Sequence record: MZ234031.1 | Origin: Escherichia phage vB_EcoM-CHD94UKE2 | DNA length: 64,000 bases | Direction: 5' to 3' (one strand) | Shown here: piece after piece, positions 1-64,000 of the stretch | Layout: each line of letters opens with the position of its first letter | How positions within the stretch are numbered: the first letter of the stretch is position 1 | Made by a program: the position numbers and the translations under genes | The notes under the pieces: generated by a model | Seen by the model: the letters and a program-made list of their open reading frames with translations, nothing else | Database searches by the model: none | What the model was told of the DNA's origin: nothing

Positions 1-969
1 ATGAAAACTGTAACTATCAATAAGGGTATCTACTTCGGTAAAGAAATCTCTGGAACTTTTGAGCTCTTAGGTGAATGGTTCCCAGATAATGCTCCGGTAG
101 ATGCACAAGGAGATGGTAAAGTTTTTGTTGAAATTGACGGTAAGCGTCGCGGTGTTTGGGTTTACAAATCAGACATTTCATATGATGGTGTAAAAGTTGA
201 AGAAGTTAAAGAATCATATGAAGATATGAAAACCCGCATTAATAAAAGATTTAATGTTATGGGAATGATGACGAATGGTATTATTAACGGAAACATTCGT
301 TCATTAATTATCTCTGGTGCGGCGGGTATTGGTAAAACGTATTCTTTAGATAAAGCTTTGAATAAAGCAAATGATAATGGATACATTGAATATAAAAGCA
401 TTAACGGTAAAATCTCCGGTATCGGTCTTTATGAACAACTTTGGAATAATCGTGAAGAGAATTCTGTCCTTTTGATTGATGATGTGGATGTTTTCTCTGA
501 TATGGACATTCTTAATCTTCTGAAAGCTGCTCTGGACACTGGAGAGACCCGTAAAGTCTGCTGGAGCACCGCATCTTCTTACTTAGAAGAAAAAGGCATT
601 GAGCGTGAGTTTGAATTTAAAGGAACGATTGTTTTTATCACAAACGTTGACATTGACCGCGAATTAGACCGTGGTACTAAACTTGCTCCACATTTACAAG
701 CATTAGTGTCCCGCTCGGTTTATTTGGATTTGGGTGTTCACACTAATGAAGAAATTATGGTCAGGGTTGAAGATGTTATTCTTTCAACTGACATGATGCA
801 AAAGCGCGGTCTTTCTGATGAAGAAACTTATAAAGCATTATCATGGATGAAAGTTAATGTTAATCGTTTACGCAATGTTTCACTGCGTACTGCTCTTTAT
901 CTTGCTGACTTTATTATGACCGACAAAAACGGTTGGGAAGAAATTGCTGAGGTTACTCTTCTGAAATAA
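1..969 (+). CDS. P-loop NTPase (AAA-like ATPase), nrdC-upstream region protein
   Basis: 322-aa ORF from ATG at window position 1 (5' end may be cut by window edge); Walker A GAAGIGKT and Walker B LLIDDVD. Confidence 0.6.
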   Translation: MKTVTINKGIYFGKEISGTFELLGEWFPDNAPVDAQGDGKVFVEIDGKRRGVWVYKSDISYDGVKVEEVKESYEDMKTRINKRFNVMGMMTNGIINGNIRSLIISGAAGIGKTYSLDKALNKANDNGYIEYKSINGKISGIGLYEQLWNNREENSVLLIDDVDVFSDMDILNLLKAALDTGETRKVCWSTASSYLEEKGIEREFEFKGTIVFITNVDIDRELDRGTKLAPHLQALVSRSVYLDLGVHTNEEIMVRVEDVILSTDMMQKRGLSDEETYKALSWMKVNVNRLRNVSLRTALYLADFIMTDKNGWEEIAEVTLLK

Positions 970-1070
970 TTCATAAGAGGACTTCTATGACAAAAAGGCA
1001 GTTCAGAAATAGATTATATGGACTGCCATTAAAAAGATGACTAGAATTAAACTGGTGAATGGAGGTAATG

Positions 1071-1373
1071 ATGTTATACTCAAAGGCTCGTGAAATTTAC
1101 GAAACTAAAATTAAAGAAGCAGTATTTAAGTTCGCAACGACAATGCGATGGACAAATGACTGGGAGTATTCAAAAAATCATAAGAAGCCCATGGTGACAA
1201 GAAAGGCTCATATGTTAGTGTTAATAGACCGTGAGCAGATTAAAGCCCGAGAAGCCCTCCAGAATCATAAAAAGGCTGCCTTTGAATGGTTTATGGATAA
1301 CACTGCTCCTGAGACTAAGAAAGCGGTAAGCGCATGGTTCAGTGGAAAAAATTGTGAAAGAAGTTTCTTTTAG
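1071..1373 (+). CDS. hypothetical protein (~100 aa)
   Basis: ORF 1059-1373; ATG at 1071 is 5 nt after GGAGG; start choice uncertain. Confidence 0.4.
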   Translation: MLYSKAREIYETKIKEAVFKFATTMRWTNDWEYSKNHKKPMVTRKAHMLVLIDREQIKAREALQNHKKAAFEWFMDNTAPETKKAVSAWFSGKNCERSFF

Positions 1374-1375
1374 TG

Positions 1376-1405
1376 GTTTACAAGACTGTTCCTCTGTGGT
1401 ACTAT
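1376..1405 (+). promoter_or_regulatory. T4-type early promoter (GTTTAC-N18-TACTAT)
   Basis: -35 GTTTAC 1376-1381, -10 TACTAT 1400-1405; near-identical copy at 27491-27520. Confidence 0.6.
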
Positions 1406-1433
1406 ACAACTATCAACTACGGAGGAACACAAA

Positions 1434-1961
1434 ATGAACGCTAAAGATATTTTCAACCTGGTAAATTACAACGATGGTAAATTTAAATCTGAAGCACAAA
1501 GTAAGTTCTTTAATGACATCTCAATCGAAGGTGAAATCACGGTTGACGGAGGACAAATTTACAAATCTCGTTGGAATTGGATCGTTATTATCGATGAGAT
1601 TGGTATTGTAGAAATTTACAAGAATACGAATAAAAATCGTACATTACACTGGTCTCGTGATACTAACGAACAGTACAAAAAGGATAAAGCATCTAAATTA
1701 TCTCGTGTAACTCAAGAAGATATTGAGTTCATCAAGAAAGATATTTTGATGTATGATAACTTAATTGCTGAAGAGCAAGCTGTTATTGATAAATTTGATG
1801 AGATTAAAGCTTCTCGTGAAATTCCTGATTTTATGAAAGAATCAGTAAATGAACGATACACTCTCATTTCAGAGCGTATTGAAACTTACAAAAAGCAAAG
1901 AGCTGAACGCCAGAATACTCTTCGGAAGTTTGAAGAACGGTTAAAGACGGTACTCGCATAA
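1434..1961 (+). CDS. hypothetical protein (175 aa), C-terminal helical region
   Basis: ATG preceded by GGAGG; downstream of early promoter. Confidence 0.55.
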   Translation: MNAKDIFNLVNYNDGKFKSEAQSKFFNDISIEGEITVDGGQIYKSRWNWIVIIDEIGIVEIYKNTNKNRTLHWSRDTNEQYKKDKASKLSRVTQEDIEFIKKDILMYDNLIAEEQAVIDKFDEIKASREIPDFMKESVNERYTLISERIETYKKQRAERQNTLRKFEERLKTVLA

Positions 1962-2016
1962 CCGCTTTATACCAAGGATGGTATAATGGTTCTAAGCCCT
2001 TTTAATTGAGATTATT

Positions 2017-2424
2017 ATGAAACAGTTGATAATTAAAAGATTGAATTTATTGATATGTTGTTTATGTATAGCAATTGCATATGGTTATTACGCAATTAAT
2101 GATTATATGCATTATAAAGATTATGATGTTACTGTAGTTAATACCATTACAGGAACACAAGGAAAAGGGTCTAGTTTATCGTTTATTGCCGTATATGAAC
2201 TCAAAGATGGTTATAGATTTAGTGAATATATTTCCCCAGAGATGTATTCATCAATAGAAAAAGGTGATAATATTACTGTAAGTTTACGTCCTTTCGACGT
2301 AAAACAGACATTGTTTGATAATATTGTTTGGTTCTTTGGAATGGTATTAGTTCAATCTGTGTGTGGTGCTTATATAGTCTGTTCCATCTTATTCTGTATA
2401 TTTAGTAAAATTGAAATTGAGTGA
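2017..2424 (+). CDS. hypothetical membrane protein (135 aa)
   Basis: ORF with N- and C-terminal hydrophobic segments. Confidence 0.5.
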   Translation: MKQLIIKRLNLLICCLCIAIAYGYYAINDYMHYKDYDVTVVNTITGTQGKGSSLSFIAVYELKDGYRFSEYISPEMYSSIEKGDNITVSLRPFDVKQTLFDNIVWFFGMVLVQSVCGAYIVCSILFCIFSKIEIE

Positions 2425-2431
2425 GGAAAAT

Positions 2432-3319
2432 ATGTCAGTAGTAATTAATAATGTCAATGCAGTAATTAAATCTTTAGTTAATAAAAAATTAAATGAATGG
2501 ACTGTACTTCGTCGTGGAGAGCCAGATAAATTTTTTCATAGATTTAACCCAACTTTGGATTTGAATGTTATTGACAGAGATGTTCATGCTGAAATTTTAG
2601 ATAAATTTAAAGTTGATATTGGGTTTGGGTTAGATAAACATTTGCAACGAACAAACGGATCTGGAATGGGTTTATCTAATCGCATCATGAAAGCCCTTAA
2701 TAAAATTGGAGCGTTGTCTCGTATTAATGCGAGTGAAATCCTTCGCAATTATAATAAAGGATATGACCTTTATGGTCGACTAATGCCGAAATTATCATTT
2801 GACCAAATGATTGCGGATTTGTGGGAAAATCAACGACGATTATTAGCATTAGGCGCTCGATTAGCTAAAGGTCTAGATAAACAAATGATTTTTAAGACCA
2901 ATAATACAGAAGACCTTAAATGCTTTAAATTTAGTACTCGTGGAGATGATTATTACATCAGAGCTCGCTCTACAGATTATGTTAATATGGGGCATCATCT
3001 CTGTTTAGCTTTTGAAGTTTTAAAAGAAGCCGGAACATTAGAATATGTGTCTGGTGCTAAATGTCCGATTGGTTCAAATTGCATTTTAATTTATCGCCCA
3101 GATGAATCCAGTTCAACTAAATTACCTACAAAACCTGTACCAGTTCGCAGTAATGAAAAACATTCTGAACAAATTGCTTATTTTAATAAGCAGATTGAAG
3201 AGCTAAATATTTCTATTCAGCAATATGATGATGAAATTTTCAGACTATCTGGATTGAGTAGTAAAGCTAAATCTGAGCGTGAAAAATTAATTAAAATCGT
3301 TGATTTACTTAAATCTTAA
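2432..3319 (+). CDS. hypothetical protein, paralogue A of a 4-gene array (295 aa)
   Basis: ATG 2432 after TGAGGAAAAT; C-terminal amphipathic helix; ORF-track start 2411 is TTG. Confidence 0.55.
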   Translation: MSVVINNVNAVIKSLVNKKLNEWTVLRRGEPDKFFHRFNPTLDLNVIDRDVHAEILDKFKVDIGFGLDKHLQRTNGSGMGLSNRIMKALNKIGALSRINASEILRNYNKGYDLYGRLMPKLSFDQMIADLWENQRRLLALGARLAKGLDKQMIFKTNNTEDLKCFKFSTRGDDYYIRARSTDYVNMGHHLCLAFEVLKEAGTLEYVSGAKCPIGSNCILIYRPDESSSTKLPTKPVPVRSNEKHSEQIAYFNKQIEELNISIQQYDDEIFRLSGLSSKAKSEREKLIKIVDLLKS

Positions 3320-3327
3320 GGAACACC

Positions 3328-4356
3328 ATGAAAACTCGTTCTCAAATTGAAGATATGGTTCGTAATGCCAGCTATACTCGTGATGTTATGACATTTTTGT
3401 GTGAAAATAATTTAGACCCTGATAAAGTTAATCGTGTTATTCATCACTTTAAGTATACGAATAGCAGTGAATGGGTGCGTAATTTTAGTAAAGCAGGGTA
3501 TATTACACAAATGACTGCTCGTGAACAGCTCACCGATTTCTGTAAAACTATTGATTATAAAAATCCTTTGATTGTTCAAGGCGTTGGTCAAAGTAAGGTC
3601 GATTTATCATCTGGATTTTTCAATCCAAATCATTATCGTATTGAATGGAGATTTATTGCTCTATTCCGTAAACAATTAAAGCAAATTTTGTCTACTGCTA
3701 GTCGATTAAAAGGCTCTGATATTAACTTAAAGAACCTGAAATTTGATGGTTATACTCTTCAGATGGAAGTAAGACCGTTAAAAGAAAATAATAGAACTGC
3801 ACGAATTAGCTTTAAGCCTAATACTAAAAATTCTCTTTCAATTTGTGAATGTCTTAAATCACAGCTGACAGAAGCATTTAAGTATATGGATGTTGTTGCT
3901 GCTGTTCAATCTAAGATTTTACCTCGTTTTGAGCGAAATTGGGAACATACAACAACATATGAACTTGATATGATCGTTTCATTTAAATATGAATTTTTGA
4001 GAAAGGATGAAATTGTTCAAGAGAAAAAGCAGGAAGTGCAAGATACCTTAAATTTAAATTTATCCAATTACTTATCAAACGATCCTAAATTTTGGATGTA
4101 TAGCTCAAGCAATATAGATGCATGTAAACTTAATAAAGTGAGTTTTCTTCCTACTGAAAATTCAAATTTTAAACCTGTAGAAAAATGGCACGCTGACGCG
4201 ATTGAGAAGTCTCTTAAGGCAGTAGATGATGAACTCGTTAAAGCGACCAATGAAGTGCTAGAAGCTGAAAAGGCGTTAGAACAAGCTCAGTCAAGGGTTC
4301 AAAATCTGACAAAGCAACGTTCTAAACTGAACAATGCACTAAATGCACTGAACTAG
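3328..4356 (+). CDS. hypothetical protein, paralogue B (342 aa)
   Basis: AAGGAA SD; N-terminus MKTRSQIEDM; C-terminal coiled-coil-like segment. Confidence 0.6.
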   Translation: MKTRSQIEDMVRNASYTRDVMTFLCENNLDPDKVNRVIHHFKYTNSSEWVRNFSKAGYITQMTAREQLTDFCKTIDYKNPLIVQGVGQSKVDLSSGFFNPNHYRIEWRFIALFRKQLKQILSTASRLKGSDINLKNLKFDGYTLQMEVRPLKENNRTARISFKPNTKNSLSICECLKSQLTEAFKYMDVVAAVQSKILPRFERNWEHTTTYELDMIVSFKYEFLRKDEIVQEKKQEVQDTLNLNLSNYLSNDPKFWMYSSSNIDACKLNKVSFLPTENSNFKPVEKWHADAIEKSLKAVDDELVKATNEVLEAEKALEQAQSRVQNLTKQRSKLNNALNALN

Positions 4357-4385
4357 TTTACTTTGCCACAAGGATGTGGTATAAT
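4356..4385 (+). promoter_or_regulatory. T4-type early promoter (GTTTAC-N18-TATAAT)
   Basis: -35 GTTTAC 4356-4361, -10 TATAAT 4380-4385, upstream of ATG 4414. Confidence 0.6.
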
Positions 4386-4413
4386 GTTTTTACTTTCTAC
4401 TGAGGAGATTATT

Positions 4414-5415
4414 ATGACTCGTAACGAATATATCAAATCATTCAATAGCGTTATTGATGATAAAGCTATACCGATGTTTGGCCAAAATAGCGTTCTTTCT
4501 ATTATCAATCAATGGCTCAATAGTGTTGATGCAAGTATTGTTTCTTCTACTAAATTTATTCATGAAATTCGTAAAATTTCTAGCCGTGTAGATAAAGATG
4601 TTATCAAGAAAACCTTTAAAGAGTCTCGTCTTCTTTCATATTTGGTTAATCGGGATATTCTTGGTAATTTTGGGAAAGAAATTAAACGAACTAAAGATGT
4701 AGTAGGATACAATTGGTTCGGTGATGTTAATTCTTATCATCTTAATATTAAAGAAGACCCTGAGAATATTTTTACTCGTCGTTGGATCAGTAATTTCAGA
4801 CTTTTTAAGAAACAAATTCTAAAATCAGCTTCTAAATTATGTTATGGCGATTATCGTCAAATTCATCCTTTGGCTTCTGATATGATTATCATAAAAGAAT
4901 ATGAACTTGATAAAAATAAAGTATCTATTTTTGTGAATTATGGATTTTTTACACCAGAAACTAACCAAAAGAATATTAATAAATTTTTCTCAATTGCTAG
5001 CACTATAACTCGTCAATTAGAGACCGCATTACTTTGTATGGAAACAGTAGAAAATATTCATACATATCCTTTTAAGAATATATGCGGTTGGGAAGGATAT
5101 AAACTCGTAATTAGCCTTCGTGAAGTGAAATGTGCTTATTCACCTACTGATAAAGAAATTTACCAACAAAAATGTGATGAAATTGTGAATACTCCTAAAG
5201 AAGAAACTACCCTTGAGGAACTAATGGAATGTCTTGATGATTCACCTGAACCGATAGAAATTCGTCCAGAAGTTATTGCACTAGAAAAAGCTTATAAAGA
5301 AGTTCTAGAAATTTCTAATAAAGCGCAGAAAGAATATGAGCAGGCTAAAAGGATTTGGGAAGAATCTGTTAATCGTCTTGATCGTCTGGAACAAGCTTTA
5401 CAGTTAATTAAGTAA
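4414..5415 (+). CDS. hypothetical protein, paralogue C (333 aa)
   Basis: ATG 4414 after GAGGAG; ORF-track start 4363 lies inside the promoter; C-terminal coiled-coil-like segment. Confidence 0.55.
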   Translation: MTRNEYIKSFNSVIDDKAIPMFGQNSVLSIINQWLNSVDASIVSSTKFIHEIRKISSRVDKDVIKKTFKESRLLSYLVNRDILGNFGKEIKRTKDVVGYNWFGDVNSYHLNIKEDPENIFTRRWISNFRLFKKQILKSASKLCYGDYRQIHPLASDMIIIKEYELDKNKVSIFVNYGFFTPETNQKNINKFFSIASTITRQLETALLCMETVENIHTYPFKNICGWEGYKLVISLREVKCAYSPTDKEIYQQKCDEIVNTPKEETTLEELMECLDDSPEPIEIRPEVIALEKAYKEVLEISNKAQKEYEQAKRIWEESVNRLDRLEQALQLIK

Positions 5416-5467
5416 TTTAAAGCCAAGGATGGCTCGGAGTATAAATCATTAACCAAGTGAGAAGAAC

Positions 5468-6394
5468 ATGAAAACTCGTAAACATTATATTGATTATTTT
5501 GACAGTCTTATTACTAAACATCGTAATTATCAGATAGGACACAGAGCAGTAATCAATAATATTCTTCGTGATTTTTTAGACTATATTGGATGGGAAAACC
5601 ATATTTGTAAAGATACACAAAATGCGTATTCACATTCTCTTGGTTCTTTGCTCGAGTGGTTCAAACGTTCCCGATTACTATCTTCTGTGATAGCTGTTAA
5701 TAATGTTAAAAAATTTATGTATCCAAGCTACATTGAGACTAATGTATCAAATGCTAGTGTTGTTACATTTAATATTATTAACGACGTGAAAAGAACTTAT
5801 TTAGAAGAATGGTTTTCTAAAGATAGTAAAGAAAAATTTGCTAGTGAATTTTCACACGAATTCAATAATAACGTGAATATGCTTTTTAAGCATTCTCGTA
5901 GACTGTTTTGTCATGGTGATAACCGTACTATTAATGTGAATGTAAAAGACTGGGTTACGGCTAAATTCACTCCATCGTCCCAGAATGGGCAATTTGAATT
6001 GTCAATTATCATTTGTGCTCCGCACGAGATATATAAAAACCTTCCGTATATGAAACCACGCGAAGCTAATAAACACAATGAAACTATTAGTTCTTTGGCT
6101 TATAATTTACGCGTGTTATTATCTGATATGGATGTAGTCAAATCCTTTGATGATAATACGAATTATGGTCTTTCGCTGTTTGAAACTAAATTTGTTATTA
6201 AATTAAAGGACCCTAGTGAATTTAAACCTACACCAAAATCCAATCATGGAAATGATACTATGAAAGAAGAACGCGAATATCTCAGTGCCCGTTTGATTGA
6301 AGTTGAAAAACAGATTGAAGAGCATACTAAAGTTCTTAAGGCTTTAACCGCCAAAGCAAATGGTTTACGTAATGCTATTGAGGTATTGAAATGA
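5468..6394 (+). CDS. hypothetical protein, paralogue D (308 aa)
   Basis: N-terminus MKTRKHYIDYF resembles paralogue B; C-terminal amphipathic helix. Confidence 0.6.
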   Translation: MKTRKHYIDYFDSLITKHRNYQIGHRAVINNILRDFLDYIGWENHICKDTQNAYSHSLGSLLEWFKRSRLLSSVIAVNNVKKFMYPSYIETNVSNASVVTFNIINDVKRTYLEEWFSKDSKEKFASEFSHEFNNNVNMLFKHSRRLFCHGDNRTINVNVKDWVTAKFTPSSQNGQFELSIIICAPHEIYKNLPYMKPREANKHNETISSLAYNLRVLLSDMDVVKSFDDNTNYGLSLFETKFVIKLKDPSEFKPTPKSNHGNDTMKEEREYLSARLIEVEKQIEEHTKVLKALTAKANGLRNAIEVLK

Positions 6395-6780
6395 AAAAGC
6401 GTTTATTAGAAGACATTGCAGCTTCAAGTAATTCCAGTTTAATTAAAATTATTATGGCTGGTGAGGAAGATGATATGGAAATGCGTGGAAAGATTCACGG
6501 CTGCGACGATTTAGATTTTAAACCTCCAGCATGGGATGCTATTATGGCTATGGTTGAACGACGTGAAAGAGCTTCTAAAAACGTTCCTAATTGCCCTGAA
6601 TGCGGTACTGAACAAGTTCAATTGATTAACTGGCGTAAACCAGAGCTTGAATATAAATGCCGTCAATGTAAACATAAATTCAGTAAGCATGCTCCGGAAA
6701 TGGTTAAATTGCCTGACTCTACTGAGTTCTTTAAAGAACTTGTGAGTGTTCAACCAATGCCTAATAATATTTTGGATTAA
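6391..6780 (+). CDS. zinc-ribbon protein (129 aa)
   Basis: CPECG...CRQCKH four-Cys motif; ATGA overlap with upstream gene. Confidence 0.55.
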
Positions 6781-6782
6781 AA

Positions 6783-7025
6783 ATGACCAAGCGTAAAGAA
6801 TATATGGAGGCTGCTGAAAAGGCAGTCCGTGAATTAGCAATAGCTTATTATAATGAACATGGTAAATTTCCTGATAGATACAGCGTGCTTAAATCTGCTT
6901 TAACTCGTTCATATAAAAATATGCTATCAGAAGTAAGTGATATTATATACAAACATAAAGAACAAACGGGCCAAAGTCTTGATTACGACGAGACTTTTAA
7001 ACAAGTACTAGGAATTAAGGAATAA
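6783..7025 (+). CDS. hypothetical protein (80 aa)
   Basis: ORF immediately upstream of nrdC. Confidence 0.45.
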
Positions 7026-7026
7026 T

Positions 7027-7290
7027 ATGTTTAAAGTATATGGTTATGATAGCAACATTCATAAATGTGTGTATTGCGATAATGCAAAACGTCTTTTGAC
7101 CGTGAAGAAACAGCCGTTTGAATTTATCAACATTATGCCGGAAAAAGGTGTTTTTGATGATGAGAAAATTGCTGAGCTTCTGACTAAACTAGGTCGTGAT
7201 ACTCAAATCGGCTTGACAATGCCCCAGGTATTTGCTCCTGATGGAAGTCATATTGGTGGATTTGACCAACTGCGAGAATATTTTAAATGA
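7027..7290 (+). CDS. nrdC: glutaredoxin/thioredoxin NrdC
   Basis: 87 aa, CVYC active site, AAGGAA SD; matches T4 NrdC by recall. Confidence 0.9.
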   Translation: MFKVYGYDSNIHKCVYCDNAKRLLTVKKQPFEFINIMPEKGVFDDEKIAELLTKLGRDTQIGLTMPQVFAPDGSHIGGFDQLREYFK

Positions 7291-7502
7291 TGCTCGAAGG
7301 AACTGACTATATTCATGATTACCGCGGAAGCGCGGTATATGTAGGTGATGAAGTTGCAGTTTATTATGGGTATAGAACTTTGATGACAGCCAAGGTTATT
7401 CAAATTAAAAATAATCGTGCTAAACTCGAAGTTTATTATTCTAATGGTGAAAAGTCTATTTCTAAGTGGAAATACGGCGATTGTATGGTTAAATTGGGGT
7501 AA
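7287..7502 (+). CDS. hypothetical protein (71 aa)
   Basis: ATGA overlap with nrdC stop. Confidence 0.45.
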   Translation: MMLEGTDYIHDYRGSAVYVGDEVAVYYGYRTLMTAKVIQIKNNRAKLEVYYSNGEKSISKWKYGDCMVKLG

Positions 7503-7504
7503 AT

Positions 7505-7675
7505 ATGATTTACGATATTAATGTATCAAGAACTCCGTCAATGGTTACTATTCCAGCCGAAGAACTAGATCGTCTTCAGAAAATTGAAGAGCTTCTTTGG
7601 GAAATTGAATCTGATTTGCCATCAGGATTAGAATCCTGGATTGATTATGAAGAACTTAATAAGCTTCGGGGTTAA
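7505..7675 (+). CDS. hypothetical protein (56 aa)
   Basis: short ORF, acidic; below 60-aa track cutoff, found by reading the sequence. Confidence 0.3.
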   Translation: MIYDINVSRTPSMVTIPAEELDRLQKIEELLWEIESDLPSGLESWIDYEELNKLRG

Positions 7676-7727
7676 ACCTTGGTGGGCGGCTAGATGGGAA
7701 ACTGTAGAGCCAGAGCCGGAAGAACCG

Positions 7728-7757
7728 GTTTACATTGATGAAGAAACAGTATATAAT
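7728..7757 (+). promoter_or_regulatory. T4-type early promoter (GTTTAC-N18-TATAAT)
   Basis: -35 7728-7733, -10 7752-7757, upstream of ATG 7798. Confidence 0.5.
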
Positions 7758-7797
7758 GAACCAACGATAAATGACTTAATTGATATGGAGATGGGAC

Positions 7798-8283
7798 ATG
7801 ATTACAGTAGATAAGTGGTTTAGAATTAATCGTGTTGATACAGGGCTATGTAATTACTGGCCGGAACTTAGTGCAGGTACTGTCTTTAAAGTTCGTGAAC
7901 TTGCAAAAGAATGCGAAGATGATATAGAACCTGATACTGGAATTATTGAAATTGAACTTTCCGACGGAAAGATTATTAACATCTATGATAAGCCAATTAC
8001 ATACTGGTGTTTGTGGAATACTGAATCCGTTGAAAATGGCGAAATTGAAGAAGTTGTAGAGAGAACTAGCCAAGATGTTCAGAAGCCTAAAGCCGCTTTT
8101 CAAGGTGAACGTATTTCATACGCATTAGCTAAATTAGCTGCGCAAGAAAATAACGATGGCTATGAAGGTAACCTGATGCAAGCTGCCGCAGAGTACATTG
8201 AATGGCTTGAAACTCAAATTTCTTTTTCTGACCAAAAGATTCGGCAATATAAGCGATTGCATCAAATGTTTTACAATACTTGA
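7798..8283 (+). CDS. pin: Pin-like protein (161 aa), assigned by size and position only
   Basis: ATG 7798 after GGAG; 161 aa between nrdC and gene 49 as in T4; ORF-track start 7780 is TTG. Confidence 0.45.
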   Translation: MITVDKWFRINRVDTGLCNYWPELSAGTVFKVRELAKECEDDIEPDTGIIEIELSDGKIINIYDKPITYWCLWNTESVENGEIEEVVERTSQDVQKPKAAFQGERISYALAKLAAQENNDGYEGNLMQAAAEYIEWLETQISFSDQKIRQYKRLHQMFYNT

Positions 8284-8499
8284 AAAAACTCAAAATTCTT
8301 TTTCTGACAGGACATTTTAATGAAAACCGAATTGGTTTATACTGAAAAGTTAAATGGCGGTAAGGTTTGGAAACTTTTTATTAAAGGACATTCTACGGAC
8401 CCTCATATGACCACTTGCGTAGGAACCTATTCTCGTCCTACTAAAAAGATGATTCGACAGTATAAACGATTGCATCGAATGTTTTACAATACTTAAAAA
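8213..8499 (+). repeat. imperfect direct repeats: 3' end of pin duplicated around a 135-bp unique insert
   Basis: 8213-8233 vs 8288-8308 (20/21); 8238-8287 vs 8451-8499 (about 45/50, all transitions). Confidence 0.8.
8320..8496 (+). CDS. small chimeric ORF (58 aa) sharing C-terminal 15 aa with Pin-like protein
   Basis: C-terminal MIRQYKRLHRMFYNT vs Pin KIRQYKRLHQMFYNT; weak SD. Confidence 0.35.
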   Translation: MKTELVYTEKLNGGKVWKLFIKGHSTDPHMTTCVGTYSRPTKKMIRQYKRLHRMFYNT

Positions 8500-8500
8500 T

Positions 8501-8539
8501 AATAAATACCCTTATCTATTTAAGGTAAGGGTATTTATT
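8501..8539 (+). promoter_or_regulatory. 14-bp perfect inverted repeat abutting the gene 49 start codon (possible RBS-sequestering hairpin)
   Basis: AATAAATACCCTTA 8501-8514 pairs with TAAGGGTATTTATT 8526-8539; ATG at 8540. Confidence 0.5.
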
Positions 8540-9013
8540 ATGTTATTGACTGGCAAATTATACAAAGAAGAAAAACAAAAATTTTATGATGCACAAAATG
8601 GTAAATGCTTAATTTGCCAACGAGAACTAAATCCTGACGTTCAAGCTAATCATCTTGATCATGACCATGAATTAAATGGACCAAAAGCAGGAAAGGTACG
8701 TGGATTGCTTTGTAATCTCTGCAATGCTGCAGAAGGTCAAATGAAGCACAAATTTAATCGTTCTGGCTTAAAGGGACAAGGTGTTGATTATCTTGAATGG
8801 TTAGAAAATTTACTTACTTATTTAAAATCCGATTACACCCAAAATAATATTCATCCTAACTTTGTTGGAGATAAATCAAAGGAATTTTCTCGTTTAGGAA
8901 AAGAGGAAATGATGGCCGAGATGCTTCAAAGAGGATTTGAATATAATGAATCTGACACCAAAACACAATTAATAGCTTCATTTAAGAAGCAGCTTAGAAA
9001 GAGTTTAAAATGA
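8540..9013 (+). CDS. 49: endonuclease VII (Holliday-junction resolvase)
   Basis: 157 aa, MLLTGKLYKEEKQ..., Cys cluster; matches T4 gp49 by recall. Confidence 0.9.
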   Translation: MLLTGKLYKEEKQKFYDAQNGKCLICQRELNPDVQANHLDHDHELNGPKAGKVRGLLCNLCNAAEGQMKHKFNRSGLKGQGVDYLEWLENLLTYLKSDYTQNNIHPNFVGDKSKEFSRLGKEEMMAEMLQRGFEYNESDTKTQLIASFKKQLRKSLK

Positions 9014-10827
9014 CAATTGAAAAAGAAATTGAAGGATTGATTCATAAAACTAATAAAGACCTTTTAAACGAGAATGCTAATAAAGATTCTCGTGTTTTTC
9101 CAACTCAACGGGACCTTATGGCTGGTATTGTGTCTAAACACATTGCCAAAAATATGGTCCCGTCTTTTATTATGAAAGCGCATGAAAGCGGAATTATTCA
9201 TTTCCATGATATTGATTATTCCCCTGCTCTTCCATTTACTAATTGTTGTTTAGTAGATTTAAAAGGAATGCTTGAAAACGGATTTAAGCTTGGTAATGCA
9301 CAGATTGAAACTCCTAAATCAATTGGCGTTGCTACTGCAATTATGGCGCAAATTACTGCACAGGTTGCTTCTCACCAATACGGCGGAACGACTTTTGCTA
9401 ATGTAGATAAAGTACTTTCTCCTTATGTTAAACGCACCTATGCAAAACATATTGAGGATGCAGAAAAATGGCAAATCGCTGATGCGTTAAATTATGCTCA
9501 ATCTAAAACAGAAAAAGATGTATACGATGCATTCCAAGCTTATGAATATGAAGTAAATACTCTCTTTAGTTCAAACGGACAGACTCCTTTTGTAACAATT
9601 ACATTTGGTACGGGAACTGACTGGACTGAACGAATGATTCAGAAAGCAATTCTGAAAAATCGTATTAAAGGTCTCGGTCGTGATGGGATAACTCCTATTT
9701 TCCCTAAGCTTGTTATGTTCGTTGAAGAAGGCGTTAATCTTTATAAAGACGATCCGAACTATGATATTAAGCAGCTTGCTTTAGAGTGTGCAAGCAAAAG
9801 GATGTATCCTGATATTATTTCAGCTAAGAACAATAAAGCTATCACCGGCTCATCTATTCCTGTTTCTCCAATGGGTTGCCGCAGTTTCTTGAGCGCGTGG
9901 AAAGATTCAACCGGTAATGAAATTCTTGATGGACGTAATAATCTTGGTGTTGTAACACTGAATCTTCCTCGTATTGCGTTGGATTCTTATATTGGAACAC
10001 AGTTCAATGAACAGAAATTTACTGAATTGTTCAATGAGCGAATGGATTTATGTTTTGAAGCTTTGATGTGTAGAATTAGTTCCTTAAAAGGAGTTAAAGC
10101 GACTGTTGCTCCTATTCTTTACCAAGAAGGTGCATTCGGGGTTCGTCTTAAACCTGATGACGACATAATTGAGTTATTTAAAAACGGTAGAAGTTCAGTG
10201 TCTTTAGGATACATTGGTATTCATGAATTGAATATTCTTGTCGGTCGTGATATTGGACAAGAAATTTTAACTAAAATGAATGCTCGTCTTAAACAGTGGG
10301 CTGAAAGAACTGGGTTTGCTTTTAGTTTGTATTCGACTCCTGCTGAAAACCTTTGTTATCGCTTCTGTAAACTTGATACAGAAAAATATGGAAGTGTAAA
10401 AGATGTTACCGATAAAGGATGGTACACTAACAGTTTCCATGTTTCAGTAGAAGAAAATATTACTCCGTTTGAAAAGATTTCTCGCGAAGCCCCATATCAT
10501 TTCATTGCGACAGGTGGTCACATTTCTTATGTTGAACTTCCTGATATGAAAAATAACCTAAAAGGTCTTGAGGCTGTCTGGGATTATGCTGCACAACATT
10601 TAGATTATTTTGGTGTTAATATGCCAGTAGATAAGTGTTTTACATGCGGAAGTACCCATGAAATGACTCCTACTGAAAACGGATTTGTTTGTTCTATTTG
10701 TGGAGAAACTGATCCTAAAAAGATGAACACAATAAGAAGAACATGCGGCTATCTTGGAACTCCTAGCGTTGTTCCATGGAATTTAGGTAAAATGAAAGAA
10801 ATGGTAAAACGAGTAAAACATGCATAG
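9010..10827 (+). CDS. nrdD: anaerobic ribonucleoside-triphosphate reductase NrdD (uninterrupted)
   Basis: 605 aa continuous ORF, C-terminal glycyl-radical motif RRTCGYLG; no intron. Confidence 0.95.
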   Translation: MTIEKEIEGLIHKTNKDLLNENANKDSRVFPTQRDLMAGIVSKHIAKNMVPSFIMKAHESGIIHFHDIDYSPALPFTNCCLVDLKGMLENGFKLGNAQIETPKSIGVATAIMAQITAQVASHQYGGTTFANVDKVLSPYVKRTYAKHIEDAEKWQIADALNYAQSKTEKDVYDAFQAYEYEVNTLFSSNGQTPFVTITFGTGTDWTERMIQKAILKNRIKGLGRDGITPIFPKLVMFVEEGVNLYKDDPNYDIKQLALECASKRMYPDIISAKNNKAITGSSIPVSPMGCRSFLSAWKDSTGNEILDGRNNLGVVTLNLPRIALDSYIGTQFNEQKFTELFNERMDLCFEALMCRISSLKGVKATVAPILYQEGAFGVRLKPDDDIIELFKNGRSSVSLGYIGIHELNILVGRDIGQEILTKMNARLKQWAERTGFAFSLYSTPAENLCYRFCKLDTEKYGSVKDVTDKGWYTNSFHVSVEENITPFEKISREAPYHFIATGGHISYVELPDMKNNLKGLEAVWDYAAQHLDYFGVNMPVDKCFTCGSTHEMTPTENGFVCSICGETDPKKMNTIRRTCGYLGTPSVVPWNLGKMKEMVKRVKHA

Positions 10828-11650
10828 GTATTATATAATTTATAAAATAACAAATATAATTAATTCAAAGGAATATATCGGTGCGCATAGCACCGATAAC
10901 ATAAATGACGGTTATATGGGGTCAGGAACATTGATTCGTGCCGCTTTATTAAAATATGGTAGAAAAAATTTTAATAAAGAAATTTTACATGTTTTTGATA
11001 ATGAAAAACAAATGTATGATAAAGAAGCTGAACTTGTAACCGAAGAGTATTGTCTAAAAGAAAATACATATAATATTAAACCTGGTGGAAAAGGTGGAAC
11101 TGCTTATGAACAGACACTTGAACATCGCCACAAAAATAGTTTAGCAAATAAAGGTAAAAAGAAAACAGCAGAAACTAAAATAGCTATTTCACGTGCTTTA
11201 AAGAAATATAAACGTACACCAGAGCATCAAGCAAATTTAAATAAAGCTGTAAGCATAGCTATGAAGCGAAAAGATGTTAGAAGTAAATTAGTTGGAGAGC
11301 GGTCTGAGAAAGATAAATTATCTATATCAAACGGTGTTAAAAAATATTACAATTCTTTGAGCGAAGAAGAACGCGAACTTCATCGCAAGCGAATTATTGA
11401 AGGTAAAAAGAATTCTCCCATGTCATTGGAATCTAGACAAAAGCTTTCAAAAGCTTTAAAAGGACTTCAAGTTGGTTCAAAAAATCCAATGTATGGAAAA
11501 ATTTCTCCAACTAGTAAAACCGTTTCAGTTGACGGTATTAAATATGATTCAATTAAAAAGTGCTCAAATGCCATAAAAGTTTCTAGACATCTTATACTGA
11601 AACGCTGTAATTCTACTGATGAAGCTTGGAAAAATTGGATATTATTATGA
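10820..11650 (+). CDS. free-standing GIY-YIG homing endonuclease (SegH-like by position)
   Basis: 276 aa; YIIYKITN...KEYIGAHS GIY-YIG core, C-terminal NUMOD-like basic repeats; overlaps nrdD stop and nrdG start. Confidence 0.8.
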   Translation: MHRYYIIYKITNIINSKEYIGAHSTDNINDGYMGSGTLIRAALLKYGRKNFNKEILHVFDNEKQMYDKEAELVTEEYCLKENTYNIKPGGKGGTAYEQTLEHRHKNSLANKGKKKTAETKIAISRALKKYKRTPEHQANLNKAVSIAMKRKDVRSKLVGERSEKDKLSISNGVKKYYNSLSEEERELHRKRIIEGKKNSPMSLESRQKLSKALKGLQVGSKNPMYGKISPTSKTVSVDGIKYDSIKKCSNAIKVSRHLILKRCNSTDEAWKNWILL

Positions 11651-12173
11651 ACTATGACAGAATATACCCGTGCTGCTTTGTGAATGGTCCTGGATGCAGG
11701 ACCGTTCTTTTCGTGAATATACCCGTGCTGCTTTGTGAATGGTCCTGGATGCAGGACCGTTCTTTTCGTTACAGGTTGTTTGCATAAATGCGAAGGGTGT
11801 TATAATAAATCAACATGGAATGCTAGAAATGGTATTCCATTCACTGGTGAAACACTAGAACAATTAATTGAATGTTTGAATAATGATTATATAGAAGGAT
11901 TAACTATAACCGGAGGTGACCCTCTTTATCCTGATAACAGAGACGTGATTCATTGCATCGTTCAAACAGTAAAAAAATCTTTATCCCAATAAAAGCATTT
12001 GGTTGTGGACAGGATATAAGTTTGAAGATATTAAACAACTAGAAATGCTTAAATATGTTGATGTTATTATTGATGGAAAGTATGAGAAAAATCTTCCGAC
12101 TAAAAAGCTGTGGCGAGGATCAGATAATCAGCGACTTTGGTCAAATACCTATGGGGTGTGGAAACATGATTAA
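11647..12173 (+). pseudogene. nrdG: nrdG (anaerobic RNR activase) disrupted by 55-bp tandem duplication and +1 frameshift
   Basis: MNYDRIYPC... start at 11647; radical-SAM CLHKCEGC in second frame (ORF 11735-11992); conserved SIWLWTGYK...WRGSDNQ C-terminus in third frame to stop 12171-12173. Confidence 0.8.
11660..11769 (+). repeat. perfect 55-bp tandem duplication inside nrdG
   Basis: 11660-11714 identical to 11715-11769. Confidence 0.95.
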
Positions 12174-12293
12174 ATTGAATTATATTATATTATGGATACT
12201 ATAAATGATATGATTTTTCATTTTGGTCCAGAATTTTATTCCCAATATAGTTTAGTGCTTATCAATGCTTGGTTAATTAATTAAGGGTAAAAT

Positions 12294-12509
12294 ATGTATA
12301 AATTTCGTAAAGGTTTAGCTGATTTTCTTACAACTGTAACATTCTTTCTGTTTATGGCAGTTGGAGCTATTTTCCTTATTCCTTTTATTGCTATATTTTT
12401 CGTGATTAGTTTAATTTCTCCAGAAAAGGGCTTATCTTCTAGTGAGTTTAATGAGCGTCTGGATAAAATTACTAACAAGCTGAATGCTGTTCTTGATAAA
12501 AAGGCTTAA
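12294..12509 (+). CDS. hypothetical membrane protein (71 aa)
   Basis: one long hydrophobic segment, AAGGG SD. Confidence 0.45.
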   Translation: MYKFRKGLADFLTTVTFFLFMAVGAIFLIPFIAIFFVISLISPEKGLSSSEFNERLDKITNKLNAVLDKKA

Positions 12510-12511
12510 TT

Positions 12512-12823
12512 ATGATTAGTTTTGAGCGGTATGTAGTAGAGAGTTGGAATGGTTTTGATATGTTCGGTAATGACTATTATTTCTATGAATGTAGTCTGAA
12601 CCCAAGCTTCTGGGCTGGACGTGAACAAGACCTCGAAGAAATCAACGCTCGTGCCGATTTGTTAGGTGAACTGCCTACTACTTATTTCACCTTTGATGAA
12701 TCCGGCTTCGTTATCCAGGTTTATTTTCCTGAAGAAAACTCTGGTGAGGATTCTGTTAATCCTCCTTATTGGGCTTACCAAGGAATTATTTCTCGTGGAA
12801 CAAAACTCGAACTTAAAGAATAA
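12512..12823 (+). CDS. hypothetical protein (103 aa)
   Basis: AAGG SD, acidic protein. Confidence 0.5.
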   Translation: MISFERYVVESWNGFDMFGNDYYFYECSLNPSFWAGREQDLEEINARADLLGELPTTYFTFDESGFVIQVYFPEENSGEDSVNPPYWAYQGIISRGTKLELKE

Positions 12824-13118
12824 GATTGAAGTCTATGGAATTCCAGATGAAGTAGGTCGTTGTCCTGGATGTCAATCAGTTACAAAACTTCTAAAGGAGC
12901 TCAATGCTCCTTTTACTTTCTATAAAGTTCTTACAAATAATGGTAAGATTGAGTATGATCGTCCACTGATTGTATCTCTTGCTAAACGCGCTGGATTCAC
13001 ATCTCTTAGCATTCGTTATCCAGTCATTTTCATTAATGATTCTAGACAAAAGAACATTAAACACTTCAAAGAAACTCTCATTTCACTTGGATATGATAGA
13101 GATATCATAGAAGACTAA
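12822..13118 (+). CDS. nrdH: glutaredoxin-like redoxin (NrdH-like by position); start codon unresolved
   Basis: KIEVYGIPDEVGRCPGCQ with CPGC active site; no in-frame ATG/GTG/TTG near the conserved N-terminus (ATT at 12825). Confidence 0.45.
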   Translation, partial: KIEVYGIPDEVGRCPGCQSVTKLLKELNAPFTFYKVLTNNGKIEYDRPLIVSLAKRAGFTSLSIRYPVIFINDSRQKNIKHFKETLISLGYDRDIIED

Positions 13119-13121
13119 GAC

Positions 13122-13140
13122 GGGCCCTCTGGGCCTTTCT
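13122..13140 (+). terminator. hairpin terminator-like element
   Basis: GGGCCC-TCT-GGGCCT followed by T-rich tract. Confidence 0.45.
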
Positions 13141-13215
13141 TTCTCACATTCTGTATATTACCATTCTAAGCTATCGTTCCCTTCTTATCATTCCCTAAAA
13201 TAATTTCACAAAGTT

Positions 13216-13245
13216 GTTTACAACAAGTTCAAACTGTGGTATTAT
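13216..13245 (+). promoter_or_regulatory. T4-type early promoter (GTTTAC-N18-TATTAT)
   Basis: -35 13216-13221, -10 13240-13245. Confidence 0.5.
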
Positions 13246-13275
13246 TAACATATGAATTGCCTTTGAGGATTTGAT

Positions 13276-13458
13276 ATGGTTGTGGTTGATAAAGAGATTA
13301 AAAAGGGACAATATTATTTTATTAATGGTAATGTTGTTCGTGTTACTTATGTAAACGGTTTTGAAGTTTATTATCTTATACTCAAGTTACATAAACAGAT
13401 GATTTGTGATCGTGCTGTATTTAGTTCAGTTGCTAAGGAAATTAAACTCCATGGGTAA
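13276..13458 (+). CDS. hypothetical protein (60 aa)
   Basis: GAGGA SD. Confidence 0.4.
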   Translation: MVVVDKEIKKGQYYFINGNVVRVTYVNGFEVYYLILKLHKQMICDRAVFSSVAKEIKLHG

Positions 13459-13744
13459 AACGTATCGTCGTAAAGATTTAAAAGTACGTGATTATGACTA
13501 TTTCGGAAAGCGTAAAGCTCCTGATGGTGTAAGTCATAAAGATATGGTTGAAAACATTTTTCGCTCTGATAAATGGCGTAGAATGAAAGGCATTGATTCA
13601 GAAGTTAAAGATGAGCTAAATCGTCAATTACGTAGTGAAGTAAGAAAGTTGAAAAAATCAGTTTACATTGACGATGATTTTGATTACAATACTTCTCAAC
13701 GAGTTGCTAAGCGCAAATCAAACGAGTGTTATCGTTATAGCTGA
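13451..13744 (+). CDS. hypothetical basic protein (97 aa)
   Basis: ATG 13451 (MGKTYRRKDLK...); ORF-track start 13406 overlaps upstream gene. Confidence 0.4.
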   Translation: MGKTYRRKDLKVRDYDYFGKRKAPDGVSHKDMVENIFRSDKWRRMKGIDSEVKDELNRQLRSEVRKLKKSVYIDDDFDYNTSQRVAKRKSNECYRYS

Positions 13745-13751
13745 GGAAAAT

Positions 13752-13883
13752 ATGAATATCAAACGCATGCTTTTTAAGCAAGGGCTATATACTTTAAATG
13801 CTACTCCAAAAGGAGATACAACTAAGTGGTTAGTAAATGACTGGATTAAATTTATTGATGAAAATGGTAATTGGGAAATTTAA
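13752..13883 (+). CDS. hypothetical protein (43 aa)
   Basis: ATG after GAGGAAAAT; short. Confidence 0.3.
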   Translation: MNIKRMLFKQGLYTLNATPKGDTTKWLVNDWIKFIDENGNWEI

Positions 13884-14084
13884 ATGAATCCTGAATCTAA
13901 ATTATCGCAGCGAATTGCTGAAGAACGCGCCAAATTTTTCCAGAACATGAAACACAATGGTATTGAGGATGAAGTTTTTCTAAATTGGTTCTGGAATAAT
14001 AAGTATGCAGCATGCGAAGGAGCTTTGTCATTGTCAGTCGCAATGATGTACGAAGGCTGGAAGGGTGCCAAAAAGTTTAGCTAA
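13884..14084 (+). CDS. hypothetical protein (66 aa)
   Basis: TAAATG junction; followed by terminator. Confidence 0.45.
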   Translation: MNPESKLSQRIAEERAKFFQNMKHNGIEDEVFLNWFWNNKYAACEGALSLSVAMMYEGWKGAKKFS

Positions 14085-14101
14085 GGGCTTCGGCCCTTTT
14101 T
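14085..14101 (+). terminator. intrinsic terminator (GGGC-UUCG-GCCC + T5)
   Basis: GGGCTTCGGCCC then TTTTT. Confidence 0.7.
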
Positions 14102-14136
14102 GGATAATAAAATTTTAATGCAATTGAGGATAATGT

Positions 14137-14463
14137 ATGACTATTCAAATTAAAAACGCCATCAATTCTTACGCATATGATAAAGTAGTTTCTCTGCTAG
14201 AAAAAGGCGATATTGTAACTCCTCAAATTTTGGATAAATGGGAAAAAGAGCTTCATCAGACGATGAAACAGAATGATCAGAAGATTGGACGCAATACTGT
14301 CCGTGAATTGTTGGTTCAATATATCTTGTCAGAATTTGATGTTAAAGCTTTTGGTGTAGAATCTAAAGCTTATCAAAAGCATGAAATTTCCGATAAAACT
14401 ATTCGTCGTATGAAAAATCAACGCAAGAAAAAATTTGCAGACCTGAAAATTACTAAGGTATAA
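14137..14463 (+). CDS. hypothetical protein (108 aa)
   Basis: GAGGA SD. Confidence 0.5.
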   Translation: MTIQIKNAINSYAYDKVVSLLEKGDIVTPQILDKWEKELHQTMKQNDQKIGRNTVRELLVQYILSEFDVKAFGVESKAYQKHEISDKTIRRMKNQRKKKFADLKITKV

Positions 14464-14465
14464 TT

Positions 14466-14681
14466 ATGAACGAAGCTCTTATTAACGATTTGCGTCTTGC
14501 CGGATATGAAGTAAATACAAATGGCATTGGTTTAACTCAAATTGAAGGAAACGGATTCATCCTTGAGTATGAATTTAGCCAATGGTGGTTATATGCCAAT
14601 TACGGCGAATTGATTGAATATGTTGACCAATTTGATTCACTAGATGCAGCTCTTGAAGCGGCTAAGTTGATGAATGTATGA
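14466..14681 (+). CDS. hypothetical protein (71 aa)
   Basis: AAGG SD. Confidence 0.45.
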   Translation: MNEALINDLRLAGYEVNTNGIGLTQIEGNGFILEYEFSQWWLYANYGELIEYVDQFDSLDAALEAAKLMNV

Positions 14682-14947
14682 AATTAATTAATATTTCTAT
14701 TGCTATTGAAAATTTTGGTATTTTCTATGTTGACCAATACATGAAAATTTCATTTTTCCCAAATAAAACTGGTGTTGGATATTGGGAAAGCCATGTTTCT
14801 GAATTAAATGAAAGTGAATATGTTAGTACACATAAAAAGTTTTTAGACTTTTTATATCGCGCTGATATTAATGATCATTACATAGATATTCATGAATTTA
14901 AAAAGATGATGGAGAAAGTGTTCCAAGCATACTGCTTACTTAGATAA
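14678..14947 (+). CDS. hypothetical protein (89 aa)
   Basis: ATGA overlap. Confidence 0.45.
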   Translation: MKLINISIAIENFGIFYVDQYMKISFFPNKTGVGYWESHVSELNESEYVSTHKKFLDFLYRADINDHYIDIHEFKKMMEKVFQAYCLLR

Positions 14948-15025
14948 CTGATATCCTCTATGCTTTAAGATAGATCTTCAAATATTATGATATAATAGAT
15001 CTATGAATTGAGCTAAGAGGTGAAA

Positions 15026-15583
15026 ATGTCAGAAACTAAGCCTAAATATAATTACGTAAACAATAAAGAGCTTTTACAAGCTATTATTGATTGGAAAACA
15101 GAATTAGCAAATAATAAAGACCCAAATAAAGTAGTTCGTCAGAATGATACTATCGGATTAGCCATTATGCTTATTGCAGAAGGCTTATCTAAACGTTTCA
15201 ACTTTTCAGGATACACCCAGTCTTGGAAACAAGAAATGATTGCAGATGGTATAGAAGCTTCTATTAAGGGGCTTCACAATTTTGATGAAACGAAATATAA
15301 AAACCCACATGCGTATATAACTCAAGCTTGTTTTAATGCATTTGTCCAACGTATTAAAAAAGAACGTAAGGAAGTTGCAAAGAAATATAGTTACTTCGTT
15401 CACAATGTCTATGACAGTCGTGACGACGATATGGTTGCGTTAGTAGATGAAACTTTTATTCAAGACATCTACGATAAAATGACGCATTACGAAGAATCAA
15501 CCTATAGAACACCGGGGGCTGAAAAGAAAAGTGTTGTAGACGATTCTCCTAGTTTGGATTTTTTATATGAGGCTAACGATTAA
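15026..15583 (+). CDS. 55: late-transcription sigma factor gp55
   Basis: 185 aa from ATG 15026 ([20 protein letters not shown]...); matches T4 gp55 by recall; ORF-track start 15020 is GTG. Confidence 0.9.
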
Positions 15584-15786
15584 CCTCTCCGGATTCTTGG
15601 AAGAAATACCTGAAGTTGAAGCTATTCCCTATTTACTTAAAATGTATCTCAGGGAAGTTTTAGCTCTTGACATTGATATTGATCCAGAAAATCCGTATGA
15701 TACCGCTTTTAAATCTAATGGTGTAGAATTAAACTATCGGTATCATTTAACAGATGATGATTTTTATTTTATATTAGAGAAATAAT

Positions 15787-16104
15787 ATGACTGATAAACC
15801 CGAAATTAATGATGAAGTGGAAAAGCTTATTTCTTCTATTGAAGAAAAGAACCGTCTTGAAGCAGAAAGAAAAGCAAATAAGTTATTGTCTAAAAACAAA
15901 CGCGAACTGAATCGTCTTTATAAGCACGCTCAGATCGCAGCTGAAAACAATAATTTTGCTCAATACGAATATGCTATCAAGAAAAGTCGGGATATTCTGA
16001 AACAGCCATATAACGATGAACTCATCAGTATTCTTTGGAAGACTACTAGATCGCAGATTGAGGATATGATTGATGCTTACACACGTAAAATTCAAGCGTC
16101 TTAA
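15787..16104 (+). CDS. hypothetical protein (105 aa), helical
   Basis: GAGA SD, TAATATG junction. Confidence 0.45.
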   Translation: MTDKPEINDEVEKLISSIEEKNRLEAERKANKLLSKNKRELNRLYKHAQIAAENNNFAQYEYAIKKSRDILKQPYNDELISILWKTTRSQIEDMIDAYTRKIQAS

Positions 16105-16519
16105 AATTAATGCAGGATTTACTGAATCTTTGAATGGTCATCTTTGTGTGAAAATTTCTGAAAAAGAATACCATGATAGTTCAATTAAAGAAGTTAATCC
16201 TCCTATTGTAAGAGCAGACCCCAATATGAAAGTGTGGGTTGATTCTTATCAAGTCAAAAAATGGTGGCAGTTATGAAAGATGAACACCCAGACTTCTGAA
16301 ATAGATTATAATAAAATTCGTTCCTCTAAAGAGGAAATGATGAGACGCTTTAAAGAGTCTCATGATAAAGCTAAAGCAGAAGGAACTATAAAATATAAGC
16401 GCATAAAATTTAAAAGTTCTAACGAGCCTCTGTATGGCGTATTATGTGGATAGGAGCTTCGGCTCCTATATTGCTTTATAAATTTTTGGTAAAATAAACC
16501 AAAACAAAGAGGATATTAA

Positions 16520-17722
16520 ATGAAAGTATGTATTTTTATGGCTCGAGGTCTTGAAGGTTGCGGTGTAACTAAATTTTCTCTTGAGCAGCGTGATTGGTTT
16601 ATTAAAAATGGTCATGAAGTAACTTTGGTTTATGCTAAAGATAAATCATTTACTCGTAATTGTGCGCATGATTATAAATCATTTTCAATTCCGGTTTTAT
16701 TAGCAAAAGAATACGATAAAACACTTAAGCTGGTAAATGATTGTGATATTCTAATTATCAATTCAGTTCCTGCTACTTCGGTTGAAGAAGACACTATTAA
16801 TAACTATAAAAAAATTATTGATAACATTAAACCTTCTGTTCGTGTTGTAGTTTATCAACATGACCATTCTTCTCTTTCTTTGCGCCGAAATTTGGGATTA
16901 GAAGAAACTGTTCGTCGAGCTGATGTTATTTTTAGCCATTCTGATAATGGTGATTTTAATAAAGTTCTGATGAAAGAATGGTATCCTGAAACAGTTTCTC
17001 TGTTTGATGATATTGAAGAAGCACCGACAGTATATAACTTTCAGCCTCCTATGGATATTGCGAAGGTTCGGTCAACCTACTGGAAAGATGTTTCTGAAAT
17101 TAACATGAATATCAACCGTTGGATTGGTCGTACGACTACATGGAAAGGTTTTTATCAGATGTTTGATTTTCATGAAAAACATCTTAAACCTGCAGGACTA
17201 AGTACTATTATGGAAGGTCTGGAACGTTCTCCAGCGTTCATTCCTATTAAAGAAAAAGGAATTCCATACGAGTATTATCGTCTTCATCAAGTAGACCAAA
17301 TTAAAATTGCTCCTAATTTGCCAACGCAAATTCTTGACCGTTATGTAAATAGCGAAATGCTTGAACGCATGAGTAAATCCGGATTTGGTTATCAGCTGAG
17401 TAAGTTGGACAAAAAATATCTACAACGTTCTTTAGAATATACTCATCTCGAGCTTGGTGCATGTGGAACAATTCCTGTTTTCTGGAAATCTACTGGCGAA
17501 AATTTAAAATTCCGTGTTGATAATACTCCTTTGACCTCACATGATAGCGGTATCATTTGGTTTGATGAAAATGACATGGAATCAACATTCGAGCGTATTA
17601 AAGAATTGTCATCTGACCGAGCTCTTTATGACCGTGAGCGAGAAAAAGCATATGAATTTTTGTATCAGCATCAAGATTCAAGCTTCTGTTTTAAAGAACA
17701 GTTTGACATTATTACAAAATAA
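16520..17722 (+). CDS. agt: DNA alpha-glucosyltransferase
   Basis: 400 aa, MKVCIFMARGLEGCGVTKFSLEQRDWFIKNGHEV...; matches T4 a-gt by recall. Confidence 0.9.
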   Translation: MKVCIFMARGLEGCGVTKFSLEQRDWFIKNGHEVTLVYAKDKSFTRNCAHDYKSFSIPVLLAKEYDKTLKLVNDCDILIINSVPATSVEEDTINNYKKIIDNIKPSVRVVVYQHDHSSLSLRRNLGLEETVRRADVIFSHSDNGDFNKVLMKEWYPETVSLFDDIEEAPTVYNFQPPMDIAKVRSTYWKDVSEINMNINRWIGRTTTWKGFYQMFDFHEKHLKPAGLSTIMEGLERSPAFIPIKEKGIPYEYYRLHQVDQIKIAPNLPTQILDRYVNSEMLERMSKSGFGYQLSKLDKKYLQRSLEYTHLELGACGTIPVFWKSTGENLKFRVDNTPLTSHDSGIIWFDENDMESTFERIKELSSDRALYDREREKAYEFLYQHQDSSFCFKEQFDIITK

Positions 17723-17723
17723 A

Positions 17724-17738
17724 GGGCTTCGGCCCTTT
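17724..17738 (+). terminator. intrinsic terminator hairpin (GGGCUUCGGCCC)
   Basis: GGGCTTCGGCCC + TTT directly after agt stop. Confidence 0.65.
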
Positions 17739-17898
17739 AGCTTTATACGGAGTTTGATATAATGATATTTCTTGGATATGTGATACTTTTTCTTGCATTT
17801 TATCTATTCACTAGAGCATGTTGGATTGGGTTCTTTAGCACTCCAGATGGATTTATTTCAATAATTTTATTTTGCATTTCAATGACGGTTCTTGATAT

Positions 17899-18918
17899 AT
17901 GAAAATTTTAAATTTAGGTGATTGGCATTTAGGCGTTAAAGCCGATGATGAGTGGGTTCAATCTATTCAGTTGGATGGAATTAAACAAGCAATAGAATAT
18001 TCTAAGAAAAATGGAATTACTACATGGATTCAATATGGCGATATTTTTGATGTGCGAAAAGCAATCACACATAAAACTATGGAGTTCGCCCGTGAAATAG
18101 TTCAAATGCTTGATGATGCTGGTATTACCCTACATACTGTTGTAGGAAACCATGATATGCACTTTAAAAATACTTTAACCCCAAATGCTTCTACTGAGCT
18201 TTTGGCTAAATATCCTAATGTTAAAGTATATGATAAGCCTACTACAGTAGATTTTGACGGATGTTTGATTGATTTAATTCCTTGGATGTGTGAAGAAAAT
18301 ACTGGTGAAATTCTTGAGCATATCAAAACTTCATCTGCTTCTTTTTGTGTTGGTCACTGGGAACTGAATGGATTTTATTTTTATAAAGGAATGAAATCTC
18401 ATGGTCTTGAACCTGATTTCCTTAAGACTTATAAAGAGGTGTGGTCTGGTCACTTCCATACTATTTCTGAGGCTGCTAACGTCAGATATATTGGGACACC
18501 ATGGACACTAACTGCAGGTGACGAGAATGACCCTCGTGGGTTCTGGATGTTTGACACAGAAACAGAACGAATGGAATTTATTCCAAACAATACTACCTGG
18601 CATCGTAGAATTCATTATCCATTTAAAGGAAAAATTGACTATAAAGATTTTACAAATCTATCAGTACGTGTTATAGTAACTGAAGTAGACAAAAATCTGA
18701 CGAAGTTCGAATCTGAACTAGAAAAAGTTGTGCATTCATTACGAGTTGTGTCAAAGATTGATAACTCTGTCGAGTCAGATGACAGTGAAGAAGTTGAAGT
18801 TCAATCTCTTCAGACGTTGATGGAAGAGTATATTAATGCAATTCCAGACATCACTGATTCTGACCGTGAAGCACTTATTCAATATGCAAATCAGCTATAT
18901 GTAGAGGCAACACAATGA
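17899..18918 (+). CDS. 47: recombination endonuclease subunit gp47 (Mre11-like)
   Basis: 339 aa, phosphoesterase motifs GDWHLG, GNHD. Confidence 0.9.
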   Translation: MKILNLGDWHLGVKADDEWVQSIQLDGIKQAIEYSKKNGITTWIQYGDIFDVRKAITHKTMEFAREIVQMLDDAGITLHTVVGNHDMHFKNTLTPNASTELLAKYPNVKVYDKPTTVDFDGCLIDLIPWMCEENTGEILEHIKTSSASFCVGHWELNGFYFYKGMKSHGLEPDFLKTYKEVWSGHFHTISEAANVRYIGTPWTLTAGDENDPRGFWMFDTETERMEFIPNNTTWHRRIHYPFKGKIDYKDFTNLSVRVIVTEVDKNLTKFESELEKVVHSLRVVSKIDNSVESDDSEEVEVQSLQTLMEEYINAIPDITDSDREALIQYANQLYVEATQ

Positions 18919-19178
18919 CTTTTGATGAATTTAAAAATGTTATGATGAGTCAGCATTTTGAATGCGAAGTAAAAGATGATATTGGGCATAAAGAAATTAT
19001 TGAATATTGGTTTGAACCGTTAGAGGTTGAAGATAATTGTATTAAAAAGGTTACAGTCTGCACTGACTGGGCTGTATCTTTTAACTTCAACATTTTAGAT
19101 AATGACACACCTAAATCATTACGAGATATGGCTGTATCTTGTATTAAGGATGCATACTGTGAAGTTTTCGACATTTGA
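18915..19178 (+). CDS. hypothetical protein (87 aa)
   Basis: ATGA overlap with gene 47 stop. Confidence 0.45.
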   Translation: MTFDEFKNVMMSQHFECEVKDDIGHKEIIEYWFEPLEVEDNCIKKVTVCTDWAVSFNFNILDNDTPKSLRDMAVSCIKDAYCEVFDI

Positions 19179-19361
19179 CATTAATGATGAATTCATAGCA
19201 AATATTGATTACACCGAAGAAGATTCTAGATATGTTGGAATAATTTATATCACATCAAAAGCAGCACAAGGTGTTGTTTGCATGGCTGAATTTGATGAAT
19301 ACTTTTTAGATTATGATGATATGATAGAATGGTCTAAAAGATACATTAAAAGGAATCTTTT

Positions 19362-21044
19362 GTGAAGAATTTTAAACTAAACCGAGTTAGGTATCAAAAT
19401 ATAATGTCAGTAGGTGGAAATCCTATTGACATTCAACTAGATAAGGTTCAAAAAACTCTTATTACTGGACGAAATGGTGGTGGTAAGTCTACTATGTTAG
19501 AAGCCATCACATTTGGGCTTTTTGGCAAGCCATTTCGTGATGTAAAGAAAGGTCAATTAATAAACAGCACAAATAAGAAAGAACTTTTAGTTGAACTGTG
19601 GATGGAATATGATGAGAAAAAGTACTATATCAAAAGAGGACAAAAACCGAACGTTTTCGAAATCACCGTTAACGGTACACGTCTTAATGAATCTGCCAGC
19701 AGTAAAGATTTCCAAGCAGAATTTGAACAGCTTATCGGAATGTCATATGCCAGTTTCAAGCAGATTGTTGTCCTTGGTACAGCAGGGTATACCCCTTTCA
19801 TGGGTTTGTCGACCCCTGCGCGAAGAAAGCTTGTGGAAGACCTGCTTGAGGTAGGAACATTAGCTGAAATGGATAAGCTTAATAAAGCACTAATACGTGA
19901 ATTAAATTCACAAAACCAAGTGCTTGATGTTAAAAAAGATAGTATTATCCAACAAATTAAAATATATAATGATAACGTTGAACGCCAGAAAAAATTAACG
20001 GGTGACAACCTTACTCGTCTTCAAAATATGTATGATGATTTGGCAAAAGAAGCTAGAACGCTAAAATCGGAAATAGAAGAAGCTAATGAAAGATTAGTTA
20101 ATATTGTTTTAGATGAAGACCCGACTGATGCATTTAATAAAATCGGTCAAGAAGCAGTTTTAATTAAATCAAAAATTGACTCGTATAATAAAGTCATTAA
20201 TATGTATCACGAAGGTGGATTATGTCCAACCTGCTTGTCACAATTAAGTTCCGGTGATAAAGTTGTTTCTAAAATTAAAGATAAAGTTTCTGAATGTACG
20301 CATTCGTTTGAACAGCTTTCAACACACCGTGATAATTTAAAAGTTCTTGTTGATGAATACCGAGATAATATTAAAACCCAACAGTCGTTGGCAAATGATA
20401 TTCGCAATAAAAAGCAATCTCTAATCACGACGGTAGATAAAGCTAAAAAAGTTAAAGCGGCTATAGAAAAAGCATCTTCTGAGTTTATTGACCATGCTGA
20501 TGAAATAGCACTGCTTCAAGAAGAACTTGATAAAATTGTTAAGACAAAAACTAATTTAGTAATGGAAAAATACCACCGAGGAATTTTGACTGATATGCTC
20601 AAAGATTCTGGTATTAAAGGTGCTATTATTAAAAAGTACATTCCATTATTTAATAAGCAGATTAACCATTATCTTAAAATAATGGAAGCGGATTATGTGT
20701 TTACATTAGATGAAGAATTTAATGAGACAATTAAATCCCGTGGTCGCGAAGATTTTAGTTATGCTTCATTTAGTGAAGGTGAAAAAGCAAGAATTGATAT
20801 TGCTCTTTTATTTACTTGGCGTGATATTGCTTCTATTGTATCTGGTGTTAGTATTAGTACATTAATACTCGATGAAGTGTTTGATGGGTCATTTGATGCC
20901 GAAGGTATTAAAGGTGTAGCTAATATTATAAATTCAATGAAAAACACTAATGTTTTTATAATTTCGCATAAAGACCATGACCCGCAAGAATATGGTCAGC
21001 ATCTTCAAATGAAGAAAGTTGGTCGATTTACTGTAATGGTTTAA
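19362..21044 (+). CDS. 46: recombination endonuclease subunit gp46 (Rad50-like ATPase)
   Basis: 560 aa, Walker A GRNGGGKST, CPTC zinc hook; apparent GTG start after AAGGAA. Confidence 0.9.
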   Translation: MKNFKLNRVRYQNIMSVGGNPIDIQLDKVQKTLITGRNGGGKSTMLEAITFGLFGKPFRDVKKGQLINSTNKKELLVELWMEYDEKKYYIKRGQKPNVFEITVNGTRLNESASSKDFQAEFEQLIGMSYASFKQIVVLGTAGYTPFMGLSTPARRKLVEDLLEVGTLAEMDKLNKALIRELNSQNQVLDVKKDSIIQQIKIYNDNVERQKKLTGDNLTRLQNMYDDLAKEARTLKSEIEEANERLVNIVLDEDPTDAFNKIGQEAVLIKSKIDSYNKVINMYHEGGLCPTCLSQLSSGDKVVSKIKDKVSECTHSFEQLSTHRDNLKVLVDEYRDNIKTQQSLANDIRNKKQSLITTVDKAKKVKAAIEKASSEFIDHADEIALLQEELDKIVKTKTNLVMEKYHRGILTDMLKDSGIKGAIIKKYIPLFNKQINHYLKIMEADYVFTLDEEFNETIKSRGREDFSYASFSEGEKARIDIALLFTWRDIASIVSGVSISTLILDEVFDGSFDAEGIKGVANIINSMKNTNVFIISHKDHDPQEYGQHLQMKKVGRFTVMV

Positions 21045-21099
21045 TTTATAAGAGATTATGCTTTAATTTATTAGAGTATAATCTCTATGGAGGAAAAAC

Positions 21100-21288
21100 A
21101 TGGAATATTCAACTGGACAGCATCTATTAACTATTCCTGAAATAAAACGATATATTCTGAGAAATAATTTTTCTAATGAAGAGCATATAGTTACTGAATC
21201 TATGCTTAGGAATGCATTTAAAGCAGAATATACAAAAATAATGTCCAATAGAAATGAAGCTTGGACTGTTACTGATTATTATGACTAA
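21100..21288 (+). CDS. hypothetical protein (62 aa)
   Basis: GGAGG SD. Confidence 0.45.
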   Translation: MEYSTGQHLLTIPEIKRYILRNNFSNEEHIVTESMLRNAFKAEYTKIMSNRNEAWTVTDYYD

Positions 21289-21297
21289 AGGTGTATT

Positions 21298-21687
21298 ATG
21301 ACTAAAATTACTGTGAATTATAACGTTGATGTAAAAGATATTCAGCCAAAACACGTGCGTTCTGAATCAAATCCACAAAACCAAAATAAAATTCGTCGAG
21401 CATGGGTTTTGTCTCTTTCTGATAACGCAATGGAAGTTATTCAGAACAAAATTAAATCTGCACCTGCTCGTCATGCGTATTATGAAGCTATCGATCGTGA
21501 AGTAAGTAATAAATGGATTGAACTAATGCGCAAACATACTACAGAATCCCTAAACGCCGGTGCTAAATTTATTATGACTTCATGTGGTGAACGTCTTGAA
21601 GATGATTATTGCGGTAATGCAGATGAACGTCTAATTGTTGCTGCTCAAATTGTTGCGGAAACAATTGCGGCTGATTTTAATCGTTAA
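21298..21687 (+). CDS. rpbA: RNA polymerase-binding protein RpbA (by size and position)
   Basis: 129 aa between 46 and 45. Confidence 0.55.
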
Positions 21688-21742
21688 TTGCTTTATTAAA
21701 TTAGTTATAAAATTAAATCTCATTTGAATTGAAGGAAATTAC

Positions 21743-22429
21743 ATGAAACTGTCTAAAGATACACTGAATATTTTGAAAAATTTCGCTACTATTAACTCTG
21801 GCATTATGCTTAAATCCGGTCAATTTATTATGACTCGCGCAGTTAATGGTACAACTTATGCGGAAGCAAATATTTCTGACGTTATTGATTTTGATGTAGC
21901 AATTTACGATTTGAACGGTTTTCTCGGTATTCTGTCTCTAGTTAATGATGATGCAGAAATTTCCCAGTCAGAAGATGGAAATATTAAAATTGCTGATGCT
22001 CGTTCAACAATTTTTTGGCCAGCAGCCGATCCGAGTACAGTAGTTGCTCCTAATAAACCAATTCCATTCCCGGTAGCATCTGTTGTTACTGAAATTAAAG
22101 CTGAAGACCTTCAACAACTGTTGCGTGTATCTCGTGGTCTGCAAATTGATACAATTGCTATCACGGTAAAAGAAGGTAAAATCGTAATTAACGGTTTTAA
22201 TAAAGTAGAAGATTCTGCTCTGACCCGTGTTAAATATTCTTTGACTCTTGGTGATTATGATGGTGAAAATACATTTAATTTCATTATCAATATGGCAAAT
22301 ATGAAAATGCAACCAGGAAATTATAAACTTCTGCTCTGGGCAAAAGGTAAACAAGGTGCTGCTAAATTTGAAGGTGAACACGCGAATTATGTAGTAGCTC
22401 TTGAAGCTGATTCTACCCACGATTTTTAA
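21743..22429 (+). CDS. 45: sliding clamp gp45
   Basis: 228 aa, matches T4 gp45 by recall. Confidence 0.95.
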   Translation: MKLSKDTLNILKNFATINSGIMLKSGQFIMTRAVNGTTYAEANISDVIDFDVAIYDLNGFLGILSLVNDDAEISQSEDGNIKIADARSTIFWPAADPSTVVAPNKPIPFPVASVVTEIKAEDLQQLLRVSRGLQIDTIAITVKEGKIVINGFNKVEDSALTRVKYSLTLGDYDGENTFNFIINMANMKMQPGNYKLLLWAKGKQGAAKFEGEHANYVVALEADSTHDF

Positions 22430-22433
22430 TAGA

Positions 22434-22448
22434 GGGCTTCGGCCCTTT
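22434..22448 (+). terminator. hairpin terminator (GGGCUUCGGCCC)
   Basis: GGGCTTCGGCCC + TTTAT. Confidence 0.6.
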
Positions 22449-22480
22449 ATAATTTACACTAAAACTTGAATGAGGAAATT

Positions 22481-23440
22481 ATGATTACCGTAAATGAAAA
22501 AGAACACATTCTTGAACAGAAATATCGTCCATCTACTATCGATGAATGTATTCTTCCCGCCTTTGATAAAGAAACCTTTAAATCTATTACAAGTAAAGGT
22601 AAGATTCCACATATTATTCTTCATTCTCCTTCTCCAGGAACAGGTAAAACAACTGTAGCAAAAGCATTGTGTCATGATGTAAATGCTGATATGATGTTTG
22701 TAAATGGATCAGACTGTAAAATTGATTTCGTTCGCGGTCCTTTGACTAATTTTGCCAGTGCAGCTTCATTTGATGGTCGTCAAAAAGTAATCGTTATTGA
22801 TGAATTTGACCGTTCAGGGCTAGCAGAGTCTCAGCGACATCTTCGTTCATTTATGGAAGCTTATAGTTCAAACTGTAGTATTATTATTACTGCTAACAAT
22901 ATTGATGGTATTATTAAACCACTTCAGTCACGCTGCCGAGTTATTACATTCGGTCAACCGACCGATGAAGATAAAATTGAAATGATGAAGCAGATGATTC
23001 GTCGATTGACTGAAATCTGTAAGCATGAAGGAATTGCTATAGCTGATATGAAAGTTGTAGCAGCTTTGGTTAAAAAGAATTTTCCTGATTTTCGTAAAAC
23101 TATTGGCGAGCTCGATAGTTATTCATCTAAAGGTGTTTTGGATGCTGGTATTTTATCACTGGTTACTAACGATCGTGGTGCTATTGATGATGTTCTTGAG
23201 TCTCTCAAAAATAAAGATGTTAAACAACTCAGAGCTTTAGCACCAAAATATGCAGCTGATTATTCGTGGTTCGTGGGTAAACTTGCCGAAGAAATCTATA
23301 CACGCGTAACTCCGCAAAGTATTATTCGTATGTATGAAATTATTGGTGAAAATAACCAGTATCATGGTATTGCAGCTAATACTGAATTGCATCTAGCTTA
23401 TCTTTTCATTCAGTTAGCATGTGAAATGCAGTGGAAGTGA
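22481..23440 (+). CDS. 44: clamp-loader subunit gp44
   Basis: 319 aa from ATG 22481 ([17 protein letters not shown]), Walker A GTGKTT. Confidence 0.95.
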
Positions 23441-23441
23441 T

Positions 23442-24005
23442 ATGAGCTTATTTGAAGATGATATTCAATTAAACGAGCATCAAGTTGCTTGGTATTCAAA
23501 AGATTGGACAGCTGTCCAATCCGCTGCTGATTCTTTTAAAGAAAAAGCTGAAAATGAATTTTTTGAAATAATTGGAGCTATTAATAATAAAACTAAATGC
23601 TCTATTGCTCAAAAAGATTATTCAAAATACATGGTTGAGAATGCATTATCACAATTTCCTGAATGCATGCCAGCTGTATATGCTATGAATTTAATTGGAT
23701 CAGGTTTAAGTGATGAAGCTCATTTTAATTATCTGATGGCTGCAGTTCCTCGTGGTAAAAGATATGGTAAATGGGCAAAACTGGTTGAAGATTCCACCGA
23801 AGTATTGATTATTAAGTTACTTGCTAAACGGTATCAAGTTAATACAAATGATGCAATTAACTATAAATCAATTCTTACTAAAAATGGAAAACTTCCTTTA
23901 GTATTAAAAGAACTAAAAGGTTTAGTCACGGATGATTTTTTGAAAGAAGTGACTAAGAACGTAAAAGAACAGAAACAACTCAAAAAACTAGTATTGGAAT
24001 GGTAA
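23442..24005 (+). CDS. 62: clamp-loader subunit gp62
   Basis: 187 aa from ATG 23442 ([14 protein letters not shown]...). Confidence 0.9.
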
Positions 24006-24006
24006 A

Positions 24007-24375
24007 ATGATTGAAATTACTCTTAAAAAACCTGAAGATTTTCTGAAAGTAAAAGAAACTTTGACTCGTATGGGAATTGCTAATAATAAAGATAAAGTTC
24101 TGTATCAGTCCTGTCATATTCTTCAGAAAAAAGGACTATACTATATCGTTCATTTTAAAGAAATGCTTCGTATGGATGGTCGCCAAGTTGAAATGACAGA
24201 AGAAGATGAAGTTCGTCGTGATTCGATTGCATGGCTGTTAGAAGATTGGGGACTGATTGAAATCGTTCCTGGTCAAAGAACTTTTATGAAAGATTTAACT
24301 AATAACTTCCGAGTTATTTCTTTTAAACAAAAACATGAATGGAAGCTCGTTCCTAAATATACGATTGGTAATTAA
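24007..24375 (+). CDS. regA: translational repressor RegA
   Basis: 122 aa, MIEITLKKPEDFLKVKETLTRMGIANNKDKVLYQSCHIL... Confidence 0.85.
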   Translation: MIEITLKKPEDFLKVKETLTRMGIANNKDKVLYQSCHILQKKGLYYIVHFKEMLRMDGRQVEMTEEDEVRRDSIAWLLEDWGLIEIVPGQRTFMKDLTNNFRVISFKQKHEWKLVPKYTIGN

Positions 24376-24376
24376 T

Positions 24377-24598
24377 ATGACTGCTATAACTCCGCAAGAA
24401 TACATGGCGTCTCTTAAAGAAAAATATAATCTTTCTGCAACAGAAACACTTTTTGATTTACCAGAAAACCTTCAACTAAAATTTCAGGTAGAATTTCAAA
24501 AATTAATTCATCCAGAACAAAAACACTTTACCGCAGTCGTTAAGTCAATTAATGCAGATGGAATGACAATTTTTCACCGACAAATAGTACTAATTTAA
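24377..24598 (+). CDS. hypothetical protein (73 aa)
   Basis: ATG 24377 directly after regA stop. Confidence 0.45.
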   Translation: MTAITPQEYMASLKEKYNLSATETLFDLPENLQLKFQVEFQKLIHPEQKHFTAVVKSINADGMTIFHRQIVLI

Positions 24599-24602
24599 GC
24601 AA

Positions 24603-24621
24603 GGGGCTTCGGCCCCTTATT
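24603..24621 (+). terminator. hairpin terminator (GGGGCUUCGGCCCC)
   Basis: GGGGCTTCGGCCCC + TTATTT. Confidence 0.6.
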
Positions 24622-24640
24622 TGGAGTATAATATATCAAG

Positions 24641-24658
24641 AGCCTAATAACTCGGGCT
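24641..24658 (+). promoter_or_regulatory. gp43 translational operator hairpin
   Basis: AGCCT-AATAACTC-GGGCT, 5-bp stem and 8-nt loop, 18 nt before gene 43 ATG. Confidence 0.8.
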
Positions 24659-24676
24659 ATAAACTAAGGAATATCT

Positions 24677-27373
24677 ATGAAAGAATTTTATATCTCTATT
24701 GAAACAGTCGGAAATAACATCGTTGAACGTTATATTGATGAAAACGGAAAGGAACGTACTCGTGAAGTAGAATATCTTCCGACTATGTTTAGGCATTGTA
24801 AGGAAGAGTCAAAGTACAAAGACATCTATGGTAAAAACTGCGCTCCTCAAAAATTTCCATCAATGAAAGATGCTCGAGATTGGATGAAACGAATGGAAGA
24901 CATCGGTCTCGAAGCTCTCGGTATGAACGATTTTAAACTCGCTTATATCAGTGATACATATGGTTCAGAAATTGTTTATGACCGAAAATTTGTTCGTGTA
25001 GCTAACTGTGACATTGAGGTTACTGGTGATAAATTTCCTGACCCAATGAAAGCTGAATATGAAATTGATGCTATCACTCATTATGATTCAATTGACGATC
25101 GTTTTTACGTCTTTGATTTGTTGAATTCAATGTACGGTTCAGTATCAAAATGGGATGCAAAGTTAGCTGCTAAGCTTGACTGTGAAGGTGGTGATGAAGT
25201 TCCTCAAGAAATTCTTGACCGAGTAATTTATATGCCATTCGATAATGAGCGTGATATGCTCATGGAATATATCAATCTTTGGGAACAGAAACGACCTGCT
25301 ATTTTTACTGGTTGGAATATTGAGGGATTTGACGTTCCGTATATCATGAATCGCGTTAAAATGGTTCTCGGTGAACGCAGTATGAAACGTTTCTCTCCAA
25401 TCGGTCGAGTAAAATCTAAACTAATTCAAAATGTGTACGGTAGCAAAGAAATTTATTCTATTGATGGCGTATCTATTCTTGATTATTTAGATTTGTATAA
25501 GAAATTCGCATTTACTAATTTGCCGTCATTCTCTTTGGAATCAGTTGCTCAACATGAAACCAAAAAAGGTAAATTACCATACGACGGTCCTATTAATAAA
25601 CTTCGTGAGACTAATCATCAACGATACATTAGTTATAACATCATTGACGTAGAATCAGTTCAAGCAATTGATAAAATTCGCGGGTTTATCGATCTAGTTT
25701 TAAGTATGTCTTATTATGCTAAAATGCCTTTTTCTGGTGTAATGAGTCCTATTAAAACTTGGGATGCTATTATTTTTAACTCATTGAAAGGTGAACATAA
25801 GGTTATTCCTCAACAGGGTTCGCACGTTAAACAGAGTTTTCCGGGTGCATTTGTGTTTGAACCTAAACCAATTGCTCGTCGATATATTATGAGTTTTGAC
25901 TTGACGTCTCTGTATCCGAGCATTATTCGTCAGGTTAACATTAGTCCTGAAACTATTCGTGGTCAGTTTAAAGTTCATCCAATTCATGAATATATCGCAG
26001 GAACAGCTCCTAAACCAAGTGATGAATATTCTTGTTCTCCGAATGGATGGATGTATGATAAGCATCAAGAAGGTATCATTCCAAAGGAAATCGCTAAAGT
26101 ATTTTTCCAGCGTAAAGATTGGAAAAAGAAAATGTTCGCTGAAGAAATGAATGCCGAAGCTATTAAAAAGATTATTATGAAAGGCGCAGGGTCTTGTTCA
26201 ACTAAACCAGAAGTTGAACGATATGTTAAGTTCAGTGATGATTTCTTAAATGAACTATCGAATTACACCGAATCCGTTCTCAATAGTCTGATTGAGGAAT
26301 GTGAAAAAGCAGCTACACTTGCTAACACAAATCAGCTGAACCGTAAAATTCTTATTAACAGTCTTTATGGTGCTCTTGGTAATATTCATTTCCGTTACTA
26401 TGATTTGCGAAATGCTACTGCTATCACAATTTTCGGTCAAGTCGGTATTCAGTGGATTGCTCGTAAAATTAATGAATATCTAAATAAAGTATGTGGAACT
26501 GATGGTGAAGATTTCATTGCCGCGGGTGATACTGATTCGGTATATGTTTGTGTAGATAAAGTAATTGAAAAAGTAGGTCTTGACCGCTTTAAAGAACAAA
26601 ATGATTTAGTTGAATTCATGAATCAGTTTGGTAAGAAAAAGATGGAACCTATGATTGATGTTGCATATCGTGAGTTATGTGATTATATGAATAATCGCGA
26701 GCATCTGATGCATATGGACCGTGAAGCTATTTCTTGCCCTCCACTTGGTTCAAAGGGCGTTGGTGGATTTTGGAAAGCGAAAAAGCGTTATGCTCTGAAC
26801 GTTTATGATATGGAAGATAAACGATTTGCTGAACCGCATCTAAAAATCATGGGTATGGAAACTCAACAGAGTTCAACACCAAAAGCAGTGCAAGAAGCTC
26901 TCGAAGAAAGTATTCGTCGTATTCTTCAGGAAGGTGAAGAGTCTGTCCAAGAATATTACAAAAACTTCGAGAAAGAATATCGTCAGCTTGACTATAAAGT
27001 TATTGCTGAAGTAAAAACTGCGAACGATATAGCGAAATATGATGATAAAGGTTGGCCAGGATTTAAATGTCCGTTCCATATTCGCGGTGTGCTAACTTAT
27101 CGTCGAGCTGTTAGTGGTCTGGGTGTAGCTCCAATTTTGGATGGAAATAAAGTAATGGTTCTTCCATTGCGTGAAGGAAATCCATTTGGTGACAAGTGCA
27201 TTGCTTGGCCGTCGGGCACAGAACTTCCAAAAGAAATTCGTTCTGATGTACTATCTTGGATTGACTACTCAACTTTGTTCCAAAAATCGTTTGTTAAACC
27301 GCTTGCGGGCATGTGTGAATCGGCTGGTATGGACTATGAAGAAAAAGCTTCGTTAGACTTCCTGTTTGGCTGA
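24677..27373 (+). CDS. 43: DNA polymerase gp43 (family B)
   Basis: 898 aa; motifs SLYPS, KILINSLYG, AGDTDS. Confidence 0.97.
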   Translation: MKEFYISIETVGNNIVERYIDENGKERTREVEYLPTMFRHCKEESKYKDIYGKNCAPQKFPSMKDARDWMKRMEDIGLEALGMNDFKLAYISDTYGSEIVYDRKFVRVANCDIEVTGDKFPDPMKAEYEIDAITHYDSIDDRFYVFDLLNSMYGSVSKWDAKLAAKLDCEGGDEVPQEILDRVIYMPFDNERDMLMEYINLWEQKRPAIFTGWNIEGFDVPYIMNRVKMVLGERSMKRFSPIGRVKSKLIQNVYGSKEIYSIDGVSILDYLDLYKKFAFTNLPSFSLESVAQHETKKGKLPYDGPINKLRETNHQRYISYNIIDVESVQAIDKIRGFIDLVLSMSYYAKMPFSGVMSPIKTWDAIIFNSLKGEHKVIPQQGSHVKQSFPGAFVFEPKPIARRYIMSFDLTSLYPSIIRQVNISPETIRGQFKVHPIHEYIAGTAPKPSDEYSCSPNGWMYDKHQEGIIPKEIAKVFFQRKDWKKKMFAEEMNAEAIKKIIMKGAGSCSTKPEVERYVKFSDDFLNELSNYTESVLNSLIEECEKAATLANTNQLNRKILINSLYGALGNIHFRYYDLRNATAITIFGQVGIQWIARKINEYLNKVCGTDGEDFIAAGDTDSVYVCVDKVIEKVGLDRFKEQNDLVEFMNQFGKKKMEPMIDVAYRELCDYMNNREHLMHMDREAISCPPLGSKGVGGFWKAKKRYALNVYDMEDKRFAEPHLKIMGMETQQSSTPKAVQEALEESIRRILQEGEESVQEYYKNFEKEYRQLDYKVIAEVKTANDIAKYDDKGWPGFKCPFHIRGVLTYRRAVSGLGVAPILDGNKVMVLPLREGNPFGDKCIAWPSGTELPKEIRSDVLSWIDYSTLFQKSFVKPLAGMCESAGMDYEEKASLDFLFG

Positions 27374-27386
27374 TAGAATAAATCTA

Positions 27387-27407
27387 GGGACCTCCGGGTC
27401 CCTTTTT
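27387..27407 (+). terminator. intrinsic terminator
   Basis: GGGACC-TCCG-GGTCCC + TTTTT. Confidence 0.7.
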
Positions 27408-27490
27408 CATACAAGTAATATAAATCTATACTTAGGAAAAATAGATGATTCTAGGTCCTGTAAATTCATTAAAAATTTTTTCACAAAACT

Positions 27491-27520
27491 GTTTACAAGA
27501 CTGTTCCTCTGTGGTACTAT
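27491..27520 (+). promoter_or_regulatory. T4-type early promoter (GTTTAC-N18-TACTAT)
   Basis: about 45-bp near-identity with the promoter at 1376. Confidence 0.6.
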
Positions 27521-27554
27521 ACAATTATCAACTAATACGGATTTGGAGAATAAA

Positions 27555-27791
27555 ATGAAAATTGTTATGGGATGCTTAGCAGTTTGTTTAGTTGCATTAG
27601 CAGCAGTTCCATTTGTTAGTGTTGAAAATGATACTCAACCTGTGATTGAATCTAGCACCGTTATTCACACTAATGGTAAAATATCAGTTAAAATTGATGA
27701 TAATCTTCATGTGAATACTAATGGAACGCTGGGTGTTCAATTAGGTAATATCTGTGTAAGCACTACTGGAGTAATTACTACTTGTATTTGA
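27555..27791 (+). CDS. small secreted protein (78 aa) with N-terminal signal peptide
   Basis: MKIVMGCLAVCLVALAAVPF...; GGAGAATAAA SD; ORF-track 27366 start runs through terminator and promoter. Confidence 0.5.
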   Translation: MKIVMGCLAVCLVALAAVPFVSVENDTQPVIESSTVIHTNGKISVKIDDNLHVNTNGTLGVQLGNICVSTTGVITTCI

Positions 27792-27801
27792 GGAAATTAT
27801 T

Positions 27802-28182
27802 ATGAAAATCGCTATTTTGGTTATTGCATTAGGTCTTACTGGTTGTGTAGCTCAAGGACCGGTAGTAAATCAGTCTGATGCAGGAAAAATTGTAAACTGT
27901 TCAAGCAAATTTTATAATCCTAATGTCAAGTGTTATAAAGAAGCTCCAAAGCAAACAGTCGAACAAATGCAGGCGAATTTTGACGAAGCTATTCGTCCAG
28001 ATGAATCTGCTCAAGCATATCGTAATTCTGATGTAATTACACGCGAAGAAAAAATTGAAAACTACTGCGCCGAAATTTGGGCTAATTGGGCTAATAATTA
28101 CCAATGGCGTACTGGTAAAAATGCTCCGATGGAGTATGTAGTGAATTCTTATAATTCATGCGTAAAAAATTTGACTAAGTGA
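27802..28182 (+). CDS. predicted lipoprotein (126 aa)
   Basis: signal peptide with lipobox LTGC (MKIAILVIALGLTGCVAQ), GAGGAAA SD. Confidence 0.6.
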   Translation: MKIAILVIALGLTGCVAQGPVVNQSDAGKIVNCSSKFYNPNVKCYKEAPKQTVEQMQANFDEAIRPDESAQAYRNSDVITREEKIENYCAEIWANWANNYQWRTGKNAPMEYVVNSYNSCVKNLTK

Positions 28183-28189
28183 GGAAAAC

Positions 28190-28441
28190 ATGGAAACTTT
28201 AGTAGCAGGTTCAATTTTTATGGTTTTAGTATCAGGCGTGTTGGCTATTATTATATACATGCTTCCATGGTTTATCGCCTTGATGCGTGGGTCAAAATCG
28301 ACAGTAGGAATCTTTTTCACATCTTTACTGTTTAACTGGTCAATTATTGGTTGGTTTATTACATTTATTTGGTCAATTGTAGGTGAAACTAAAAAGTCTG
28401 CGCAGCCAAATCAGGTAATTATCATCAGAGAGAAGGAATGA
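28190..28441 (+). CDS. imm: superinfection immunity protein Imm (by size, topology and position)
   Basis: 83 aa, two hydrophobic segments, between 43 and 42. Confidence 0.6.
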   Translation: METLVAGSIFMVLVSGVLAIIIYMLPWFIALMRGSKSTVGIFFTSLLFNWSIIGWFITFIWSIVGETKKSAQPNQVIIIREKE

Positions 28442-28587
28442 AAAGCAAAATTATAGCAGTGTTGCTTTTAATCTTGATGGTTATAATAAGTATATACTAT
28501 AGTGTAACGGTTCCTCTTATGATTCCAACTATTATTTTAGGTTGGAGTTTATTACTGTTACAAATTAAATATGAATGCATCAATTGA
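28438..28587 (+). CDS. small membrane protein (49 aa)
   Basis: ATGA overlap with imm stop; hydrophobic. Confidence 0.35.
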   Translation: MKSKIIAVLLLILMVIISIYYSVTVPLMIPTIILGWSLLLLQIKYECIN

Positions 28588-28594
28588 GGTTTAA

Positions 28595-29335
28595 ATGATT
28601 AACGATTATATGACAGTTGAAGAAATCCGTCTTGATTTGGGTCTTGCATTAAAGGAAAAAGATTTCGTAATTGATAAAACCGGGGTTAAAACTATTGAAA
28701 TTATTGGTGCATCATTTGTAGCAGATGAACCTTTTATTTTTGGCGCTCTTAATGATGAATACATTCAGCGTGAACTTGAATGGTATAAATCTAAGAGCTT
28801 GTTCGTTAAAGATATTCCAGGTGAAACACCGAAGATTTGGCAGCAGGTAGCATCTTCTAAAGGCGAAATTAACTCGAATTATGGTTGGGCTATCTGGTCA
28901 GAAGATAACTATGCTCAGTATGATATGTGTTTAGCTGAACTTGGTCAAAATCCTGATTCTCGACGTGGTATCATGATTTATACTCGTCCATCCATGCAAT
29001 TTGACTACAATAAAGATGGTATGTCAGATTTCATGTGTACGAATACAGTACAGTACCTGATTCGTGATAAGAAAGTCAATGCAGTAGTAAGCATGCGCTC
29101 AAATGACGTGGTCTTCGGATTCCGTAATGATTATGCATGGCAAAAATACGTATTAGATAAATTAGTATCTGATTTGAATGCAGGCGATTCAACTCGTCAG
29201 TATAAAGCAGGTTCTATTATATGGAATGTTGGAAGTCTTCATGTATATTCTCGTCATTTTTACTTGGTTGATCATTGGTGGAATACTGGCGAAACTCATA
29301 TTGTGAAAAAAGATTATAACGGTGAGTGGAAATGA
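28595..29335 (+). CDS. 42: dCMP hydroxymethylase gp42
   Basis: 246 aa, matches T4 gp42 by recall. Confidence 0.9.
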   Translation: MINDYMTVEEIRLDLGLALKEKDFVIDKTGVKTIEIIGASFVADEPFIFGALNDEYIQRELEWYKSKSLFVKDIPGETPKIWQQVASSKGEINSNYGWAIWSEDNYAQYDMCLAELGQNPDSRRGIMIYTRPSMQFDYNKDGMSDFMCTNTVQYLIRDKKVNAVVSMRSNDVVFGFRNDYAWQKYVLDKLVSDLNAGDSTRQYKAGSIIWNVGSLHVYSRHFYLVDHWWNTGETHIVKKDYNGEWK

Positions 29336-30174
29336 TTCAATTCGTAATTCCAAGCTATCAACGCGTAGGGGCAGTTTCTGCCCTTGATATGTTTCCGACT
29401 GATTATGAACCACATATTGTAGTGCGTGAACACGAAGAAAAAGCTTATTATGATGCTTATGGGTCTAGAGCTAAAATTGTAACTATTCCTGATGATGTTA
29501 ATGGAATTGCCGGTACTCGTAAAGCAATTACTGATATGTATGCAGGTCAACGAATCTGGATGATTGATGATGATACTACTATTCGTATGAGTTCAATACG
29601 AAAGAGAGACGATAAACGGCGCGTAGATAAAATTAATCAATTAACTCGTGAACAGTTCTATGAATTAATTCAATACGTTGAGGATGCTATGGATTGCGGG
29701 TATTATCACGGTCATGCTCGTCTACCAATTTTTAAAATTACTTCATCTTGGGGTAATTATCGTGAAAACTCATATGGATTCACGAATACATGGTATGACC
29801 TCGGAAAACTTACGACAGAACAAATTGGGTATGGAAAAATTGATTTATGTGAAGATATGTACGCATTTCTCAATTTAATTAATCAAGGTTATCCGCATTT
29901 GGCCTTGTTCAAATATCTAGTTGTATCTGGAAAATCACACGCTCCCGGCGGGTGCAGTTCAATTCGTAGTAATTCTAAACATAATAGAGCGCTTGAACAA
30001 ATCAATAGAGAGTTTCCAGAGCAAGCTCGTTGGAAAACTTCTAATATTGAAAAACGAAAATCGTTGGGTGAAGAAGACGAGCCATTAAAGGTTCTTCGCA
30101 TGTGTGTTTCTCGTAAAGAAAAATCAGAAGCATTTCATAAGTTTAATGCTATTCATCCAATAGCAGTTGATTAA
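29332..30174 (+). CDS. glycosyltransferase with DxD motif (possibly beta-glucosyl-HMC alpha-glucosyltransferase-like), not T4 beta-gt
   Basis: 280 aa, RIWMIDDDTTI motif; occupies the slot between 42 and uvsX. Confidence 0.5.
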   Translation: MIQFVIPSYQRVGAVSALDMFPTDYEPHIVVREHEEKAYYDAYGSRAKIVTIPDDVNGIAGTRKAITDMYAGQRIWMIDDDTTIRMSSIRKRDDKRRVDKINQLTREQFYELIQYVEDAMDCGYYHGHARLPIFKITSSWGNYRENSYGFTNTWYDLGKLTTEQIGYGKIDLCEDMYAFLNLINQGYPHLALFKYLVVSGKSHAPGGCSSIRSNSKHNRALEQINREFPEQARWKTSNIEKRKSLGEEDEPLKVLRMCVSRKEKSEAFHKFNAIHPIAVD

Positions 30175-30251
30175 TGCCTAAATTTATTGTGTTATAATTA
30201 CTCTATCTTTAACCAGTGAGGAAAATATAATGATGCCTATGGAAAAAATGA

Positions 30252-31433
30252 ATGTCTATTGCAGATTTAAAATCCCGTTTGATTAAAGCTTCCACTTCTA
30301 AAATGACTGCTGAGCTGACTACATCTAAATTCTTTAATGAAAAGGATGTAATTCGTACAAAAATTCCAATGCTTAATATTGCTATTTCTGGTGCGATTGA
30401 TGGTGGTATGCAGTCTGGTTTAACTATTTTCGCAGGGCCTTCTAAACACTTTAAATCAAATATGTCTTTGACTATGGTTGCGGCGTATTTGAACAAATAT
30501 CCTGACGCGGTTTGTCTATTCTATGATAGCGAATTTGGTATTACTTCAGCTTATTTGCGATCCATGGGAGTTGATCCGGAACGTGTAATTCATACACCAA
30601 TCCAGTCAGTTGAACAGCTGAAAATTGATATGGTGAATCAGCTTGAAGCTATTGAGCGTGGTGAAAAAGTTATTGTATTCATCGACTCAATTGGTAATAT
30701 GGCTTCTAAGAAAGAAACGGAAGATGCCTTGAATGAAAAATCTGTGGCAGATATGACTCGTGCTAAATCACTGAAGTCATTATTCCGTATTGTTACTCCT
30801 TATTTTAGTATTAAAAACATTCCATGTGTTGCGGTTAACCACACAATTGAAACAATTGAAATGTTTAGTAAGACCGTGATGACAGGTGGTACAGGCGTAA
30901 TGTATTCGGCTGATACTGTATTCATTATCGGTAAGCGTCAGATTAAAGATGGTTCTGATCTTCAGGGGTATCAATTTGTTCTAAATGTAGAAAAATCTCG
31001 TACCGTTAAAGAAAAAAGTAAATTCTTTATTGATGTTAAATTTGACGGTGGCATCGATCCTTATTCTGGATTGTTAGATATGGCTCTAGAATTAGGATTT
31101 GTAGTAAAACCTAAGAATGGTTGGTATGCTCGTGAATTTCTTGACGAAGAAACCGGTGAGATGATTCGCGAAGAAAAATCTTGGCGTGCAAAAGATACCA
31201 ACTGCACTACATTCTGGGGTCCTTTATTTAAGCATCAACCATTCCGAGATGCTATTAAACGTGCTTATCAGTTAGGTGCTATTGATAGTAATGAAATTGT
31301 TGAAGCTGAAGTTGATGAATTGATTAACTCAAAGGTTGAAAAATTTAAATCTCTAGAAAGTAAAAGTAAATCAGCTGCTGATTTAGAAACTGACCTCGAG
31401 CAGTTAAGTGATATGGAAGAATTTAATGAATAA
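30252..31433 (+). CDS. uvsX: recombinase UvsX (RecA-like)
   Basis: 393 aa, Walker A GPSKHFKS. Confidence 0.95.
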   Translation: MSIADLKSRLIKASTSKMTAELTTSKFFNEKDVIRTKIPMLNIAISGAIDGGMQSGLTIFAGPSKHFKSNMSLTMVAAYLNKYPDAVCLFYDSEFGITSAYLRSMGVDPERVIHTPIQSVEQLKIDMVNQLEAIERGEKVIVFIDSIGNMASKKETEDALNEKSVADMTRAKSLKSLFRIVTPYFSIKNIPCVAVNHTIETIEMFSKTVMTGGTGVMYSADTVFIIGKRQIKDGSDLQGYQFVLNVEKSRTVKEKSKFFIDVKFDGGIDPYSGLLDMALELGFVVKPKNGWYAREFLDEETGEMIREEKSWRAKDTNCTTFWGPLFKHQPFRDAIKRAYQLGAIDSNEIVEAEVDELINSKVEKFKSLESKSKSAADLETDLEQLSDMEEFNE

Positions 31434-31770
31434 AGATGATTTAGACTTAGATCTAGAAATTATCGATGAATCCCCCTCTTCGGAGGGGGAAGAAGAAAGA
31501 AAAGAACGTCTTTTTAATGAGTCTCTTAAGATAATTAAATCTGCTATGGAAAATGTTATCCAGGAGATTGTCATTAAACTAGAAGATGGTTCTACACATA
31601 TAGTGTATGTAACTAAACTGGATTGGGTTGATGGAAAGGTTGTAATGGACTTTGCTGTTCTTGACCAAGAAAGAAAAGCTGAGTTAGCTCCTCATGTAGA
31701 AAAATGTATTACAATGCAACTGCAAGATGCATTTAATAAAAGGTCAAAGAAAAAATTTAAATTCTTTTAA
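31426..31770 (+). CDS. 40: head vertex assembly protein gp40 (by position)
   Basis: ATG 31426 overlapping uvsX stop; between uvsX and 41. Confidence 0.55.
   Translation: MNKDDLDLDLEIIDESPSSEGEEERKERLFNESLKIIKSAMENVIQEIVIKLEDGSTHIVYVTKLDWVDGKVVMDFAVLDQERKAELAPHVEKCITMQLQDAFNKRSKKKFKFF
31472..31489 (+). other. stable UUCG-tetraloop hairpin inside gene 40 coding sequence
   Basis: CCCCCTC-TTCG-GAGGGGG, no downstream T-run. Confidence 0.6.
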
Positions 31771-31779
31771 GGAGTAAGT

Positions 31780-33207
31780 GTGGTAGAAATTATTCTTTCT
31801 CATCTCATATTTGATCAAGCTTATTTTTCAAAAGTTTGGCCATATATGGATTCAGAATATTTTGAAAGTGGTCCAGCTAAAAATACATTCAAATTAATTA
31901 AATCTCATGTCAATGAGTATCATAGCGTTCCATCTATTAATGCGTTAAATGTTGCATTAGAAAATAGTTCATTTACTGAAACAGAATATTCTGGTGTAAA
32001 AACACTTATTTCAAAACTAGCTGATTCTCCGGAAGACCACAGCTGGTTAGTAAAAGAAACAGAAAAATATGTTCAGCAAAGGGCGATGTTTAATGCTACG
32101 TCTAAAATAATCGAAATTCAAACTAATGCTGAGCTTCCTCCGGAAAAACGAAATAAGAAAATGCCAGATGTAGGTGCTATTCCTGACATCATGCGCCAAG
32201 CATTATCAATTTCATTTGATAGTTACGTTGGTCATGATTGGATGGATGACTACGAAGCACGCTGGCTATCTTATATGAATAAAGCTCGTAAAGTTCCATT
32301 TAAACTCAGAATTCTAAACAAAATTACGAAAGGCGGAGCTGAAACTGGAACACTGAACGTTTTAATGGCTGGCGTTAACGTTGGTAAGTCATTAGGTCTG
32401 TGTTCATTGGCAGCAGATTATTTGCAGCTCGGACATAATGTTCTTTACATTTCCATGGAAATGGCAGAAGAAGTCTGTGCTAAGCGTATTGACGCTAACA
32501 TGCTTGATGTTTCTCTTGATGACATTGATGATGGGCATATTTCTTACGCTGAGTATAAAGGAAAAATGGAAAAATGGCGTGAGAAATCTACTCTCGGCCG
32601 TTTAATCGTTAAACAGTATCCTACTGGTGGAGCAGATGCTAATACATTTCGGTCGCTTTTAAATGAATTAAAGCTCAAGAAGAATTTTGTTCCAACAATC
32701 ATTATTGTTGACTATCTAGGTATTTGTAAATCTTGCCGCATTAGAGTTTATTCAGAAAATAGTTACACAACTGTTAAAGCCATCGCAGAAGAATTGCGTG
32801 CTCTGGCTGTTGAAACTGAAACTGTTCTTTGGACTGCAGCACAGGTTGGTAAACAAGCTTGGGACTCTTCCGATGTTAACATGAGTGATATCGCAGAATC
32901 TGCTGGTCTTCCAGCGACAGCTGATTTTATGCTTGCGGTCATTGAAACCGAGGAGTTAGCAGCTGCTGAACAACAACTCATTAAGCAAATCAAATCACGA
33001 TATGGTGATAAGAATAAATGGAATAAGTTTTTGATGGGTGTTCAAAAAGGAAATCAGAAATGGGTAGAAATTGAACAAGATTCTACTCCAACTGAAGTGA
33101 ACGAAGTAGCAGGTTCACAACAGATTCAGGCTGAACAGAATCGCTATCAAAGAAACGAATCGACTCGAGCTCAGTTAGATGCTTTGGCGAATGAATTAAA
33201 ATTTTAG
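31780..33207 (+). CDS. 41: replicative helicase gp41 (DnaB-like)
   Basis: 475 aa, GTG start 5 nt after AAGGAG, Walker A GVNVGKS. Confidence 0.95.
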   Translation: MVEIILSHLIFDQAYFSKVWPYMDSEYFESGPAKNTFKLIKSHVNEYHSVPSINALNVALENSSFTETEYSGVKTLISKLADSPEDHSWLVKETEKYVQQRAMFNATSKIIEIQTNAELPPEKRNKKMPDVGAIPDIMRQALSISFDSYVGHDWMDDYEARWLSYMNKARKVPFKLRILNKITKGGAETGTLNVLMAGVNVGKSLGLCSLAADYLQLGHNVLYISMEMAEEVCAKRIDANMLDVSLDDIDDGHISYAEYKGKMEKWREKSTLGRLIVKQYPTGGADANTFRSLLNELKLKKNFVPTIIIVDYLGICKSCRIRVYSENSYTTVKAIAEELRALAVETETVLWTAAQVGKQAWDSSDVNMSDIAESAGLPATADFMLAVIETEELAAAEQQLIKQIKSRYGDKNKWNKFLMGVQKGNQKWVEIEQDSTPTEVNEVAGSQQIQAEQNRYQRNESTRAQLDALANELKF

Positions 33208-33236
33208 TTTACAAGCTGACAAGACTATGGTATAGT
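33207..33236 (+). promoter_or_regulatory. T4-type early promoter (GTTTAC-N18-TATAGT)
   Basis: -35 33207-33212, -10 33231-33236. Confidence 0.5.
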
Positions 33237-33265
33237 AGTCTTGTTGGTTAAATGAGGAGATTGTT

Positions 33266-33448
33266 ATGGAATTGGTAAAGGTAGTTTTTATGGGGTGGTT
33301 TAAGAATGAAAGCACGTTTACTAAAGAAACCACAATGATGAAAGATGACGTTCAATGGGCTACTACTCAGTATGCTGAAGTTAATAAAGCATTAGTTAAA
33401 GCTTTCATTGATGACAAGAAAGTATGTGAAGTGGATTGCCGAGGATAA
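33266..33448 (+). CDS. dmd: Dmd (discriminator of mRNA degradation; antitoxin against RnlA/LsoA)
   Basis: 60 aa, MELVKVVFMGWFKNES... Confidence 0.8.
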   Translation: MELVKVVFMGWFKNESTFTKETTMMKDDVQWATTQYAEVNKALVKAFIDDKKVCEVDCRG

Positions 33449-33449
33449 T

Positions 33450-33707
33450 ATGCATATTGTTTTATTTAAACCTACTCCGTATAACGTCAGGAAAAATACA
33501 CAATTCAAAGCACTTATTGCCGATACGTGGGAATTGGTGTTAGATATTCCAGCAGAAGAAAGTCCTCCATTTGGTCGAGTGGAATTTATTAAGTTTGCTG
33601 TTCGCCCTACGAAGCGGCAGATTCGTCAGTGTAAAAGGTATTTTCGTAAGATCGTTAAGCTAGAGAAACAGTTTGTAACATGTGATTACGCAAAAGTTTT
33701 AAAATAA
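33450..33707 (+). CDS. hypothetical protein (85 aa)
   Basis: ATG 33450 after GAGGA. Confidence 0.45.
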   Translation: MHIVLFKPTPYNVRKNTQFKALIADTWELVLDIPAEESPPFGRVEFIKFAVRPTKRQIRQCKRYFRKIVKLEKQFVTCDYAKVLK

Positions 33708-33765
33708 CTGTTTACTTTTATTGGAAATTGAGATACTATAAACATAAACTACTGAGGAGATTATC

Positions 33766-34059
33766 ATGAAAAAATTTATCTTTGCTACAATTTTTGCTTT
33801 AGCTTCTTGTGCTGCTCAGCCTGCTATGGCAGGTTATGATAAAGATTTGTGCGAATGGTCTATGACTGCGGATCAGACTGAGGTTGAAACTCAAATTGAA
33901 GCAGATATTATGAATATCGTTGAGCGTGATCGTCCTGAAATGAAAGCTGAAGTGCAAAAACAGCTTAAGTCTGGTGGTGTAATGCAGTATAATTACGTTC
34001 TGTATTGTGATAAAAACTTTAATAATAAAAATATCATCGCTGAAGTGGTAGGTGAATAA
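33766..34059 (+). CDS. sp: Spackle periplasmic protein
   Basis: 97 aa, signal peptide MKKFIFATIFALASCAAQPAMA. Confidence 0.75.
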   Translation: MKKFIFATIFALASCAAQPAMAGYDKDLCEWSMTADQTEVETQIEADIMNIVERDRPEMKAEVQKQLKSGGVMQYNYVLYCDKNFNNKNIIAEVVGE

Positions 34060-34071
34060 TTAGAGGCTAAT

Positions 34072-34236
34072 ATGAAAACGTTTAAAGAATTTATCAAAGA
34101 AGATATGGTCGCTGGAGATTCAGGTGGTAGTCCTGAAAATATCTCTACTGGAACAACGTCAGGCGCTGTAGTAAATAAAGGTCCTGAACAGATTCCTAAA
34201 AAGAAAAAAGAGGAATCTAAAGAAAAAGAAGAGTAA
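34072..34236 (+). CDS. hypothetical protein (54 aa), Lys/Glu-rich tail
   Basis: short ORF found by reading. Confidence 0.35.
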   Translation: MKTFKEFIKEDMVAGDSGGSPENISTGTTSGAVVNKGPEQIPKKKKEESKEKEE

Positions 34237-34238
34237 AA

Positions 34239-35267
34239 ATGTCATCAATACCTTGGATTGATAATGAGTTTGCATACCGTGCATTAGCTCATTTACCTAA
34301 ATTCACACAAGTAAATAATAGTTCAACTTTTAAATTACGGTTTAGATGCCCAGTTTGTGGAGATTCAAAAACCGACCAGAATAAAGCCCGTGGATGGTAT
34401 TATGGTGATAATAATGAAGGAAATATTCATTGTTATAACTGTAACTATCATGCACCAATCGGAATATATTTAAAGGAGTTTGAACCTGATTTATATCGTG
34501 AGTATATCTTTGAAATAAGAAAAGAAAAAGGTAAAAGTCGTCCAGTAGAAAAACCTAAAGAACTTCCTAAACAACCTGAGAAGAAAATAATTAAATCTCT
34601 TCCGTCATGTGTTAGATTAGATAAACTGGCGGAAGACCATCCAATTATAAAATATGTAAAAGCTCGTTGTATTCCAAAGGATAAATGGAAATATCTTTGG
34701 TTTACAACCGAATGGCCTAAATTAGTTAATAGCATAGCACCGGGAACATATAAAAAGGAAATTTCTGAGCCTCGTCTTGTTATTCCAATTTATAATGCTA
34801 ATGGAAAAGCTGAGTCTTTTCAAGGACGCGCATTAAAGAAAGATGCTCCTCAAAAATATATCACCATCAAAGCTTATCCTGAAGCAACAAAAATTTATGG
34901 AGTCGAACGAGTTAAAGATGGTGATGTATATGTTCTAGAAGGACCTATAGATTCACTTTTTATTGAAAATGGTATAGCTATTACGGGTGGTCAATTAGAC
35001 CTAGAAGTTGTTCCATTTAAAGATAGACGAGTGTGGGTTTTAGATAATGAACCTCGTCACCCTGACACTATTAAACGAATGACTAAATTAGTTGATGCAG
35101 GAGAAAGGGTTATGTTTTGGGATAAATCTCCCTGGAAATCAAAAGATGTTAATGATATGATTAGAAAGGAAGGTGCAACCACTGAACAAATTATGGAATA
35201 TATGAAAAATAATATTGCCCAGGGGTTAATGGCTAAAATGCGGCTATCTAAATATGCTAAGATTTAA
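34239..35267 (+). CDS. 61: DNA primase gp61
   Basis: 342 aa, zinc ribbon CPVCGDS...CYNCNYH. Confidence 0.95.
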   Translation: MSSIPWIDNEFAYRALAHLPKFTQVNNSSTFKLRFRCPVCGDSKTDQNKARGWYYGDNNEGNIHCYNCNYHAPIGIYLKEFEPDLYREYIFEIRKEKGKSRPVEKPKELPKQPEKKIIKSLPSCVRLDKLAEDHPIIKYVKARCIPKDKWKYLWFTTEWPKLVNSIAPGTYKKEISEPRLVIPIYNANGKAESFQGRALKKDAPQKYITIKAYPEATKIYGVERVKDGDVYVLEGPIDSLFIENGIAITGGQLDLEVVPFKDRRVWVLDNEPRHPDTIKRMTKLVDAGERVMFWDKSPWKSKDVNDMIRKEGATTEQIMEYMKNNIAQGLMAKMRLSKYAKI

Positions 35268-35464
35268 ATTAACCCAACTAAAGCAAATGCTAAATCTACG
35301 AATGTATCAAGAGTAACTACTGGAATACTAACGCCATGAGCAATAGCAACTGGCGATAAAACAAAATTCCAAAGTAAAATTCCTATCATAGCAGTAATAG
35401 TAAAAGCTATACGTTTCTTATTACCTTTTATGGCATTAACAAGTGCCATTAATTTTTGTACCAT
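35264..35464 (-). CDS. small hydrophobic protein (66 aa), convergent to gene 61
   Basis: minus-strand ORF with AGGAGG 4 nt upstream of ATG; not overlapped by a plus-strand gene. Confidence 0.5.
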   Translation of the reverse strand: MVQKLMALVNAIKGNKKRIAFTITAMIGILLWNFVLSPVAIAHGVSIPVVTLDTFVDLAFALVGLI

Positions 35465-35537
35465 ATGTCCTCCTTATTGCTTTATATATTTATTGTATAA
35501 TTAATCTACTAACCCATGAATTGAAAGGAAAAATAAC

Positions 35538-36053
35538 ATGCCACATTTCAACGAATGTAGTCAACTGATCGAAGGCGCTGATAAAGCTCAAAATGAATAT
35601 TGGGATATTCTCGGTGATGAAAAAGACCCGCTGCAGGTAATGCTTGATATGCAGAAATCTTTACAGATTCGTTTAGCAAATGACCGCGAATACTGTTATC
35701 ATCCAGATAAATTAGAAACTGCCGGTGATGTTGTTTCTTGGATGCGTGAACAAAAAGACTGTATTGATGATGAATTCCGCGAACTTCTGACTTCTCTTGG
35801 TGAAATGTCACGTGGTGAAAAAGATGCATCGGCAGTTTGGAAAAAATGGAAAGCACGTTATATTGAAGCGCAAGAAAAACGCATTGATGAAATGTCCCCA
35901 GAAGATCAGCTCGAAATTAAATTTGAGCTTGTGGATATATTTCATTTCGTATTAAATATGTTTGCTGGCCTTGGAATGAATGCGGAAGAAATCTTTAAAC
36001 TTTATTATTTGAAAAATAAACATAATTTTGAACGTCAAGATAATGGGTATTAA
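35538..36053 (+). CDS. 56: dCTPase/dCTP pyrophosphatase gp56
   Basis: 171 aa, matches T4 gp56 by recall. Confidence 0.85.
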   Translation: MPHFNECSQLIEGADKAQNEYWDILGDEKDPLQVMLDMQKSLQIRLANDREYCYHPDKLETAGDVVSWMREQKDCIDDEFRELLTSLGEMSRGEKDASAVWKKWKARYIEAQEKRIDEMSPEDQLEIKFELVDIFHFVLNMFAGLGMNAEEIFKLYYLKNKHNFERQDNGY

Positions 36054-36717
36054 ACAAAAATTTTATAGAACATATATCGTAAAAGTTAGGACGCCGAAAG
36101 GCGTCTTTTGGTACGCTGGGAAACATGAATCATTTATTGTAAATCCATATGATGATAAATATCCGGGGTCAGGCAAAATACTATGGAACATATATCGTAA
36201 GTATGGTTTTAATTATAAAATACGTTGGTCAAAATGCCATGGTTCTAGAGAAAAATCATATGAAGTTGAACGCGAGCTAATATCTGCATTAAAACGTAAA
36301 CACCCAGATACTTGCATTAATATTTCTCCTGGTGGTCAGGGTGGAGAAGGAAGAAAATGGACTGAGCAACAACGATTAGAACATAAACTTAGATTAAACA
36401 ATCCTGAAACAAAAACTCGGATGAAGAATTCACAACGTATAGCCCAAAATAGAGCAGAACGAAAAGCTCGGCAATCTGAAGTAATGAAAAAGTTTTATTC
36501 GAATGGCGGAAATAAAAAGATTTCAGAAGGAACTTCAAGGGCGCAAAGAAAAGCGCCGCATTGGCATGAACCGCTTAAAAGCGAAATACATGAGTTATGG
36601 GTTTCTTTAGGTAAACCAGCAACAGGCCCGGTTGTAAAGGCGCTTAAAGGAAAATATGATGTAACAAGTTCAGCTCTTAAGAATTTAATTTACTTATTCA
36701 GAAAAGAAGATGTATAA
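36043..36717 (+). CDS. degenerate GIY-YIG endonuclease-like protein (SegF-like by position and size)
   Basis: 224 aa from ATG 36043; YPGSGKILWNIYRKYG resembles YMGSGTLIRAALLKYG of the 10820 GIY-YIG protein. Confidence 0.55.
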   Translation: MGIKQKFYRTYIVKVRTPKGVFWYAGKHESFIVNPYDDKYPGSGKILWNIYRKYGFNYKIRWSKCHGSREKSYEVERELISALKRKHPDTCINISPGGQGGEGRKWTEQQRLEHKLRLNNPETKTRMKNSQRIAQNRAERKARQSEVMKKFYSNGGNKKISEGTSRAQRKAPHWHEPLKSEIHELWVSLGKPATGPVVKALKGKYDVTSSALKNLIYLFRKEDV

Positions 36718-36720
36718 ATA
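36713..36720 (+). promoter_or_regulatory. late promoter TATAAATA upstream of soc
   Basis: exact TATAAATA 31 nt before soc ATG. Confidence 0.7.
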
Positions 36721-36750
36721 ATCATGTAATTTAAATAAAAGGAGAATTAC

Positions 36751-36996
36751 ATGGCTAGTACTCGCGGTTATGTTAATATTAAAACATTTGAGCAGAAATT
36801 AGATGGAAATAAGAAAATTGAAGGAAAGGAAATTTCTGTAGCTTTCCCTCTTTATTCTGACGTTCACAAAATTTCTGGTGCTCATTACCAGACGTTCCCT
36901 TCAGAAAAAGCAGCATATACTACTGTATATGAAGAAAATCAGCGTACTGAATGGATTGCTGCAAACGAAGATTTGTGGAAAGTAACTGGTGGTTAA
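36751..36996 (+). CDS. soc: small outer capsid protein Soc
   Basis: 81 aa, MASTRGYVNIKTFEQKLDGNKKIEGKEISVAFPLYSDVHK... Confidence 0.95.
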   Translation: MASTRGYVNIKTFEQKLDGNKKIEGKEISVAFPLYSDVHKISGAHYQTFPSEKAAYTTVYEENQRTEWIAANEDLWKVTGG

Positions 36997-37003
36997 TAAT
37001 TCA

Positions 37004-37028
37004 AGGACTCCTTCGGGAGTCCTTTTTT
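37004..37028 (+). terminator. intrinsic terminator
   Basis: AGGACTCC-TTCG-GGAGTCCT + T6. Confidence 0.75.
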
Positions 37029-37038
37029 CATTTAAATG

Positions 37039-37068
37039 GTTTACTTTCCAAAATGAGTATGGTATAAT
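37039..37068 (+). promoter_or_regulatory. T4-type early promoter (GTTTAC-N18-TATAAT)
   Basis: -35 37039-37044, -10 37063-37068. Confidence 0.6.
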
Positions 37069-37094
37069 AGAATTATCTTATAGAGGAGAGCGCT

Positions 37095-37301
37095 ATGTTA
37101 AATCGTTGGATTAAACCGAATGAAGATTTAGATATTATCATTTCACGACACGTAATGAAGAAATATGAATTGCAACCATGGTCTACAGAAGTTGTTGTGC
37201 ATTCATTTATGATGTACGCAGATGGTTCTGTTGAATTTAATGCAGAGATTCGATACGATTATGGCGAGAAGCAAGTTGAATTCAAAAGAGGCTTTTTGTA
37301 A
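37095..37301 (+). CDS. hypothetical protein (68 aa)
   Basis: GAGGAG SD. Confidence 0.45.
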   Translation: MLNRWIKPNEDLDIIISRHVMKKYELQPWSTEVVVHSFMMYADGSVEFNAEIRYDYGEKQVEFKRGFL

Positions 37302-37642
37302 TGTTTATCTTTAATTGGTTTAAAAATTTCTTTACGGATTTTTTCTCTACAGTTCCTGGGGAAGGTGTAGTTCCTATTTCAAATGACGACCTTCCTTTAA
37401 CTGTAGTTGAGTATGTTTATATGGGAGATGGAACAGTAGAAGCAGTCACTATGACTTATGAAGAAGCCCAAGAATATTATAAAAATCCTTGGCGCTGGTC
37501 AGTACCTACTACATCATCTAATGCACAGAATACACAGTCTAGTTCTGATTCATATGATACTAATGTTCCTGTTCATGTATGGACGGGCGATTCATGTGGA
37601 AGTTCTTGTGATTCTAGTTGTTCATCTACATCTTGTGATTGA
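37301..37642 (+). CDS. hypothetical protein (113 aa) with Ser/Cys-rich C-terminus
   Basis: C-terminus [18 protein letters not shown]. Confidence 0.45.
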
Positions 37643-37650
37643 GGAAAATT

Positions 37651-38136
37651 ATGGAAGCAATTTTGTTTGAAATGTCTATCAATAGTATTAGTATGGCGTT
37701 TGTCAAGGATGTTCCAATTACCGTAGCAGTAATGATTGATAAAAGATATGACAATGACATGTATCTAGTAGAAGATTTTATTTCAATGCCAGTTCCAGAA
37801 GATGTTGAAATAAAACTTAAAAAGATCGGAATTATTGAAACTGTACAAAATTCTCCATTTATGGCAATTCAAGCATTTACTAAATCTAACTATATTGATG
37901 TTGCTGAAGCATACTATAATAATAAACCGTTATCCTTCTATTCATATGATTCAATATATGACTGGAAAATTGATAAGGGAAATAAATTTATAATTACGGA
38001 CGAAAGTGCGCTATCATATTTTATTACCTCTTTATGGAATAATTTAAATCCTAATTTGCTAAAAATTCATGAATTTGACGGTGTCCATACTATTGTTTTA
38101 GGTAAAATAAATGAAAGCTCTCAAGAAGATTCTTGA
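37651..38136 (+). CDS. hypothetical protein (161 aa)
   Basis: ATG 37651 after GAGGAAA; size and position fit T4 mrh but sequence not recognised. Confidence 0.45.
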
Positions 38137-38314
38137 ATGGTTCAATAGACCAAACTCAATGTACATTGATGATGGTTGGGTTGAACAAGCAAATAAAGAA
38201 ATGCAGAACGAATCAGAAGAATGGATGAAATCAATGATTAGTGCTGAGAAAGAAAAGAAATTAGAACGCTCAGCGCTTAAATTAATGAGAGACATCTATG
38301 GGGATAAATCGTGA
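38111..38314 (+). CDS. hypothetical protein (67 aa)
   Basis: ORF; start overlaps upstream gene by 26 nt. Confidence 0.4.
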
Positions 38315-38475
38315 ACAAAGATATGACGTTAGAAGAGGCTAAAGCAAAAGCAAATGAAGCATTGGATTTGCTTCTTAAAATTGGCAGTAAAATGATGGAA
38401 GAAAATGAGAAATATATCCAGGAAAACAAAATTCCTGACGGCCCATTAGTAGGCAAGAGGAAATCACATGATTGA
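38311..38475 (+). CDS. hypothetical protein (54 aa)
   Basis: GTG start after GGGGA; short. Confidence 0.3.
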
Positions 38476-38938
38476 AGTAGCAAAACATTATTCAATAGAA
38501 TTTATGTCTAAAGAAGGTAAATCAGTAAATACACTTGACAAAAAGTGCTCGTTAATTATTCCTTTAGCAGAAAATCCGGATATTTTAATTAAAGATATAA
38601 AAGAAAGAAAATACCCAGAAAATGTTATTCTAATTATAAAGCATACTGAAGATATTTTGCAGAATACTGATTCACCGTTTTCTTCTTCTGAAGCTTTAAC
38701 TATTAAAGGCTATAAAAGAGCTCATGAATATGGTCTTTTTGACCTGTTTGAAGACGATAAAGTTAAATTAGCGAGTCAACCTTCTAAAAGTAAAACATTC
38801 ATTATTGAAGATATTAAAGATATAAATGCATTCGTTAAGATGGTCTGGGCTCATTTTGATGTTGGACTACGCTGGAGAATGTCCGAAGAAGAAAGAAAGA
38901 TTATTGAAGCTAATCGTCAATTTGGTTTTTATCGCTAG
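38468..38938 (+). CDS. hypothetical protein (156 aa)
   Basis: GAGGAA SD. Confidence 0.5.
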
Positions 38939-38946
38939 GAATTAAT

Positions 38947-39129
38947 ATGGATTTATTTGAGATGTTAGAAGATAATCATTCTACGAATATCCAGAATGAT
39001 TCTAGTGATTATAAGAAAGAGTACCGTATAGTATTACAGAATTATGGAATTGAAGCCCCAGATGCTCTTCTAGAAGAACTAGCTTCATACCATCTTGACC
39101 CTCCGCCTTGGGCTCCTTGGGCAAAATAA
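38947..39129 (+). CDS. hypothetical protein (60 aa)
   Basis: AGGAA SD. Confidence 0.4.
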   Translation: MDLFEMLEDNHSTNIQNDSSDYKKEYRIVLQNYGIEAPDALLEELASYHLDPPPWAPWAK

Positions 39130-39140
39130 TTCAAAAAGTT

Positions 39141-39170
39141 GTTTACTTTCCTTTCTAACGATGATATGAT
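39141..39170 (+). promoter_or_regulatory. T4-type early promoter (GTTTAC-N18-TATGAT)
   Basis: -35 39141-39146, -10 39165-39170. Confidence 0.45.
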
Positions 39171-39196
39171 AGCTTCTGAAGTATACGGAGGCTATC

Positions 39197-39820
39197 ATGA
39201 TTATTAATCTTGCAGATGTTGAACAGTTATCTATAAAAGCTGAAAGCGTTGATTTTCAATATGATATGTATAAAAAGGTCTGTGAAAAATTTACTGACTT
39301 TGAGCAGTCTGTTCTTTGGCAATGTATGGAAGCTAAAAAGAATGAAGAGCTTCATCGGCAATTGAATAAAATCATTAAAAAGCATTTAACTAAATCGCCT
39401 TATCAGTTATATCGTGGTATATCAAAATCGACAAAAGAACTTATTAAAGATTTACAAGTTGGAGAAGTGTTTTCAACGAACAGGGTAGATTCATTTACTA
39501 CTAGTTTGCATACAGCGTGTTCTTTTTCTTATGCTGAATATTTTACTAAAATAATACTTCGTTTAAAAACTAATAAAGCTTTTAATTATTCTGACCATAT
39601 CAGCGATATTATACTTTCTTCTCCTAATACTGAGTTTAAGTACACGTATGAAGATACTGATGGGCTAGATTCAGAGCGTACTGATAACTTAATGATGATT
39701 GTGCGTGAACAAGAATGGATGATTCCAATTGGAAAGTATAGAATAACTTCTATTTCAAAAGAAAAATTACACGATTCATTTGGAACATTTAAAGTTTATG
39801 ATATTGAGGTAGTTGAATGA
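39197..39820 (+). CDS. modB: ADP-ribosyltransferase ModB-like
   Basis: 207 aa; R (YRGI), STN and EQEWMIP motifs consistent with the R-S-E ART fold; size and order as in T4. Confidence 0.6.
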   Translation: MIINLADVEQLSIKAESVDFQYDMYKKVCEKFTDFEQSVLWQCMEAKKNEELHRQLNKIIKKHLTKSPYQLYRGISKSTKELIKDLQVGEVFSTNRVDSFTTSLHTACSFSYAEYFTKIILRLKTNKAFNYSDHISDIILSSPNTEFKYTYEDTDGLDSERTDNLMMIVREQEWMIPIGKYRITSISKEKLHDSFGTFKVYDIEVVE

Positions 39821-40419
39821 AATACTCAGTAATGCAACTAAAAGATTTTAAAATAAAATCAATGGATGCATCGGTGCGTGCTTCTATTCGTGAAGAATTA
39901 CTTTCTGAAGGGTTTAATTTATCTGAAATTGAACTTTTAATTCATTGTATTACTAATAAGCCAGATGACCATACTTGGTTAAATGAAATAATCAAATCTC
40001 GTTTGGTTCCAAACGATAAACCTCTTTGGAGAGGTGTTCCAGCTGAGACTAAACAAGTATTAAATCAAGGAATTGATATTATTACATTTGATAAAGTCGT
40101 ATCAGCTTCATATGATAAAAATATAGCTCTACATTTTGCTTCCGGTTTAGAGTATAACACACAAGTTATTTTTGAATTCAAAGCTCCTATGGTATTCAAT
40201 TTCCAGGAGTATGCTATAAAAGCTCTGCGCTGTAAAGAATACAATCCAAACTTTAAGTTTCCGGATAGCCATCGTTATCGTAATATGGAATTAGTTTCAG
40301 ATGAACAAGAAGTAATGATACCAGCTGGAAGTGTATTTAGAATTGCAGATAGATATGAGTATAAAAAGTATTCAACATACACTATCTATACTCTTGATTT
40401 TGAAGGATTTAATCTATAA
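39817..40419 (+). CDS. modA: ADP-ribosyltransferase ModA-like
   Basis: 200 aa; WRGV, SAS, EQEVMIP motifs; paralogue of upstream gene. Confidence 0.6.
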   Translation: MKYSVMQLKDFKIKSMDASVRASIREELLSEGFNLSEIELLIHCITNKPDDHTWLNEIIKSRLVPNDKPLWRGVPAETKQVLNQGIDIITFDKVVSASYDKNIALHFASGLEYNTQVIFEFKAPMVFNFQEYAIKALRCKEYNPNFKFPDSHRYRNMELVSDEQEVMIPAGSVFRIADRYEYKKYSTYTIYTLDFEGFNL

Positions 40420-40475
40420 TGGAAGGACTTAGATTCATTATACCATGAAATTTTTGAAGCATTTTTCATAAAATT

Positions 40476-40505
40476 GTTTACAAGCCAAGGTAAAAATGTT
40501 ATAGT
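40476..40505 (+). promoter_or_regulatory. T4-type early promoter (GTTTAC-N18-TATAGT)
   Basis: -35 40476-40481, -10 40500-40505. Confidence 0.5.
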
Positions 40506-40540
40506 ATAGTAGTCAATCGTCCGTAAGATGTGAGAAAAAT

Positions 40541-41287
40541 ATGAAACTGTCTAATAATCAAATTCGTAAAATTAAACGTCGTTTAGAGCACACTCAGGCA
40601 TCTGCAAAAAGACGTTCTAAAGATTTTAACTTAGACTTCAATTACATTAAGAATATTTTAGATCAAAAAGTTTGTGCCTATTCAGGAGAACCTTTTGATA
40701 ATCGTATTGAAGGAGAGAAATTATCATTAGAACGTTTTGATAATAACATTGGATACATTAAAGGGAATGTTATTGCAGTAAAGAAAAAGTATAATACATT
40801 TCGTTCTGATTATACTTTAGAAGAGTTGATTGAAAAACGGGATTTATTTGCTTTGCGAATTGGTCGTTCATCTGCGAAAAAAGTTCATAAACTAAATTTA
40901 GATGAAAAGAAATGGGCTAAAATCAAAAAGACTTATAATCAAATTAAAGCTATACAGAAAAAGCGTGAAAATCGAATTGAACACATTTCTCAGCTTTCTA
41001 AATCAAAACAGACCTCTGACATTAAGCTAAGAATTATAGCACTTAAAGCTCGTATTGATGGTTCTCGCATAGCAGAAGGCGCTGAAGTTGTTAAACTGAA
41101 CGTTCTTCTTAAAGGCTCGGATTGGAAAATTGTGAAAAAGTTGTCAGAAGCAGAAATGCAATATGATGTGTGTGATAAAATTATTCAAGGTGTAGAGCGG
41201 TATCAAAACTTGTCTTTTATTGATAAACTTAAACTGAAAAGAGGATACCCGCTAAATTGTTCAATTTTTAAACTTATCCGAGGATAA
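40541..41287 (+). CDS. hypothetical basic protein (248 aa)
   Basis: size and position fit T4 srd but sequence not recognised. Confidence 0.45.
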   Translation: MKLSNNQIRKIKRRLEHTQASAKRRSKDFNLDFNYIKNILDQKVCAYSGEPFDNRIEGEKLSLERFDNNIGYIKGNVIAVKKKYNTFRSDYTLEELIEKRDLFALRIGRSSAKKVHKLNLDEKKWAKIKKTYNQIKAIQKKRENRIEHISQLSKSKQTSDIKLRIIALKARIDGSRIAEGAEVVKLNVLLKGSDWKIVKKLSEAEMQYDVCDKIIQGVERYQNLSFIDKLKLKRGYPLNCSIFKLIRG

Positions 41288-41288
41288 T

Positions 41289-41600
41289 ATGGTTTATGTA
41301 TATGCGATAGTTTACCGAGACAAAGACGGATTTACGGCGCCAGTTCCACTTGATGAACATCGTCCTGCTGTGTTTTTTGAAAGAGAGATTGCTGATAGAG
41401 TTTTTACTACTCTCAAAGACCAATATAAACTAGCTTTAGGTATGGGAATTCCAAGACTAGTTGAGACTCCACGCAAGTTTTGGTTTAATAAAATAGAAGT
41501 TAAACATGTTAAGCCTGATGTAGATACACAAAGATTATATCAACGAATTCTAGATACTGGGCGTATTGTTAGTATTCCAATTGCAGGGACTTTCCGATGA
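41289..41600 (+). CDS. hypothetical protein (103 aa)
   Basis: ORF immediately upstream of dda. Confidence 0.45.
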   Translation: MVYVYAIVYRDKDGFTAPVPLDEHRPAVFFEREIADRVFTTLKDQYKLALGMGIPRLVETPRKFWFNKIEVKHVKPDVDTQRLYQRILDTGRIVSIPIAGTFR

Positions 41601-42916
41601 CATTTGATGATTTGACAGAAGGCCAGAAAAATGCCTTTAACATCGTTATGAGGGCTATTAAAGAAAAGAAACATCATGTAACTATTAATGGACCTGCTGG
41701 TACTGGTAAGACTACTCTTACTAAGTTCATCATTGAAGCTTTAATATCTACGGGTGAAACTGGTATTATTTTAGCAGCTCCTACACATGCAGCTAAAAAG
41801 ATTCTTTCAAAACTGTCGGGGAAAGAAGCGAGTACTATTCACAGTATTCTTAAAATTAACCCAGTTACGTATGAAGAAAACGTTCTTTTTGAACAGAAGG
41901 AAGTACCAGATTTAGCTAAATGCAGGGTATTAATCTGCGACGAAGCGTCAATGTATGATAGAAAGCTATTTAAAATTCTGCTTTCAACTATTCCACCTTG
42001 GTGTACTATAATTGGAATAGGTGATAATAAGCAAATTAGACCTGTTGATCCAGGAGAAAATACTGCTTATATCAGTCCATTCTTTACACATAAAGATTTT
42101 TATCAGTGTGAACTCACTGAAGTTAAACGCAGTAATGCTCCTATTATTGATGTAGCTACTGACGTTCGTAACGGTAAGTGGATTTATGATAAAGTTGTTG
42201 ACGGGCATGGAGTACGTGGATTTACTGGTGATACCGCTTTACGCGATTTTATGGTAAATTATTTTTCAATCGTCAAATCTCTAGATGATTTGTTTGAAAA
42301 TCGCGTAATGGCATTTACGAATAAATCTGTTGACAAGTTAAATAGCATTATTCGTAAAAAGATTTTTGAAACTGATAAAGATTTTATTGTCGGTGAAATT
42401 ATTGTAATGCAGGAACCATTAATTAAAACATATAAAATTGATGGAAAGCCTGTGTCAGAAATTATTTTTAATAACGGACAATTAGTTCGTATTATAGAAG
42501 CAGAGTATACATCAACATTTGTTAAAGCTCGTGGTGTTTCTGGAGAATACTTAATTCGTCATTGGGATTTAACAGTAGAAACTTACGGCGATGATGAATA
42601 TTATCGTGAAAAGATTAAAATAATTTCATCTGATGAAGAGCTATATAAGTTTAACCTATTTTTAGGTAAAACAGCAGAAACTTATAAAAACTGGAATAAG
42701 GGTGGAAAAGCTCCATGGAGTGATTTTTGGGATGCTAAATCACAGTTTAGTAAAGTGAAAGCACTTCCTGCATCAACATTCCATAAAGCGCAGGGTATGT
42801 CTGTAGACCGTGCTTTCATCTATACACCTTGTATTCATTATGCAGATGCTGAATTGGCTCAACAACTTCTTTATGTTGGTGTTACCCGTGGTCGTTATGA
42901 CGTATTTTATGTGTGA
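41597..42916 (+). CDS. dda: DNA helicase Dda (SF1)
   Basis: 439 aa, Walker A GPAGTGKTT. Confidence 0.95.
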   Translation: MTFDDLTEGQKNAFNIVMRAIKEKKHHVTINGPAGTGKTTLTKFIIEALISTGETGIILAAPTHAAKKILSKLSGKEASTIHSILKINPVTYEENVLFEQKEVPDLAKCRVLICDEASMYDRKLFKILLSTIPPWCTIIGIGDNKQIRPVDPGENTAYISPFFTHKDFYQCELTEVKRSNAPIIDVATDVRNGKWIYDKVVDGHGVRGFTGDTALRDFMVNYFSIVKSLDDLFENRVMAFTNKSVDKLNSIIRKKIFETDKDFIVGEIIVMQEPLIKTYKIDGKPVSEIIFNNGQLVRIIEAEYTSTFVKARGVSGEYLIRHWDLTVETYGDDEYYREKIKIISSDEELYKFNLFLGKTAETYKNWNKGGKAPWSDFWDAKSQFSKVKALPASTFHKAQGMSVDRAFIYTPCIHYADAELAQQLLYVGVTRGRYDVFYV

Positions 42917-42922
42917 GGATAT

Positions 42923-43183
42923 ATGATTAACATCAATTCAAAATATTTAAATCGTCTAATAGATTGTATAAGGAAGCATACTAATAAGCAAGATAATCTC
43001 GATGTTATGGTAACAGGAGCTGAGCTCCTTCATAAGCTTTATCTTATAAGTGATACTATATTAGCAATTAAACGAATTGAAAAACAATCATATCACAGTA
43101 ATACAGATACGGTAATTACACTAGATGAAAGTGTCTGTAAATTACTAATTAAATTTGAGGAAGCTATTCGTGGAAATAACTAA
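42923..43183 (+). CDS. hypothetical protein (86 aa), first of three tandem similar small ORFs
   Basis: ORF after dda. Confidence 0.45.
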   Translation: MININSKYLNRLIDCIRKHTNKQDNLDVMVTGAELLHKLYLISDTILAIKRIEKQSYHSNTDTVITLDESVCKLLIKFEEAIRGNN

Positions 43184-43415
43184 AGACCAGTTTTATCTGC
43201 TTCAAGATAAAGTGAGCGAAATTTATGAAATAGCTTATAGTAAAAATCGTGAAACTGTAAAAATTGAATCTAGTAAGTTGATGCTTCAATTAGAAGAAAT
43301 TGAACGAGATTTAATTGCGTTAGAATTCTTTTGTGGTGAAGTGAAAACTGTCACAATCAGTGATTATGTTTTAGGTGAAATTAGCTATCTTTATAAGGCG
43401 ATTATTAATGATTGA
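43170..43415 (+). CDS. hypothetical protein (81 aa), second tandem ORF
   Basis: GTG 43170 after GAGGAA; start uncertain. Confidence 0.4.
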   Translation: MEITKDQFYLLQDKVSEIYEIAYSKNRETVKIESSKLMLQLEEIERDLIALEFFCGEVKTVTISDYVLGEISYLYKAIIND

Positions 43416-43650
43416 ATTAAGTTGGTGTCAGTTTAAATCTCTTATGACAAATGTTAAAGCTGTCATTGAGAAAAATTCTGGTCCTGAAAATATTACTATT
43501 CGCGAAAAAGCTTTAAAGATAATATACAGTCTTGAAGAGATGCAAAAAGATATTGAATCTATGGCAAAATTTATTGATGAACCTATTAATAAAGTTTATA
43601 TTCAAGACTATACTGTAGGCCAAATTCGCGATTTAGCGAGGAAAATTTAA
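43408..43650 (+). CDS. hypothetical protein (80 aa), third tandem ORF
   Basis: ATG 43408; start uncertain. Confidence 0.35.
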   Translation: MIELSWCQFKSLMTNVKAVIEKNSGPENITIREKALKIIYSLEEMQKDIESMAKFIDEPINKVYIQDYTVGQIRDLARKI

Positions 43651-44333
43651 TGTTTGATTTTATTATAGATTTTGAAACAATGGGAAGTGGTGAAAAAGCA
43701 GCTGTTATTGATTTAGCTGTAATTGCTTTTGACCCTAACCCAGAAGTAGTTGAAACATTTGATGAATTAGTTTCACGCGGCATTAAAATCAAATTTGATT
43801 TAAAAAGCCAAAAAGGACATCGTCTTTTTACTAAAAGCACTATCGAATGGTGGAAAAATCAGTCTCCTGAAGCTCGAAAAAATATTGCACCGTCCGATGA
43901 AGATGTAAGCACTATCGACGGTATTGCGAAATTTAATGATTACATCAATGCACATAATATCGATCCTTGGAAATCTCAAGGCTGGTGCCGTGGAATGTCG
44001 TTTGATTTTCCAATTTTAGTCGATCTCATTCGTGATATTCAACGTCTTAATGGTGTTTCTGAGAATGAACTTGACACATTTAAGTTAGAACCATGTAAAT
44101 TCTGGAATCAGCGTGATATTCGTACCAGAATTGAAGCACTTCTGCTTGTTCGTGATATGACCACGTGTCCTCTTCCAAAAGGAACTTTAGATGGATTCGT
44201 TGCGCATGATTCTATTCATGACTGCGCGAAAGACATCCTGATGATGAAGTACGCTTTGCGATATGCTATGGGTCTTGAAGATGCTCCATCAGAGGAAGAT
44301 TGCGATCCTCTATCTCTTCCAACAAAACGATAA
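43650..44333 (+). CDS. dexA: exonuclease A DexA
   Basis: 227 aa, MFDFIIDFETMGSGEKAAVIDLAVIAF (DEDD-like exonuclease N-terminus). Confidence 0.85.
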   Translation: MFDFIIDFETMGSGEKAAVIDLAVIAFDPNPEVVETFDELVSRGIKIKFDLKSQKGHRLFTKSTIEWWKNQSPEARKNIAPSDEDVSTIDGIAKFNDYINAHNIDPWKSQGWCRGMSFDFPILVDLIRDIQRLNGVSENELDTFKLEPCKFWNQRDIRTRIEALLLVRDMTTCPLPKGTLDGFVAHDSIHDCAKDILMMKYALRYAMGLEDAPSEEDCDPLSLPTKR

Positions 44334-44339
44334 AAAGTT

Positions 44340-44369
44340 GTTTACTTCCTCGGTTAGTTGTGGTATTAT
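44340..44369 (+). promoter_or_regulatory. T4-type early promoter (GTTTAC-N18-TATTAT)
   Basis: -35 44340-44345, -10 44364-44369. Confidence 0.5.
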
Positions 44370-44396
44370 AACACCATAGCTACTGAGGATAATAAA

Positions 44397-44897
44397 ATGA
44401 AAATTTATCGTGTTGAATCATCGTTTAGTATTCTTGATTATGAAGATGCTATAACAATACGTCGAAATCTTTGTGTTCAAATAACGCCGTACAGGAGTAT
44501 AATAGATTCATGGAGCGAAGAGTGGCTATTACACGTAGGTTATGACAGACCTAATTTTATGCATCATAGCGATAATAATAAAAGAATTCCTTTACCACAC
44601 GAAGATAAACTATTAGTTAAAAACGCTAATATAGTAATTAATACTAAGTTCAAGAAAGATTATGTTGGAGTAGAATATCATATTCCAGGATGGTTTATAG
44701 CTCTTTATCATTTTGCTTTCGCTAGCGAATATGATATGATGAGATGGTTCACACGAGAAGAGCGTGAAGAATTAGCTTCGAAAGGATTTTATCTTGCTGT
44801 ATACGAAGTACCAGATGACCAAGTTATCGTTGGCGGGCATCAAGTAATGTTCCGTAAATCCCATGCTGAACTTGTAGATTTTATTGAAATGAGATAA
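44397..44897 (+). CDS. hypothetical protein (166 aa)
   Basis: ATG 44397 after GAGGA; ORF-track start 44358 lies in the promoter. Confidence 0.5.
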   Translation: MKIYRVESSFSILDYEDAITIRRNLCVQITPYRSIIDSWSEEWLLHVGYDRPNFMHHSDNNKRIPLPHEDKLLVKNANIVINTKFKKDYVGVEYHIPGWFIALYHFAFASEYDMMRWFTREEREELASKGFYLAVYEVPDDQVIVGGHQVMFRKSHAELVDFIEMR

Positions 44898-44899
44898 TT

Positions 44900-45445
44900 A
44901 TGAAATTTAATTATAATCCTGAATACACACCGAATCCGGCAGCTAAACTGATTGATTTTGACGTTGTAAGTACTTATGTATGCCCTGTTAAACCACTGGA
45001 AATTAAGGAACCTACTATGACTACCGCTATTGAAATCGGCAAAACCTACAAACTGGTTGAACCTAAAATTAAAACTAATGCCTTGATTTCTGGTCATAAA
45101 ACTCTGACTGATGTTTTTGGCGAAGGCGAATTTATTGTTGAAGAATTTGCCAAAAGTGAGTGGTTTGACAAATCTTACGTCATCCACGGTCGCCGGTTAG
45201 ATAATAACAAAATAAAGAAAAACCTGGTTTATGAAGATGAGTTCATCCTGTTCCAAGAAGTTGAAGAACAAGACCCTACAGACCTGTTGTGTGCTGCTGT
45301 GTCTATCCGTCGTCCTTTTGATAATCCTATCTGTGGTTGGGTAACAGACCAGTGGATTGAAGATGGTGTTGAGCTTCTGAACGTTGTCCATGCAGGAGAT
45401 TTTAGTGTAGTACCTCGTAGTGCGGTGGTAGCTATTTTGAATTAA
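44900..45445 (+). CDS. hypothetical protein (181 aa)
   Basis: ORF directly after upstream stop. Confidence 0.5.
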   Translation: MKFNYNPEYTPNPAAKLIDFDVVSTYVCPVKPLEIKEPTMTTAIEIGKTYKLVEPKIKTNALISGHKTLTDVFGEGEFIVEEFAKSEWFDKSYVIHGRRLDNNKIKKNLVYEDEFILFQEVEEQDPTDLLCAAVSIRRPFDNPICGWVTDQWIEDGVELLNVVHAGDFSVVPRSAVVAILN

Positions 45446-45447
45446 TA

Positions 45448-45477
45448 GTTTACAAACTCTTGGGACCAGAGTATAAT
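45448..45477 (+). promoter_or_regulatory. T4-type early promoter (GTTTAC-N18-TATAAT)
   Basis: -35 45448-45453, -10 45472-45477; -10 embedded in GGACC...GGTCC palindrome. Confidence 0.55.
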
Positions 45478-45521
45478 GGTCCTGTGGAGTATAAAATCTT
45501 TTTAACAAGTGAGAGATAACT

Positions 45522-46010
45522 ATGATTATTAATATTGGTGAAATTGCTCGTGTATCTGATAAATCCCGTTCTAAAGCAGCAGGAAAATTGGTCGAAGTTG
45601 TAAGCATTCAGCTTAAACACGGTGTTAAAGATGAAGATTCTGAAGTAAAAGTACGTATCATTGCTAAAGATGGAATGTCTAAGCCCCAGTTTGGTTATGT
45701 TCGATGGAAATTTCTTGAGCCTGCGTTTTTGAAAGCTGTTCCTGCTAAAGGAATTGAAACGATTGATACTTCGCATGTAGGTGTAGACTTTAAGTGGAAA
45801 CTCGGTCAAGCTATCAAGTTCATTGCTCCTTGTGAATTTAAATTTATCAAAGATGATGGAAAGGCTGTTTATACTCGCGCTATGTGTGGATACATTACCG
45901 ATCAATGGGTAGAAGATGGCGTTAAGTTGTACAACGTGGTATTTTTAGGAACATATAAAGTCATTCCTGAAAGTTGGATTAAACACTACAGCAATGCTCT
46001 CTATGCATAA
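45522..46010 (+). CDS. hypothetical protein (162 aa)
   Basis: size and position fit T4 motB but sequence not recognised; paralogous to the 181-aa upstream protein. Confidence 0.5.
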   Translation: MIINIGEIARVSDKSRSKAAGKLVEVVSIQLKHGVKDEDSEVKVRIIAKDGMSKPQFGYVRWKFLEPAFLKAVPAKGIETIDTSHVGVDFKWKLGQAIKFIAPCEFKFIKDDGKAVYTRAMCGYITDQWVEDGVKLYNVVFLGTYKVIPESWIKHYSNALYA

Positions 46011-46040
46011 AGTTTAAAATTTTTTCATAAAACTATATAC

Positions 46041-46083
46041 ATCAGTAGTTGATTATGGTACTATATCAATATCAACTACTGAT
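46041..46083 (+). repeat. 13-bp perfect inverted repeat flanking a promoter -10-like TGGTACTATA
   Basis: ATCAGTAGTTGAT 46041-46053 pairs with ATCAACTACTGAT 46071-46083. Confidence 0.8.
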
Positions 46084-46181
46084 ACAGAAAACAACTTGGA
46101 GAATAAAATGGATAATTCGTTAAAGGTGCGCTGATACTCTTCTGAAACGCATCGCTCCAATGTTCAATTAATGAGGAAATT

Positions 46182-46400
46182 ATGATGAAACGTAAAATTG
46201 TTCAGAATTGCACTAATGATGAATTTGAAGATGTATTATTCGATCCAGATTTGGTAGTAGTTCAAAAGGAACACACTATCAAGTTTACTCACTTGACTTC
46301 GGTTTATGTGTATGAAAAGGTTGGGGATAAACAACCAATTTACGGTGTATTTCGTGAAATCACTGAAGATGGTACAACTTACTGGAAGGAAATTTATTAA
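46182..46400 (+). CDS. hypothetical protein (72 aa)
   Basis: GAGGAAATT SD, ATGATG start. Confidence 0.4.
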
Positions 46401-46813
46401 TGGCTATTAAATTTGAAGTTAATAAATGGTATCAATTTAAAAATAAACAAGCTCAAGAAAATTTTATTAAAGACCATACTGATAACGGAATCTATGCACG
46501 CCGTTTAGGTATGCATCCTTTTAAAATTTTAGATGTGGATGCTCTTGGGCGTCCTATTAAAATTATGTCATTTGCTGGAAATTTAGTACTATCTTCTGGT
46601 AAAGATATTTTGGATGAAGATTTTATTTGGCTTTCATCGAATGAAGCTGAATTCTTTAATGAAGTTGAAAATCCATACCAGGCAGCTGAAGAGCAGGAAG
46701 AATCTGCACCGATAACTGATCAATCTAAATTCCCTGTAATGAAAGTTACTATTGAAAATGATGAACAGGCATGGTCCTTGTATCAGATGTTGAAAGCTCA
46801 CTTTAAGGAATAA
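46400..46813 (+). CDS. hypothetical protein (137 aa)
   Basis: TAATG junction. Confidence 0.45.
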
Positions 46814-46815
46814 TT

Positions 46816-46992
46816 ATGCCGCTTTATGATTATAAATGTCAATCAAAAGACTGCGCAAAAGAATACGAAAAAATCAAGAAAATTTCTGAAAGAGATACTG
46901 ATGTATGTCCTGATTGTCATCGGATTGCTATTCGGTTAGTCTCTGCCCCTAAGCATGTGAATGGCGGATTTTACGACTTACTTAAAGGGTAA
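46816..46992 (+). CDS. FmdB-type zinc-ribbon protein (58 aa)
   Basis: MPLYDYKCQSKDC...CPDCH, characteristic MPxYxYxC N-terminus. Confidence 0.5.
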   Translation: MPLYDYKCQSKDCAKEYEKIKKISERDTDVCPDCHRIAIRLVSAPKHVNGGFYDLLKG

Positions 46993-46994
46993 TT

Positions 46995-47366
46995 ATGTTT
47001 AAAATCGGTAAGAAATATCGCATTCGCGAAGGTGAAGAAAAGAAATATCTATTTTCTGCTATTTATAGGAATGGTTCTATTAATGCTGTAATATCTACAA
47101 GCGAATTTATCGTTGAAGATATGAAAGGTAATAATGTTACAATGATTAGTACAGCATCTGGAAATGACGGAAAAATTCTTCACAGTTTTCAGAGTAATGT
47201 TCTAATTTATGATGAAGAATTTGACTTCTTCGAAGAAGTTCCCGAAGGTTTTGCTTTTGAATGCACTATCACTATGAAATCTGGTGACCCTCTTTCTTTT
47301 ACAGTTAAAGATGAAGGAAGTCGCTTGAGAATTATTAGTCTTCTTCAAGCCATTAAATTTAAGTGA
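46995..47366 (+). CDS. hypothetical protein (123 aa)
   Basis: AAGGG SD. Confidence 0.5.
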   Translation: MFKIGKKYRIREGEEKKYLFSAIYRNGSINAVISTSEFIVEDMKGNNVTMISTASGNDGKILHSFQSNVLIYDEEFDFFEEVPEGFAFECTITMKSGDPLSFTVKDEGSRLRIISLLQAIKFK

Positions 47367-47632
47367 AAATTATGAAATATATTAATCGTTCTATCGCGGC
47401 ATTAGTATTAGCAGTGTCTTTAGTAGGATGTACTGATGCTGATAATGCAACCAAAGTTTTGTCTTCAAGCGGTTTTACTAATATTGAAATCACTGGATAT
47501 AACTGGTTCGGTTGTTCTGAAAATGATTTCCAACATACTGGATTTCGTGCTATTGGACCTACTGGGCAGAAAGTAGAAGGAACAGTATGTTCTGGGCTGT
47601 TCTTTAAGGATTCAACTATTCGTTTTAAATAA
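47363..47632 (+). CDS. predicted lipoprotein (89 aa)
   Basis: signal peptide with lipobox LVGC. Confidence 0.5.
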   Translation: MKIMKYINRSIAALVLAVSLVGCTDADNATKVLSSSGFTNIEITGYNWFGCSENDFQHTGFRAIGPTGQKVEGTVCSGLFFKDSTIRFK

Positions 47633-47633
47633 A

Positions 47634-47652
47634 AGGCCTTCGGGCCTTTAGC
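47634..47652 (+). terminator. hairpin terminator (AGGCC-UUCG-GGCCU)
   Basis: AGGCCTTCGGGCCT + TTAGCTTT. Confidence 0.55.
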
Positions 47653-47701
47653 TTTATGATTACCGGAGTATAATATTCCCGAAACCAAACGAGGATAAGT
47701 G

Positions 47702-49519
47702 ATGATTAAGAATGAAATTAAAATTCTGAGCGATATTGAACATATCAAAAAGCGTAGCGGCATGTACATTGGCTCTTCTGCTAATGAAATGCATGAGCGC
47801 TTTCTGTTTGGTAAATGGGAAAGTGTTCAGTATGTACCTGGTCTTGTTAAGCTTATTGATGAAATTATCGATAACTCAGTAGATGAAGGTATTCGTACTA
47901 AGTTTAAATTCGCAAATAAAATTAATGTTACTATTAAAAACAATCAAGTAACAGTTGAAGATAACGGTCGTGGTATTCCACAAGCGATGGTTAAAACACC
48001 TACCGGTGAAGAAATTCCTGGTCCAGTTGCTGCATGGACTATTCCAAAAGCGGGTGGTAACTTCGGTGATGATAAAGAACGCGTCACCGGCGGTATGAAT
48101 GGTGTTGGTTCTAGTTTGACAAACATTTTTTCTGTGATGTTTGTCGGTGAAACTGGTGATGGTCAAAATAATATTGTAGTTCGTTGTTCAAATGGCATGG
48201 AAAATAAATCATGGGAAGATATTCCTGGAAAATGGAAAGGAACTCGTGTTACTTTCATTCCAGATTTTATGTCATTTGAAACTAATGAATTATCTCAAGT
48301 TTATCTTGACATTACACTAGATCGTCTCCAGACACTTGCTGTTGTTTATCCTGATATTCAATTTACCTTTAATGGTAAAAAGGTTCAGGGCAATTTTAAG
48401 AAATATGCACGACAGTATGATGAACATGCTATCGTTCAAGAACAAGAAAATTGTTCTATTGCGGTTGGTCGTTCACCCGACGGTTTTCGTCAATTAACAT
48501 ACGTCAATAACATTCATACTAAGAATGGTGGCCATCACATTGACTGTGTTATGGATGATATTTGTGAAGACCTTATTCCACAAATCAAACGCAAGTTCAA
48601 AATTGATGTAACTAAAGCACGCGTTAAAGAATGTTTGACTATCGTTATGTTTGTTCGTGATATGAAAAACATGCGATTTGATTCTCAAACTAAAGAGCGT
48701 TTGACTTCTCCATTTGGTGAAATCCGTAGTCATATTCAGCTTGATGCTAAAAAGATTTCACGTGCTATTTTGAATAATGAAGCAATTCTGATGCCAATTA
48801 TTGAAGCTGCTTTGGCTCGTAAATTGGCGGCAGAAAAAGCAGCAGAAACTAAAGCAGCTAAAAAGGCATCTAAAGCTAAGGTTCATAAACATATCAAAGC
48901 GAATCTTTGTGGTAAAGATGCTGATACTACATTGTTCTTGACTGAGGGTGATTCTGCTATCGGATATCTTATTGATGTTCGTAATAAAGAACTTCATGGT
49001 GGTTATCCATTACGTGGTAAAGTTCTCAACAGTTGGGGTATGTCATATGCTGATATGCTTAAAAACAAAGAACTATTTGATATTTGCGCAATCACTGGAT
49101 TAGTTCTTGGTGAAAAAGCTGAAAACTTGAATTATCATAATATTGCTATTATGACTGATGCTGACCATGATGGTCTAGGAAGCATTTATCCTTCTCTGCT
49201 TGGATTTTTTAGTAATTGGCCAGAACTGTTTGAGCAAGGAAGAATTCGCTTCGTCAAAACTCCTGTAATCATCGCTCAGGTCGGTAAAAAACAAGAATGG
49301 TTTTATACAGTCGCTGAATATGAGAGTGCCAAAGATGCTCTACCTAAACATAGCATCCGTTATATTAAAGGACTTGGCTCTTTGGAAAAATCTGAATATC
49401 GTGAGATGATTCAAAACCCAGTATATGATGTTGTTAAACTTCCTGAGAACTGGAAAGAGCTTTTTGAAATGCTCATGGGAGATAATGCTGACCTTCGTAA
49501 AGAATGGATGAGCCAGTAG
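47702..49519 (+). CDS. 39: DNA topoisomerase II large (ATPase) subunit gp39, unsplit
   Basis: 605 aa from ATG 47702 (MIKNEIKILSDIEHIKKRSGMYIGS, GyrB-like); no separate gene 60. Confidence 0.9.
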   Translation: MIKNEIKILSDIEHIKKRSGMYIGSSANEMHERFLFGKWESVQYVPGLVKLIDEIIDNSVDEGIRTKFKFANKINVTIKNNQVTVEDNGRGIPQAMVKTPTGEEIPGPVAAWTIPKAGGNFGDDKERVTGGMNGVGSSLTNIFSVMFVGETGDGQNNIVVRCSNGMENKSWEDIPGKWKGTRVTFIPDFMSFETNELSQVYLDITLDRLQTLAVVYPDIQFTFNGKKVQGNFKKYARQYDEHAIVQEQENCSIAVGRSPDGFRQLTYVNNIHTKNGGHHIDCVMDDICEDLIPQIKRKFKIDVTKARVKECLTIVMFVRDMKNMRFDSQTKERLTSPFGEIRSHIQLDAKKISRAILNNEAILMPIIEAALARKLAAEKAAETKAAKKASKAKVHKHIKANLCGKDADTTLFLTEGDSAIGYLIDVRNKELHGGYPLRGKVLNSWGMSYADMLKNKELFDICAITGLVLGEKAENLNYHNIAIMTDADHDGLGSIYPSLLGFFSNWPELFEQGRIRFVKTPVIIAQVGKKQEWFYTVAEYESAKDALPKHSIRYIKGLGSLEKSEYREMIQNPVYDVVKLPENWKELFEMLMGDNADLRKEWMSQ

Positions 49520-49548
49520 TTTACTTTACCACAAGGATGTGGTATAAT
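49519..49548 (+). promoter_or_regulatory. T4-type early promoter (GTTTAC-N18-TATAAT)
   Basis: -35 49519-49524, -10 49543-49548. Confidence 0.6.
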
Positions 49549-49573
49549 TAATTGGGCAAATGAGGATATTGAA

Positions 49574-49777
49574 ATGAAATCATATAAAGTAAATTTAGAA
49601 CTTTTTGATAAAGCAGTTCATCGAGAATATAGAATCATTCAACGCTTTTTCGATATGGGAGAAGCTGAAGAGTTTAAAAACCGCTTTAAGGATATTAGAG
49701 ATAAAATTCAATCCGACACCGCAACTAAAGATGAACTACTAGAAGTTGCTGAAGTTATTAAACGCAATATGAATTAA
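49574..49777 (+). CDS. hypothetical protein (67 aa)
   Basis: GAGGA SD. Confidence 0.45.
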
Positions 49778-49787
49778 TGAGGAAATT

Positions 49788-51965
49788 ATGATTATCACCA
49801 CTGAAAAAGAAACAATTCTTGGTAATGGTTCTAAATCAAAAGCATTTAGCATCACAGCATCTCCTAAAGTATTTAAAATTCTATCATCTGATTTGTACAC
49901 AAACAAGATTCGCGCAGTAGTCCGTGAATTGATTACCAACATGATTGATGCCCATGCTCTCAATGGAAATCCTGAAAAATTTATCATTCAAGTTCCTGGA
50001 CGTTTAGACCCACGATTTGTTTGTCGAGATTTTGGTCCGGGTATGAGTGATTTTGATATTCAGGGTGATGATAATTCTCCTGGGTTGTATAATTCATACT
50101 TCAGTTCATCTAAAGCTGAATCTAATGACTTTATTGGCGGATTTGGTTTAGGTTCTAAATCTCCGTTTAGTTATACTGATACGTTTAGTATTACTTCGTA
50201 TCATAAAGGTGAAATTCGTGGTTATGTAGCTTACATGGATGGTGATGGCCCACAGATTAAACCTACATTCGTAAAAGAAATGGGTCCAGATGATAAAACT
50301 GGTATTGAAATCGTAGTTCCAGTTGAAGAAAAAGACTTTAGAAACTTTGCTTATGAAGTTTCTTATATCATGCGACCATTCAAAGATTTGGCTATCATTA
50401 ATGGTCTTGACCGCGAAATTGATTATTTTCCGGATTTTGATGATTATTACGGCATAAATCCAGAAAGATACTGGCCTGATCGTGGTGGATTATATGCTAT
50501 CTATGGCGGTATTGTTTATCCTATCGATGGTGTTATTAAAGACCGTAACTGGCTAAGCATTCGTAATGAAGTGAATTACATTAAGTTTCCAATGGGTTCG
50601 CTTGATATTGCTCCATCACGCGAAGCTCTTTCACTAGATGATCGTACTCGTAAAAATATTATTGAACGAGTTAAAGAACTCAGTGAGAAAGCATTTAATG
50701 AAGATGTAAAACGATTTAAAGAATCTACATCTCCTCGTCACACATATCGTGAATTGATGAAGATGGGATATTCTGCTCGAGATTATATGATTAGTAATTC
50801 AGTCAAATTCACGACTAAAAATCTGTCATATAAAAAGATGCAGAGCATGTTTGAACCTGACAATAAGTTATGTAATGCAGGAGTTGTGTATGAAGTAAAT
50901 CTTGATCCTCGACTGAAGCGCATTAAGCAAAGTCATGAAACTTCAGCCGTTGCATCAAGTTATCGTCTGTTTGGTATTAATACAACAAAAATTAATATCG
51001 TTATTGATAATATTAAAAATCGTGTTAATATTGTTCGTGGATTAGCACGAGCGTTAGATGATAGTGAATTTAATAACACTTTGAATATTCATCATAATGA
51101 GCGTCTTCTGTTTATTAATCCAGAAGTAGAATCGCAGATTGATTTGCTTCCTGATATTATGGCGATGTTTGAAAGTGATGAAGTTAACATTCATTATTTG
51201 TCAGAAATTGAAGCTTTAGTTAAAAGCTATATTCCAAAGGTAGTTAAAAGTAAAGCTCCTCGTCCTAAAGCTGCTACAGCATTTAAGTTTGAAATTAAAG
51301 ACGGGCGCTGGGAAAAAGAGGAATTATTTACGCTCACATCAGAAGCAGATGAAATTACTGGGTATGTAGCGTATATGCATCGTTCTGATATTTTCTCTAT
51401 GGATGGTACTACATCTCTTTGTCATCCATCTATGAATATTTTGATTCGTATGGCTAATCTTATTGGCATTAATGAGTTTTATGTTATTCGTCCGCTTTTG
51501 CAGAAAAAGGTAAAAGAACTCGGTCAGTGCCAATGTATTTTTGAAACTCTGCGTGATTTATATGTAGATGCTTTTGATGATGTAGATTATGATAAGTACG
51601 TAGGTTATTCAAGTTCAGCTCAACGATATATTGATAAAATTATCAAGTATCCTGAACTAGATTTTATGATGAAGTACTTCAGTACAGATGAAGTTTCTGA
51701 AGAATATACACGACTCGCTAATATAGTTAGTTCATTGCGCGGTGTATATTTTAATGGTGGAAAAGATACCATCGGTCATGATATCTGGACAGTAACTAAT
51801 CTTTTTGATGTATTATCAAATAATGCTTCAAAAAACAGTGATAAAATGGTTGCTGAGTTTACCAAGAAATTCCGTATTGTTTCCGACTTCATCGGATATC
51901 GCAACTCTTTAAGTGATGATGAAGTTTCCCAAATCGCTAAAACTATGAAGGCCCTTGCGGCCTAA
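49788..51965 (+). CDS. rIIA: rIIA protein
   Basis: 725 aa, matches T4 rIIA by recall. Confidence 0.95.
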
Positions 51966-51976
51966 TAAGGAAAATT

Positions 51977-52915
51977 ATGTACAATATTAAATGCCTGACC
52001 AAAAACGAACAAGCTGAAATTGTTAAACTGTATTCAAGTGGTAATTACACCCAGCAGGAATTGGCTGATTGGCAAGGTGTATCGGTTGACACAATCCGTC
52101 GTGTTTTGAAAAATGCTGAAGAAGCAGAACGCTCTAAAGTTACTATTAGCGGTGACATTACAGTTAAAGTTAATAGCGATGCAGTTATTGCTCCAGTTGC
52201 TAAATCTGACATTATTTGGAATGCATCTAAAAAATTCATTTCAATTACTGTTGACGGTGTAACTTATAACGCAACTCCTAATACTCATTCAAACTTCCAG
52301 GAAATTCTTAATCTGCTTGTAGCGGATAAGTTGGAAGAAGCGGCACAAAAAATTAATGTTCGTCGCGCTGTTGAAAAATATATTTCCGGCGATGTTCGAA
52401 TTGAAGGTGGAAGCTTATTCTATCAAAATATTGAATTGCGGTCTGGTTTGGTTGATCGTATTCTTGATTCGATGGAAAAAGGCGAAAACTTTGAATTTTA
52501 TTTTCCGTTCTTGAAAAATCTGCTGGAAAACCCAAGCCAGAAAGCGGTATCTCGACTCTTTGATTTCTTGGTAGCAAACGATATTGAAATTACAGAAGAT
52601 GGTTACTTCTATGCTTGGAAAGTAGTTCGTAGCAATTACTTTGATTGTCACTCAAACACTTTTGATAACAGTCCTGGTAAAGTAGTTAAAATGCCGCGTA
52701 CTCGTGTGAATGACGATGATACGCAAACTTGTTCCCGCGGTTTGCATGTATGTTCTAAATCTTATATTCGTCACTTTGGCAGTTCAACCAGCCGAGTCGT
52801 AAAAGTTAAAGTACATCCGCGTGATGTAGTATCAATTCCGATTGATTACAACGATGCTAAAATGCGTACCTGCCAATACGAAGTAGTTGAAGACGTTACT
52901 GAACAATTTAAATAA
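51977..52915 (+). CDS. rIIB: rIIB protein
   Basis: 312 aa, matches T4 rIIB by recall. Confidence 0.95.
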   Translation: MYNIKCLTKNEQAEIVKLYSSGNYTQQELADWQGVSVDTIRRVLKNAEEAERSKVTISGDITVKVNSDAVIAPVAKSDIIWNASKKFISITVDGVTYNATPNTHSNFQEILNLLVADKLEEAAQKINVRRAVEKYISGDVRIEGGSLFYQNIELRSGLVDRILDSMEKGENFEFYFPFLKNLLENPSQKAVSRLFDFLVANDIEITEDGYFYAWKVVRSNYFDCHSNTFDNSPGKVVKMPRTRVNDDDTQTCSRGLHVCSKSYIRHFGSSTSRVVKVKVHPRDVVSIPIDYNDAKMRTCQYEVVEDVTEQFK

Positions 52916-52928
52916 GGGCTTCGGCCCT
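52914..52928 (+). terminator. hairpin (GGGCUUCGGCCC) after rIIB
   Basis: GGGCTTCGGCCC, weak T tract. Confidence 0.45.
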
Positions 52929-52943
52929 TAACTAAGGAAAATT

Positions 52944-53138
52944 ATGTTAGGTTATCAAGCACGAGTAAAAGAAGAATACGATCAATTAATGCTCAAAATT
53001 AATGCACTTAGCAATTTTTTAGAAAGCACAAAGTTTCTAACGGTTAGTGCAGTTGAGCAAGAATTGCTACTTTCGCAGTTTATCTCAATGAAATCTTACG
53101 CAGATTGTTTAGAAAAAAGAATTGCACAATTCAAATAA
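52944..53138 (+). CDS. hypothetical protein (64 aa)
   Basis: AAGGAAA SD. Confidence 0.45.
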   Translation: MLGYQARVKEEYDQLMLKINALSNFLESTKFLTVSAVEQELLLSQFISMKSYADCLEKRIAQFK

Positions 53139-53143
53139 AATAA

Positions 53144-53163
53144 GGGCTTCGGCCCTTTTGTTT
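53144..53163 (+). terminator. intrinsic terminator
   Basis: GGGCTTCGGCCC + TTTTGTTTT. Confidence 0.7.
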
Positions 53164-53201
53164 TAAGGGAAATTATGATTCCGACATAAAGGAAAGTTTA
53201 A

Positions 53202-53759
53202 ATGCAGAAAACGAATCCGGGTTTGCAGAGACTATTTCAGATTCCGTCATTTACCCTATCGAACAGTGACTTGACTAGTGAAATGAAGGTCAAAATTGCT
53301 GATACTGCAAGATACTCTTTAAAACAAAACCCGAACCAGGATAAAGCAGAAGTTATCGAAAGATGTCGTATCGCTGTGTACGCAGAGTTTTTTGTGGCAG
53401 ATTGGCTAAGAGGGTATGTTAACAAAGGCCAAGAGGATGTTAATGACCCGTATACATACGCATGGGATGTACTGGCGCATCCAAAATACTGCGGGCTTCG
53501 TGTAGAAGTTAAGACACATCAAACTGACTCACGTTGGATTTCGGTAACAACAGGATGCAGCGGAGAGTATCCATATGGTTCTGGAATAAATCTAGGGCCC
53601 ATTCTAAATCATCAAGTCGCTGACTGTATAATTATATTCAACACTAAAGAAATTCATCCAGGTGTCATCCAGTACACTCCGAAGTTCATCGGTGACAGAG
53701 AAGACCTTCGTAAGGTTGTAAGAAAAAGCAACTACAATGGATGGTATCTTTCCATTTAA
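53202..53759 (+). CDS. denB: endonuclease IV DenB-like (by size and position)
   Basis: 185 aa downstream of rIIB. Confidence 0.55.
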   Translation: MQKTNPGLQRLFQIPSFTLSNSDLTSEMKVKIADTARYSLKQNPNQDKAEVIERCRIAVYAEFFVADWLRGYVNKGQEDVNDPYTYAWDVLAHPKYCGLRVEVKTHQTDSRWISVTTGCSGEYPYGSGINLGPILNHQVADCIIIFNTKEIHPGVIQYTPKFIGDREDLRKVVRKSNYNGWYLSI

Positions 53760-53775
53760 AAATTTTCACAAAACG

Positions 53776-53805
53776 GTTTACATACCACAAGGACTGTGGT
53801 ACTAT
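53776..53805 (+). promoter_or_regulatory. T4-type early promoter (GTTTAC-N18-TACTAT)
   Basis: -35 53776-53781, -10 53800-53805. Confidence 0.55.
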
Positions 53806-53832
53806 ACAACTATCAGCTACGGAGGAGTAAAA

Positions 53833-54096
53833 ATGAAATTTAAATTTTATTACGCTAAACATAAAATTACCGGTGAATTTATTGCATTTACGACTTCAAC
53901 TACAGATGAAGGAGATATTTTTACTGCAGTATTTTTATCAAAATGGGAATCAGATCAACCTTACTTATCATCACGTGAAGATCTCCAACGATTAGTTAAT
54001 GGAGAATATAATGATTCATGGTCATATTTAGTCCATGATTGTGTTAAAAAGGCAATAAAACAAAAACACTTGGAAATCGTTGAGATTGAACTATGA
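53833..54096 (+). CDS. hypothetical protein (87 aa)
   Basis: ATG 53833 after GGAGGAG. Confidence 0.45.
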   Translation: MKFKFYYAKHKITGEFIAFTTSTTDEGDIFTAVFLSKWESDQPYLSSREDLQRLVNGEYNDSWSYLVHDCVKKAIKQKHLEIVEIEL

Positions 54097-54281
54097 GTTC
54101 ATTATGGTGGTGTTTCGTTTGGTTAATTAGTATTCCATTAATTTGTTTAACATTTACTTTTGTGATGAGGTTATTATGAAAATTTTGAATTCTGTGCTTA
54201 TTGCTTGTGCGTGGTGGGTTGCGCAAGTTTCAGCAGTAGTAGTTGGTATTCACATTTATTACGAATATTTTTAAAAAAGTT

Positions 54282-54311
54282 GTTTACAAGACTGTTCTTC
54301 CGTGGTATTAT
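54282..54311 (+). promoter_or_regulatory. T4-type early promoter (GTTTAC-N18-TATTAT)
   Basis: -35 54282-54287, -10 54306-54311. Confidence 0.5.
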
Positions 54312-54339
54312 TACCCTATCAACTACGGAGGAACAGAAA

Positions 54340-54453
54340 ATGAAAAAGATTGTTAAAGCTATATGGAATGTAGTTATAATACTAATAGTTTTGAGTATAT
54401 TCCCAATCGTTTTAATGATTGATGTATTAAACGCTTACTTTGGATTTATGTGA
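54340..54453 (+). CDS. small hydrophobic peptide (37 aa)
   Basis: ATG after GGAGGAACAGAAA. Confidence 0.35.
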   Translation: MKKIVKAIWNVVIILIVLSIFPIVLMIDVLNAYFGFM

Positions 54454-54460
54454 GGAAAAT

Positions 54461-54658
54461 ATGAAGCGTAAACGCAGTGCTTTTACATTTATTGAATGGT
54501 TTTTCGATAATATTTTTCCGGCTTTATTCATTTTCATGCTGATTTTTGCTTTAGGTTCAGTTGTAGTTGGAATCTATTTGATGACAGTAGTCGGAATTGA
54601 TATTCATCAAAATGGTTTAAAATCCGTAGTTGAAACAATTTGGAACGGTGTAAAATGA
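54461..54658 (+). CDS. small membrane protein (65 aa)
   Basis: ATG 54461 after GAGGAAAAT. Confidence 0.4.
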   Translation: MKRKRSAFTFIEWFFDNIFPALFIFMLIFALGSVVVGIYLMTVVGIDIHQNGLKSVVETIWNGVK

Positions 54659-54773
54659 TGAATTTGCTGAGCGGTTGGTTTTATATTCTTATGTTTTACA
54701 TTGGCGCAAATTTTCCATATTGGATGGGATGGTCAACAACTGCGTTTGGATTTTATACTCCTTGAGGTGAATT

Positions 54774-54989
54774 ATGAAAATCTTTAAAGATGTAAAAGTT
54801 GGTGAAATTTTCTGTTTAGATAACGGTGATCAGTTAATTCGTATTTCACCTCTTAAGAGCACTAGCGAGAAACCGACAGTTAACGCTACTTTAGCAAACA
54901 ATAGTAATGAACGTTTCTGTATTGAAAATGATACTGAAACTTATACCGTAGAAGAGTTTTGGGAATTGAGCGTCGACTGCGACGATTAA
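54774..54989 (+). CDS. hypothetical protein (71 aa)
   Basis: GAGGTGAATT SD. Confidence 0.45.
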   Translation: MKIFKDVKVGEIFCLDNGDQLIRISPLKSTSEKPTVNATLANNSNERFCIENDTETYTVEEFWELSVDCDD

Positions 54990-55049
54990 TTTAATGGCCG
55001 TGTGTATTCATGCGGCCTTGGAGTAGAAAATAATTTAGAGGAAATTAAT

Positions 55050-55508
55050 ATGAAATACATGACTGTTACTGATCTGAATAATGCAGGCGCTACCGTTATT
55101 GGTACAATCAAGAACGGTGAATGGTTTTTGGGAGTTCCACATAAAGATATTTTATCTAAACCTGGATTTTACTTTTTAGTAAGTAAATTAGATGGTCGTC
55201 CATTTAGTAATCCATGTGTGTCTGCACGATTTTATGTAGGTAATCAGCGTTCTAAGCAAGGATTTAGTGCGGTTCTAAGTCATATTCGTCAACGTCGGTC
55301 TCAGCTTGCGCGTACTATTGCAAATAACAATGTTCCATACACAGTATTTTATCTGCCTGCTTCTAAGATGAAACCTCTGACTACGGGATTTGGAAAAGGT
55401 CAGTTAGCTTTGGCGTTTATTCGTAATCATCATTCTGAGTATCAAACACTTGAAGAAATGAACCGTATGTTGGCTGATAACTTTAAATTCGTTTTGCAGG
55501 CATATTAA
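55050..55508 (+). CDS. ndd: nucleoid disruption protein Ndd-like (by size and position)
   Basis: 152 aa from ATG 55050 after GAGGAAATTAAT; directly upstream of stp. Confidence 0.55.
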
Positions 55509-55588
55509 TGAGTAATTTCCACAACGAACATGTGATGCAGTTCTATCGTAATAATTTTAAAACTAAAGGCGTCTTCGGACGCCAGTGA
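55508..55588 (+). CDS. stp: Stp peptide (activator of the host PrrC anticodon nuclease)
   Basis: 26 aa [31 protein letters not shown] overlap with upstream stop. Confidence 0.7.
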
Positions 55589-55595
55589 GGAAAAT

Positions 55596-55754
55596 ATAAA
55601 TATTGCAAAATTATTAGGAGTTATTTCATTTATTTGTTGGATAGTAGCATGTGTTTTAACTATCTGTATTGATGTCAGCAGTGTGTTTTCGCAAGCTTTA
55701 GCTCAGGGTATGTGTGCATATTTAACATTTGTGTTGTTATCTACTAATGATTAA
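55596..55754 (+). CDS. small membrane protein, ac-like by position; no canonical start codon
   Basis: ATA occupies the start position after TGAGGAAAAT; hydrophobic 52 codons. Confidence 0.3.
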   Translation: MNIAKLLGVISFICWIVACVLTICIDVSSVFSQALAQGMCAYLTFVLLSTND

Positions 55755-55887
55755 GAAAATCTTGGGCTATTCATTAGCCCTTGCTATTTTATTGATAGCA
55801 TTATATTACGGAATAATGTTCGGATTAATTCAAGTCGTGCTTTTCATTTCTGATGTTATTATGGCACTACATTCACTAGTATGGTAA
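55747..55887 (+). CDS. small membrane protein (46 aa)
   Basis: ATG overlapping upstream stop; hydrophobic. Confidence 0.35.
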   Translation: MIKKILGYSLALAILLIALYYGIMFGLIQVVLFISDVIMALHSLVW

Positions 55888-55891
55888 ATTT

Positions 55892-57220
55892 ATGCAACTG
55901 AATAATCGTGATTTAAAAAGTATCATTGATAATGAAGCATTGGCTTATGCTATGTACACGGTTGAAAATCGTGCCATTCCAAATATGATTGACGGATTTA
56001 AGCCAGTTCAACGATTTGTTATTGCTCGAGCTCTTGATTTGGCACGAGGAAATAAAGATAAGTTTCACAAACTCGCTTCTATCGCAGGCGGTGTAGCGGA
56101 CCTTGGATATCATCATGGTGAAAACTCTGCGCAAGACGCAGGTGCTTTGATGGCTAACACTTGGAATAATAACTTTCCTCTGTTAGACGGTCAAGGAAAC
56201 TTTGGTTCTCGTACTGTCCAAAAGGCAGCAGCAAGTCGTTATATTTTTGCTCGTGTAAGTAAAAATTTCTATAACGTATATAAAGATACTGAATATGCTC
56301 CAGTACATCAAGATAAAGAACACATTCCGCCTGCTTTCTATTTGCCTATTATTCCTACTGTTCTTCTTAATGGCGTTTCCGGTATTGCAACTGGTTATGC
56401 AACTTACATTCTTCCTCATAGTGTTTCTTCTGTCAAGAAAGCTGTACTGCAAGCTCTTCAAGGAAAGAAAGTAACTAAACCGAAGGTAGAATTCCCAGAA
56501 TTTCGTGGTGAAGTCGTTGAAATTGATGGGCAATATGAAATTCGTGGAACATATAAGTTTACTTCACGAACTCAAATGCATATCACTGAGATTCCATATA
56601 AGTATGATCGTGAAACTTATGTGAGTAAAATCTTAGACCCGCTTGAAGATAAAGGCTTCATTACATGGGATGATGCTTGTGGTGAGCATGGCTTTGGCTT
56701 CAAAGTTAAATTCCGAAAAGAATACTCTTTGAGCGATAATGAAGAAGAACGCCATGCAAAAATTATGAAAGACTTCGGGTTGATTGAGCGTCGTTCCCAG
56801 AATATTACCGTCATTAATGAGAAAGGAAAGCTGCAAGTTTACGATAATGTAGTTGATTTAATCAAAGACTTCGTTGAAGTTCGTAAAACTTATGTCCAAA
56901 AACGAATTGATAACAAAATCAAAGAAACTGAATCAGCATTTCGTTTAGCTTTTGCCAAGGCACATTTCATTAAGAAAGTAATTTCAGGTGAAATTGTTGT
57001 ACAAGGTAAAACTCGCAAAGAACTGACCGAAGAACTTTCTAAAATTGATATGTATTCTTCTTATGTTGATAAACTAGTTGGAATGAACATTTTTCATATG
57101 ACTTCCGACGAAGCAAAGAAACTTGCTGAAGAAGCTAAAGCCAAAAAAGAAGAAAACGAATATTGGAAAACTACTGATGTAGTTACAGAATACACCAAAG
57201 ATTTAGAGGAAATCAAATGA
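55892..57220 (+). CDS. 52: DNA topoisomerase II medium subunit gp52
   Basis: 442 aa, GyrA-like N-terminus. Confidence 0.95.
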   Translation: MQLNNRDLKSIIDNEALAYAMYTVENRAIPNMIDGFKPVQRFVIARALDLARGNKDKFHKLASIAGGVADLGYHHGENSAQDAGALMANTWNNNFPLLDGQGNFGSRTVQKAAASRYIFARVSKNFYNVYKDTEYAPVHQDKEHIPPAFYLPIIPTVLLNGVSGIATGYATYILPHSVSSVKKAVLQALQGKKVTKPKVEFPEFRGEVVEIDGQYEIRGTYKFTSRTQMHITEIPYKYDRETYVSKILDPLEDKGFITWDDACGEHGFGFKVKFRKEYSLSDNEEERHAKIMKDFGLIERRSQNITVINEKGKLQVYDNVVDLIKDFVEVRKTYVQKRIDNKIKETESAFRLAFAKAHFIKKVISGEIVVQGKTRKELTEELSKIDMYSSYVDKLVGMNIFHMTSDEAKKLAEEAKAKKEENEYWKTTDVVTEYTKDLEEIK

Positions 57221-57366
57221 GTCCATTCATTGGTATCACAAGCGCTGCATTAGTATCTGGTGGCATTTTACTGGCGGGTTTAGGTGTTGTTCCTGCCGTA
57301 GCAGGAGGTCTTCTTGCGTTCGGAATTCAACGTGTTATCATGACAGTTATCACAGTCATGCAGTAA
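57217..57366 (+). CDS. small Gly/Ala-rich membrane protein (49 aa)
   Basis: ATGA overlap with gene 52 stop. Confidence 0.4.
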   Translation: MSPFIGITSAALVSGGILLAGLGVVPAVAGGLLAFGIQRVIMTVITVMQ

Positions 57367-57371
57367 TTTTA

Positions 57372-57396
57372 GGGAGAGCCTCGGCTCTCCCTTTTT
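57372..57396 (+). terminator. intrinsic terminator
   Basis: GGGAGAGC-CTCG-GCTCTCCC + TTTTT. Confidence 0.75.
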
Positions 57397-57421
57397 ATTT
57401 CAAAAATTTTTTCACAAAACG

Positions 57422-57451
57422 GTTTACAACCAAAGCATACTGTGGTACTAT
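57422..57451 (+). promoter_or_regulatory. T4-type early promoter (GTTTAC-N18-TACTAT)
   Basis: -35 57422-57427, -10 57446-57451. Confidence 0.55.
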
Positions 57452-57455
57452 ACAA

Positions 57456-57478
57456 CTATCAAATAAATGAACTGAAAC
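57456..57478 (+). promoter_or_regulatory. conserved 23-nt leader element CTATCAAATAAATGAACTGAAAC (second copy at 57801-57823)
   Basis: identical 23-mer begins 5 nt after the -10 of two consecutive early promoters; contains ATG-AAC-TGA minicistron. Confidence 0.7.
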
Positions 57479-57500
57479 AAACAACCCGGAGATACAAAAA

Positions 57501-57728
57501 ATGAAATTTAAAATCGAAAACGAAATCGTTAAAGCTAAAAATGCTCTGACTGCTAACAAACTGGTTGTAGATGGTATTGAATATGATATCTGTGGAGTTC
57601 GTGAAGAAAAACCTGGTGTTCTGACTTTCTTCACAATGATTTTTAAATTTAAAGGTGACACAGAATTCAAACAGTTTGATTTTGCCCATGAAGACGAAAT
57701 CGAAGTTCGTAATCTGAACATTAAGTAA
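57501..57728 (+). CDS. hypothetical protein (75 aa)
   Basis: GGAGA SD. Confidence 0.5.
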   Translation: MKFKIENEIVKAKNALTANKLVVDGIEYDICGVREEKPGVLTFFTMIFKFKGDTEFKQFDFAHEDEIEVRNLNIK

Positions 57729-57767
57729 GTACTTTATTAGAGCTCTTGAAAAAGAGTGCAAAAAAGT

Positions 57768-57796
57768 GTTTACTTCTGCTTTAAACATGATACTAT
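57768..57796 (+). promoter_or_regulatory. T4-type early promoter (GTTTAC-N17-TACTAT) for motA
   Basis: -35 57768-57773, -10 57791-57796. Confidence 0.55.
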
Positions 57797-57833
57797 AGAC
57801 CTATCAAATAAATGAACTGAAACGGAGATTAAA

Positions 57834-58469
57834 ATGTCTAAAGTAACTTACATCATCAAAGCTTCTAACGATATTCTGAATGAAAAAACTGCTGCGATTT
57901 TAATTACCATTGCTAAGAAAGATTTCATTACAGCTGCAGAAGTTCGTGAGGTGCATCCAGATTTAGGCAATGCAGTAGTTAATAGTAATATTGGGGTATT
58001 GATTAAAAAAGGCCTGGTGGAGAAATCTGGTGATGGATTAATCATTACTGGTGAAGCTCAGGATATTATTTCAAATGCAGCAACTTTATACGCACAGGAA
58101 AACGCTCCGGAACTGCTGAAAAAACGAGCAACTCGTAAAGCTCGCGAAATTACTTCTGATATGGAAGAAGATAAAGACTTCATGTTAAAACTTTTAGATG
58201 AAAATGGATTTGTTCTTAAAAAGGTTGAAACTTACCGCAGTAACTATCTCGCTATTTTAGAAAAACGCACTCACGGAATTCGTAATTTTGAAATTAACAA
58301 CAATGGAAATATGCGAATTTTTGGATACAAAATGATGGAACATCATATTCAGAAATTTACTGACATCGGAATGTCATGTAAAATCGCTAAAAACGGTAAT
58401 GTGTATCTTGACATTAAACGTTCGGCAGAAAACATTGAAGCTGTAATCACTGTAGCATCTGAACTGTGA
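57834..58469 (+). CDS. motA: middle-transcription activator MotA
   Basis: 211 aa, MSKVTYIIKASNDILNEKTAAILITIAKKDFITAAEVREVHPDLGN... Confidence 0.95.
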   Translation: MSKVTYIIKASNDILNEKTAAILITIAKKDFITAAEVREVHPDLGNAVVNSNIGVLIKKGLVEKSGDGLIITGEAQDIISNAATLYAQENAPELLKKRATRKAREITSDMEEDKDFMLKLLDENGFVLKKVETYRSNYLAILEKRTHGIRNFEINNNGNMRIFGYKMMEHHIQKFTDIGMSCKIAKNGNVYLDIKRSAENIEAVITVASEL

Positions 58470-58479
58470 GGAATAAATA

Positions 58480-58809
58480 ATGAACAAGTTAGAAATTGTC
58501 AATGAACTTCGTCGTTGTGTAGAACCTACTCAAGAGGGTTGGGACATCTGGTACCATGGAGCTTATCTTGGAACTATCGTAAAGATTAAGACTGGCAAAT
58601 ACATGATTATTCGTGAAAGTAAAGATGCTCCAGTAGGTATTCGCAATAATTTCATGGCAGCTATAAGTTCCTTTATGGATTCAGCTTACGAAATTTACCT
58701 TGCTGATTATAAAGAATTCCATGAATCTCAACCAGTTATTCGCTCAATTGGTGTTAACAAAGCTCAACAGAAAACTTTATGGCAACGTATTAAAGGATGG
58801 TTTAAATGA
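58480..58809 (+). CDS. hypothetical protein (109 aa)
   Basis: GAGGAATAAATA SD. Confidence 0.5.
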   Translation: MNKLEIVNELRRCVEPTQEGWDIWYHGAYLGTIVKIKTGKYMIIRESKDAPVGIRNNFMAAISSFMDSAYEIYLADYKEFHESQPVIRSIGVNKAQQKTLWQRIKGWFK

Positions 58810-58961
58810 AAACATTTAAAATTGTCGTAGAATTTTATAACGGCGAAGGTGTAGTCCATCTTAAAGCGGCCAACCAGTTTGATGCGGTAAGAGTATATTG
58901 TCAATGCTTTGAAAGTTCTAAACAAGCTATAAAAATTAAAAGTGTTGAGGAAACCAAATGA
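58806..58961 (+). CDS. hypothetical protein (51 aa)
   Basis: ATGA overlaps at both ends. Confidence 0.35.
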
Positions 58962-59425
58962 AAACCTTCAAAGAGCGTCTTGAATTATTAGACCTGGCTT
59001 TATTACGTGAAACTCCAGAAAGTCTAGCAGCTAAATTACAGGCCTATGGCGACTACACCGAATATACGGAAGAGGATGTTTTAGAAGAGGTTCCTGAAAT
59101 CTGTTGGCAAGTAGCTCATTGGAACAATAATGAAAAATATCAACGTCGAATTGTGTGTGCAGCCAACCGCTTTAAGTTAAAAGATGGTGGGACTCTGGTT
59201 ATTCCTGGTGCTCGTCATTATTCTAAAGATATGGCTGAAGTTCTTGACCAGGTAAGTGATAAACTTGTATCAGACCATGTTTGTGGTGAAGACCAAGGAT
59301 TTATTGACCAGTATAGCAATTACTGGACACGTGAAGAAGCAATGATTATTGCAACTTACGCTGGACAAGTGCGTATTGAACGTGGTGGTAGTGAAAAAGA
59401 ACTTTACTCTGAGGACCTTTACTAA
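58958..59425 (+). CDS. hypothetical protein (155 aa)
   Basis: GAGGAAA SD. Confidence 0.5.
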
Positions 59426-59721
59426 TGAATATTAAAAAGTTTCAAATTGATGGAATTAAGAATCAAATCCAGGCGTTGGAATATGCCAATAAAATGATGT
59501 CAACTAATTGGGGAATTTATACAAATGAACCGGCATTTCAGTTCTGTGATATGGAATTCACTAAAAAGCTCGTAGGAAAAGATTATGTATGCCCATTTAG
59601 TTTTCCGGTAAATGGAATGCTAAAACCTGCTTTACGCGATCTTTATATTGCGATGAACGAAGAAATGATAAAAGAATTAAAACGTCAACTGAAGGTGATT
59701 CAATTTGGCCAGGGAAATTAA
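59425..59721 (+). CDS. hypothetical protein (98 aa)
   Basis: TAATG junction. Confidence 0.5.
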   Translation: MNIKKFQIDGIKNQIQALEYANKMMSTNWGIYTNEPAFQFCDMEFTKKLVGKDYVCPFSFPVNGMLKPALRDLYIAMNEEMIKELKRQLKVIQFGQGN

Positions 59722-60006
59722 TTCAAAATCTGATTATTTTAATTCTCTCAATGATAAAGATAAAAATCTAATACGGCATTTTATTGTTGAGATGGGATAT
59801 ACTGATACACGTGATTTAAGAGAACATATATTTGAATGTGGTGTAGCTAAAAAGTTTTCATTCACATGCAAATGTTTAAGAGAGGTAATTCAGCATTATG
59901 AACAATTTAGTCGCAAAACATAATTTTAATAAAGCTTCTGTCCATAAAGATAAGAAGAAAGCGTTTAAAGAATCTAATCGCAAACAGAAACATAAGGGGA
60001 AGGTCT

Positions 60007-60285
60007 ATGATTATTGATTCTCAATCTGTGGTTCAATATACAATCAAAATTGATATTCTAGAAAAGCTATATAAGTTTCTACCAAATTTATACCACTCAA
60101 TTGTTAATGAATTAGTTGAAGAACTACATCTTGAGAATAATGATTTCTTGATTGGAACTTATAAAGACCTCTCAAAAGCAGGATATTTTTACGTAATTCC
60201 AGCTCCAGGAAAAAGTATTGATGATGTATTAAAAACTATAATGATTTATGTCCATGATTATGAAATTGAAGATTATTTCGAATGA
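60007..60285 (+). CDS. acidic protein (92 aa)
   Basis: AAGGGGAAGG SD; net negative charge; size and position fit T4 arn but sequence not recognised. Confidence 0.4.
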   Translation: MIIDSQSVVQYTIKIDILEKLYKFLPNLYHSIVNELVEELHLENNDFLIGTYKDLSKAGYFYVIPAPGKSIDDVLKTIMIYVHDYEIEDYFE

Positions 60286-60434
60286 GTTATAATCTTGAAA
60301 TGGTAATCGAGCATAATGTAGCTCAGGAACGTGAGTCGTTCAAGGAATTCGTAGAAAAAATTTTTGAAGAAAATAACACAGACCAGTTTACAAATCAAAC
60401 GTCTGATGATATTATAACAAAGTCAACTAATTGA
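60282..60434 (+). CDS. hypothetical protein (50 aa)
   Basis: ATGA overlap. Confidence 0.3.
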   Translation: MSYNLEMVIEHNVAQERESFKEFVEKIFEENNTDQFTNQTSDDIITKSTN

Positions 60435-60447
60435 GTGGTATAAGTTA

Positions 60448-60720
60448 ATGAATAAAAATATTGATACAGTTCGTGAAATTATTACTGTTGCGTCTATTTT
60501 GATTAAATTTTCCAGAGAAGATATTGTTGAGAATCGCGCTAATTTTATTGCATTTCTGAATGAGATTGGAGTAACGCATGAAGGTAGAAAGTTAAATCAG
60601 AATTCATTCCGTAAAATTGTTTCTGAATTAACTCAAGAAGATAAGAAAACCCTCATCGACGAATTCAACGAGGGTTTTGAGGGTGTATATCGATATCTAG
60701 AGATGTATACGAACAAATAA
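60448..60720 (+). CDS. asiA: anti-sigma-70 factor AsiA
   Basis: 90 aa, MNKNIDTVREIITVASILIKFSREDIVENRANFIAFLNEIG... Confidence 0.95.
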   Translation: MNKNIDTVREIITVASILIKFSREDIVENRANFIAFLNEIGVTHEGRKLNQNSFRKIVSELTQEDKKTLIDEFNEGFEGVYRYLEMYTNK

Positions 60721-61377
60721 TTATTTAGCCCTTCCTAATATTCTGGCCGCCTGAGCACATATTGATTCAAGGCGGTCATTACTTATATGATCATTTCTAT
60801 ACCAGTACATGGTTATTGTTCCAGCATAGATATTATCCAAATTAAAATATGGACAACTGTACATGTAGTTTATTTCGGGAGTAGGCTTTTTAGTTGGTAA
60901 AAAAGCAAATTTTGAGTCGGAATAATAATGACGTCCATTTAAATGAACTGTATATTCATCCATAGTTTTATCAACAGGATATCCTCCAAGTGATTTTTCA
61001 CTTATTGTTGAAGGTAATTTTCCTTCATATGCTATAATATCAACAAAATAGTTTAAGTTTTTAGGGCGGAAAGAATACACCGCACTAAAGTCTGCCTCAG
61101 ATGATATATGAACTATCTGGAGTTGTTCCAGGGCGACAGATTCAAAGCGTGCATTTCTTTCCTTTTCAATAATTTCACTGTATGTTTCATACTTTGATTG
61201 CTTATAGTACTCAAAGAAACTATCTCCCCTATACCAAACAATCGCCATCATAAATAAAAGAATTACGACAGCTACCCGGGAAGCAAGAACTTTCCCGGTA
61301 GCGTTATCTTTGAACAAGCGATCTAGAACACCAAACAGAATACCAGAGGGCGAAAATGATATTCTAGGTGCTGCCAT
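60721..61377 (-). CDS. t: holin T
   Basis: 218 aa, N-terminal TM helix then large periplasmic domain; AAGGAGGG SD; abuts asiA stop. Confidence 0.95.
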   Translation of the reverse strand: MAAPRISFSPSGILFGVLDRLFKDNATGKVLASRVAVVILLFMMAIVWYRGDSFFEYYKQSKYETYSEIIEKERNARFESVALEQLQIVHISSEADFSAVYSFRPKNLNYFVDIIAYEGKLPSTISEKSLGGYPVDKTMDEYTVHLNGRHYYSDSKFAFLPTKKPTPEINYMYSCPYFNLDNIYAGTITMYWYRNDHISNDRLESICAQAARILGRAK

Positions 61378-61407
61378 AGACCCTCCTTTTAAGGGTATTT
61401 ATTCACA

Positions 61408-62190
61408 TTATACTCTTGGACCATATATTGCTCCAACATTTTGCCATGTTGGAGCGGACCCTATGACAGCATAACCAGCAGCGCCGCCATTATATTCAGA
61501 TCCTTGACCGCGAATATTGCATCTACCTCCCGCGGAACCTACTTCACCACCGTTTCCACCATTATAGATACCATTCACGGATCCTGAGCCAGGTGCAGAA
61601 ATAGTACCGCCAGTCGCGCCTGATTGCATATCAATAGATCCTCCTGGCGCACCAAAAGGACGACCGCCACCACCACCAAAGGTCAATCTCATTTGTGAAA
61701 AAGGAGAATAATATCCGCCGCCGCCACCGCCGCCACCGCCTGCAATAGCTCCGCCATTATTAATTCTTAGTCTCCCACCAATATCGTTTTGAATACAATG
61801 ACCTCCAGCTGAGCCAGGACTATTGCTACCGCCATTACCTCCACGACCATACATCGTTACGCCATGTATATTTAACTGAACATATTCATTTGGTGTATCT
61901 CCGTACATGAAGAATAAAGGAACATCTTTAGAATAAGAAACGATATCACCAACAATATTGAATACAATAGGTGCACCGCCAGCTTCAAAGCATCTATCAC
62001 GGAACCACTGACCATTAAAATTGTGGTTTGCTCCTACAGTATGAATAATTTCTCGTGAGCGACCTGCAAATTGACTCATCCAGCAAGGAACACCCAATCT
62101 TAATTGACCAGCCGCTTGACTCATCCAGCGCTGTCCTGTTTCATTTGCGGCTGAACTTCCAATCCAACCAGGAACACCAACTACTGCCAT
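61408..62190 (-). CDS. 38: tail-fibre adhesin gp38 (T2-type, glycine-rich motifs)
   Basis: 260 aa with poly-Gly blocks ([26 protein letters not shown]) separated by variable segments. Confidence 0.75.
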
Positions 62191-62200
62191 AATTTATACT

Positions 62201-62220
62201 CCAAAGGGGGCATTTCCCCC
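62201..62220 (-). terminator. hairpin between genes 37 and 38
   Basis: GGGGG-AAATG-CCCCC on minus strand, short U tract. Confidence 0.4.
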
Positions 62221-62226
62221 TTGTTG

Positions 62227-64000
62227 TTAGAATTTAAAATATTTACTAATTTTGCGAGCAATTTTAGTAAAGAGAGGCGTTTTCAATTCTTTAATTTCTT
62301 CACTCATTTCCTGAATAGCCTTAATTAAAAGAGCATTCACAGCAGAGTTAGAAATTGTCAGAACATCAGATCCATCAACTTCAACTTTAGATACAGCTTC
62401 CGGTAATTCCTTTTCAAGGTCCTGAGCAATAATACCAACTTCACGTTTAATAACACTACGGTCTTTAATAGACTTAACTTTATCGTAAATATAAACTTTC
62501 AGTCGGCAAACTTTTTCGACTGCTCCATATTCTAATTCTTCTTTATTAATCTTGAGACGGGAGTCAGAACGAATATACACATCGCTAAAGCTACCATTTC
62601 CTGGTGTATAAAAGAATCCATCATGATGGAATTCAAACACAGCTTGTGGGTGTCCAGCATCAGGAGAAGCCTCCGTGGATCCGACACGAATGATTGCTTG
62701 CCCCCACTGTGATGGAATACGACGCATACCAAAGTCAACAGCGGTGCTATATCCTTGATTGGTTATAACGCTTCTTGCTTTAAGAATAGGATAATAACTA
62801 TCTTGACCAACATAACCATGATCAACGAATAATGGAGCTTCTACTCGCCATTGGTTGCCCCAATCACCCGGTTGTCTAGCAATCCATCCAGAACCGTTAA
62901 TGTGTACACGGTCACGGTTAACGTTAACCATTGCGGTATTTTGCGGGTTTAACGCAATCTCACCATTGTTTGTGATATGTACTGCCGCCTGAGAAGCATA
63001 GCTATAAAATGCTAGCGAATTATCAGCACCACCCTTGCCAATATACCAGTTACCAGTCCCGTCTATGTCACCGCGAATATGCAAAGAATTACTAGCAGTT
63101 GTTGATAATACAATAGAATCATTAGGTGCATTGATTGTTAACCGACCTGTCATCGTATCACCGCCTTTACCTAGGCGAGTATTCAAGGCAGCATCTAAAT
63201 TGGTTGCATCGTTGTATTTCTTCCAGATTGAACCAGCAATGTTACCATCAGTGTTCAAGAATGCTGCGCCAGCATAAACTCGGCTTTGTGACATGAATCG
63301 GCCAGACGGCAAGAAACGCCATATAGCTAATTCAGTGGCTGTAGTTCCAGTAGCGGATAAATCACCCTGAGCAACGATACGATATTCTGAACTAGCAATA
63401 TCCATACCAGAAGCCATAGTAATATTTGTTACAGTGTTTTTCTGTTTAACAATTGGCGCAAACTGGTTTTTATTTGAATCGTCAATAGCCTGATATAATG
63501 GCGCAATGGTAGTATTCTGATTTGCGTAAGTATTAGAACCAGAACCGCTAGCAGGGGCTTGAATATATGCTCCTGGAGCAAGTGAAATTTTCTGATTAGC
63601 ACCAAGATTAACAGCAGCAGTGATATTCAGCAATCCCCTAAAGTTTTGTTGAGCAGTCCAAGTGTGTGATCCGTCTTCAAGAACAACACGACGACAAGTA
63701 TTAGTCCTACTTCCTGGATTACCAGCGATACGAACAACGAAATAACGATAGTTCGCCTGAGATACAGTACCGCGCCACACTTGAACAGTTCGACCCGTTC
63801 CGGTATGTTCGCTAGGACCGACAGAAAACATAACCAGGTTTCCATCAATCGTGCCCCAATCCATATTTGCTGGCATATTCTTTATTTTGTTCAAAGGAAC
63901 ACTAAACATACTACCAGGGACAAAATCAAAGGTTTGCCAATCTAACTCCGCTAATTGAGCTTTAATACCACCCATACCCAAAGTAATTGGCAGAGAATAA
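62227..64000 (-). CDS. 37: long tail fibre distal subunit gp37, C-terminal part (5' end beyond window)
   Basis: open frame continues to window edge; C-terminal SDSRLKINKEELEY... chaperone-like domain. Confidence 0.85.
   Translation of the reverse strand, partial: YSLPITLGMGGIKAQLAELDWQTFDFVPGSMFSVPLNKIKNMPANMDWGTIDGNLVMFSVGPSEHTGTGRTVQVWRGTVSQANYRYFVVRIAGNPGSRTNTCRRVVLEDGSHTWTAQQNFRGLLNITAAVNLGANQKISLAPGAYIQAPASGSGSNTYANQNTTIAPLYQAIDDSNKNQFAPIVKQKNTVTNITMASGMDIASSEYRIVAQGDLSATGTTATELAIWRFLPSGRFMSQSRVYAGAAFLNTDGNIAGSIWKKYNDATNLDAALNTRLGKGGDTMTGRLTINAPNDSIVLSTTASNSLHIRGDIDGTGNWYIGKGGADNSLAFYSYASQAAVHITNNGEIALNPQNTAMVNVNRDRVHINGSGWIARQPGDWGNQWRVEAPLFVDHGYVGQDSYYPILKARSVITNQGYSTAVDFGMRRIPSQWGQAIIRVGSTEASPDAGHPQAVFEFHHDGFFYTPGNGSFSDVYIRSDSRLKINKEELEYGAVEKVCRLKVYIYDKVKSIKDRSVIKREVGIIAQDLEKELPEAVSKVEVDGSDVLTISNSAVNALLIKAIQEMSEEIKELKTPLFTKIARKISKYFKF

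What the first reader, a model, noticed from the sequence alone, without database searches (positions are those of the whole stretch)
2432..6394. Tandem array of four divergent paralogue-like genes with C-terminal amphipathic helices
Four consecutive ORFs (295, 342, 333 and 308 aa) share architecture: similar N-termini (MKTRSQIEDM, MTRNEYIKSF, MKTRKHYIDYF), a ~260-aa body, and a C-terminal 30-40-residue heptad-like helix (e.g. ...LEAEKALEQAQSRVQNLTKQRSKLNNALNALN; ...YEQAKRIWEESVNRLDRLEQALQLIK). One has its own early promoter. I cannot assign a function from sequence. Tandem diversified early paralogues in phages are often host-takeover or counter-defence factors, but that is inference only.
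Basis: partly seen in the sequence, partly recalled or inferred. Interest (0 to 1): 0.6.

Follow-up and report, generated by a model that had tools for sequence, protein, structure and literature searches.

The report
T4 nrdC.3–nrdC.6 anti-defence paralogue array
The four neighbouring genes are this T4-like phage's nrdC.6, nrdC.5, nrdC.4 and nrdC.3, which prove to be old, strongly diverged copies of one phage-only gene; nrdC.5 is already known to disarm the bacterial Dsr1 immune protein, so the other three become candidate immune-evasion genes.

Summary
The window is a Tequatrovirus (T4-like) genome. The four ORFs are orthologues of T4 NrdC.6 (A, 2432-3319), NrdC.5 (B, 3328-4356), NrdC.4 (C, 4414-5415) and NrdC.3 (D, 5468-6394), 92-99% identical to T4.

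Pairwise similarity is negligible, and Pfam files them in three separate families. Iterative profile searches started from any one of the four nevertheless converge on the same set, with no hit among about 676 decoy ORFs. AlphaFold models of A and B share one topology: a helix pair, then ββαββ, a disordered linker and a C-terminal heptad helix. Both models hit the same single-copy proteins of other T4-like genera. So they are true diverged paralogues. The family is found only in T4-like phages (26 clusters among 1.84 billion representatives). It has one copy in most genera sampled and three or four in coliphage genera. B, C and D evolve faster than their neighbours but under purifying selection; A does so only between genera.

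Published work (Srikant et al., eLife 2022) shows that T4 nrdC.5 alone restores infection of cells carrying Dsr1, a SIR2 NADase. How it does so is unknown. The most likely reading is a family of early protein inhibitors of host immune sensors. That step is inferred, not shown.

The parts
2432..3319 (+). Gene A, 295 aa: orthologue of T4 NrdC.6 (Pfam PF26899, PHROG 2257). It is the most divergent member of the superfamily.
   Evidence: It is 97% identical to T4 NrdC.6 over 259 aa. It has 105 homologues, all PF26899. The model has pLDDT 77.4. It is linked to B/C/D by P0257 and the single-copy proteins of IME523 and PM2.
3328..4356 (+). Gene B, 342 aa: orthologue of T4 NrdC.5 (Pfam DUF7235/PF23882, PHROG 2351). 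The T4 protein is the published anti-Dsr1 factor.
   Evidence: It is 94% identical to T4 NrdC.5 and scores 405.6 bits against PF23882, whose cut-off is 30. The function comes from the literature. The model has pLDDT 68.9, with the core at 61-220 scoring about 80-90.
4414..5415 (+). Gene C, 333 aa: orthologue of T4 NrdC.4 (Pfam PF26897, PHROG 1435).
   Evidence: It is 99% identical to T4 NrdC.4. It matches PHROG 1435 at E 5.6e-168. Its homologues carry PF26897.
5468..6394 (+). Gene D, 308 aa: orthologue of T4 NrdC.3 and a paralogue of C (also PHROG 1435).
   Evidence: It is 92% identical to T4 NrdC.3. It matches PHROG 1435 at E 6.4e-101. HHalign of C against D gives probability 97.8% and E 1.3e-12 over 213 columns.
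4357..4385 (+). Sigma-70/T4-early-like promoter consensus upstream of gene C (TTTACT, 17 nt, TATAAT, with TG before the -10).
   Evidence: It matches 10 of 12 consensus positions in the promoter scan. Function was not tested.
2798..3094 (+). Conserved core of A (residues 123-221): a helix pair carrying the motif NQRRLLALGARLAKG, followed by β-β-α-β-β.
   Evidence: The elements are seen in the DSSP assignment of the model. The motif is invariant in the A family. It aligns with the equivalent region of B, C and D.
3640..3984 (+). Conserved core of B (residues 105-219): a helix pair (FRKQLKQILSTASRLKG) followed by β-β-α-β-β.
   Evidence: The elements are seen in the DSSP assignment of the model and in the B-family alignment. 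They occupy the same position as in A in the superfamily alignment.
3164..3313 (+). C-terminal helical hairpin of A (residues 245-294), ending ...EREKLIKIVDLLKS.
   Evidence: Model; heptad statistics. This is the most conserved block of the A family. It aligns with the other C-termini only through intermediates; a direct HMM test was not significant.
4177..4350 (+). C-terminal long heptad helix of B (residues 284-341), ending ...QRSKLNNALNALN.
   Evidence: Model. Its heptad contrast ranks 1 of 60. The conserved residues are N326, Q330, K333, L334, A337 and L341.
5260..5412 (+). C-terminal heptad helix region of C (about residues 283-333), ending ...NRLDRLEQALQLIK.
   Evidence: The C-terminal-module HMM matches residues 294-343 of the 343-aa ORF, which correspond to 284-333 of C. 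L325 and A328 are invariant across B/C/D. This region was not modelled.
6233..6391 (+). C-terminal heptad helix region of D (about residues 256-308), ending ...[13 protein letters not shown].
   Evidence: The C-terminal-module HMM matches residues 256-308. Its heptad contrast ranks 2 of 60. This region was not modelled.

Best explanation
The four ORFs are this Tequatrovirus's nrdC.6, nrdC.5, nrdC.4 and nrdC.3.

Shown here: they are ancient tandem paralogues of one protein superfamily found only in T4-like phages. Each has an N-terminal helical region, a conserved helix pair followed by a ββαββ unit, a disordered linker, and a conserved C-terminal heptad (coiled-coil-type) helix.

Shown in the literature for the 94%-identical T4 orthologue: NrdC.5 is sufficient, when supplied in trans, to let a T4 deletion mutant plaque on cells carrying the Dsr1 SIR2 NADase defence.

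Inferred: the family consists of non-enzymatic, early-made protein inhibitors. The variable globular body binds a host immune protein. For NrdC.5 the target would be Dsr1, most plausibly its TPR sensor, occupied before the late-made capsid trigger appears (as DSAD1 does to DSR2). The conserved C-terminal helix oligomerises the inhibitor or docks it on a shared partner. NrdC.6, NrdC.4 and NrdC.3 would then neutralise other host defence proteins, not yet identified.
For: Identity: the region is 100% identical to Tequatrovirus genomes. The four proteins are 92-99% identical to T4 NrdC.3-NrdC.6.

Superfamily:
- HHalign C-D: probability 97.8%.
- An exhaustive HMM search with a merged B/C/D profile found only 26 clusters among 1.84 billion representatives. 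They include intermediates such as P0257 at E 9e-8.
- P0257 scores 41 bits against the A profile, 23 bits against B and 14.5 bits against C/D, all colinear.
- Iterative searches from A, B, C or D all converge on the same 283 sequences, with no true decoy among about 676 decoy ORFs.
- With the C-terminal 80 residues removed, B still reaches C and D. A comes out just short of the inclusion cut-off: E 1.4e-4 at an assumed database size of 1e5, which is about 1e-6 at the real size of 962.

Structure:
- The A and B models have the same element order. Secondary-structure agreement along the alignment is 73%, against a 39% mean for shifted controls.
- Both models hit PM2 A0A0A0PZG4, Mineola A0A2Z4QAR2 and Cronus A0A2S1GM98 at E 1e-4 to 4e-7.

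Accessory, fast-evolving character:
- Between genera, amino-acid identity is 46-49% for A, 23-33% for B and 44-51% for C. For nrdC, gp49 and nrdC.10 it is 79-89%.
- Within the genus, dN/dS for B, C and D is 0.16-0.33, against 0.00-0.12 for most flanking genes; A is 0.06-0.14, like its neighbours.
- Copy number is 1 in Kanagawavirus, Mosugukvirus, Marfavirus, Kagamiyamavirus and a Klebsiella phage. It is 3 in Mosigvirus and in the Dhakavirus- and VR7-like loci, and 4 in Tequatrovirus.

Function:
- nrdC.5 counteracts Dsr1 and is dispensable on MG1655 (PMC9391042).
- Dsr1's TPR sensor is triggered by a major capsid protein (preprint PMC12803255).

No enzyme signature: there are no matches in Pfam beyond the DUF, nor in NCBIfam, PADLOC or PDB sequences.
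Against: - No binding or mechanism data exist for any member. The NrdC.5 effect on Dsr1 could be indirect.
- A, C and D have no phenotype on record.
- The A link is weak without intermediates: HHalign of A against the others is not significant, and the C-terminal-module HMM does not detect A.
- C and D were not modelled.
- The proteins are basic (pI 9.1-9.3 for A, B and D). That would also fit nucleic-acid binding.
- Members are sometimes broken in nature: a T4 nrdC.6 frameshift, a split C gene in L006, and a B-D deletion fusion, P0161. Individual copies are therefore dispensable.
Confidence: 0.6

Rival explanations
1. They are paralogues, but only NrdC.5 is a counter-defence factor. The other three are redundant or decaying duplicates with little present function.
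For: Natural disruptions exist. The T4 reference has a 1-nt deletion that frameshifts nrdC.6 and removes its C-terminal helix. The C gene is split in L006. P0161 is a B-D fusion that deletes C. T4 clones lacking nrdC.5 grow normally on MG1655.
Against: All four are kept intact in most of the 461 Tequatrovirus-type records that cover the region. A, B and C/D types are conserved in synteny across genera at 23-51% identity. dN/dS is 0.06-0.33, which is purifying selection and not neutral decay. Each family has invariant motifs.
Confidence: 0.15
2. They are paralogous early host-takeover or nucleic-acid-binding proteins that act on host or phage DNA/RNA or on the transcription or translation machinery. 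The Dsr1 phenotype of NrdC.5 would be an indirect consequence, for example delayed or altered expression of the trigger.
For: The pI is 9.1-9.3 for A, B and D. The genes sit in an early-gene cluster with a promoter-like site. No mechanism has been published for the Dsr1 rescue.
Against: No nucleic-acid-binding domain was detected by Pfam, NCBIfam or PDB profiles. The genes are dispensable on laboratory hosts. The very narrow, host-range-correlated distribution and the fast divergence are typical of arms-race genes, not of core takeover functions.
Confidence: 0.15
3. They are four unrelated ORFans whose shared length and coiled-coil tail are coincidental. This is the refutation the first reader named.
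For: Pairwise BLASTP and phmmer are near chance. Pfam files them in three separate families. HHalign of A against the others is not significant.
Against: C-D HHalign gives 97.8%. Iterative searches converge from all four starts without decoy hits. The B-C-D link survives removal of the C-terminal helix. The A and B models have matching topology and shared BFVD hits. In other genera a single family member occupies the same genomic slot.
Confidence: 0.04

Closest known systems
T4 NrdC.5 (Pfam DUF7235 / PF23882), the anti-Dsr1 accessory protein of Srikant, Guegler & Laub, eLife 2022 (PMC9391042)
   Same: Gene B is its orthologue: 94% identity over the full length, the same genomic slot, and 405.6 bits against PF23882.
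   Different: Nothing material for B. A, C and D are not members of PF23882 (D scores 11.4 bits against a cut-off of 30). They are related to it only at superfamily level.
T4 NrdC.4 / NrdC.3 (Pfam PF26897, PHROG 1435) and NrdC.6 (Pfam PF26899, PHROG 2257): 'conserved hypothetical proteins'
   Same: C, D and A are their orthologues at 99%, 92% and 97% identity.
   Different: The databases treat these as families unrelated to DUF7235. The analysis here joins all of them in one superfamily. In the T4 reference sequence NrdC.6 is frameshifted and lacks the C-terminal helix present here.
DSAD1 (SPbeta-like phages), inhibitor of the DSR2 SIR2 NADase
   Same: Working analogy only. It is a phage protein without enzymatic domains that neutralises a defence-associated sirtuin whose C-terminal sensor recognises a late structural protein. 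DSAD1 binds the sensor domain (abstracts listed).
   Different: No sequence or fold similarity was seen: DSAD1-like proteins do not appear among the BFVD hits of A or B. The host, phage group and target (DSR2 rather than Dsr1) all differ. Direct binding by NrdC.5 has not been shown.
Clustered accessory counter-defence genes of T4 (the dmd-tifA-adfA 'anti-TA island'; internal proteins IPI/IPIII)
   Same: These too are early, non-essential, host-range-determining genes clustered in hyperplastic regions and lost by microhomology deletions.
   Different: Those clusters hold unrelated genes. Here the cluster is one gene family expanded in tandem, 1 to 3-4 copies.

Membership tests
DUF7235 / PF23882 (NrdC.5 family) | Full-length match to the Pfam model above the gathering score (30 bits) | tested here: met
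   B scores 405.6 bits over residues 1-342. For the other three the feature is not met: D scores 11.4 bits, and A and C have no hit.
DUF7235 / PF23882 (NrdC.5 family) | Orthology to T4 nrdC.5: high identity and the same genomic position between nrdC.6 and nrdC.4 | tested here: met
   94% identity over 342 aa. The gene order is the same as in AF158101.
DUF7235 / PF23882 (NrdC.5 family) | Ability to restore phage growth on cells expressing Dsr1 | not testable with these tools
   This was shown only for the T4 protein, expressed in trans (PMC9391042).
PF26897 / PHROG 1435 (NrdC.4-NrdC.3 family) | Significant full-length match of both C and D to one family profile | tested here: met
   Against PHROG 1435, C has E 5.6e-168 and D has E 6.4e-101. 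HHalign C-D gives 97.8%. C homologues and the D-containing fusion P0161 carry PF26897.
PF26899 / PHROG 2257 (NrdC.6 family) | Full-length match to the family | tested here: met
   A matches PHROG 2257 at E 3.3e-152. All 105 homologues carry PF26899.
Proposed NrdC.3-6 superfamily (A+B+C+D) | Profile searches from each member family reach the others without false positives | tested here: met
   Searches from A, B, C and D all converge on A(108)+B(83)+C(76)+D(6)+10 intermediates, with no true decoy among about 676. With bodies only, B-C-D converge and A reaches E 1.4e-4 at an assumed database size of 1e5.
Proposed NrdC.3-6 superfamily (A+B+C+D) | Common fold of the globular body | tested here: inconclusive
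   The A and B models share a helix pair plus ββαββ, a linker and a C-terminal helix. Secondary-structure agreement is 73% against 39% for controls, and they share BFVD hits at TM 0.35-0.50. The two models could not be superposed directly.
Proposed NrdC.3-6 superfamily (A+B+C+D) | Conserved C-terminal heptad helix ending (Q/E)R.KL..A(L/I)..LK | tested here: met
   Heptad contrast ranks 1, 2, 4 and 7 of 60. L325 and A328 are invariant in B/C/D. A aligns through intermediates, but a direct HMM test of A was not significant.
DSAD1-type sirtuin-defence inhibitors | Sequence or fold similarity to DSAD1 | tested here: not met
   No such protein appears among the top 50 BFVD matches of either model. 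No specific pairwise comparison was run.
DSAD1-type sirtuin-defence inhibitors | Direct binding to the sensor domain of the defence sirtuin, blocking trigger recognition | not testable with these tools
   This needs complex prediction or biochemistry. Only the analogy is proposed.
Thioredoxin/glutaredoxin (the name given in many GenBank records) | Match to a thioredoxin-fold family | tested here: not met
   Many records label all seven nrdC.x ORFs 'thioredoxin'. None of the four matches a thioredoxin Pfam or NCBIfam model. The name was propagated from the gene symbol.

The most novel reading that the evidence does not exclude
The array is a multi-headed inhibitor set. Each paralogue's variable body would be tuned to a different host pattern-recognition sensor, for example variants of the TPR capsid sensor that Dsr1 shares with Avs7 and with thousands of proteins carrying other effectors. 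The conserved C-terminal coiled-coil helix would let the paralogues homo- or hetero-oligomerise into one early-made complex that blinds several capsid-sensing defences before late proteins appear. Copy number (1 to 3-4) would then track the diversity of such sensors in the host species.
Probability: 0.15. Interest if true: 0.8.

Novelty: new member of a known kind. Interest (0 to 1): 0.5.

Why it matters
T4 is the reference phage, yet about half of its genes have no function. One of these four genes is a published but mechanistically unexplained inhibitor of the Dsr1 sirtuin defence. If NrdC.6, NrdC.4 and NrdC.3 belong to the same superfamily, three more candidate counter-defence genes can be tested with existing T4 genetics and defence libraries. 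It would also give a conserved scaffold (body plus coiled-coil tail) on which to map specificity. Finally, it offers an example of a counter-defence gene that expanded in tandem, parallel to host sensor diversification. The databases currently split the family into three unrelated DUF-type entries and many GenBank records mislabel the genes 'thioredoxin'; both could be corrected.

Tried and rejected
- Direct all-against-all BLASTP and phmmer gave near-chance scores except a weak C-D match. They cannot decide paralogy.
- HHalign of family alignments: C-D is clear, B-C/D is borderline (probability 15-32%, colinear), and A against the others is not significant.
- A C-terminal-module HMM built from B/C/D does not detect A's C-terminus. 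A's helix can be called homologous only through intermediates.
- P0161 first looked like a colinear B/D recombinant, which would have been evidence for homologous exchange. The alignment showed it to be a non-colinear deletion fusion, B ~146-277 joined to D ~137-308. It was rejected as evidence of paralogy.
- I first read D as a Tequatrovirus-only duplicate of C. Mosigvirus JN02 carries a D-type copy and no C-type copy, so this was corrected.
- PADLOC, NCBIfam and PDB sequence profiles gave nothing above noise. Rfam found nothing in 1-9000.
- DNA repeats in the region are only short 17-22 nt matches, for example the shared ATGAAAACTCGT start of B and D.
- A DNA-mimic (Ocr-like) reading was rejected: the proteins are basic or neutral, not acidic.
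- The upstream 256/261-aa ORFs in IME523 and PM2 were tested as possible extra members. They are unrelated.

Full report
**What is at the coordinates.**
The window's first 9 kb carries one long run of + strand genes. Four consecutive ORFs lie at 2432-3319 (A, 295 aa), 3328-4356 (B, 342 aa), 4414-5415 (C, 333 aa) and 5468-6394 (D, 308 aa). Each ATG is preceded by a Shine-Dalgarno sequence.

The region is 100% identical to several Tequatrovirus genomes, for example Escherichia phage vB_EcoM-G3F7. It matches 508 phage records, 461 of them over at least 80% of its length.

Compared with the annotated T4 genome:
- A is NrdC.6, 97% identical over 259 aa.
- B is NrdC.5, 94% identical.
- C is NrdC.4, 99% identical.
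- D is NrdC.3, 92% identical.

So the finding concerns known but almost uncharacterised T4 genes. Many GenBank records call them 'thioredoxin'. That name is copied from the gene symbol: none of them matches a thioredoxin model.

**Checking the observation.**
- B and D begin MKTR and C begins MTR. T2 and R3 are invariant in 30 B/C/D-family sequences. A lacks the motif.
- AlphaFold2 models were built from family alignments. A has pLDDT 77.4 and pTM 0.65. B has pLDDT 68.9, with its core at about 80-90.
- Each model shows a disordered linker followed by a C-terminal helix. In B it is one 58-residue helix (284-341). In A it is a hairpin (245-271/276-294).
- The last 35 residues of the four proteins have the 1st, 2nd, 4th and 7th strongest a/d heptad contrast among 60 C-termini of + strand ORFs in the window. 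Shuffle p values are <0.001 to 0.031.
- A sigma-70-type site with an extended -10 lies at 4357-4385, upstream of C. This is a consensus match only.

**Are they paralogues?**
Direct comparison cannot decide. The best pair is C-D, at 23% over 173 aa with E 0.01.

The databases split them. PHROGs puts C and D together in family 1435, B in 2351 and A in 2257. Pfam has three separate families: PF26899 for A, PF23882/DUF7235 for B, and PF26897 for C and D.

Family-profile comparison gave:
- C-D: clear, with HHalign probability 97.8% and E 1e-12 over 213 columns.
- B against C/D: borderline but colinear over about 240 columns, P 5e-4.
- A against the rest: not significant.

The decisive material came from an exhaustive HMM search of 1.84 billion cluster representatives with a merged B/C/D profile. 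Only 26 clusters scored E ≤ 1e-3. Among them were full-length, 310-350-aa intermediates.

One intermediate, P0257, scores 41 bits against the A profile, 23 bits against B and 14.5 bits against C/D, always colinear. Its motifs combine those of A and B. It has NANRRLFLTLAARLCKGDNRFMKFKAN, close to A's NQRRLLALGARLAKGLDKQMIFKTN, and it ends ...EVFRLSSMCAKMKAQRFKLTKAIEALNA.

I then ran iterative profile searches. The database held 962 sequences: all family members plus about 676 real decoy ORFs from T4-like genomes. The inclusion cut-off was E 1e-4 at an assumed database size of 1e5. Searches started from A, B, C or D all converged on the same set: 108 A, 83 B, 76 C, 6 D and 10 intermediates. No true decoy appeared even at E 10.

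With the C-terminal 80 residues removed, B still recruits C and D. A lands at E 1.4e-4, about 1e-6 at the real database size. The relationship therefore does not rest on the coiled-coil tail alone. A remains the weakest link.

**Structure.**
The two independent models have the same order of elements:
- A: helix pair 123-132/134-144, then β165-170, β173-178, α186-199, β204-209, β217-221, then linker and C-terminal helices.
- B: helix pair 105-115/117-127, then β144-148, β157-162, α169-185, β190-201, β209-219, then linker and C-terminal helix.

Mapped onto the 21-sequence superfamily alignment, the secondary structures agree at 73% of aligned positions. Shifted controls average 39% and never exceed 55%.

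In BFVD, A hits its own family first. It then hits the single-copy proteins of Enterobacter phage IME523 (E 3e-7, TM 0.50), Pectobacterium phage PM2 (2e-6), Acinetobacter phages, Klebsiella phage Mineola, Erwinia phage Cronus and Citrobacter phage Merlin. B hits Mineola (4e-7), Cronus (2e-6) and PM2 (4e-6). These are the same targets.

**Distribution and evolution.**
The family occupies one syntenic slot, between nrdC.10/nrdC.8 and nrdC.2/nrdC.1/nrdC. The copy numbers below refer to the ±6-7 kb examined around that slot.

| Copies | Phages |
|---|---|
| 1 | Kanagawavirus IME523, Mosugukvirus PM2, Marfavirus F48, Kagamiyamavirus EcS1, Klebsiella phage K65 |
| 3 (A, B, C types) | Dhakavirus- and VR7-like loci |
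| 3 (A, B, D types) | Mosigvirus JN02 |
| 4 | Tequatrovirus |

The whole 64-kb window holds no fifth member.

Divergence between genera:
- A, B and C are 46-49%, 23-33% and 44-51% identical.
- nrdC, gp49 and nrdC.10 are 79-89% identical.

Within Tequatrovirus, dN/dS for B, C and D is 0.16-0.33, against 0.00-0.12 for most neighbours. A is 0.06-0.14, like its neighbours. D occurs as two alleles only 61-62% identical, with dS about 1.

Taken together, B, C and D are functional genes under purifying selection that evolve faster than their neighbours. A diverges fast between genera but not within this genus. The region is mosaic and copy number varies, which is the usual signature of accessory host-interaction genes.

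**Function.**
Only four papers in the searchable library mention nrdC.3-nrdC.6, and one is decisive. Srikant, Guegler and Laub (eLife 2022, PMC9391042) found that an evolved T4 clone carrying compensatory deletions could no longer infect ECOR17. Deleting dsr1 from the host restored infection. Cloned dsr1 protected MG1655 against that clone. Expressing nrdC.5 alone in trans restored plating. The deleted genes are dispensable on MG1655.

Dsr1 is a SIR2-domain NADase. A 2026 preprint (PMC12803255) reports that its TPR sensor, shared with Avs7, is triggered by a phage major capsid protein. No paper gives a mechanism for NrdC.5 or any function for NrdC.3, NrdC.4 or NrdC.6.

**Most likely mechanism (inferred).**
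The proteins have no enzymatic signature. They have a variable globular body and a conserved coiled-coil tail, and they are described as early genes.

The simplest model is a stoichiometric inhibitor. The body would bind the immune protein. For NrdC.5 that would be Dsr1, plausibly its sensor, before late capsid protein accumulates. This is analogous to DSAD1 acting on DSR2. The tail would oligomerise the inhibitor or dock it to a shared partner. The paralogues would then address other defences.

My estimates:
- The four are one superfamily: about 0.9.
- The T4 result for NrdC.5 carries over to B: high, at 94% identity.
- A, C and D are counter-defence factors: about 0.5.
- Inhibition is by direct binding: about 0.35.

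Rivals are that only NrdC.5 matters and the others are redundant, that the family binds nucleic acids (pI about 9 for A, B and D) and acts on Dsr1 indirectly, or that the four are unrelated ORFans. The last is disfavoured by the tests above.

**Novelty.**
The genes and the NrdC.5 phenotype are known. What the analysis adds is that the four neighbours, filed as three unrelated families, form one T4-like-phage-specific superfamily that expanded from one to three or four tandem copies. That nominates NrdC.6, NrdC.4 and NrdC.3 as candidate counter-defence genes. I rate it a new member of a known kind, of moderate interest.

Noticed in passing
window 3170-3335, compared with L002 (T4 AF158101) 9990-10155 on the minus strand: The T4 reference sequence has a 1-nt deletion (GAGCTG-ATATT against GAGCTGAATATT) in nrdC.6. 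The annotated T4 protein (275 aa) is therefore frameshifted and lacks the conserved C-terminal helix found here and in other phages. The downstream DNA is still about 97% identical. This is either a laboratory-strain mutation or a sequencing error.
   Followed up: yes
P0161 (299 aa, from a 167,058-bp contig); corresponds to about window 3763-4160 joined to about 5876-6394: This is a natural deletion variant that fuses B residues ~146-277 to D residues ~137-308 (junction NKVN|MLFKH). It removes the end of B, all of C and the start of D. It fits the microhomology deletions described for T4 in PMC9391042.
   Followed up: partly
L006 (IMGVR_UViG_2974742932_000001) 8950-9982: In this Tequatrovirus genome the nrdC.4-type gene (C) is split into two ORFs of 193 and 158 aa, apparently by a frameshift.
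   Followed up: no
window 5468-6780; L004 and L006 10033-11260: D (nrdC.3) and the adjacent nrdC.2 exist as deeply divergent alleles within Tequatrovirus, while flanking genes are 98-100% identical. D is 61-62% identical at the amino-acid level with dS about 1; nrdC.2 reaches dS 1.19. This is a local mosaic or recombination hot spot. Mosigvirus JN02 carries a D-type copy but no C-type copy.
   Followed up: partly
window 969-1059, compared with L001 1270-1989 and L003 4837-5556: Related phages carry a 239-aa 'putative endonuclease' ORF, probably a mobile homing-endonuclease gene, between nrdC.10 and nrdC.9. The window has only a 90-nt gap there.
   Followed up: no
window 2000-6800 (annotations of matching GenBank records): Many records annotate all seven nrdC.x ORFs under this stretch as 'thioredoxin'. 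None of the four proteins studied matches a thioredoxin family. The name was propagated from the gene symbol nrdC.N.
   Followed up: yes
window 3640-3984 (core of B): Below the significant hits, the B model's BFVD matches at E 0.016-0.11 are repeatedly phage tail-completion, tail-terminator, neck and head-tail connector proteins (TM 0.29-0.35 relative to the target). This could mean the ββαββ body resembles a phage structural fold.
   Followed up: no
window 1-969: The nrdC.10 homologue (322 aa) gives weak P-loop/STAND-type NTPase matches (nSTAND3, AAA_16, AAA_14; E 1e-4 to 3e-4, all below the gathering scores). It is far better conserved between genera (79%) than the four genes studied.
   Followed up: no
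window 6391-6780: The nrdC.2 homologue here is 129 aa with zinc-ribbon-like CxxC pairs (Zn_ribbon_8, E 7e-6, below the cut-off). T4's annotated nrdC.2 is 104 aa, and some relatives have 98-122 aa. Its start overlaps the stop of D (ATGA).
   Followed up: no

Follow-up and report, generated by a model that had tools for sequence, protein, structure and literature searches.

The boundary between pin and gene 49 in the DNA analysed here, a stretch of 64,000 nucleotides referred to as the window, is very probably a recombination scar: a genuine 58-codon gene, which we name orfX (8320-8496, + strand), stands beside a Pin protein fused by a 137-nt deletion, and the window carries these parts in a tandem arrangement that we call type III. 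Judged from gene families and from related phages, it is the T4-type Pin, and not the small ORF, that is the chimera, made up of the Pin core and the last 16 codons of orfX. The initial annotation had read the same interval the other way round, as a small ORF in which a novel N-terminus was fused to a Pin-like tail.

The window comes from a T4-like phage (Tequatrovirus). Over positions 7780-9020, the identity is 100% with Escherichia phage vB_EcoM-G3F7 as well as with several further Tequatroviruses, and a total of 730 phage records match this interval. On the + strand, the genes follow the order nrdC (7027-7290), small ORFs, pin, orfX, a 19-bp hairpin, gene 49 and nrdD, with gene 49 (endonuclease VII, 8540-9013, +) anchoring the locus on its downstream side. 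A strong match to a sigma-70-like promoter (7729-7757, +; TTTACA, 17 nt, TATAAT; 11/12) was observed within the 49.1 homologue, ~40 nt before pin begins.

The direct repeats reported earlier at the 3' end of pin are real. Repeat A (8210-8232, +; AAACTCAAATTTCTTTTTCTGAC), the functional copy that encodes the last conserved codons of the pin core (ETQISFSD), recurs as A' at 8286-8308 with 22 of 23 positions identical and a spacing of 76, and repeat B (8238-8283) recurs as B' at 8451-8496 with 41 of 46 positions identical and a spacing of 213. The identity of B and B' lies far above the level expected by chance, since the best 46-mer diagonal match in 100 first-order Markov simulations of the region 7700-8700 reached only 30/46 (mean 26.9). 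A sequencing artefact can be set aside as well, as the same arrangement is found in 113 phage records, RB32 included. Two details of the earlier description required adjustment. The differences had all been given as transitions, which holds for the five between B and B' (8244, 8247, 8253, 8264 and 8282) but not for A and A', whose sole difference (8219, T>A) is a transversion. Furthermore, the unique segment of 135 bp corresponds to a gap of 142 nt between A' and B' (8309-8450) as delimited by the repeat finder, and to about 135 nt if a weaker AAAAAG match is counted.

The repeats follow one another as A-B and then A'-X-B', that is, as two adjacent, collinear direct copies with one novel junction, which is the structure of a tandem segmental duplication. 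The spacings agree (213 - 76 = 137), and A/A' and B/B' are, by this reckoning, two copies of one 213-bp unit, the first of which bears a 137-nt deletion. The novel junction lies in an A-run where copy 1 joins copy 2 (8283-8288, +). This run comprises 5 A in phage F1, 6 A in the window and RB32, and 11 A in L14, and CTTGAAA is common to both parental sites of the join. The A-run is length-polymorphic, and the present sequence shows the original join only approximately.

Comparison with T4 alone shows 213 extra bases in the window, and a duplicated pin end that brackets a new segment therefore looks reasonable at first sight. According to this reading, which is that of the initial annotation, the tail belongs to pin, and duplication of the pin end around a 135-bp segment made a chimeric 58-codon ORF. 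In its favor, the repeats are not only genuine but stand in the same reading frame, and the GenBank record of RB32 already notes a similarity of ORF078c to RB69 ORF087c, a JS98 ORF and pin. The ORF and its translation were also described correctly; its identity was not. More specifically, orfX is an intact 58-aa DUF7279 gene of the RB32 ORF078c family. It scores 62.7 bits against the Pfam model DUF7279 (PF23945; cut-off 24.5), with aa 7-56 aligned to positions 1-53 of 53, and it matches phrog_3272 at E 3.4e-34, with aa 1-58 on positions 1-58 of 59. The whole ORF, tail included, is thus covered by the family, and no Inhibitor_I24 match was found in orfX at E <= 0.1, DUF7279 being the only one. 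More than 100 genomes already list the ORF as a hypothetical protein; in APTC-EC-2A, it is labelled 'host protease inhibitor'.

Repeat B' encodes a C-terminal helix native to orfX. Its basic motif, RPTK..IRQ.KR.HR.FY, is invariant or nearly so in 10 homologues and is present in the Dhakavirus, Gaprivervirus and Mosigvirus copies, in a paralogue of phage G53 and in a second paralogue within the window. The dN/dS of orfX ranged from 0.06 to 0.42 in 21 pairwise comparisons and was <=0.25 in every between-genus pair. orfX is a real gene under purifying selection, which extends along the whole ORF. In the AF2 model (pLDDT 81.7, with only one of five models above pLDDT 80), orfX adopts a beta-beta-beta-helix arrangement. 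The model places the tail in the helix at residues 42-56, and the tail is therefore the DUF7279 family's own C-terminal helix. A fold search of this model against the PDB gave no match with E < 0.1. Scattered dsRBD-containing PDB entries appeared at E 0.3-2, and these were not taken as evidence. A sequence search of solved structures with orfX and Pin found nothing. At the nucleotide level, a Shine-Dalgarno-like AGGA motif (8309-8312) lies 7 nt upstream of the orfX ATG.

The second DUF7279 gene of the window is located at ~33450-33707 (+) and encodes 85 aa from MHIVLFKP... (PF23945, E 2e-20; phrog_2375, E 2e-38). DUF7279 is thus multi-copy in this phage, and the second copy shares the RPTKRQIRQCKRYF motif with orfX.

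The window pin (7798-8283, 161 aa) consists of a core and a captured tail. The core (7798-8232, +; aa 1-145) is the part homologous to all Pin proteins and is collinear with the 148-aa Pins of G50, BMB16 and UFV09. Pin matches the Pfam family Inhibitor_I24 (PF10465) over aa 4-141 with 160.8 bits (cut-off 27) and phrog_2167 over aa 1-146 with E 9e-66. The tail (8233-8283, +) is made up of QKIRQYKRLHQMFYNT and a TGA stop and derives from the 3' end of the neighboring DUF7279 gene. It is identical to 8451-8496 at 41 of 46 nt, read in the same frame, and Pin aa 147-161 match positions 44-58 of phrog_3272 (E 0.0098) as well as a local HMM of the orfX family (E 8e-6). A tail native to Pin, as supposed in the earlier reading, is at odds with both results, as the PinA family model stops short of the tail and the tail itself is recognized by the profile of the small ORF's family. 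The AF2 model of the 161-aa Pin was of low confidence (pLDDT 65, tail below 50), and the seating of the tail on the core is not deducible from it.

The direction of the transfer is indicated by the relatives of the window. Dhakavirus IME08 and UGJNEcP4, Gaprivervirus RZ and Mosigvirus G53 encode tail-less Pins (ends ...RFSDEAF*, ...RYSDEAF*, ...RFADKAF* and ...YLERRLS*) from which QKIRQYKRLHQMFYNT is absent. In each of these phages, a 58-59 aa orfX homologue located 3' of Pin carries the tail instead, as RPTKKMIRQFKRLHRSFY.., and the adjacent homologues all present it as RPTKKMIRQ(Y/F)KRLHR.FY. Three more distant metagenomic Pins (P0039-41; 41-44% identity) likewise end in ...SF or ...GF without the tail. 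Within Tequatrovirus, G50, BMB16 and UFV09 encode a 148-aa Pin ending in SFSDRAF*, whose stop overlaps the orfX start (TAATG), and show no repeats. In four Tevenvirinae genera, orfX occupies the interval from pin to gene 49 and occurs there without repeats beside tail-less Pins. Relatives of this kind, with the ORF as a conserved gene of its own and free of repeats, are what the initial annotation had named as speaking against its reading, and they refute the chimeric-ORF interpretation. Tail-less Pins next to tail-bearing orfX homologues reverse the direction of events assumed before: the comparison with T4, which lacks 213 of the window bases, agreed with a duplicated pin end, and the outgroups do not. 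Gene families and outgroups together demonstrate, at the level of sequence, a polarity of the tail from orfX to Pin. Weighed against the full-length family assignment, the selection along the ORF, the limits of the PinA model, the tail motif in the second window paralogue and the repeat-free relatives, an origin of the small ORF from a duplicated pin end is highly improbable.

Among these relatives, the two genes have fared differently. WG01 (L005) contains orfX and lacks pin, and N-terminal truncation has left a Pin of 72 aa in IME08 (L004, 1003-1221) and of 57 aa in RZ (L006, 1062-1235). Because orfX is intact in IME08, RZ and WG01, it is the more stably kept of the two in those genera. In Mosigvirus G53 (L007, 792-962), a DUF7279 paralogue is also located immediately upstream of pin, which places pin between two small genes that are related to each other. 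The pin genes called in ESh15-like records extend across this upstream paralogue region (P0032 and P0035; 180-184 aa). In another metagenomic protein (P0037, ENA, 191 aa), an upstream DUF7279 paralogue is fused in frame to the N-terminus of a Mosigvirus-type Pin (PF23945 and PF10465), which could be a real loss of the stop codon or an assembly error. Implausible product names are attached to small ORFs upstream of pin in the T6 RefSeq record NC_054907 (L015) as well as in L008 and L018, for example 'baseplate wedge subunit' and 'antitoxin from a toxin-antitoxin system'.

The earlier suggestion of a duplication or recombination site was well placed, as the scar is real and the locus is a rearrangement hot spot with four layouts within Tequatrovirus. 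In type I, the 148-aa pin is followed by orfX (~68 records). Type II has the fused pin only and includes T4, T2 and T6 (~252 records, obtained as 365 fused junctions minus 113 of type III). Type III, to which the window and RB32 belong, has the fused pin, a fossil of the old pin end and orfX (113 records), and type IV retains the 148-aa pin only (69 records). These counts were obtained with junction-specific BLAST queries of 39-45 nt at strict E-values, the type III query being 39 nt across the A-run junction, and they are approximate and include duplicate RefSeq/GenBank entries. Counts from 76-nt junction queries were rejected; non-collinear pieces were joined, and type I and type II records appeared full-length. 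All 113 type III junction matches fall within the pin locus, and each record among the matches listed has a single such place. An intermediate with two orfX copies was not found among the loci examined, and one record with two matching places turned out to be an ordinary type III.

The fusion junction can be followed nucleotide by nucleotide. The T4 junction, 'tct gac CGA ATG ATT cag caa tat aag', corresponds to the left side of G50 ('tct gac cga | gcg ttt taa tg') joined to its right side ('aaa aag | atg att cgR caa tat aag'), and the length lost is 137 nt after allowing for a 1-nt indel in the hairpin. The parent genes are separate and adjacent in G50, BMB16 and UFV09, and they are joined in frame in T4, T2 and T6, as in a gene fusion. 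No microhomology is visible at the breakpoints of the Tequatrovirus fusion. The junction residues read RMIQ in T4 and T2, QMIR in RB32 and QKIR in T6 and the window, each one or two substitutions away from RMIR, the residues expected of a pure join. The ending ...LHQMFYNT, derived in comparison with the ...LHRMFYNT of orfX, is common to all fused tails, which fits a single origin of the Tequatrovirus fusion. A single origin would need one or two later substitutions per lineage, and independent fusion events are a less likely possibility.

Deletions at the same boundary have arisen in other forms. Type IV phages have lost orfX through a deletion of 169 nt between GTTTTAAT and GTTTTACAAT; in ESh17 and ELT1 (L012 and L013, ~1228-1269), the 148-aa Pin stands directly before the gene 49 hairpin. 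A second fusion was found in a Mosigvirus-like contig (L017, 1501-1926; Logan SRR20302901; protein P0038), where a Pin ending in ...YLERR is joined to FHRDFYNVY. This fusion, seen in a single metagenomic contig, is in frame, takes the last nine orfX codons and results from a deletion between two ACGTTT repeats. It is independent of the Tequatrovirus fusion.

Between the two copies, the window retains a fossil of the ancestral pin 3' end (8286-8319, 34 nt, +), composed of A' and 'agg aca ttt TAA'. Translated in the former frame of pin, its sequence, 'aaactcaaaattctttttctgac agg aca ttt TAATG', gives (E)KTQNSFSDRTF*, and the stop of the fossil shares bases with the start of orfX in TAATG (to 8320), just as in the G50-type counterpart 'tct gac cga gcg ttt TAATG' (SFSDRAF*). 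Within the fossil, variants occur among other type III phages (agg gca, aag gca), which keep a purine-rich motif. The tandem of the window thus contains the fused pin, the A-run, the fossil and an intact orfX.

These elements can be ordered into a plausible history. The ancestral state would be type I, with a 148-aa Pin (...SFSDRAF*) whose stop overlaps the orfX start (TAATG), followed by the gene 49 hairpin and gene 49. A deletion of 137 nt, equivalent to window positions 8309-8445 (+/- 3 nt), took away the final three codons of pin together with codons 1-42 of orfX. It shifted pin into the orfX frame and yielded the 161-aa T4-type Pin that ends in the C-terminal 16 residues of orfX, as found in type II. 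With the fusion in place, a type II genome may have re-acquired the fossil and orfX from a type I phage through an illegitimate (microhomology) join at the slippage-prone A-run, and the resulting type III cassette would since have spread by homologous recombination. orfX would still be expressed in this cassette, uncoupled from pin translation and presumably using the AGGA motif of the fossil. The direct repeats may also make the locus metastable, as an exchange across B and B' would lead to the T4 layout and one across A and A' back to an unfused layout.

In the opposite order, the duplication would have come first: a 213-bp tandem of the interval from the pin end to orfX in a type I phage, a deletion in the first copy to give type III, and recombination between B and B' to give type II. 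This course would yield exactly the observed structure, including the relation of the spacings (213 - 76 = 137), it would rely on 46-bp direct repeats that are plausible substrates for T4 recombination, and B and B' are about equally far from the G50 copy (2 and 2-3 mismatches). On the other hand, the tails of T4, T2 and T6 carry all B-type markers, the TGA stop included, which would confine the crossover to the last few nucleotides. Type II is also commoner and more diverse at the junction, while the type III cassette is nearly clonal, and the loci examined include no intermediate with two orfX copies. A further point against it is the junction codon of T4, which is cga as in type I and not as in the fossil. 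Duplication before fusion is, in our view, possible but rather unlikely.

The sequence comparison thus favors fusion before re-acquisition, because the T4 and T6 tails, both of type II, carry none of the B' markers and because the T4/T2 junction codon cga matches the pin end of type I and not the agg of the fossil, although the latter argument concerns one codon that possibly changed after becoming non-coding. Between the window and RB32, 21 of 412 nt differ in the pin core and 0 of 211 in the fossil and orfX, which suggests that the type III cassette is a recently spread unit. Divergence from the type I copies (6-8% for orfX and 6-12% for the pin core) does not discriminate between the two orders.

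Downstream of B', a 19-bp hairpin (8499-8541, +; -23.5 kcal/mol, z -5.2) covers the ribosome-binding site and start codon of gene 49 and contains the late-promoter-like AATAAATA (8501-8508). It lies outside the duplication, is present in all layouts and is identical in T4, T6, G50 and others. In T4, this hairpin has a regulatory role, as reportedly described by Barth et al. in 1988, a paper that appears as reference B60 in PMC2988022. The immediate proximity of B' to this element raises the question of whether B is kept for its nucleotide sequence, be it as promoter, processing site or RNA element for gene 49, with the likeness of the proteins being incidental. A sub-threshold Rfam match to ohsC_RNA at 8469-8541 (+; 34 bits against a gathering score of 50, E 0.0095) would point in the same direction, but it overlaps mainly the hairpin, is probably due to chance and was rejected as a candidate. 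Four of the five differences between B and B' are silent (three synonymous and one stop-to-stop), which is the signature of protein-level constraint. Furthermore, the promoter/terminator scan found nothing within 8200-8500 (its simple terminator pattern also missed the hairpin of gene 49), and type IV phages lose B entirely and keep only the hairpin. Maintenance of B for its nucleotide sequence is accordingly very unlikely.

The same interval could also be the footprint of a mobile cassette, in which the extra 213 bp would have entered behind pin as a homing-endonuclease or promoter-stem-loop module. In its favor, the region is hyperplastic and lies near known mobile elements of T4 (mobC, and I-TevII in nrdD), and phages with a 5% difference in their flanks share an identical cassette. 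The segment itself holds neither an endonuclease ORF nor a promoter-like site, the 'inserted' gene is native to the same position in other genera, and the junction is a plain A-run. An insertion of this kind has next to no chance of being the correct explanation. A scar left by deletion, in-frame fusion and tandem re-acquisition, as proposed here, accounts for the locus as a compact natural example of T-even gene remodelling, with four layouts in one genus and direct repeats that should permit interconversion between them.

T4 PinA is the founding and only biochemically characterized member of its inhibitor family. Inhibition of Lon is shown biochemically only for T4 PinA, in its fused form (Hilliard et al. 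1998, cited in PMC8835725); the protein is still in use as a reagent in Lon studies (PMC8835725). All published PinA biochemistry within reach was performed on the fused T4 protein. Its 16 C-terminal residues are foreign and represent the C-terminal helix of the neighboring DUF7279 protein, and about a quarter of the sequenced Tequatroviruses encode an unfused 148-aa Pin. A foreign tail on PinA together with natural unfused Pins allows a direct test of the tail's part in Lon binding and inhibition. One might speculate that the DUF7279 helix was kept, and captured twice independently, because its basic aromatic C-terminus alters the engagement of Pin with Lon, for example as a degron-like handle, although we regard this as quite unlikely on the sequences at hand. 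If true, T4 PinA would be a neofunctionalised chimera, the natural 148-aa Pins would differ in potency or specificity, and DUF7279 proteins might act on the same host pathway. The ORF itself was already known as a hypothetical protein, and no paper on the chimeric origin of pin, on DUF7279 or on RB32 ORF078c was found in the searchable literature. The finding represents an evolutionary detail of phage gene remodelling and not a new kind of system.

T4 PinA (pin, UniProt P07068, PF10465) is an inhibitor of the E. coli Lon protease, and the window pin resembles the T4 gene in its length of 161 aa, its DNA (~94% identical), its fused C-terminus (...SFSD followed by 16 residues) and its position upstream of the gene 49 hairpin. 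In contrast to the window, T4 has neither orfX nor the fossil, and its pin abuts the hairpin directly (type II). The two proteins also differ in the four junction-proximal residues, which are QKIR in the window and RMIQ in T4. The orfX DNA is 100% identical to RB32 ORF078c, and the protein resembles RB69 ORF087c and JS98 orf087c-like proteins in its full-length family match and its position between pin and gene 49. The type I phages G50, BMB16 and UFV09 share the same genes in the same order with the window, with A, B and the hairpin nearly identical. Unlike the window, they have no repeats, and their Pin ends in SFSDRAF* with a stop overlapping the orfX start, which would be the ancestral state. 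Between types I and III, orfX encodes the same protein, while the upstream context differs: type I couples orfX through TAATG to a live pin, and type III has the fossil and a start that is uncoupled. The type IV phages ESh17 and ELT1 and the Mosigvirus-like contig resemble the window fusion in having undergone the same kind of deletion at the same boundary, but they differ from it in their clear microhomology and in having no duplication left.

Follow-up and report, generated by a model that had tools for sequence, protein, structure and literature searches.

Results

The window analyzed here is a stretch of 64,000 nucleotides from the genome of Escherichia phage vB_EcoM-CHD94UKE2, a Tequatrovirus and sibling of Escherichia phages vB_EcoM-G3F7 and G3F10. 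Three genes follow one another on its plus strand with overlapping ends: nrdD (9010 to 10827), encoding the class III (anaerobic) ribonucleotide reductase in 605 codons without an intron; segH (10820 to 11650), a free-standing GIY-YIG homing endonuclease gene of 276 codons; and nrdG (11647 to 12173), encoding the radical-SAM activase of NrdD and disrupted twice, with Fer4_12 and Radical_SAM matched on its fragments. The segH ATG at 10820 and the nrdD TAG at 10825 to 10827 fall within an 8-nt overlap, ATGCATAG, and the nrdG ATG at 11647 shares 4 nt, ATGA, with the segH TGA at 11648 to 11650. A preliminary description of this DNA had reported both overlaps, which are plain in the sequence, and had contrasted a continuous nrdD with the intron-bearing gene of T4. 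That contrast is borne out as well. The ORF listing gives a single reading frame, the Pfam NRDD profile is covered from end to end (1 to 562 of 562, E 1.3e-171), and the Gly_radical domain is also matched. In T4, where nrdD carries the I-TevII intron (PMC2988022 Table 1), the annotation splits the gene in two, with I-TevII lying between the parts. The site homologous to the insertion of this group I intron lies at 9545 to 9548, and the intron is absent: BLAST against T4 aligned positions 8449 to 9545 and 9548 to 10802 to the two T4 exons, with the ~1,035-bp T4 intron exactly missing, and an Rfam search found no intron.

The 276-codon ORF is segH, a selfish gene previously described in T6 and its relatives, in an ordinary and already known arrangement. 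The comparison with SegH proposed in the preliminary description found 273 of 276 residues identical between the T6 and window proteins. At the DNA level, the locus is 97.1 to 97.5% identical over 2.26 kb to the T6, RB3, and LZ2 records (AY262137 to AY262139), which name this gene segH and give it identical boundaries, as seen in AY262137.2 and also in MH550421, and a 90%-identical protein of Salmonella phage KM16 already bears the name SegH. The PHROG 314 family "homing endonuclease" matches the ORF with an E value of 4e-59, which, combined with 99% identity to T6 SegH, indicates that the frame has not arisen by chance.

Naming of this gene in public records is uneven: it appears as "segD" in the RB3-group records, and several records give only "hypothetical protein" or "homing endonuclease." We reject the segD label, as T4 segD sits between genes 23 and 24 (PMC2988022); it is also contradicted by the finding that T4 covers only the flanks of the locus, 31% of the query. 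The correct annotation name is segH, a point of little importance beyond annotation.

Distribution of segH is patchy. The gene occurs in 68 to 69 of about 840 to 960 related phage records, with the nrdD-nrdG junction empty in most others. Neither the presence of segH nor the absence of the intron is unusual, most relatives having an empty junction and an intronless nrdD, which is the common state. The earlier suggestion that a seg-type endonuclease here replaces mobC thus holds relative to T4 and fails relative to most relatives, in which there is nothing at the junction to replace. Mutual exclusion of segH and the nrdD intron was considered and rejected, as the two co-occur in some records; the intron is also present in about 14 of the best 60 segH-containing records.

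On both sides of segH, alignment to the empty-site phage RB18 reveals sharply bounded, diverged patches of host-gene sequence on the plus strand. The final 83 nt of nrdD (10745 to 10827), which begin directly 3' of the glycyl-radical motif RRTCGYLG and encode a C terminus ending in TPSVVPWNLGKMKEMVKRVKHA before the stop codon, are 60% identical to RB18, while the remainder of nrdD is 95 to 98% identical. This tail is present in 79 records; in all those among the matches listed, segH or a mobC variant accompanies it. The head of nrdG (11652 to 11702, gene nt 6 to 56), which includes a D10C change (PCCFV), is 72.5% identical to RB18, and the next 144 nt are 100% identical. The same head patch was found 3' of the endonuclease gene of GADU22 and of mobC in SHFML-11. 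In the records examined, such patches adjoin endonuclease genes only. The patchy distribution of segH, together with these sharply bounded, co-inherited flanks, is a signature of recent mobility. The closest distinct homologue, P0003 (47 to 49% identity), comes from an unrelated phage of 175 kb, where its gene immediately follows a different nrdD.

As modeled, SegH has the two-domain architecture of I-TevI: its N-terminal GIY-YIG nuclease is joined through a basic linker with NUMOD3 to a helix-turn-helix at the C terminus. Residues 1 to 95 (10820 to 11104, plus strand, as are the next two features) are assigned by AlphaFold2, Foldseek, and profiles to a GIY-YIG catalytic domain of the SegE-like subfamily; the AlphaFold2 model of this N-terminal domain has a pLDDT of 94 to 98, and its best Foldseek match is the I-TevI catalytic domain 1MK0 (probability 1.00, TM 0.63). 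Residues 200 to 228 (11417 to 11503) match Pfam NUMOD3 at 28.1 bits (cut-off, 20.4), a motif embedded in a basic linker of predicted helices (residues ~96 to 225) with additional degenerate repeats. Residues 226 to 273 (11495 to 11638) are a predicted I-TevI-type helix-turn-helix DNA-binding domain, matching the I-TevI DNA-binding domain 1I3J (Foldseek probability 1.00) and, under its cut-off of 27, PF20987 (19.4 bits). The only Foldseek matches with a probability of at least 0.99 were 1MK0 and 1LN0, both I-TevI catalytic domains, and 1I3J. Both the GIY-YIG character of the protein and its NUMOD-like basic repeats, as first read from the letters, are in this way upheld.

Assignment of the GIY-YIG fold required an N-terminal profile and the fold search, as single-sequence searches were too weak. 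SegH alone scored 18.6 bits against Pfam SegE_GIY-YIG, under the cut-off of 25, phmmer of SegH against the PDB returned noise only, and a full-length profile reached I-TevI at only E 0.17, whereas the N-terminal profile found 1MK0/1LN0 in the PDB at E 0.0034. Across SegH homologues, PF19835 was matched by 33 of 36 and PF01541 by 25 of 36; the PF19835 subfamily also takes in Seg enzymes of T4 that are active, SegE among them. The Pfam search found no HNH domain in the window protein, though it did in the MobC proteins of T4 and SHFML-11.

In the N-terminal profile alignment, Y8, Y19, and Y84-N85 of SegH align to Y6, Y17, and Y89-N90 of I-TevI, the last pair exactly, such that the two GIY-YIG motifs, Y8 (within YIIYKITN) and Y19-I-G21, correspond to Y6 and Y17-V-G19. 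The catalytic Glu of I-TevI, E75, lies between two SegH glutamates, the family-invariant E69 being placed one position before it and E71 one after by the profile alignment, and both within 1 to 4 positions of it. The I-TevI helix with R27, the conserved catalytic Arg, falls in an insertion without a SegH counterpart, and R40 of SegH varies within the family; the missing aligned Arg is a trait of the entire SegE-like subfamily rather than a peculiarity of the present copy. All 23 family-invariant residues are kept, including Y8, Y19, G21, E69, E71, and N85.

The damage to nrdG that had been pointed out earlier is real in this record and consists of two lesions on the plus strand. The first, located by repeat search, is a perfect 55-bp tandem duplication (11660 to 11714 repeated as 11715 to 11769; nrdG nt 14 to 68) that frameshifts the gene. 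Its copies are 100% identical, CTTTTCGT meets GAATATAC at the junction with zero microhomology, and it is the sole tandem repeat in the 64 kb. The duplicated unit begins 10 nt beyond the end of segH, within the endonuclease-linked patch of nrdG. The duplication was absent from IMG/VR, from all compared loci, from the phage records among the matches listed, and from the public gene catalogue, which likewise lacks the two ORFs that it creates. The second lesion, identified by comparison with relatives, is a +1 frameshift in an A7 homopolymer (11971 to 11977). The A7 run is common to the G3F7, G3F10, and PM123 records, and the run is A6 in relatives whose nrdG is intact; T6, RB18, PM108, and PM136 all have A6.

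With the 55 bp removed, the window has 0 mismatches to G3F7 over 50 kb and 1 mismatch to G3F10 in 49,945 bases. At that one position (61694, in gp38), the window has the base of unrelated wild phages. The window is thus unlikely to be an edited copy of G3F10, since the change restores the wild-phage base. A literature search found no paper on the G3F and PM phage series.

The 5' coding region of nrdG also holds a conserved hairpin of 10 to 11 bp followed by a U-tract (11682 to 11707, plus strand), with a second copy at 11737 to 11762 resulting from the duplication. Its energy is -19 to -21 kcal/mol, with a z score of about -3 in three alleles, and pairing is kept in 94.7% of cells across 19 distinct sequences.

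Discussion

Taken as a whole, it is very likely that the ORF is segH, a free-standing GIY-YIG homing endonuclease gene, and that the nrdG lesions are independent of SegH, the 55-bp repeat being most likely an assembly artifact. For the gene itself, the host DNA inherited along with segH has been delimited to 83 nt of nrdD and about 51 nt of nrdG, which narrows the search for the SegH recognition site. At least three endonuclease genes, unrelated to one another, have settled at the nrdD-nrdG junction, and each of them reuses start or tail codons of the host genes.

Expression and homing can be proposed from the family and from what is published on SegH. SegH may be made at a low level via re-initiation at the nrdD stop, because a good ribosome-binding site is lacking and the ORFs overlap by 8 nt. 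No T4 late-promoter motif (TATAAATA) was found in the segH locus, and sigma-70-like matches there were fewer than in shuffled sequence. The C-terminal domain of SegH would bind nrdD/nrdG junction DNA of a co-infecting phage lacking segH, and the GIY-YIG domain would then cut nearby, leaving a double-strand break. Repair by recombination off the segH-containing genome would copy segH plus its diverged flanks, a case of intronless homing in which the flanks are co-converted. The nrdD 3' end, which is conserved, is the probable target, since the P0003 homologue follows nrdD in an unrelated phage.

The two nrdG lesions are most likely independent of segH, with nothing linking either to SegH cleavage. 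The A6-to-A7 frameshift, which the sibling records share, either arose by mutation in the lineage or reflects an error in sequencing the homopolymer. For the duplication, the most likely reading is that a k = 55 overlap was retained when a de Bruijn-graph contig was circularized. The default largest k-mer of SPAdes is 55, and it is this match in length, along with the lack of junction microhomology, that argues for an artifact, albeit circumstantially. In contigs of SPAdes type, the two ends repeat each other over the length of the largest k (PMC10914622). The repeat is probably not to be read as biology.

The best of the alternatives, though an unlikely one, is a real duplication that arose independently of SegH, by replication slippage or template switching at the nrdG hairpin, and was neutrally fixed via plaque purification. 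Fixation could have been neutral because nrdG would already have been inactive through the A7 frameshift, which the lineage carries, and the unit does hold an 11-bp hairpin of the stability given above. The wild-type base at the gp38 SNP also fits a natural third sibling. Such an event, however, would have left neither junction microhomology nor a trace in any other record searched, would by coincidence have a length of exactly k = 55, and would have had scant time to occur, rare as it is, in siblings that are otherwise nearly identical.

The preliminary description had held that the nrdG damage should be interpreted together with the neighboring endonuclease, and here it was not sustained: the homopolymer +1 is common to the siblings, and the 55-bp repeat, found in no public record searched, is best explained as an artifact. 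That the damage is collateral to SegH, the enzyme having cut the phage's own DNA close to the start of nrdG and faulty repair having produced the duplication, is in our judgment very unlikely. The position of the unit, 10 nt past the segH stop and within the endonuclease-linked patch, would suit this reading. In the 2005 work by Sandegren, Nord, and Sjoberg, SegH is reported also to cut DNA that contains segH. T4-type phages, however, mend breaks by homologous recombination, not end joining. The copies are also fully identical, their length is exactly a default k of assemblers, the duplication is missing from siblings that differ by 1 SNP or by a 28-bp indel and from the other segH-containing records among the matches listed, and the other nrdG lesion is a plain homopolymer +1. 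The narrower proposal, a genuine duplication from repair of an own-genome SegH cut at or near the conserved hairpin, is less probable still; if true, the repeat would record a local duplication driven by an endonuclease, as a small relative of the SegB amplification described in T6 in 2026. There, SegB drives tandem amplification of a 718-bp unit adjoining its own gene, with microhomology at the amplicon junction and a selective benefit (PMC13096335); the nrdG repeat has neither.

We give scant credence to the view that SegH has lost its homing activity and survives as a remnant, inactive or else domesticated, for instance to regulate nrdG by binding DNA: the canonical GIY-YIG Arg cannot be aligned, the Pfam GIY-YIG score is sub-threshold, and I-TevI doubles as a transcriptional autorepressor (according to a work cited in PMC2790892), but the ORF is intact and nearly identical to T6 SegH, every family-invariant residue is present, and the distribution and flanks of the gene speak for recent mobility.

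Comparison with known systems places segH among the free-standing endonuclease genes of T4-like phages. SegH of T6, RB3, and LZ2 is the same gene, likewise set between nrdD and nrdG and overlapping them by the same 8 and 4 nt, and the window copy departs from the T6 protein by three conservative substitutions, A42S, A117E, and E118K. Unlike the window, these reference phages have an nrdG without the frameshift and without the 55-bp duplication. I-TevI, from the T4 td intron, is built like SegH, with a GIY-YIG nuclease at the N terminus connected by a flexible linker to a minor-groove/helix-turn-helix DNA-binding domain at the C terminus. It is intron encoded, whereas SegH is free-standing, and identity is about 25%. 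The Arg27 helix of I-TevI is replaced in SegH by the loop TDNINDGYMGSG, the SegH linker carries NUMOD3-type helices, and no search matched a zinc-finger domain in SegH. T4 MobC, whose activity had not been determined (PMC2988022 Table 1), occupies the same junction and is of an unrelated nuclease family (Pfam HNH); its ORF, like segH, opens in recycled host codons, starting with MNYDRIY of nrdG. SegF, SegG, SegE, and SegB of T4 and T6 have other loci and targets and the same lifestyle as SegH, that of a promoter-less cassette set among conserved genes, overlapping the ORF upstream, cleaving a neighboring gene, and spreading with co-conversion of its flanks (PMC2988022).

Results

The 276-codon ORF at the nrdD-nrdG junction (10820-11650, + strand) is segH in the already known T6-like arrangement. 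Its ATG sits within ATGCATAG, the TAG of which is the nrdD stop, and its TGA lies within ATGA, where the ATG (11647) is the nrdG start; all features read in the preliminary description, an ORF after nrdD with stop/start overlaps at both ends, are thus present. The T6 protein annotated segH is identical to the window protein at 273 of 276 residues, and a 2.26-kb stretch has 97.1-97.5% identity to AY262137.2 (T6), AY262138.2 (RB3), and AY262139.2 (LZ2), in which nrdD, segH, and nrdG are annotated with the same overlaps. A protein of Salmonella phage KM16 with 90% identity also bears the name SegH. The label "segD," given in RB3-group records KM606994-KM606999 and NC_025419 to a gene equal to segH in position and sequence, looks like an annotation error.

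The architecture of SegH is that of a GIY-YIG endonuclease, as had been proposed. The domain was found with homologues, an N-terminal profile, and the fold, while the single-protein Pfam score was subthreshold: NUMOD3 is the sole Pfam model above threshold for window SegH alone, which scores under both the SegE_GIY-YIG and I-TevI_DNA-bd cutoffs. Among 36 SegH homologues, SegE_GIY-YIG is matched by 33 and GIY-YIG by 25. The N-terminal profile matches the I-TevI catalytic domain structures 1MK0/1LN0 (E 0.0034), aligning Y8 with I-TevI Y6, Y19-G21 with Y17-G19, and Y84-N85 with Y89-N90. An AlphaFold2 model (mean pLDDT 80.7; N-terminal domain, 94-98) reaches a probability of at least 0.99 against only four chains of solved structures, those of the I-TevI catalytic (1MK0, 1LN0) and DNA-binding (1I3J) domains. 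Unlike I-TevI, SegH has no counterpart of the helix carrying Arg27, which is a trait of the whole SegE-like subfamily and no defect of the window copy.

Upstream, nrdD (9010-10827, + strand) is one ORF of 605 codons, its product spanned end to end by Pfam NRDD (E 1.3e-171) and also matched by the glycyl-radical domain. The T4 site holds the I-TevII intron, according to Table 1 of PMC2988022 and the T4 annotation. The two T4 nrdD exons, ~1,035 bp apart in T4, match window positions 8449-9545 and 9548-10802, and an Rfam scan of the window found no intron. nrdD is therefore continuous, unlike that of T4, as first described. The nrdD intron accompanies segH in about 14 of the best 60 segH-positive records (span of ~3300 versus 2261), so segH and the intron are independent, and intronless nrdD is the norm.

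segH is patchily distributed, occurring in 68-69 of about 840-960 related phage records. In most segH-less records listed, nrdD directly adjoins nrdG, the nrdD TGA overlapping the nrdG ATG (as in RB18), and the two genes adjoin in 20 of the 22 IMG/VR loci that allowed the glycyl-radical motif of NrdD to be located. The HNH gene mobC occupies the junction in T4 and a few other phages. In GADU22 the site holds a third putative endonuclease gene, of 279 codons and unrelated to the other two (1325-2164 of locus L008), whose product gives weak NUMOD1/I-HmuI-like matches only.

The flanks of segH are inherited with it. Read straight from sequence against the empty-site phage RB18, the last 83 nt of nrdD (10745-10827) have 60% identity, the remainder 95-98%, and divergence sets in directly after the glycyl-radical motif RRTCGYLG. 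In nrdG, nt 6-56 (11652-11702) have 72.5% identity and nt 57-200 have 100%. The diverged nrdD tail (ending in KMKEMVKRVKHA and the stop) is present in 79 records; among the rows listed, its neighbours are segH or a mobC variant only, never an empty site.

Two sibling phages are nearly identical to the window. Escherichia phage vB_EcoM-G3F7 (MZ234035.1, Tequatrovirus) shares bases and coordinates through 11714 and, with 55 bases taken out of the window, agrees with it throughout the first 50 kb (0 mismatches); G3F10 (MZ234038.1) has 1 mismatch in 49,945 bases. At the lone SNP relative to G3F10, position 61694, the window has the base of unrelated wild phages. The window is thus a third natural sibling. 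The gp38 adhesin gene has 28 extra bases (61605-61632) relative to the G3F7 record, where gp38 is annotated as two pieces; these and the SNP, at which the window also differs from PM123, look like host-range variation among sibling isolates.

nrdG is disrupted twice. An A7 run (11971-11977, + strand; A6 in T6, RB18, PM108, and PM136) is common to the G3F7, G3F10, and PM123 records, where nrdG is annotated as two pieces, and reflects either mutation in this lineage or a miscalled homopolymer. The other lesion is a perfect 55-bp tandem duplication (11660-11714 plus 11715-11769, + strand; nrdG nt 14-68), the sole tandem repeat within the 64-kb window.

The nrdG coding region also contains a 10- to 11-bp hairpin followed by UUCUUUUCGU (11682-11707, nrdG nt 36-61; duplicate copy, 11737-11762), covering codons NGPGCR(T/V)VLF. 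Its nucleotides, stem wobble positions included, are kept in nrdG alleles whose proteins are as little as 68% identical, with one covarying pair (C:G to U:A) and free variation at the loop wobble position; a more distant clade (NGKGIR) is without it. The hairpin could act as a terminator or attenuator within the gene, or as a processing site.

Elsewhere, a 58-codon ORF (DUF7279, 8320-8496) lies between pin and gene 49, with none in T6. The final 14 codons of this ORF (IRQYKRLHRMFYNT) repeat the Pin C terminus (IRQYKRLHQMFYNT), which suggests that the 3' end of pin was duplicated by a small insertion. A stretch of ~324 bp separating gene 55.8 from nrdH (12495-12818) has no T4 counterpart and holds a 103-codon ORF (12512-12823) with no Pfam family, unannotated on this strand in G3F7; the downstream nrdH-like ORF extends 5' beyond T4 nrdH. 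A further annotated homing endonuclease gene lies at ~36043-36717 (G3F7 record, 35988-36662), flanked by gene 56 (dCTPase) and soc.

Discussion

The 55-bp duplication is probably an assembly artefact. For SPAdes, 55 is a default largest k. With de Bruijn-graph assemblers, the overlap left at contig ends has the length of the largest k (PMC10914622), and a circular contig rotated with this overlap untrimmed would give exactly such a repeat. A real duplication independent of SegH is unlikely; the repeat was not found in G3F7, G3F10, the listed segH-positive records, IMG/VR, or the gene catalogue. Duplication by SegH is very improbable: endonuclease-driven tandem amplification exists, as with SegB in T6, but there the amplified unit shows microhomology at its junction and brings a selective benefit (PMC13096335), whereas no microhomology was found at this junction. 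With the A7 run common to sibling records and the repeat probably artefactual, the suggested link between nrdG damage and the endonuclease is unsupported.

By analogy with the Seg family (PMC2988022), and in line with published work on SegH, SegH would be translated at a low level, coupled to nrdD termination. Its C-terminal domain would bind near the nrdD/nrdG junction of a coinfecting segH-less phage, a double-strand break would follow nearby, and recombinational repair would copy segH plus its diverged flanks into that genome.

The closest distinct SegH homologue, at 47-49% identity, lies in a 175-kb phage, directly behind a different nrdD that bears an ATP cone; the homologue has a ribosome-binding site of its own, and nrdG is 2 kb away. 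The lineage is thus tied to the nrdD 3' end, its likely target region. We compared window 10790-10830 with RB18 (L007), SHFML-11 (L009), and loci L028 and L033. segH opens with nine bases, ATGCATAGG, that are identical to the M-H-R codons in the ancestral tail of nrdD (...ATC ATG CAT AGG GTT AAG CAC CAA TGA). SHFML-11 retains this whole tail behind the replacement tail, and about a dozen records have replacement tail, full ancestral tail, and mobC together. We infer that segH starts in a remnant of the former nrdD tail, without a start codon of its own ancestry, and that the cassette furnishes NrdD with its replacement tail. NrdD of segH-positive phages ends in KEMVKRVKHA, a sequence closest to the KEMVNRTKH ending seen in more distantly related T4-like phages. 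Unlike segH, the mobC and GADU22 ORFs start with nrdG's own first codons, ~12 of them in GADU22.

Follow-up and report, generated by a model that had tools for sequence, protein, structure and literature searches.

The nrdG gene of Escherichia phage vB_EcoM-CHD94UKE2 (hereafter CHD94UKE2) carries two lesions in its GenBank record, a perfect 55-bp tandem duplication and one surplus A in a homopolymeric run, and our comparison of this locus with those of sibling and descendant phages makes it highly probable that the duplication is an artefact of assembly and probable that the extra A is genuine. A first-pass annotation, which was made from the letters alone, had described nrdG as broken twice; two lesions are indeed present in the record, but we recognize only one true inactivation, that by the extra A, with the duplication being a likely assembly error. 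Overall, the locus presents an ordinary nrdG pseudogene together with a database error, and there is nothing new beyond the flagging of two likely database errors.

Reading frames of nrdD and nrdG

The stretch of DNA analyzed here (the window) comprises the first 64,000 nt of GenBank record MZ234031, and all positions refer to it unless stated otherwise. The complete CHD94UKE2 genome has 167,922 bp (Table 1 in Loose et al. 2021, PMC8614997) and is that of a T6-like Tequatrovirus with the gene order 49 - nrdD - segH - nrdG - 55.9 - 55.8 - nrdH. It belongs to a set of genomes that were assembled from MiSeq reads using SPAdes 3.13.0/3.14.1 (PMC8614997).

The nrdD gene is intact and includes its glycyl-radical site, as the first-pass annotation had stated: the frame is uninterrupted, its product ends in ...RRTCGYLG..., and this product matches full-length NrdD models (NF006732, 902 bits; TIGR02487, 565 bits) as well as PF13597 and PF01228. 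The nrdG gene, which encodes the NrdD activase, is annotated as three CDS in MZ234031 (Table 1), and the three frames are arranged as described earlier. Specifically, the frame from the ATG at 11647 reads MNYDRIYPCCFVNGPGCRTVLFV and, as 55 is not divisible by 3, stops after 46 codons, giving only a 46-aa product that crosses the duplication junction and has its own GenBank entry (QZI80959.1). The motif GCLHKCEGC, which includes the radical-SAM CX3CX2C cluster CLHKCEGC, is in frame only past the second copy of the 55-bp unit in the ORF at 11735-11992, and the run of seven A residues (A7) shifts the conserved C-terminus (IWLWTGYKFEDIK...WRGSDNQRLW) to a third frame. Thus, no uninterrupted NrdG frame is found in the record, in which A7 ends the frame at 11992 and the 55-bp repeat shifts the frame too. 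If one 55-mer and one A are removed, nrdG becomes a single ORF of 156 codons that matches NrdG from end to end (TIGR02491, score 196 bits at a cutoff of 126.1, with residues 2-148 aligned to positions 1-153 of the 154-position profile; PF13353, 163 bits). The repaired product thereby has the 156 aa of the NrdG of T4/T6 (TIGR02491), is collinear with T6 NrdG, shares the CLHKCEGC cluster, and is encoded at the same locus downstream of nrdD; unlike in T4/T6, nrdG of CHD94UKE2 has a +1 A after codon 91 as well as the surplus 55 bp in the record.

Table 1 Features of the nrdD-segH-nrdG region in the window
Feature	Coordinates	Strand	Remarks
nrdD, anaerobic (class III) ribonucleotide reductase	9010..10827	+	Intact, 605 aa, intron-less, glycyl-radical motif RRTCGYLG
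segH, free-standing GIY-YIG homing endonuclease gene, 276 aa	10820..11650	+	T6 record labels the syntenic gene segH
nrdG (NrdD activase) as recorded	11647..12173	+	Three frame pieces: 11647-11787, 11735-11992, 12003/12045-12173
segH-linked nrdG 5' patch	11647..11702	+	13/56 nt differ from the segH-less sibling allele; next 153 nt identical
55-bp unit, copy 1	11660..11714	+	nrdG nt 14-68
55-bp unit, copy 2	11715..11769	+	Either copy may be surplus; a SPAdes contig-end overlap (k=55) left untrimmed is the most likely origin
A7 run, one A above the A6 of intact alleles	11971..11977	+	+1 insertion; NrdG frame ends at 11992 after 91 native residues

The 55-bp duplication and its distribution

The perfect repeat reported in the first-pass annotation is present in the window: the unit GAATATACCCGTGCTGCTTTGTGAATGGTCCTGGATGCAGGACCGTTCTTTTCGT, which begins with GAATATACCC and ends with TTCTTTTCGT, is followed directly by an exact second copy (TRF score 220, 100% match), such that the junction reads ...GGACCGTTCTTTTCGT/GAATATACCCGTGCTG... 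(the slash marks the boundary between the copies). Because it is the only exact tandem repeat with a period of 15-300 in the 64 kb, we do not ascribe it to chance. We detected no microhomology at the junction, and this speaks against slippage or recombination, which would usually show some. Both lesions had been said to lie within 20 bp of the 3' end of the GIY-YIG endonuclease gene; this is accurate for the duplication, which starts 10 bp past the last base of the segH stop codon (11650), but not for A7, which lies 321 bp downstream.

To place the duplication among its relatives, we rely on two groups of genomes, i.e. sibling isolates and phages bred from CHD94UKE2 and other ancestors. In a BLAST search of phage records, the siblings G3F7 (MZ234035) and G3F10 (MZ234038) covered the same query in 846 bases vs 901 in the window, and both match the window without a mismatch for 50 kb to the left and to the right of the duplication and have a single copy of the 55-mer. 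Across the full 64 kb, the window differs from G3F10 only in the additional 55 bp and one SNP (at 61694), and the total length of the CHD94UKE2 genome is that of G3F10 plus 55; G3F7 differs from the window over the 64 kb by a 28-bp indel in addition to the duplication. Markers specific to CHD94UKE2 extend across 11546-11702 in the bred phages PM105, PM108, and PM123, which, therefore, inherited this exact segment, yet each has only one copy of the 55-mer. Hence, the heritability that is expected of a break-repair scar is not observed in the three bred progeny with this locus, and the suggestion that the duplication arose as a repair scar is unlikely in view of siblings and descendants in which the same segment is single-copy. 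We note that a tandem duplication can possibly collapse by recombination, so that the single copy in the descendants is strong evidence but short of absolute proof.

The junction was also absent from all 817 matching records in a collection of 50,697 phage records, and the junction 32-mer GGACCGTTCTTTTCGTGAATATACCCGTGCTG had no match in IMG/VR, metagenome contigs, or GTDB genome contigs. Exact-protein look-ups of the products of the nrdG pieces in the window returned nothing, and the same type of look-up with SegH returned one Logan contig from an unrelated run, in which nrdG is intact.

Origin of the duplication

From its length and its distribution, the 55-bp duplication is most likely an assembly artefact, i.e. 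a contig-end overlap left over from SPAdes. The default k series of SPAdes is 21, 33, 55, 77, 99, and 127, and the repeat, with its two identical copies (55 bp, 100%), has exactly the length of one of these values. Artificial overlaps of 127 bp at the ends of SPAdes contigs have been described as an artefact that is to be removed (PMC5923482, PMC9331655). Because the Tequatrovirus records of the CHD94UKE2 submission that we examined all begin at the same gene, the contigs were rotated. We suggest the following sequence of events: given a genome that is circular or circularly permuted, SPAdes would output a contig with the last k bases repeated at both ends; this contig would then be rotated to the start gene of the sister genomes with the overlap left untrimmed; and an internal 55-bp tandem repeat (k=55) would result, landing by chance in nrdG, while the phage DNA would be single-copy. 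From this, we infer that k=55 was the final k in the assembly of CHD94UKE2. In common with SPAdes contig-end overlaps in other phage assemblies, the repeat is perfect, equals a k of the assembler, and is missing from the genomes of relatives; whereas a typical overlap sits at the contig ends and is trimmed, that of CHD94UKE2 would have been re-oriented first, making it internal and gene-breaking and leading to its annotation as three CDS.

Overlaps of this kind appear to recur in the same pipeline. In the record of G3G7 (MZ234040), positions 66463-66716 inside gene 37, which encodes the distal long tail fibre, are taken up by a perfect tandem duplication of 127 bp, while the sibling G3G6 has one copy of the 127-bp unit, and the lengths of the two genomes differ by exactly 127. 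The duplication would truncate gp37 of G3G7 at residue 258 of 995 and splits gene 37 into two overlapping CDS. G3G7 served as a plaque-forming ancestor in the breeding experiment and had the best kinetic host range (PMC8614997). Because G3G7 forms plaques although the essential gene 37 is broken in its record, the 127-bp duplication cannot be real and almost certainly results from a SPAdes overlap (k=127) that was not trimmed. For two perfect tandem duplications that both have SPAdes default lengths, a biological origin is very unlikely.

Several considerations weigh against an assembly artefact. First, lengths of 55 and 127 imply that SPAdes settings or versions differed between genomes, yet this is plausible given that two versions were used. 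Second, we roughly estimate a chance of ~1-2% that a random contig break would fall this close to the boundary of a homing-endonuclease gene. Third, a scan of the whole of the small genome of 101118UKE1, which is from the same batch, detected no such artefact. We also considered that a branch in the de Bruijn graph between mixed genotypes might have caused the contig break but rejected this explanation because no examined allele differs at the positions that flank the 55-mer (nrdG nt 13 and 69).

The alternative that the duplication is real in the sequenced CHD94UKE2 stock, having arisen by misrepair of a SegH break or by slippage in an already dead nrdG, appears quite improbable to us. Its position is in its favor, because it not only begins close to the segH stop but also overlies the segH-linked divergent patch at the 5' end of nrdG, and a second lesion would have been costless in a gene already inactivated by A7. 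SegH reportedly cuts near its own gene, its own genome included. In addition, the homing endonuclease SegB drives tandem amplification in T6 (PMC13096335). The SegB case shares with CHD94UKE2 a tandem repeat beside a seg gene in a T6-like phage; however, the repeat unit there has 718 bp, the junction shows microhomology, there was selection by a defence system, and the proof came from PCR and long reads (PMC13096335), whereas the unit in CHD94UKE2 has 55 bp, its junction lacks microhomology, a selective rationale is missing, and the descendants are without the extra copy. Besides the missing microhomology, a real duplication is opposed by a length that is exactly a k of SPAdes, the very assembler that was used, by the single copy in G3F7, G3F10, and the three descendants with the segment, and by the 127-bp counterpart from the same submission, which is demonstrably an artefact. 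A more specific version, in which the duplication is a very recent scar of self-cleavage by SegH and imprecise repair that was present in the sequenced stock but missing from the sub-population that donated to the bred phages, strikes us as very improbable; if true, it would be a natural case in which a free-standing homing endonuclease harms the DNA next to its own gene.

An untrimmed overlap, which we consider the most likely source of the 55 bp, has consequences for users of these data. MZ234031 and MZ234040 both appear to hold such overlaps, by which nrdG and gene 37, respectively, are made to look broken. More generally, a perfect tandem repeat in a re-oriented phage genome calls for suspicion ahead of any biological interpretation if its length is 55, 77, 99, or 127 bp.

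The extra A in nrdG

Based on its presence in four separately sequenced genomes, A7 is probably a true +1 insertion of the lineage rather than a homopolymer miscall. T6 and PM105 have A6 at this position of nrdG. Among the 655 matching records, A7 occurs only in G3F7, G3F10, and PM123, and the remaining 652 have A6 and a plain ORF. The records of G3F7, G3F10, and PM123 all annotate nrdG as two CDS and, because the split is thus already visible in sibling records, the break in nrdG is already public.

PM123 is particularly informative because it is a bred recombinant with a different backbone: its sequence agrees fully with the window between 10732 and 12076, its flanks are 2-4% diverged, and 11% of its coding regions derive from CHD94UKE2 (PMC8614997). 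In a marker analysis of 10051-12412, for which the window was set beside PM105, PM108, PM123, G3G7, and 101117BS1, the CHD94UKE2 tract of PM123 (~10746-11987) includes A7, while PM105 and PM108 switch parent before 11911 and have A6; similarly, bred phages with a patch from another ancestor have A6 in the same local context. Because A7 thus lies in the PM123 tract and A6 in PM105/PM108, the extra A co-segregates with the SNPs of the parents across independently prepared Illumina libraries. Moreover, in a tblastn search with 89 T6 ORFs against the window, nrdG was the only frame-broken gene, by which we ruled out platform-wide homopolymer noise. The window contains another A7 at 16808-16814, inside the span of a-gt as annotated in the sibling record, where we detected no frame break. 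The A7 allele of nrdG had no match in IMG/VR.

These observations bear on the possibility that both lesions are errors, with A7 having been miscalled or propagated and nrdG of the phage being intact at 156 codons. We regard this as improbable. It is true that a single laboratory and pipeline produced all four A7 genomes, that the submission has other doubtful features, including the 127-bp duplication of G3G7 and a 28-bp frame-breaking indel in gp38 of G3F7, and that the reference read mapping described in the methods (PMC8614997) could spread an error. Nevertheless, miscalls in 6/7-mers are rare on the Illumina MiSeq, A6 was recovered in an identical context of +/-20 nt in five bred phages from the same runs, A7 in PM123 travels with CHD94UKE2-specific SNPs, and none of the other genes among the 89 is frame-broken. 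Besides a repair scar and relaxed selection, the first-pass annotation had listed an assembly or homopolymer error among the possible causes of the lesions; the former most likely applies to the duplication, as an error of the contig-end overlap kind, but a homopolymer miscall probably does not account for A7. It had also set its reading against an outcome in which reads show a single copy of the 55-bp unit and no extra base, and we expect only half of this outcome, i.e. the single copy, with A7 remaining.

We further considered that A7 might be a recoding or slippage site from which full-length NrdG is made by +1 ribosomal frameshifting or by transcriptional loss of one A. Low-level slippage is generally possible on homopolymeric A, and the frame downstream of A7 is fully open and conserved; however, an open downstream frame is equally expected of a recent mutation, and a plain ORF with A6 is seen in 652 of the 655 related records. 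Slippage by -1 on A_AAA_AAA would lead to the wrong frame, such that only a +1 shift or the loss of one A restores NrdG, and we saw no stimulatory element or other sign of programming. We give recoding a next to negligible probability.

If A7 is a true insertion, as we consider probable, the phage would carry a dead activase gene beside an intact nrdD and would rely on the aerobic class Ia RNR or, possibly, on NrdG of the host. A survey found that many phages have nrdD without nrdG (PMC3653736). A one-base frameshift in a dispensable activase gene is an ordinary and unremarkable pseudogene.

segH and its spread in the bred phages

The stop codon of segH overlaps the ATG of nrdG (ATGA). The segH product scores above the cutoff for NUMOD3 (28.1 bits, cutoff 20.4) and below the cutoffs for PF19835 (SegE-type GIY-YIG; 18.6 vs 25), TIGR01453 (47.3 vs 56.05), and I-TevI_DNA-bd (19.4 vs 27). 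Judged from a nucleotide identity of ~97%, the gene in the window appears to be a clear ortholog of the annotated segH of T6. It also resembles the SegH system of T6/U5-type phages (Sandegren, Nord & Sjoberg 2005) in occupying the same nrdD/nrdG locus at this level of identity and in entering segH-less genomes together with flanking DNA in mixed infection; the endonuclease is unchanged in comparison with that system, and what differs is that the co-conversion tract carried a dead nrdG into PM123. Two residues of the product are altered by the differences in the segH-linked nrdG patch (CCF for CDF and RT for RV), and the patch is possibly a candidate for the target or recognition sequence of SegH or for an immunity polymorphism.

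Among the four myovirus ancestors of the breeding experiment, CHD94UKE2 alone has segH; in the other three (CHD16UKE1, G3G7, and 101117BS1), nrdG directly follows nrdD. By contrast with this one-in-four occurrence, segH DNA is present in all six bred phages, as seen from matches to a query that includes the 3' end of segH, and the exact SegH protein is encoded in PM105, PM108, and PM123, among others. The share of CHD94UKE2 in the coding regions of the bred phages is 1-11% (PMC8614997). The CHD94UKE2 tract around segH spans ~10101-11702 in PM108 and the same interval plus a second patch (12077-12278) in PM105; overall, co-conversion reaches ~0.1-0.7 kb to the upstream side and 0.05-0.35 kb to the downstream side, with a patchy pattern in PM105. 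Spread of segH together with its flanks is what one would expect in mixed infection from a gene for a homing endonuclease, and homing goes unmentioned in the paper on the breeding experiment (PMC8614997). A mildly useful by-product of the present analysis is, therefore, the observation that segH passed from one ancestor to all sequenced progeny, once dragging along a dead nrdG allele.

Additional observations in the window

Directly past the nrdG stop, the window has a 5-bp insertion (ATTAT, 12179-12183) relative to T6 and PM123 that is also present in PM105; it abolishes the T6-type start of 55.9, which restarts at the ATG at 12192. In addition to the 55-bp repeat, TRF reported an imperfect 22-bp tandem repeat at 4297-4338 (1.9 copies, 80% match). 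In the region of the window that corresponds to nrdC.1-nrdC.10 of T6 (1-7025), GenBank gives each of 10 adjacent CDS of the sibling genomes (record MZ234035) the name 'thioredoxin', which looks like an annotation-transfer error.

Two observations concern gp38, which is encoded on the minus strand at 61408-62190. At position 61694, the window has T, giving Q166, vs C in G3F7 and G3F10, giving R166. A Q166R difference between PM123 and CHD94UKE2 in a tail-fibre CDS was described as a spontaneous mutation that occurred during breeding (PMC8614997); Q166R is already present in the sibling isolates G3F7 and G3F10. Because the window departs from both siblings in gp38 exactly as published for CHD94UKE2, we discarded the idea that it is an altered copy of G3F7. 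Finally, G3F7 lacks 28 bp of gp38 (61605-61632) that are kept in the window and in G3F10, with the result that its gp38 adhesin gene is split into two CDS; this loss may reflect either a true deletion or a further problem of assembly.
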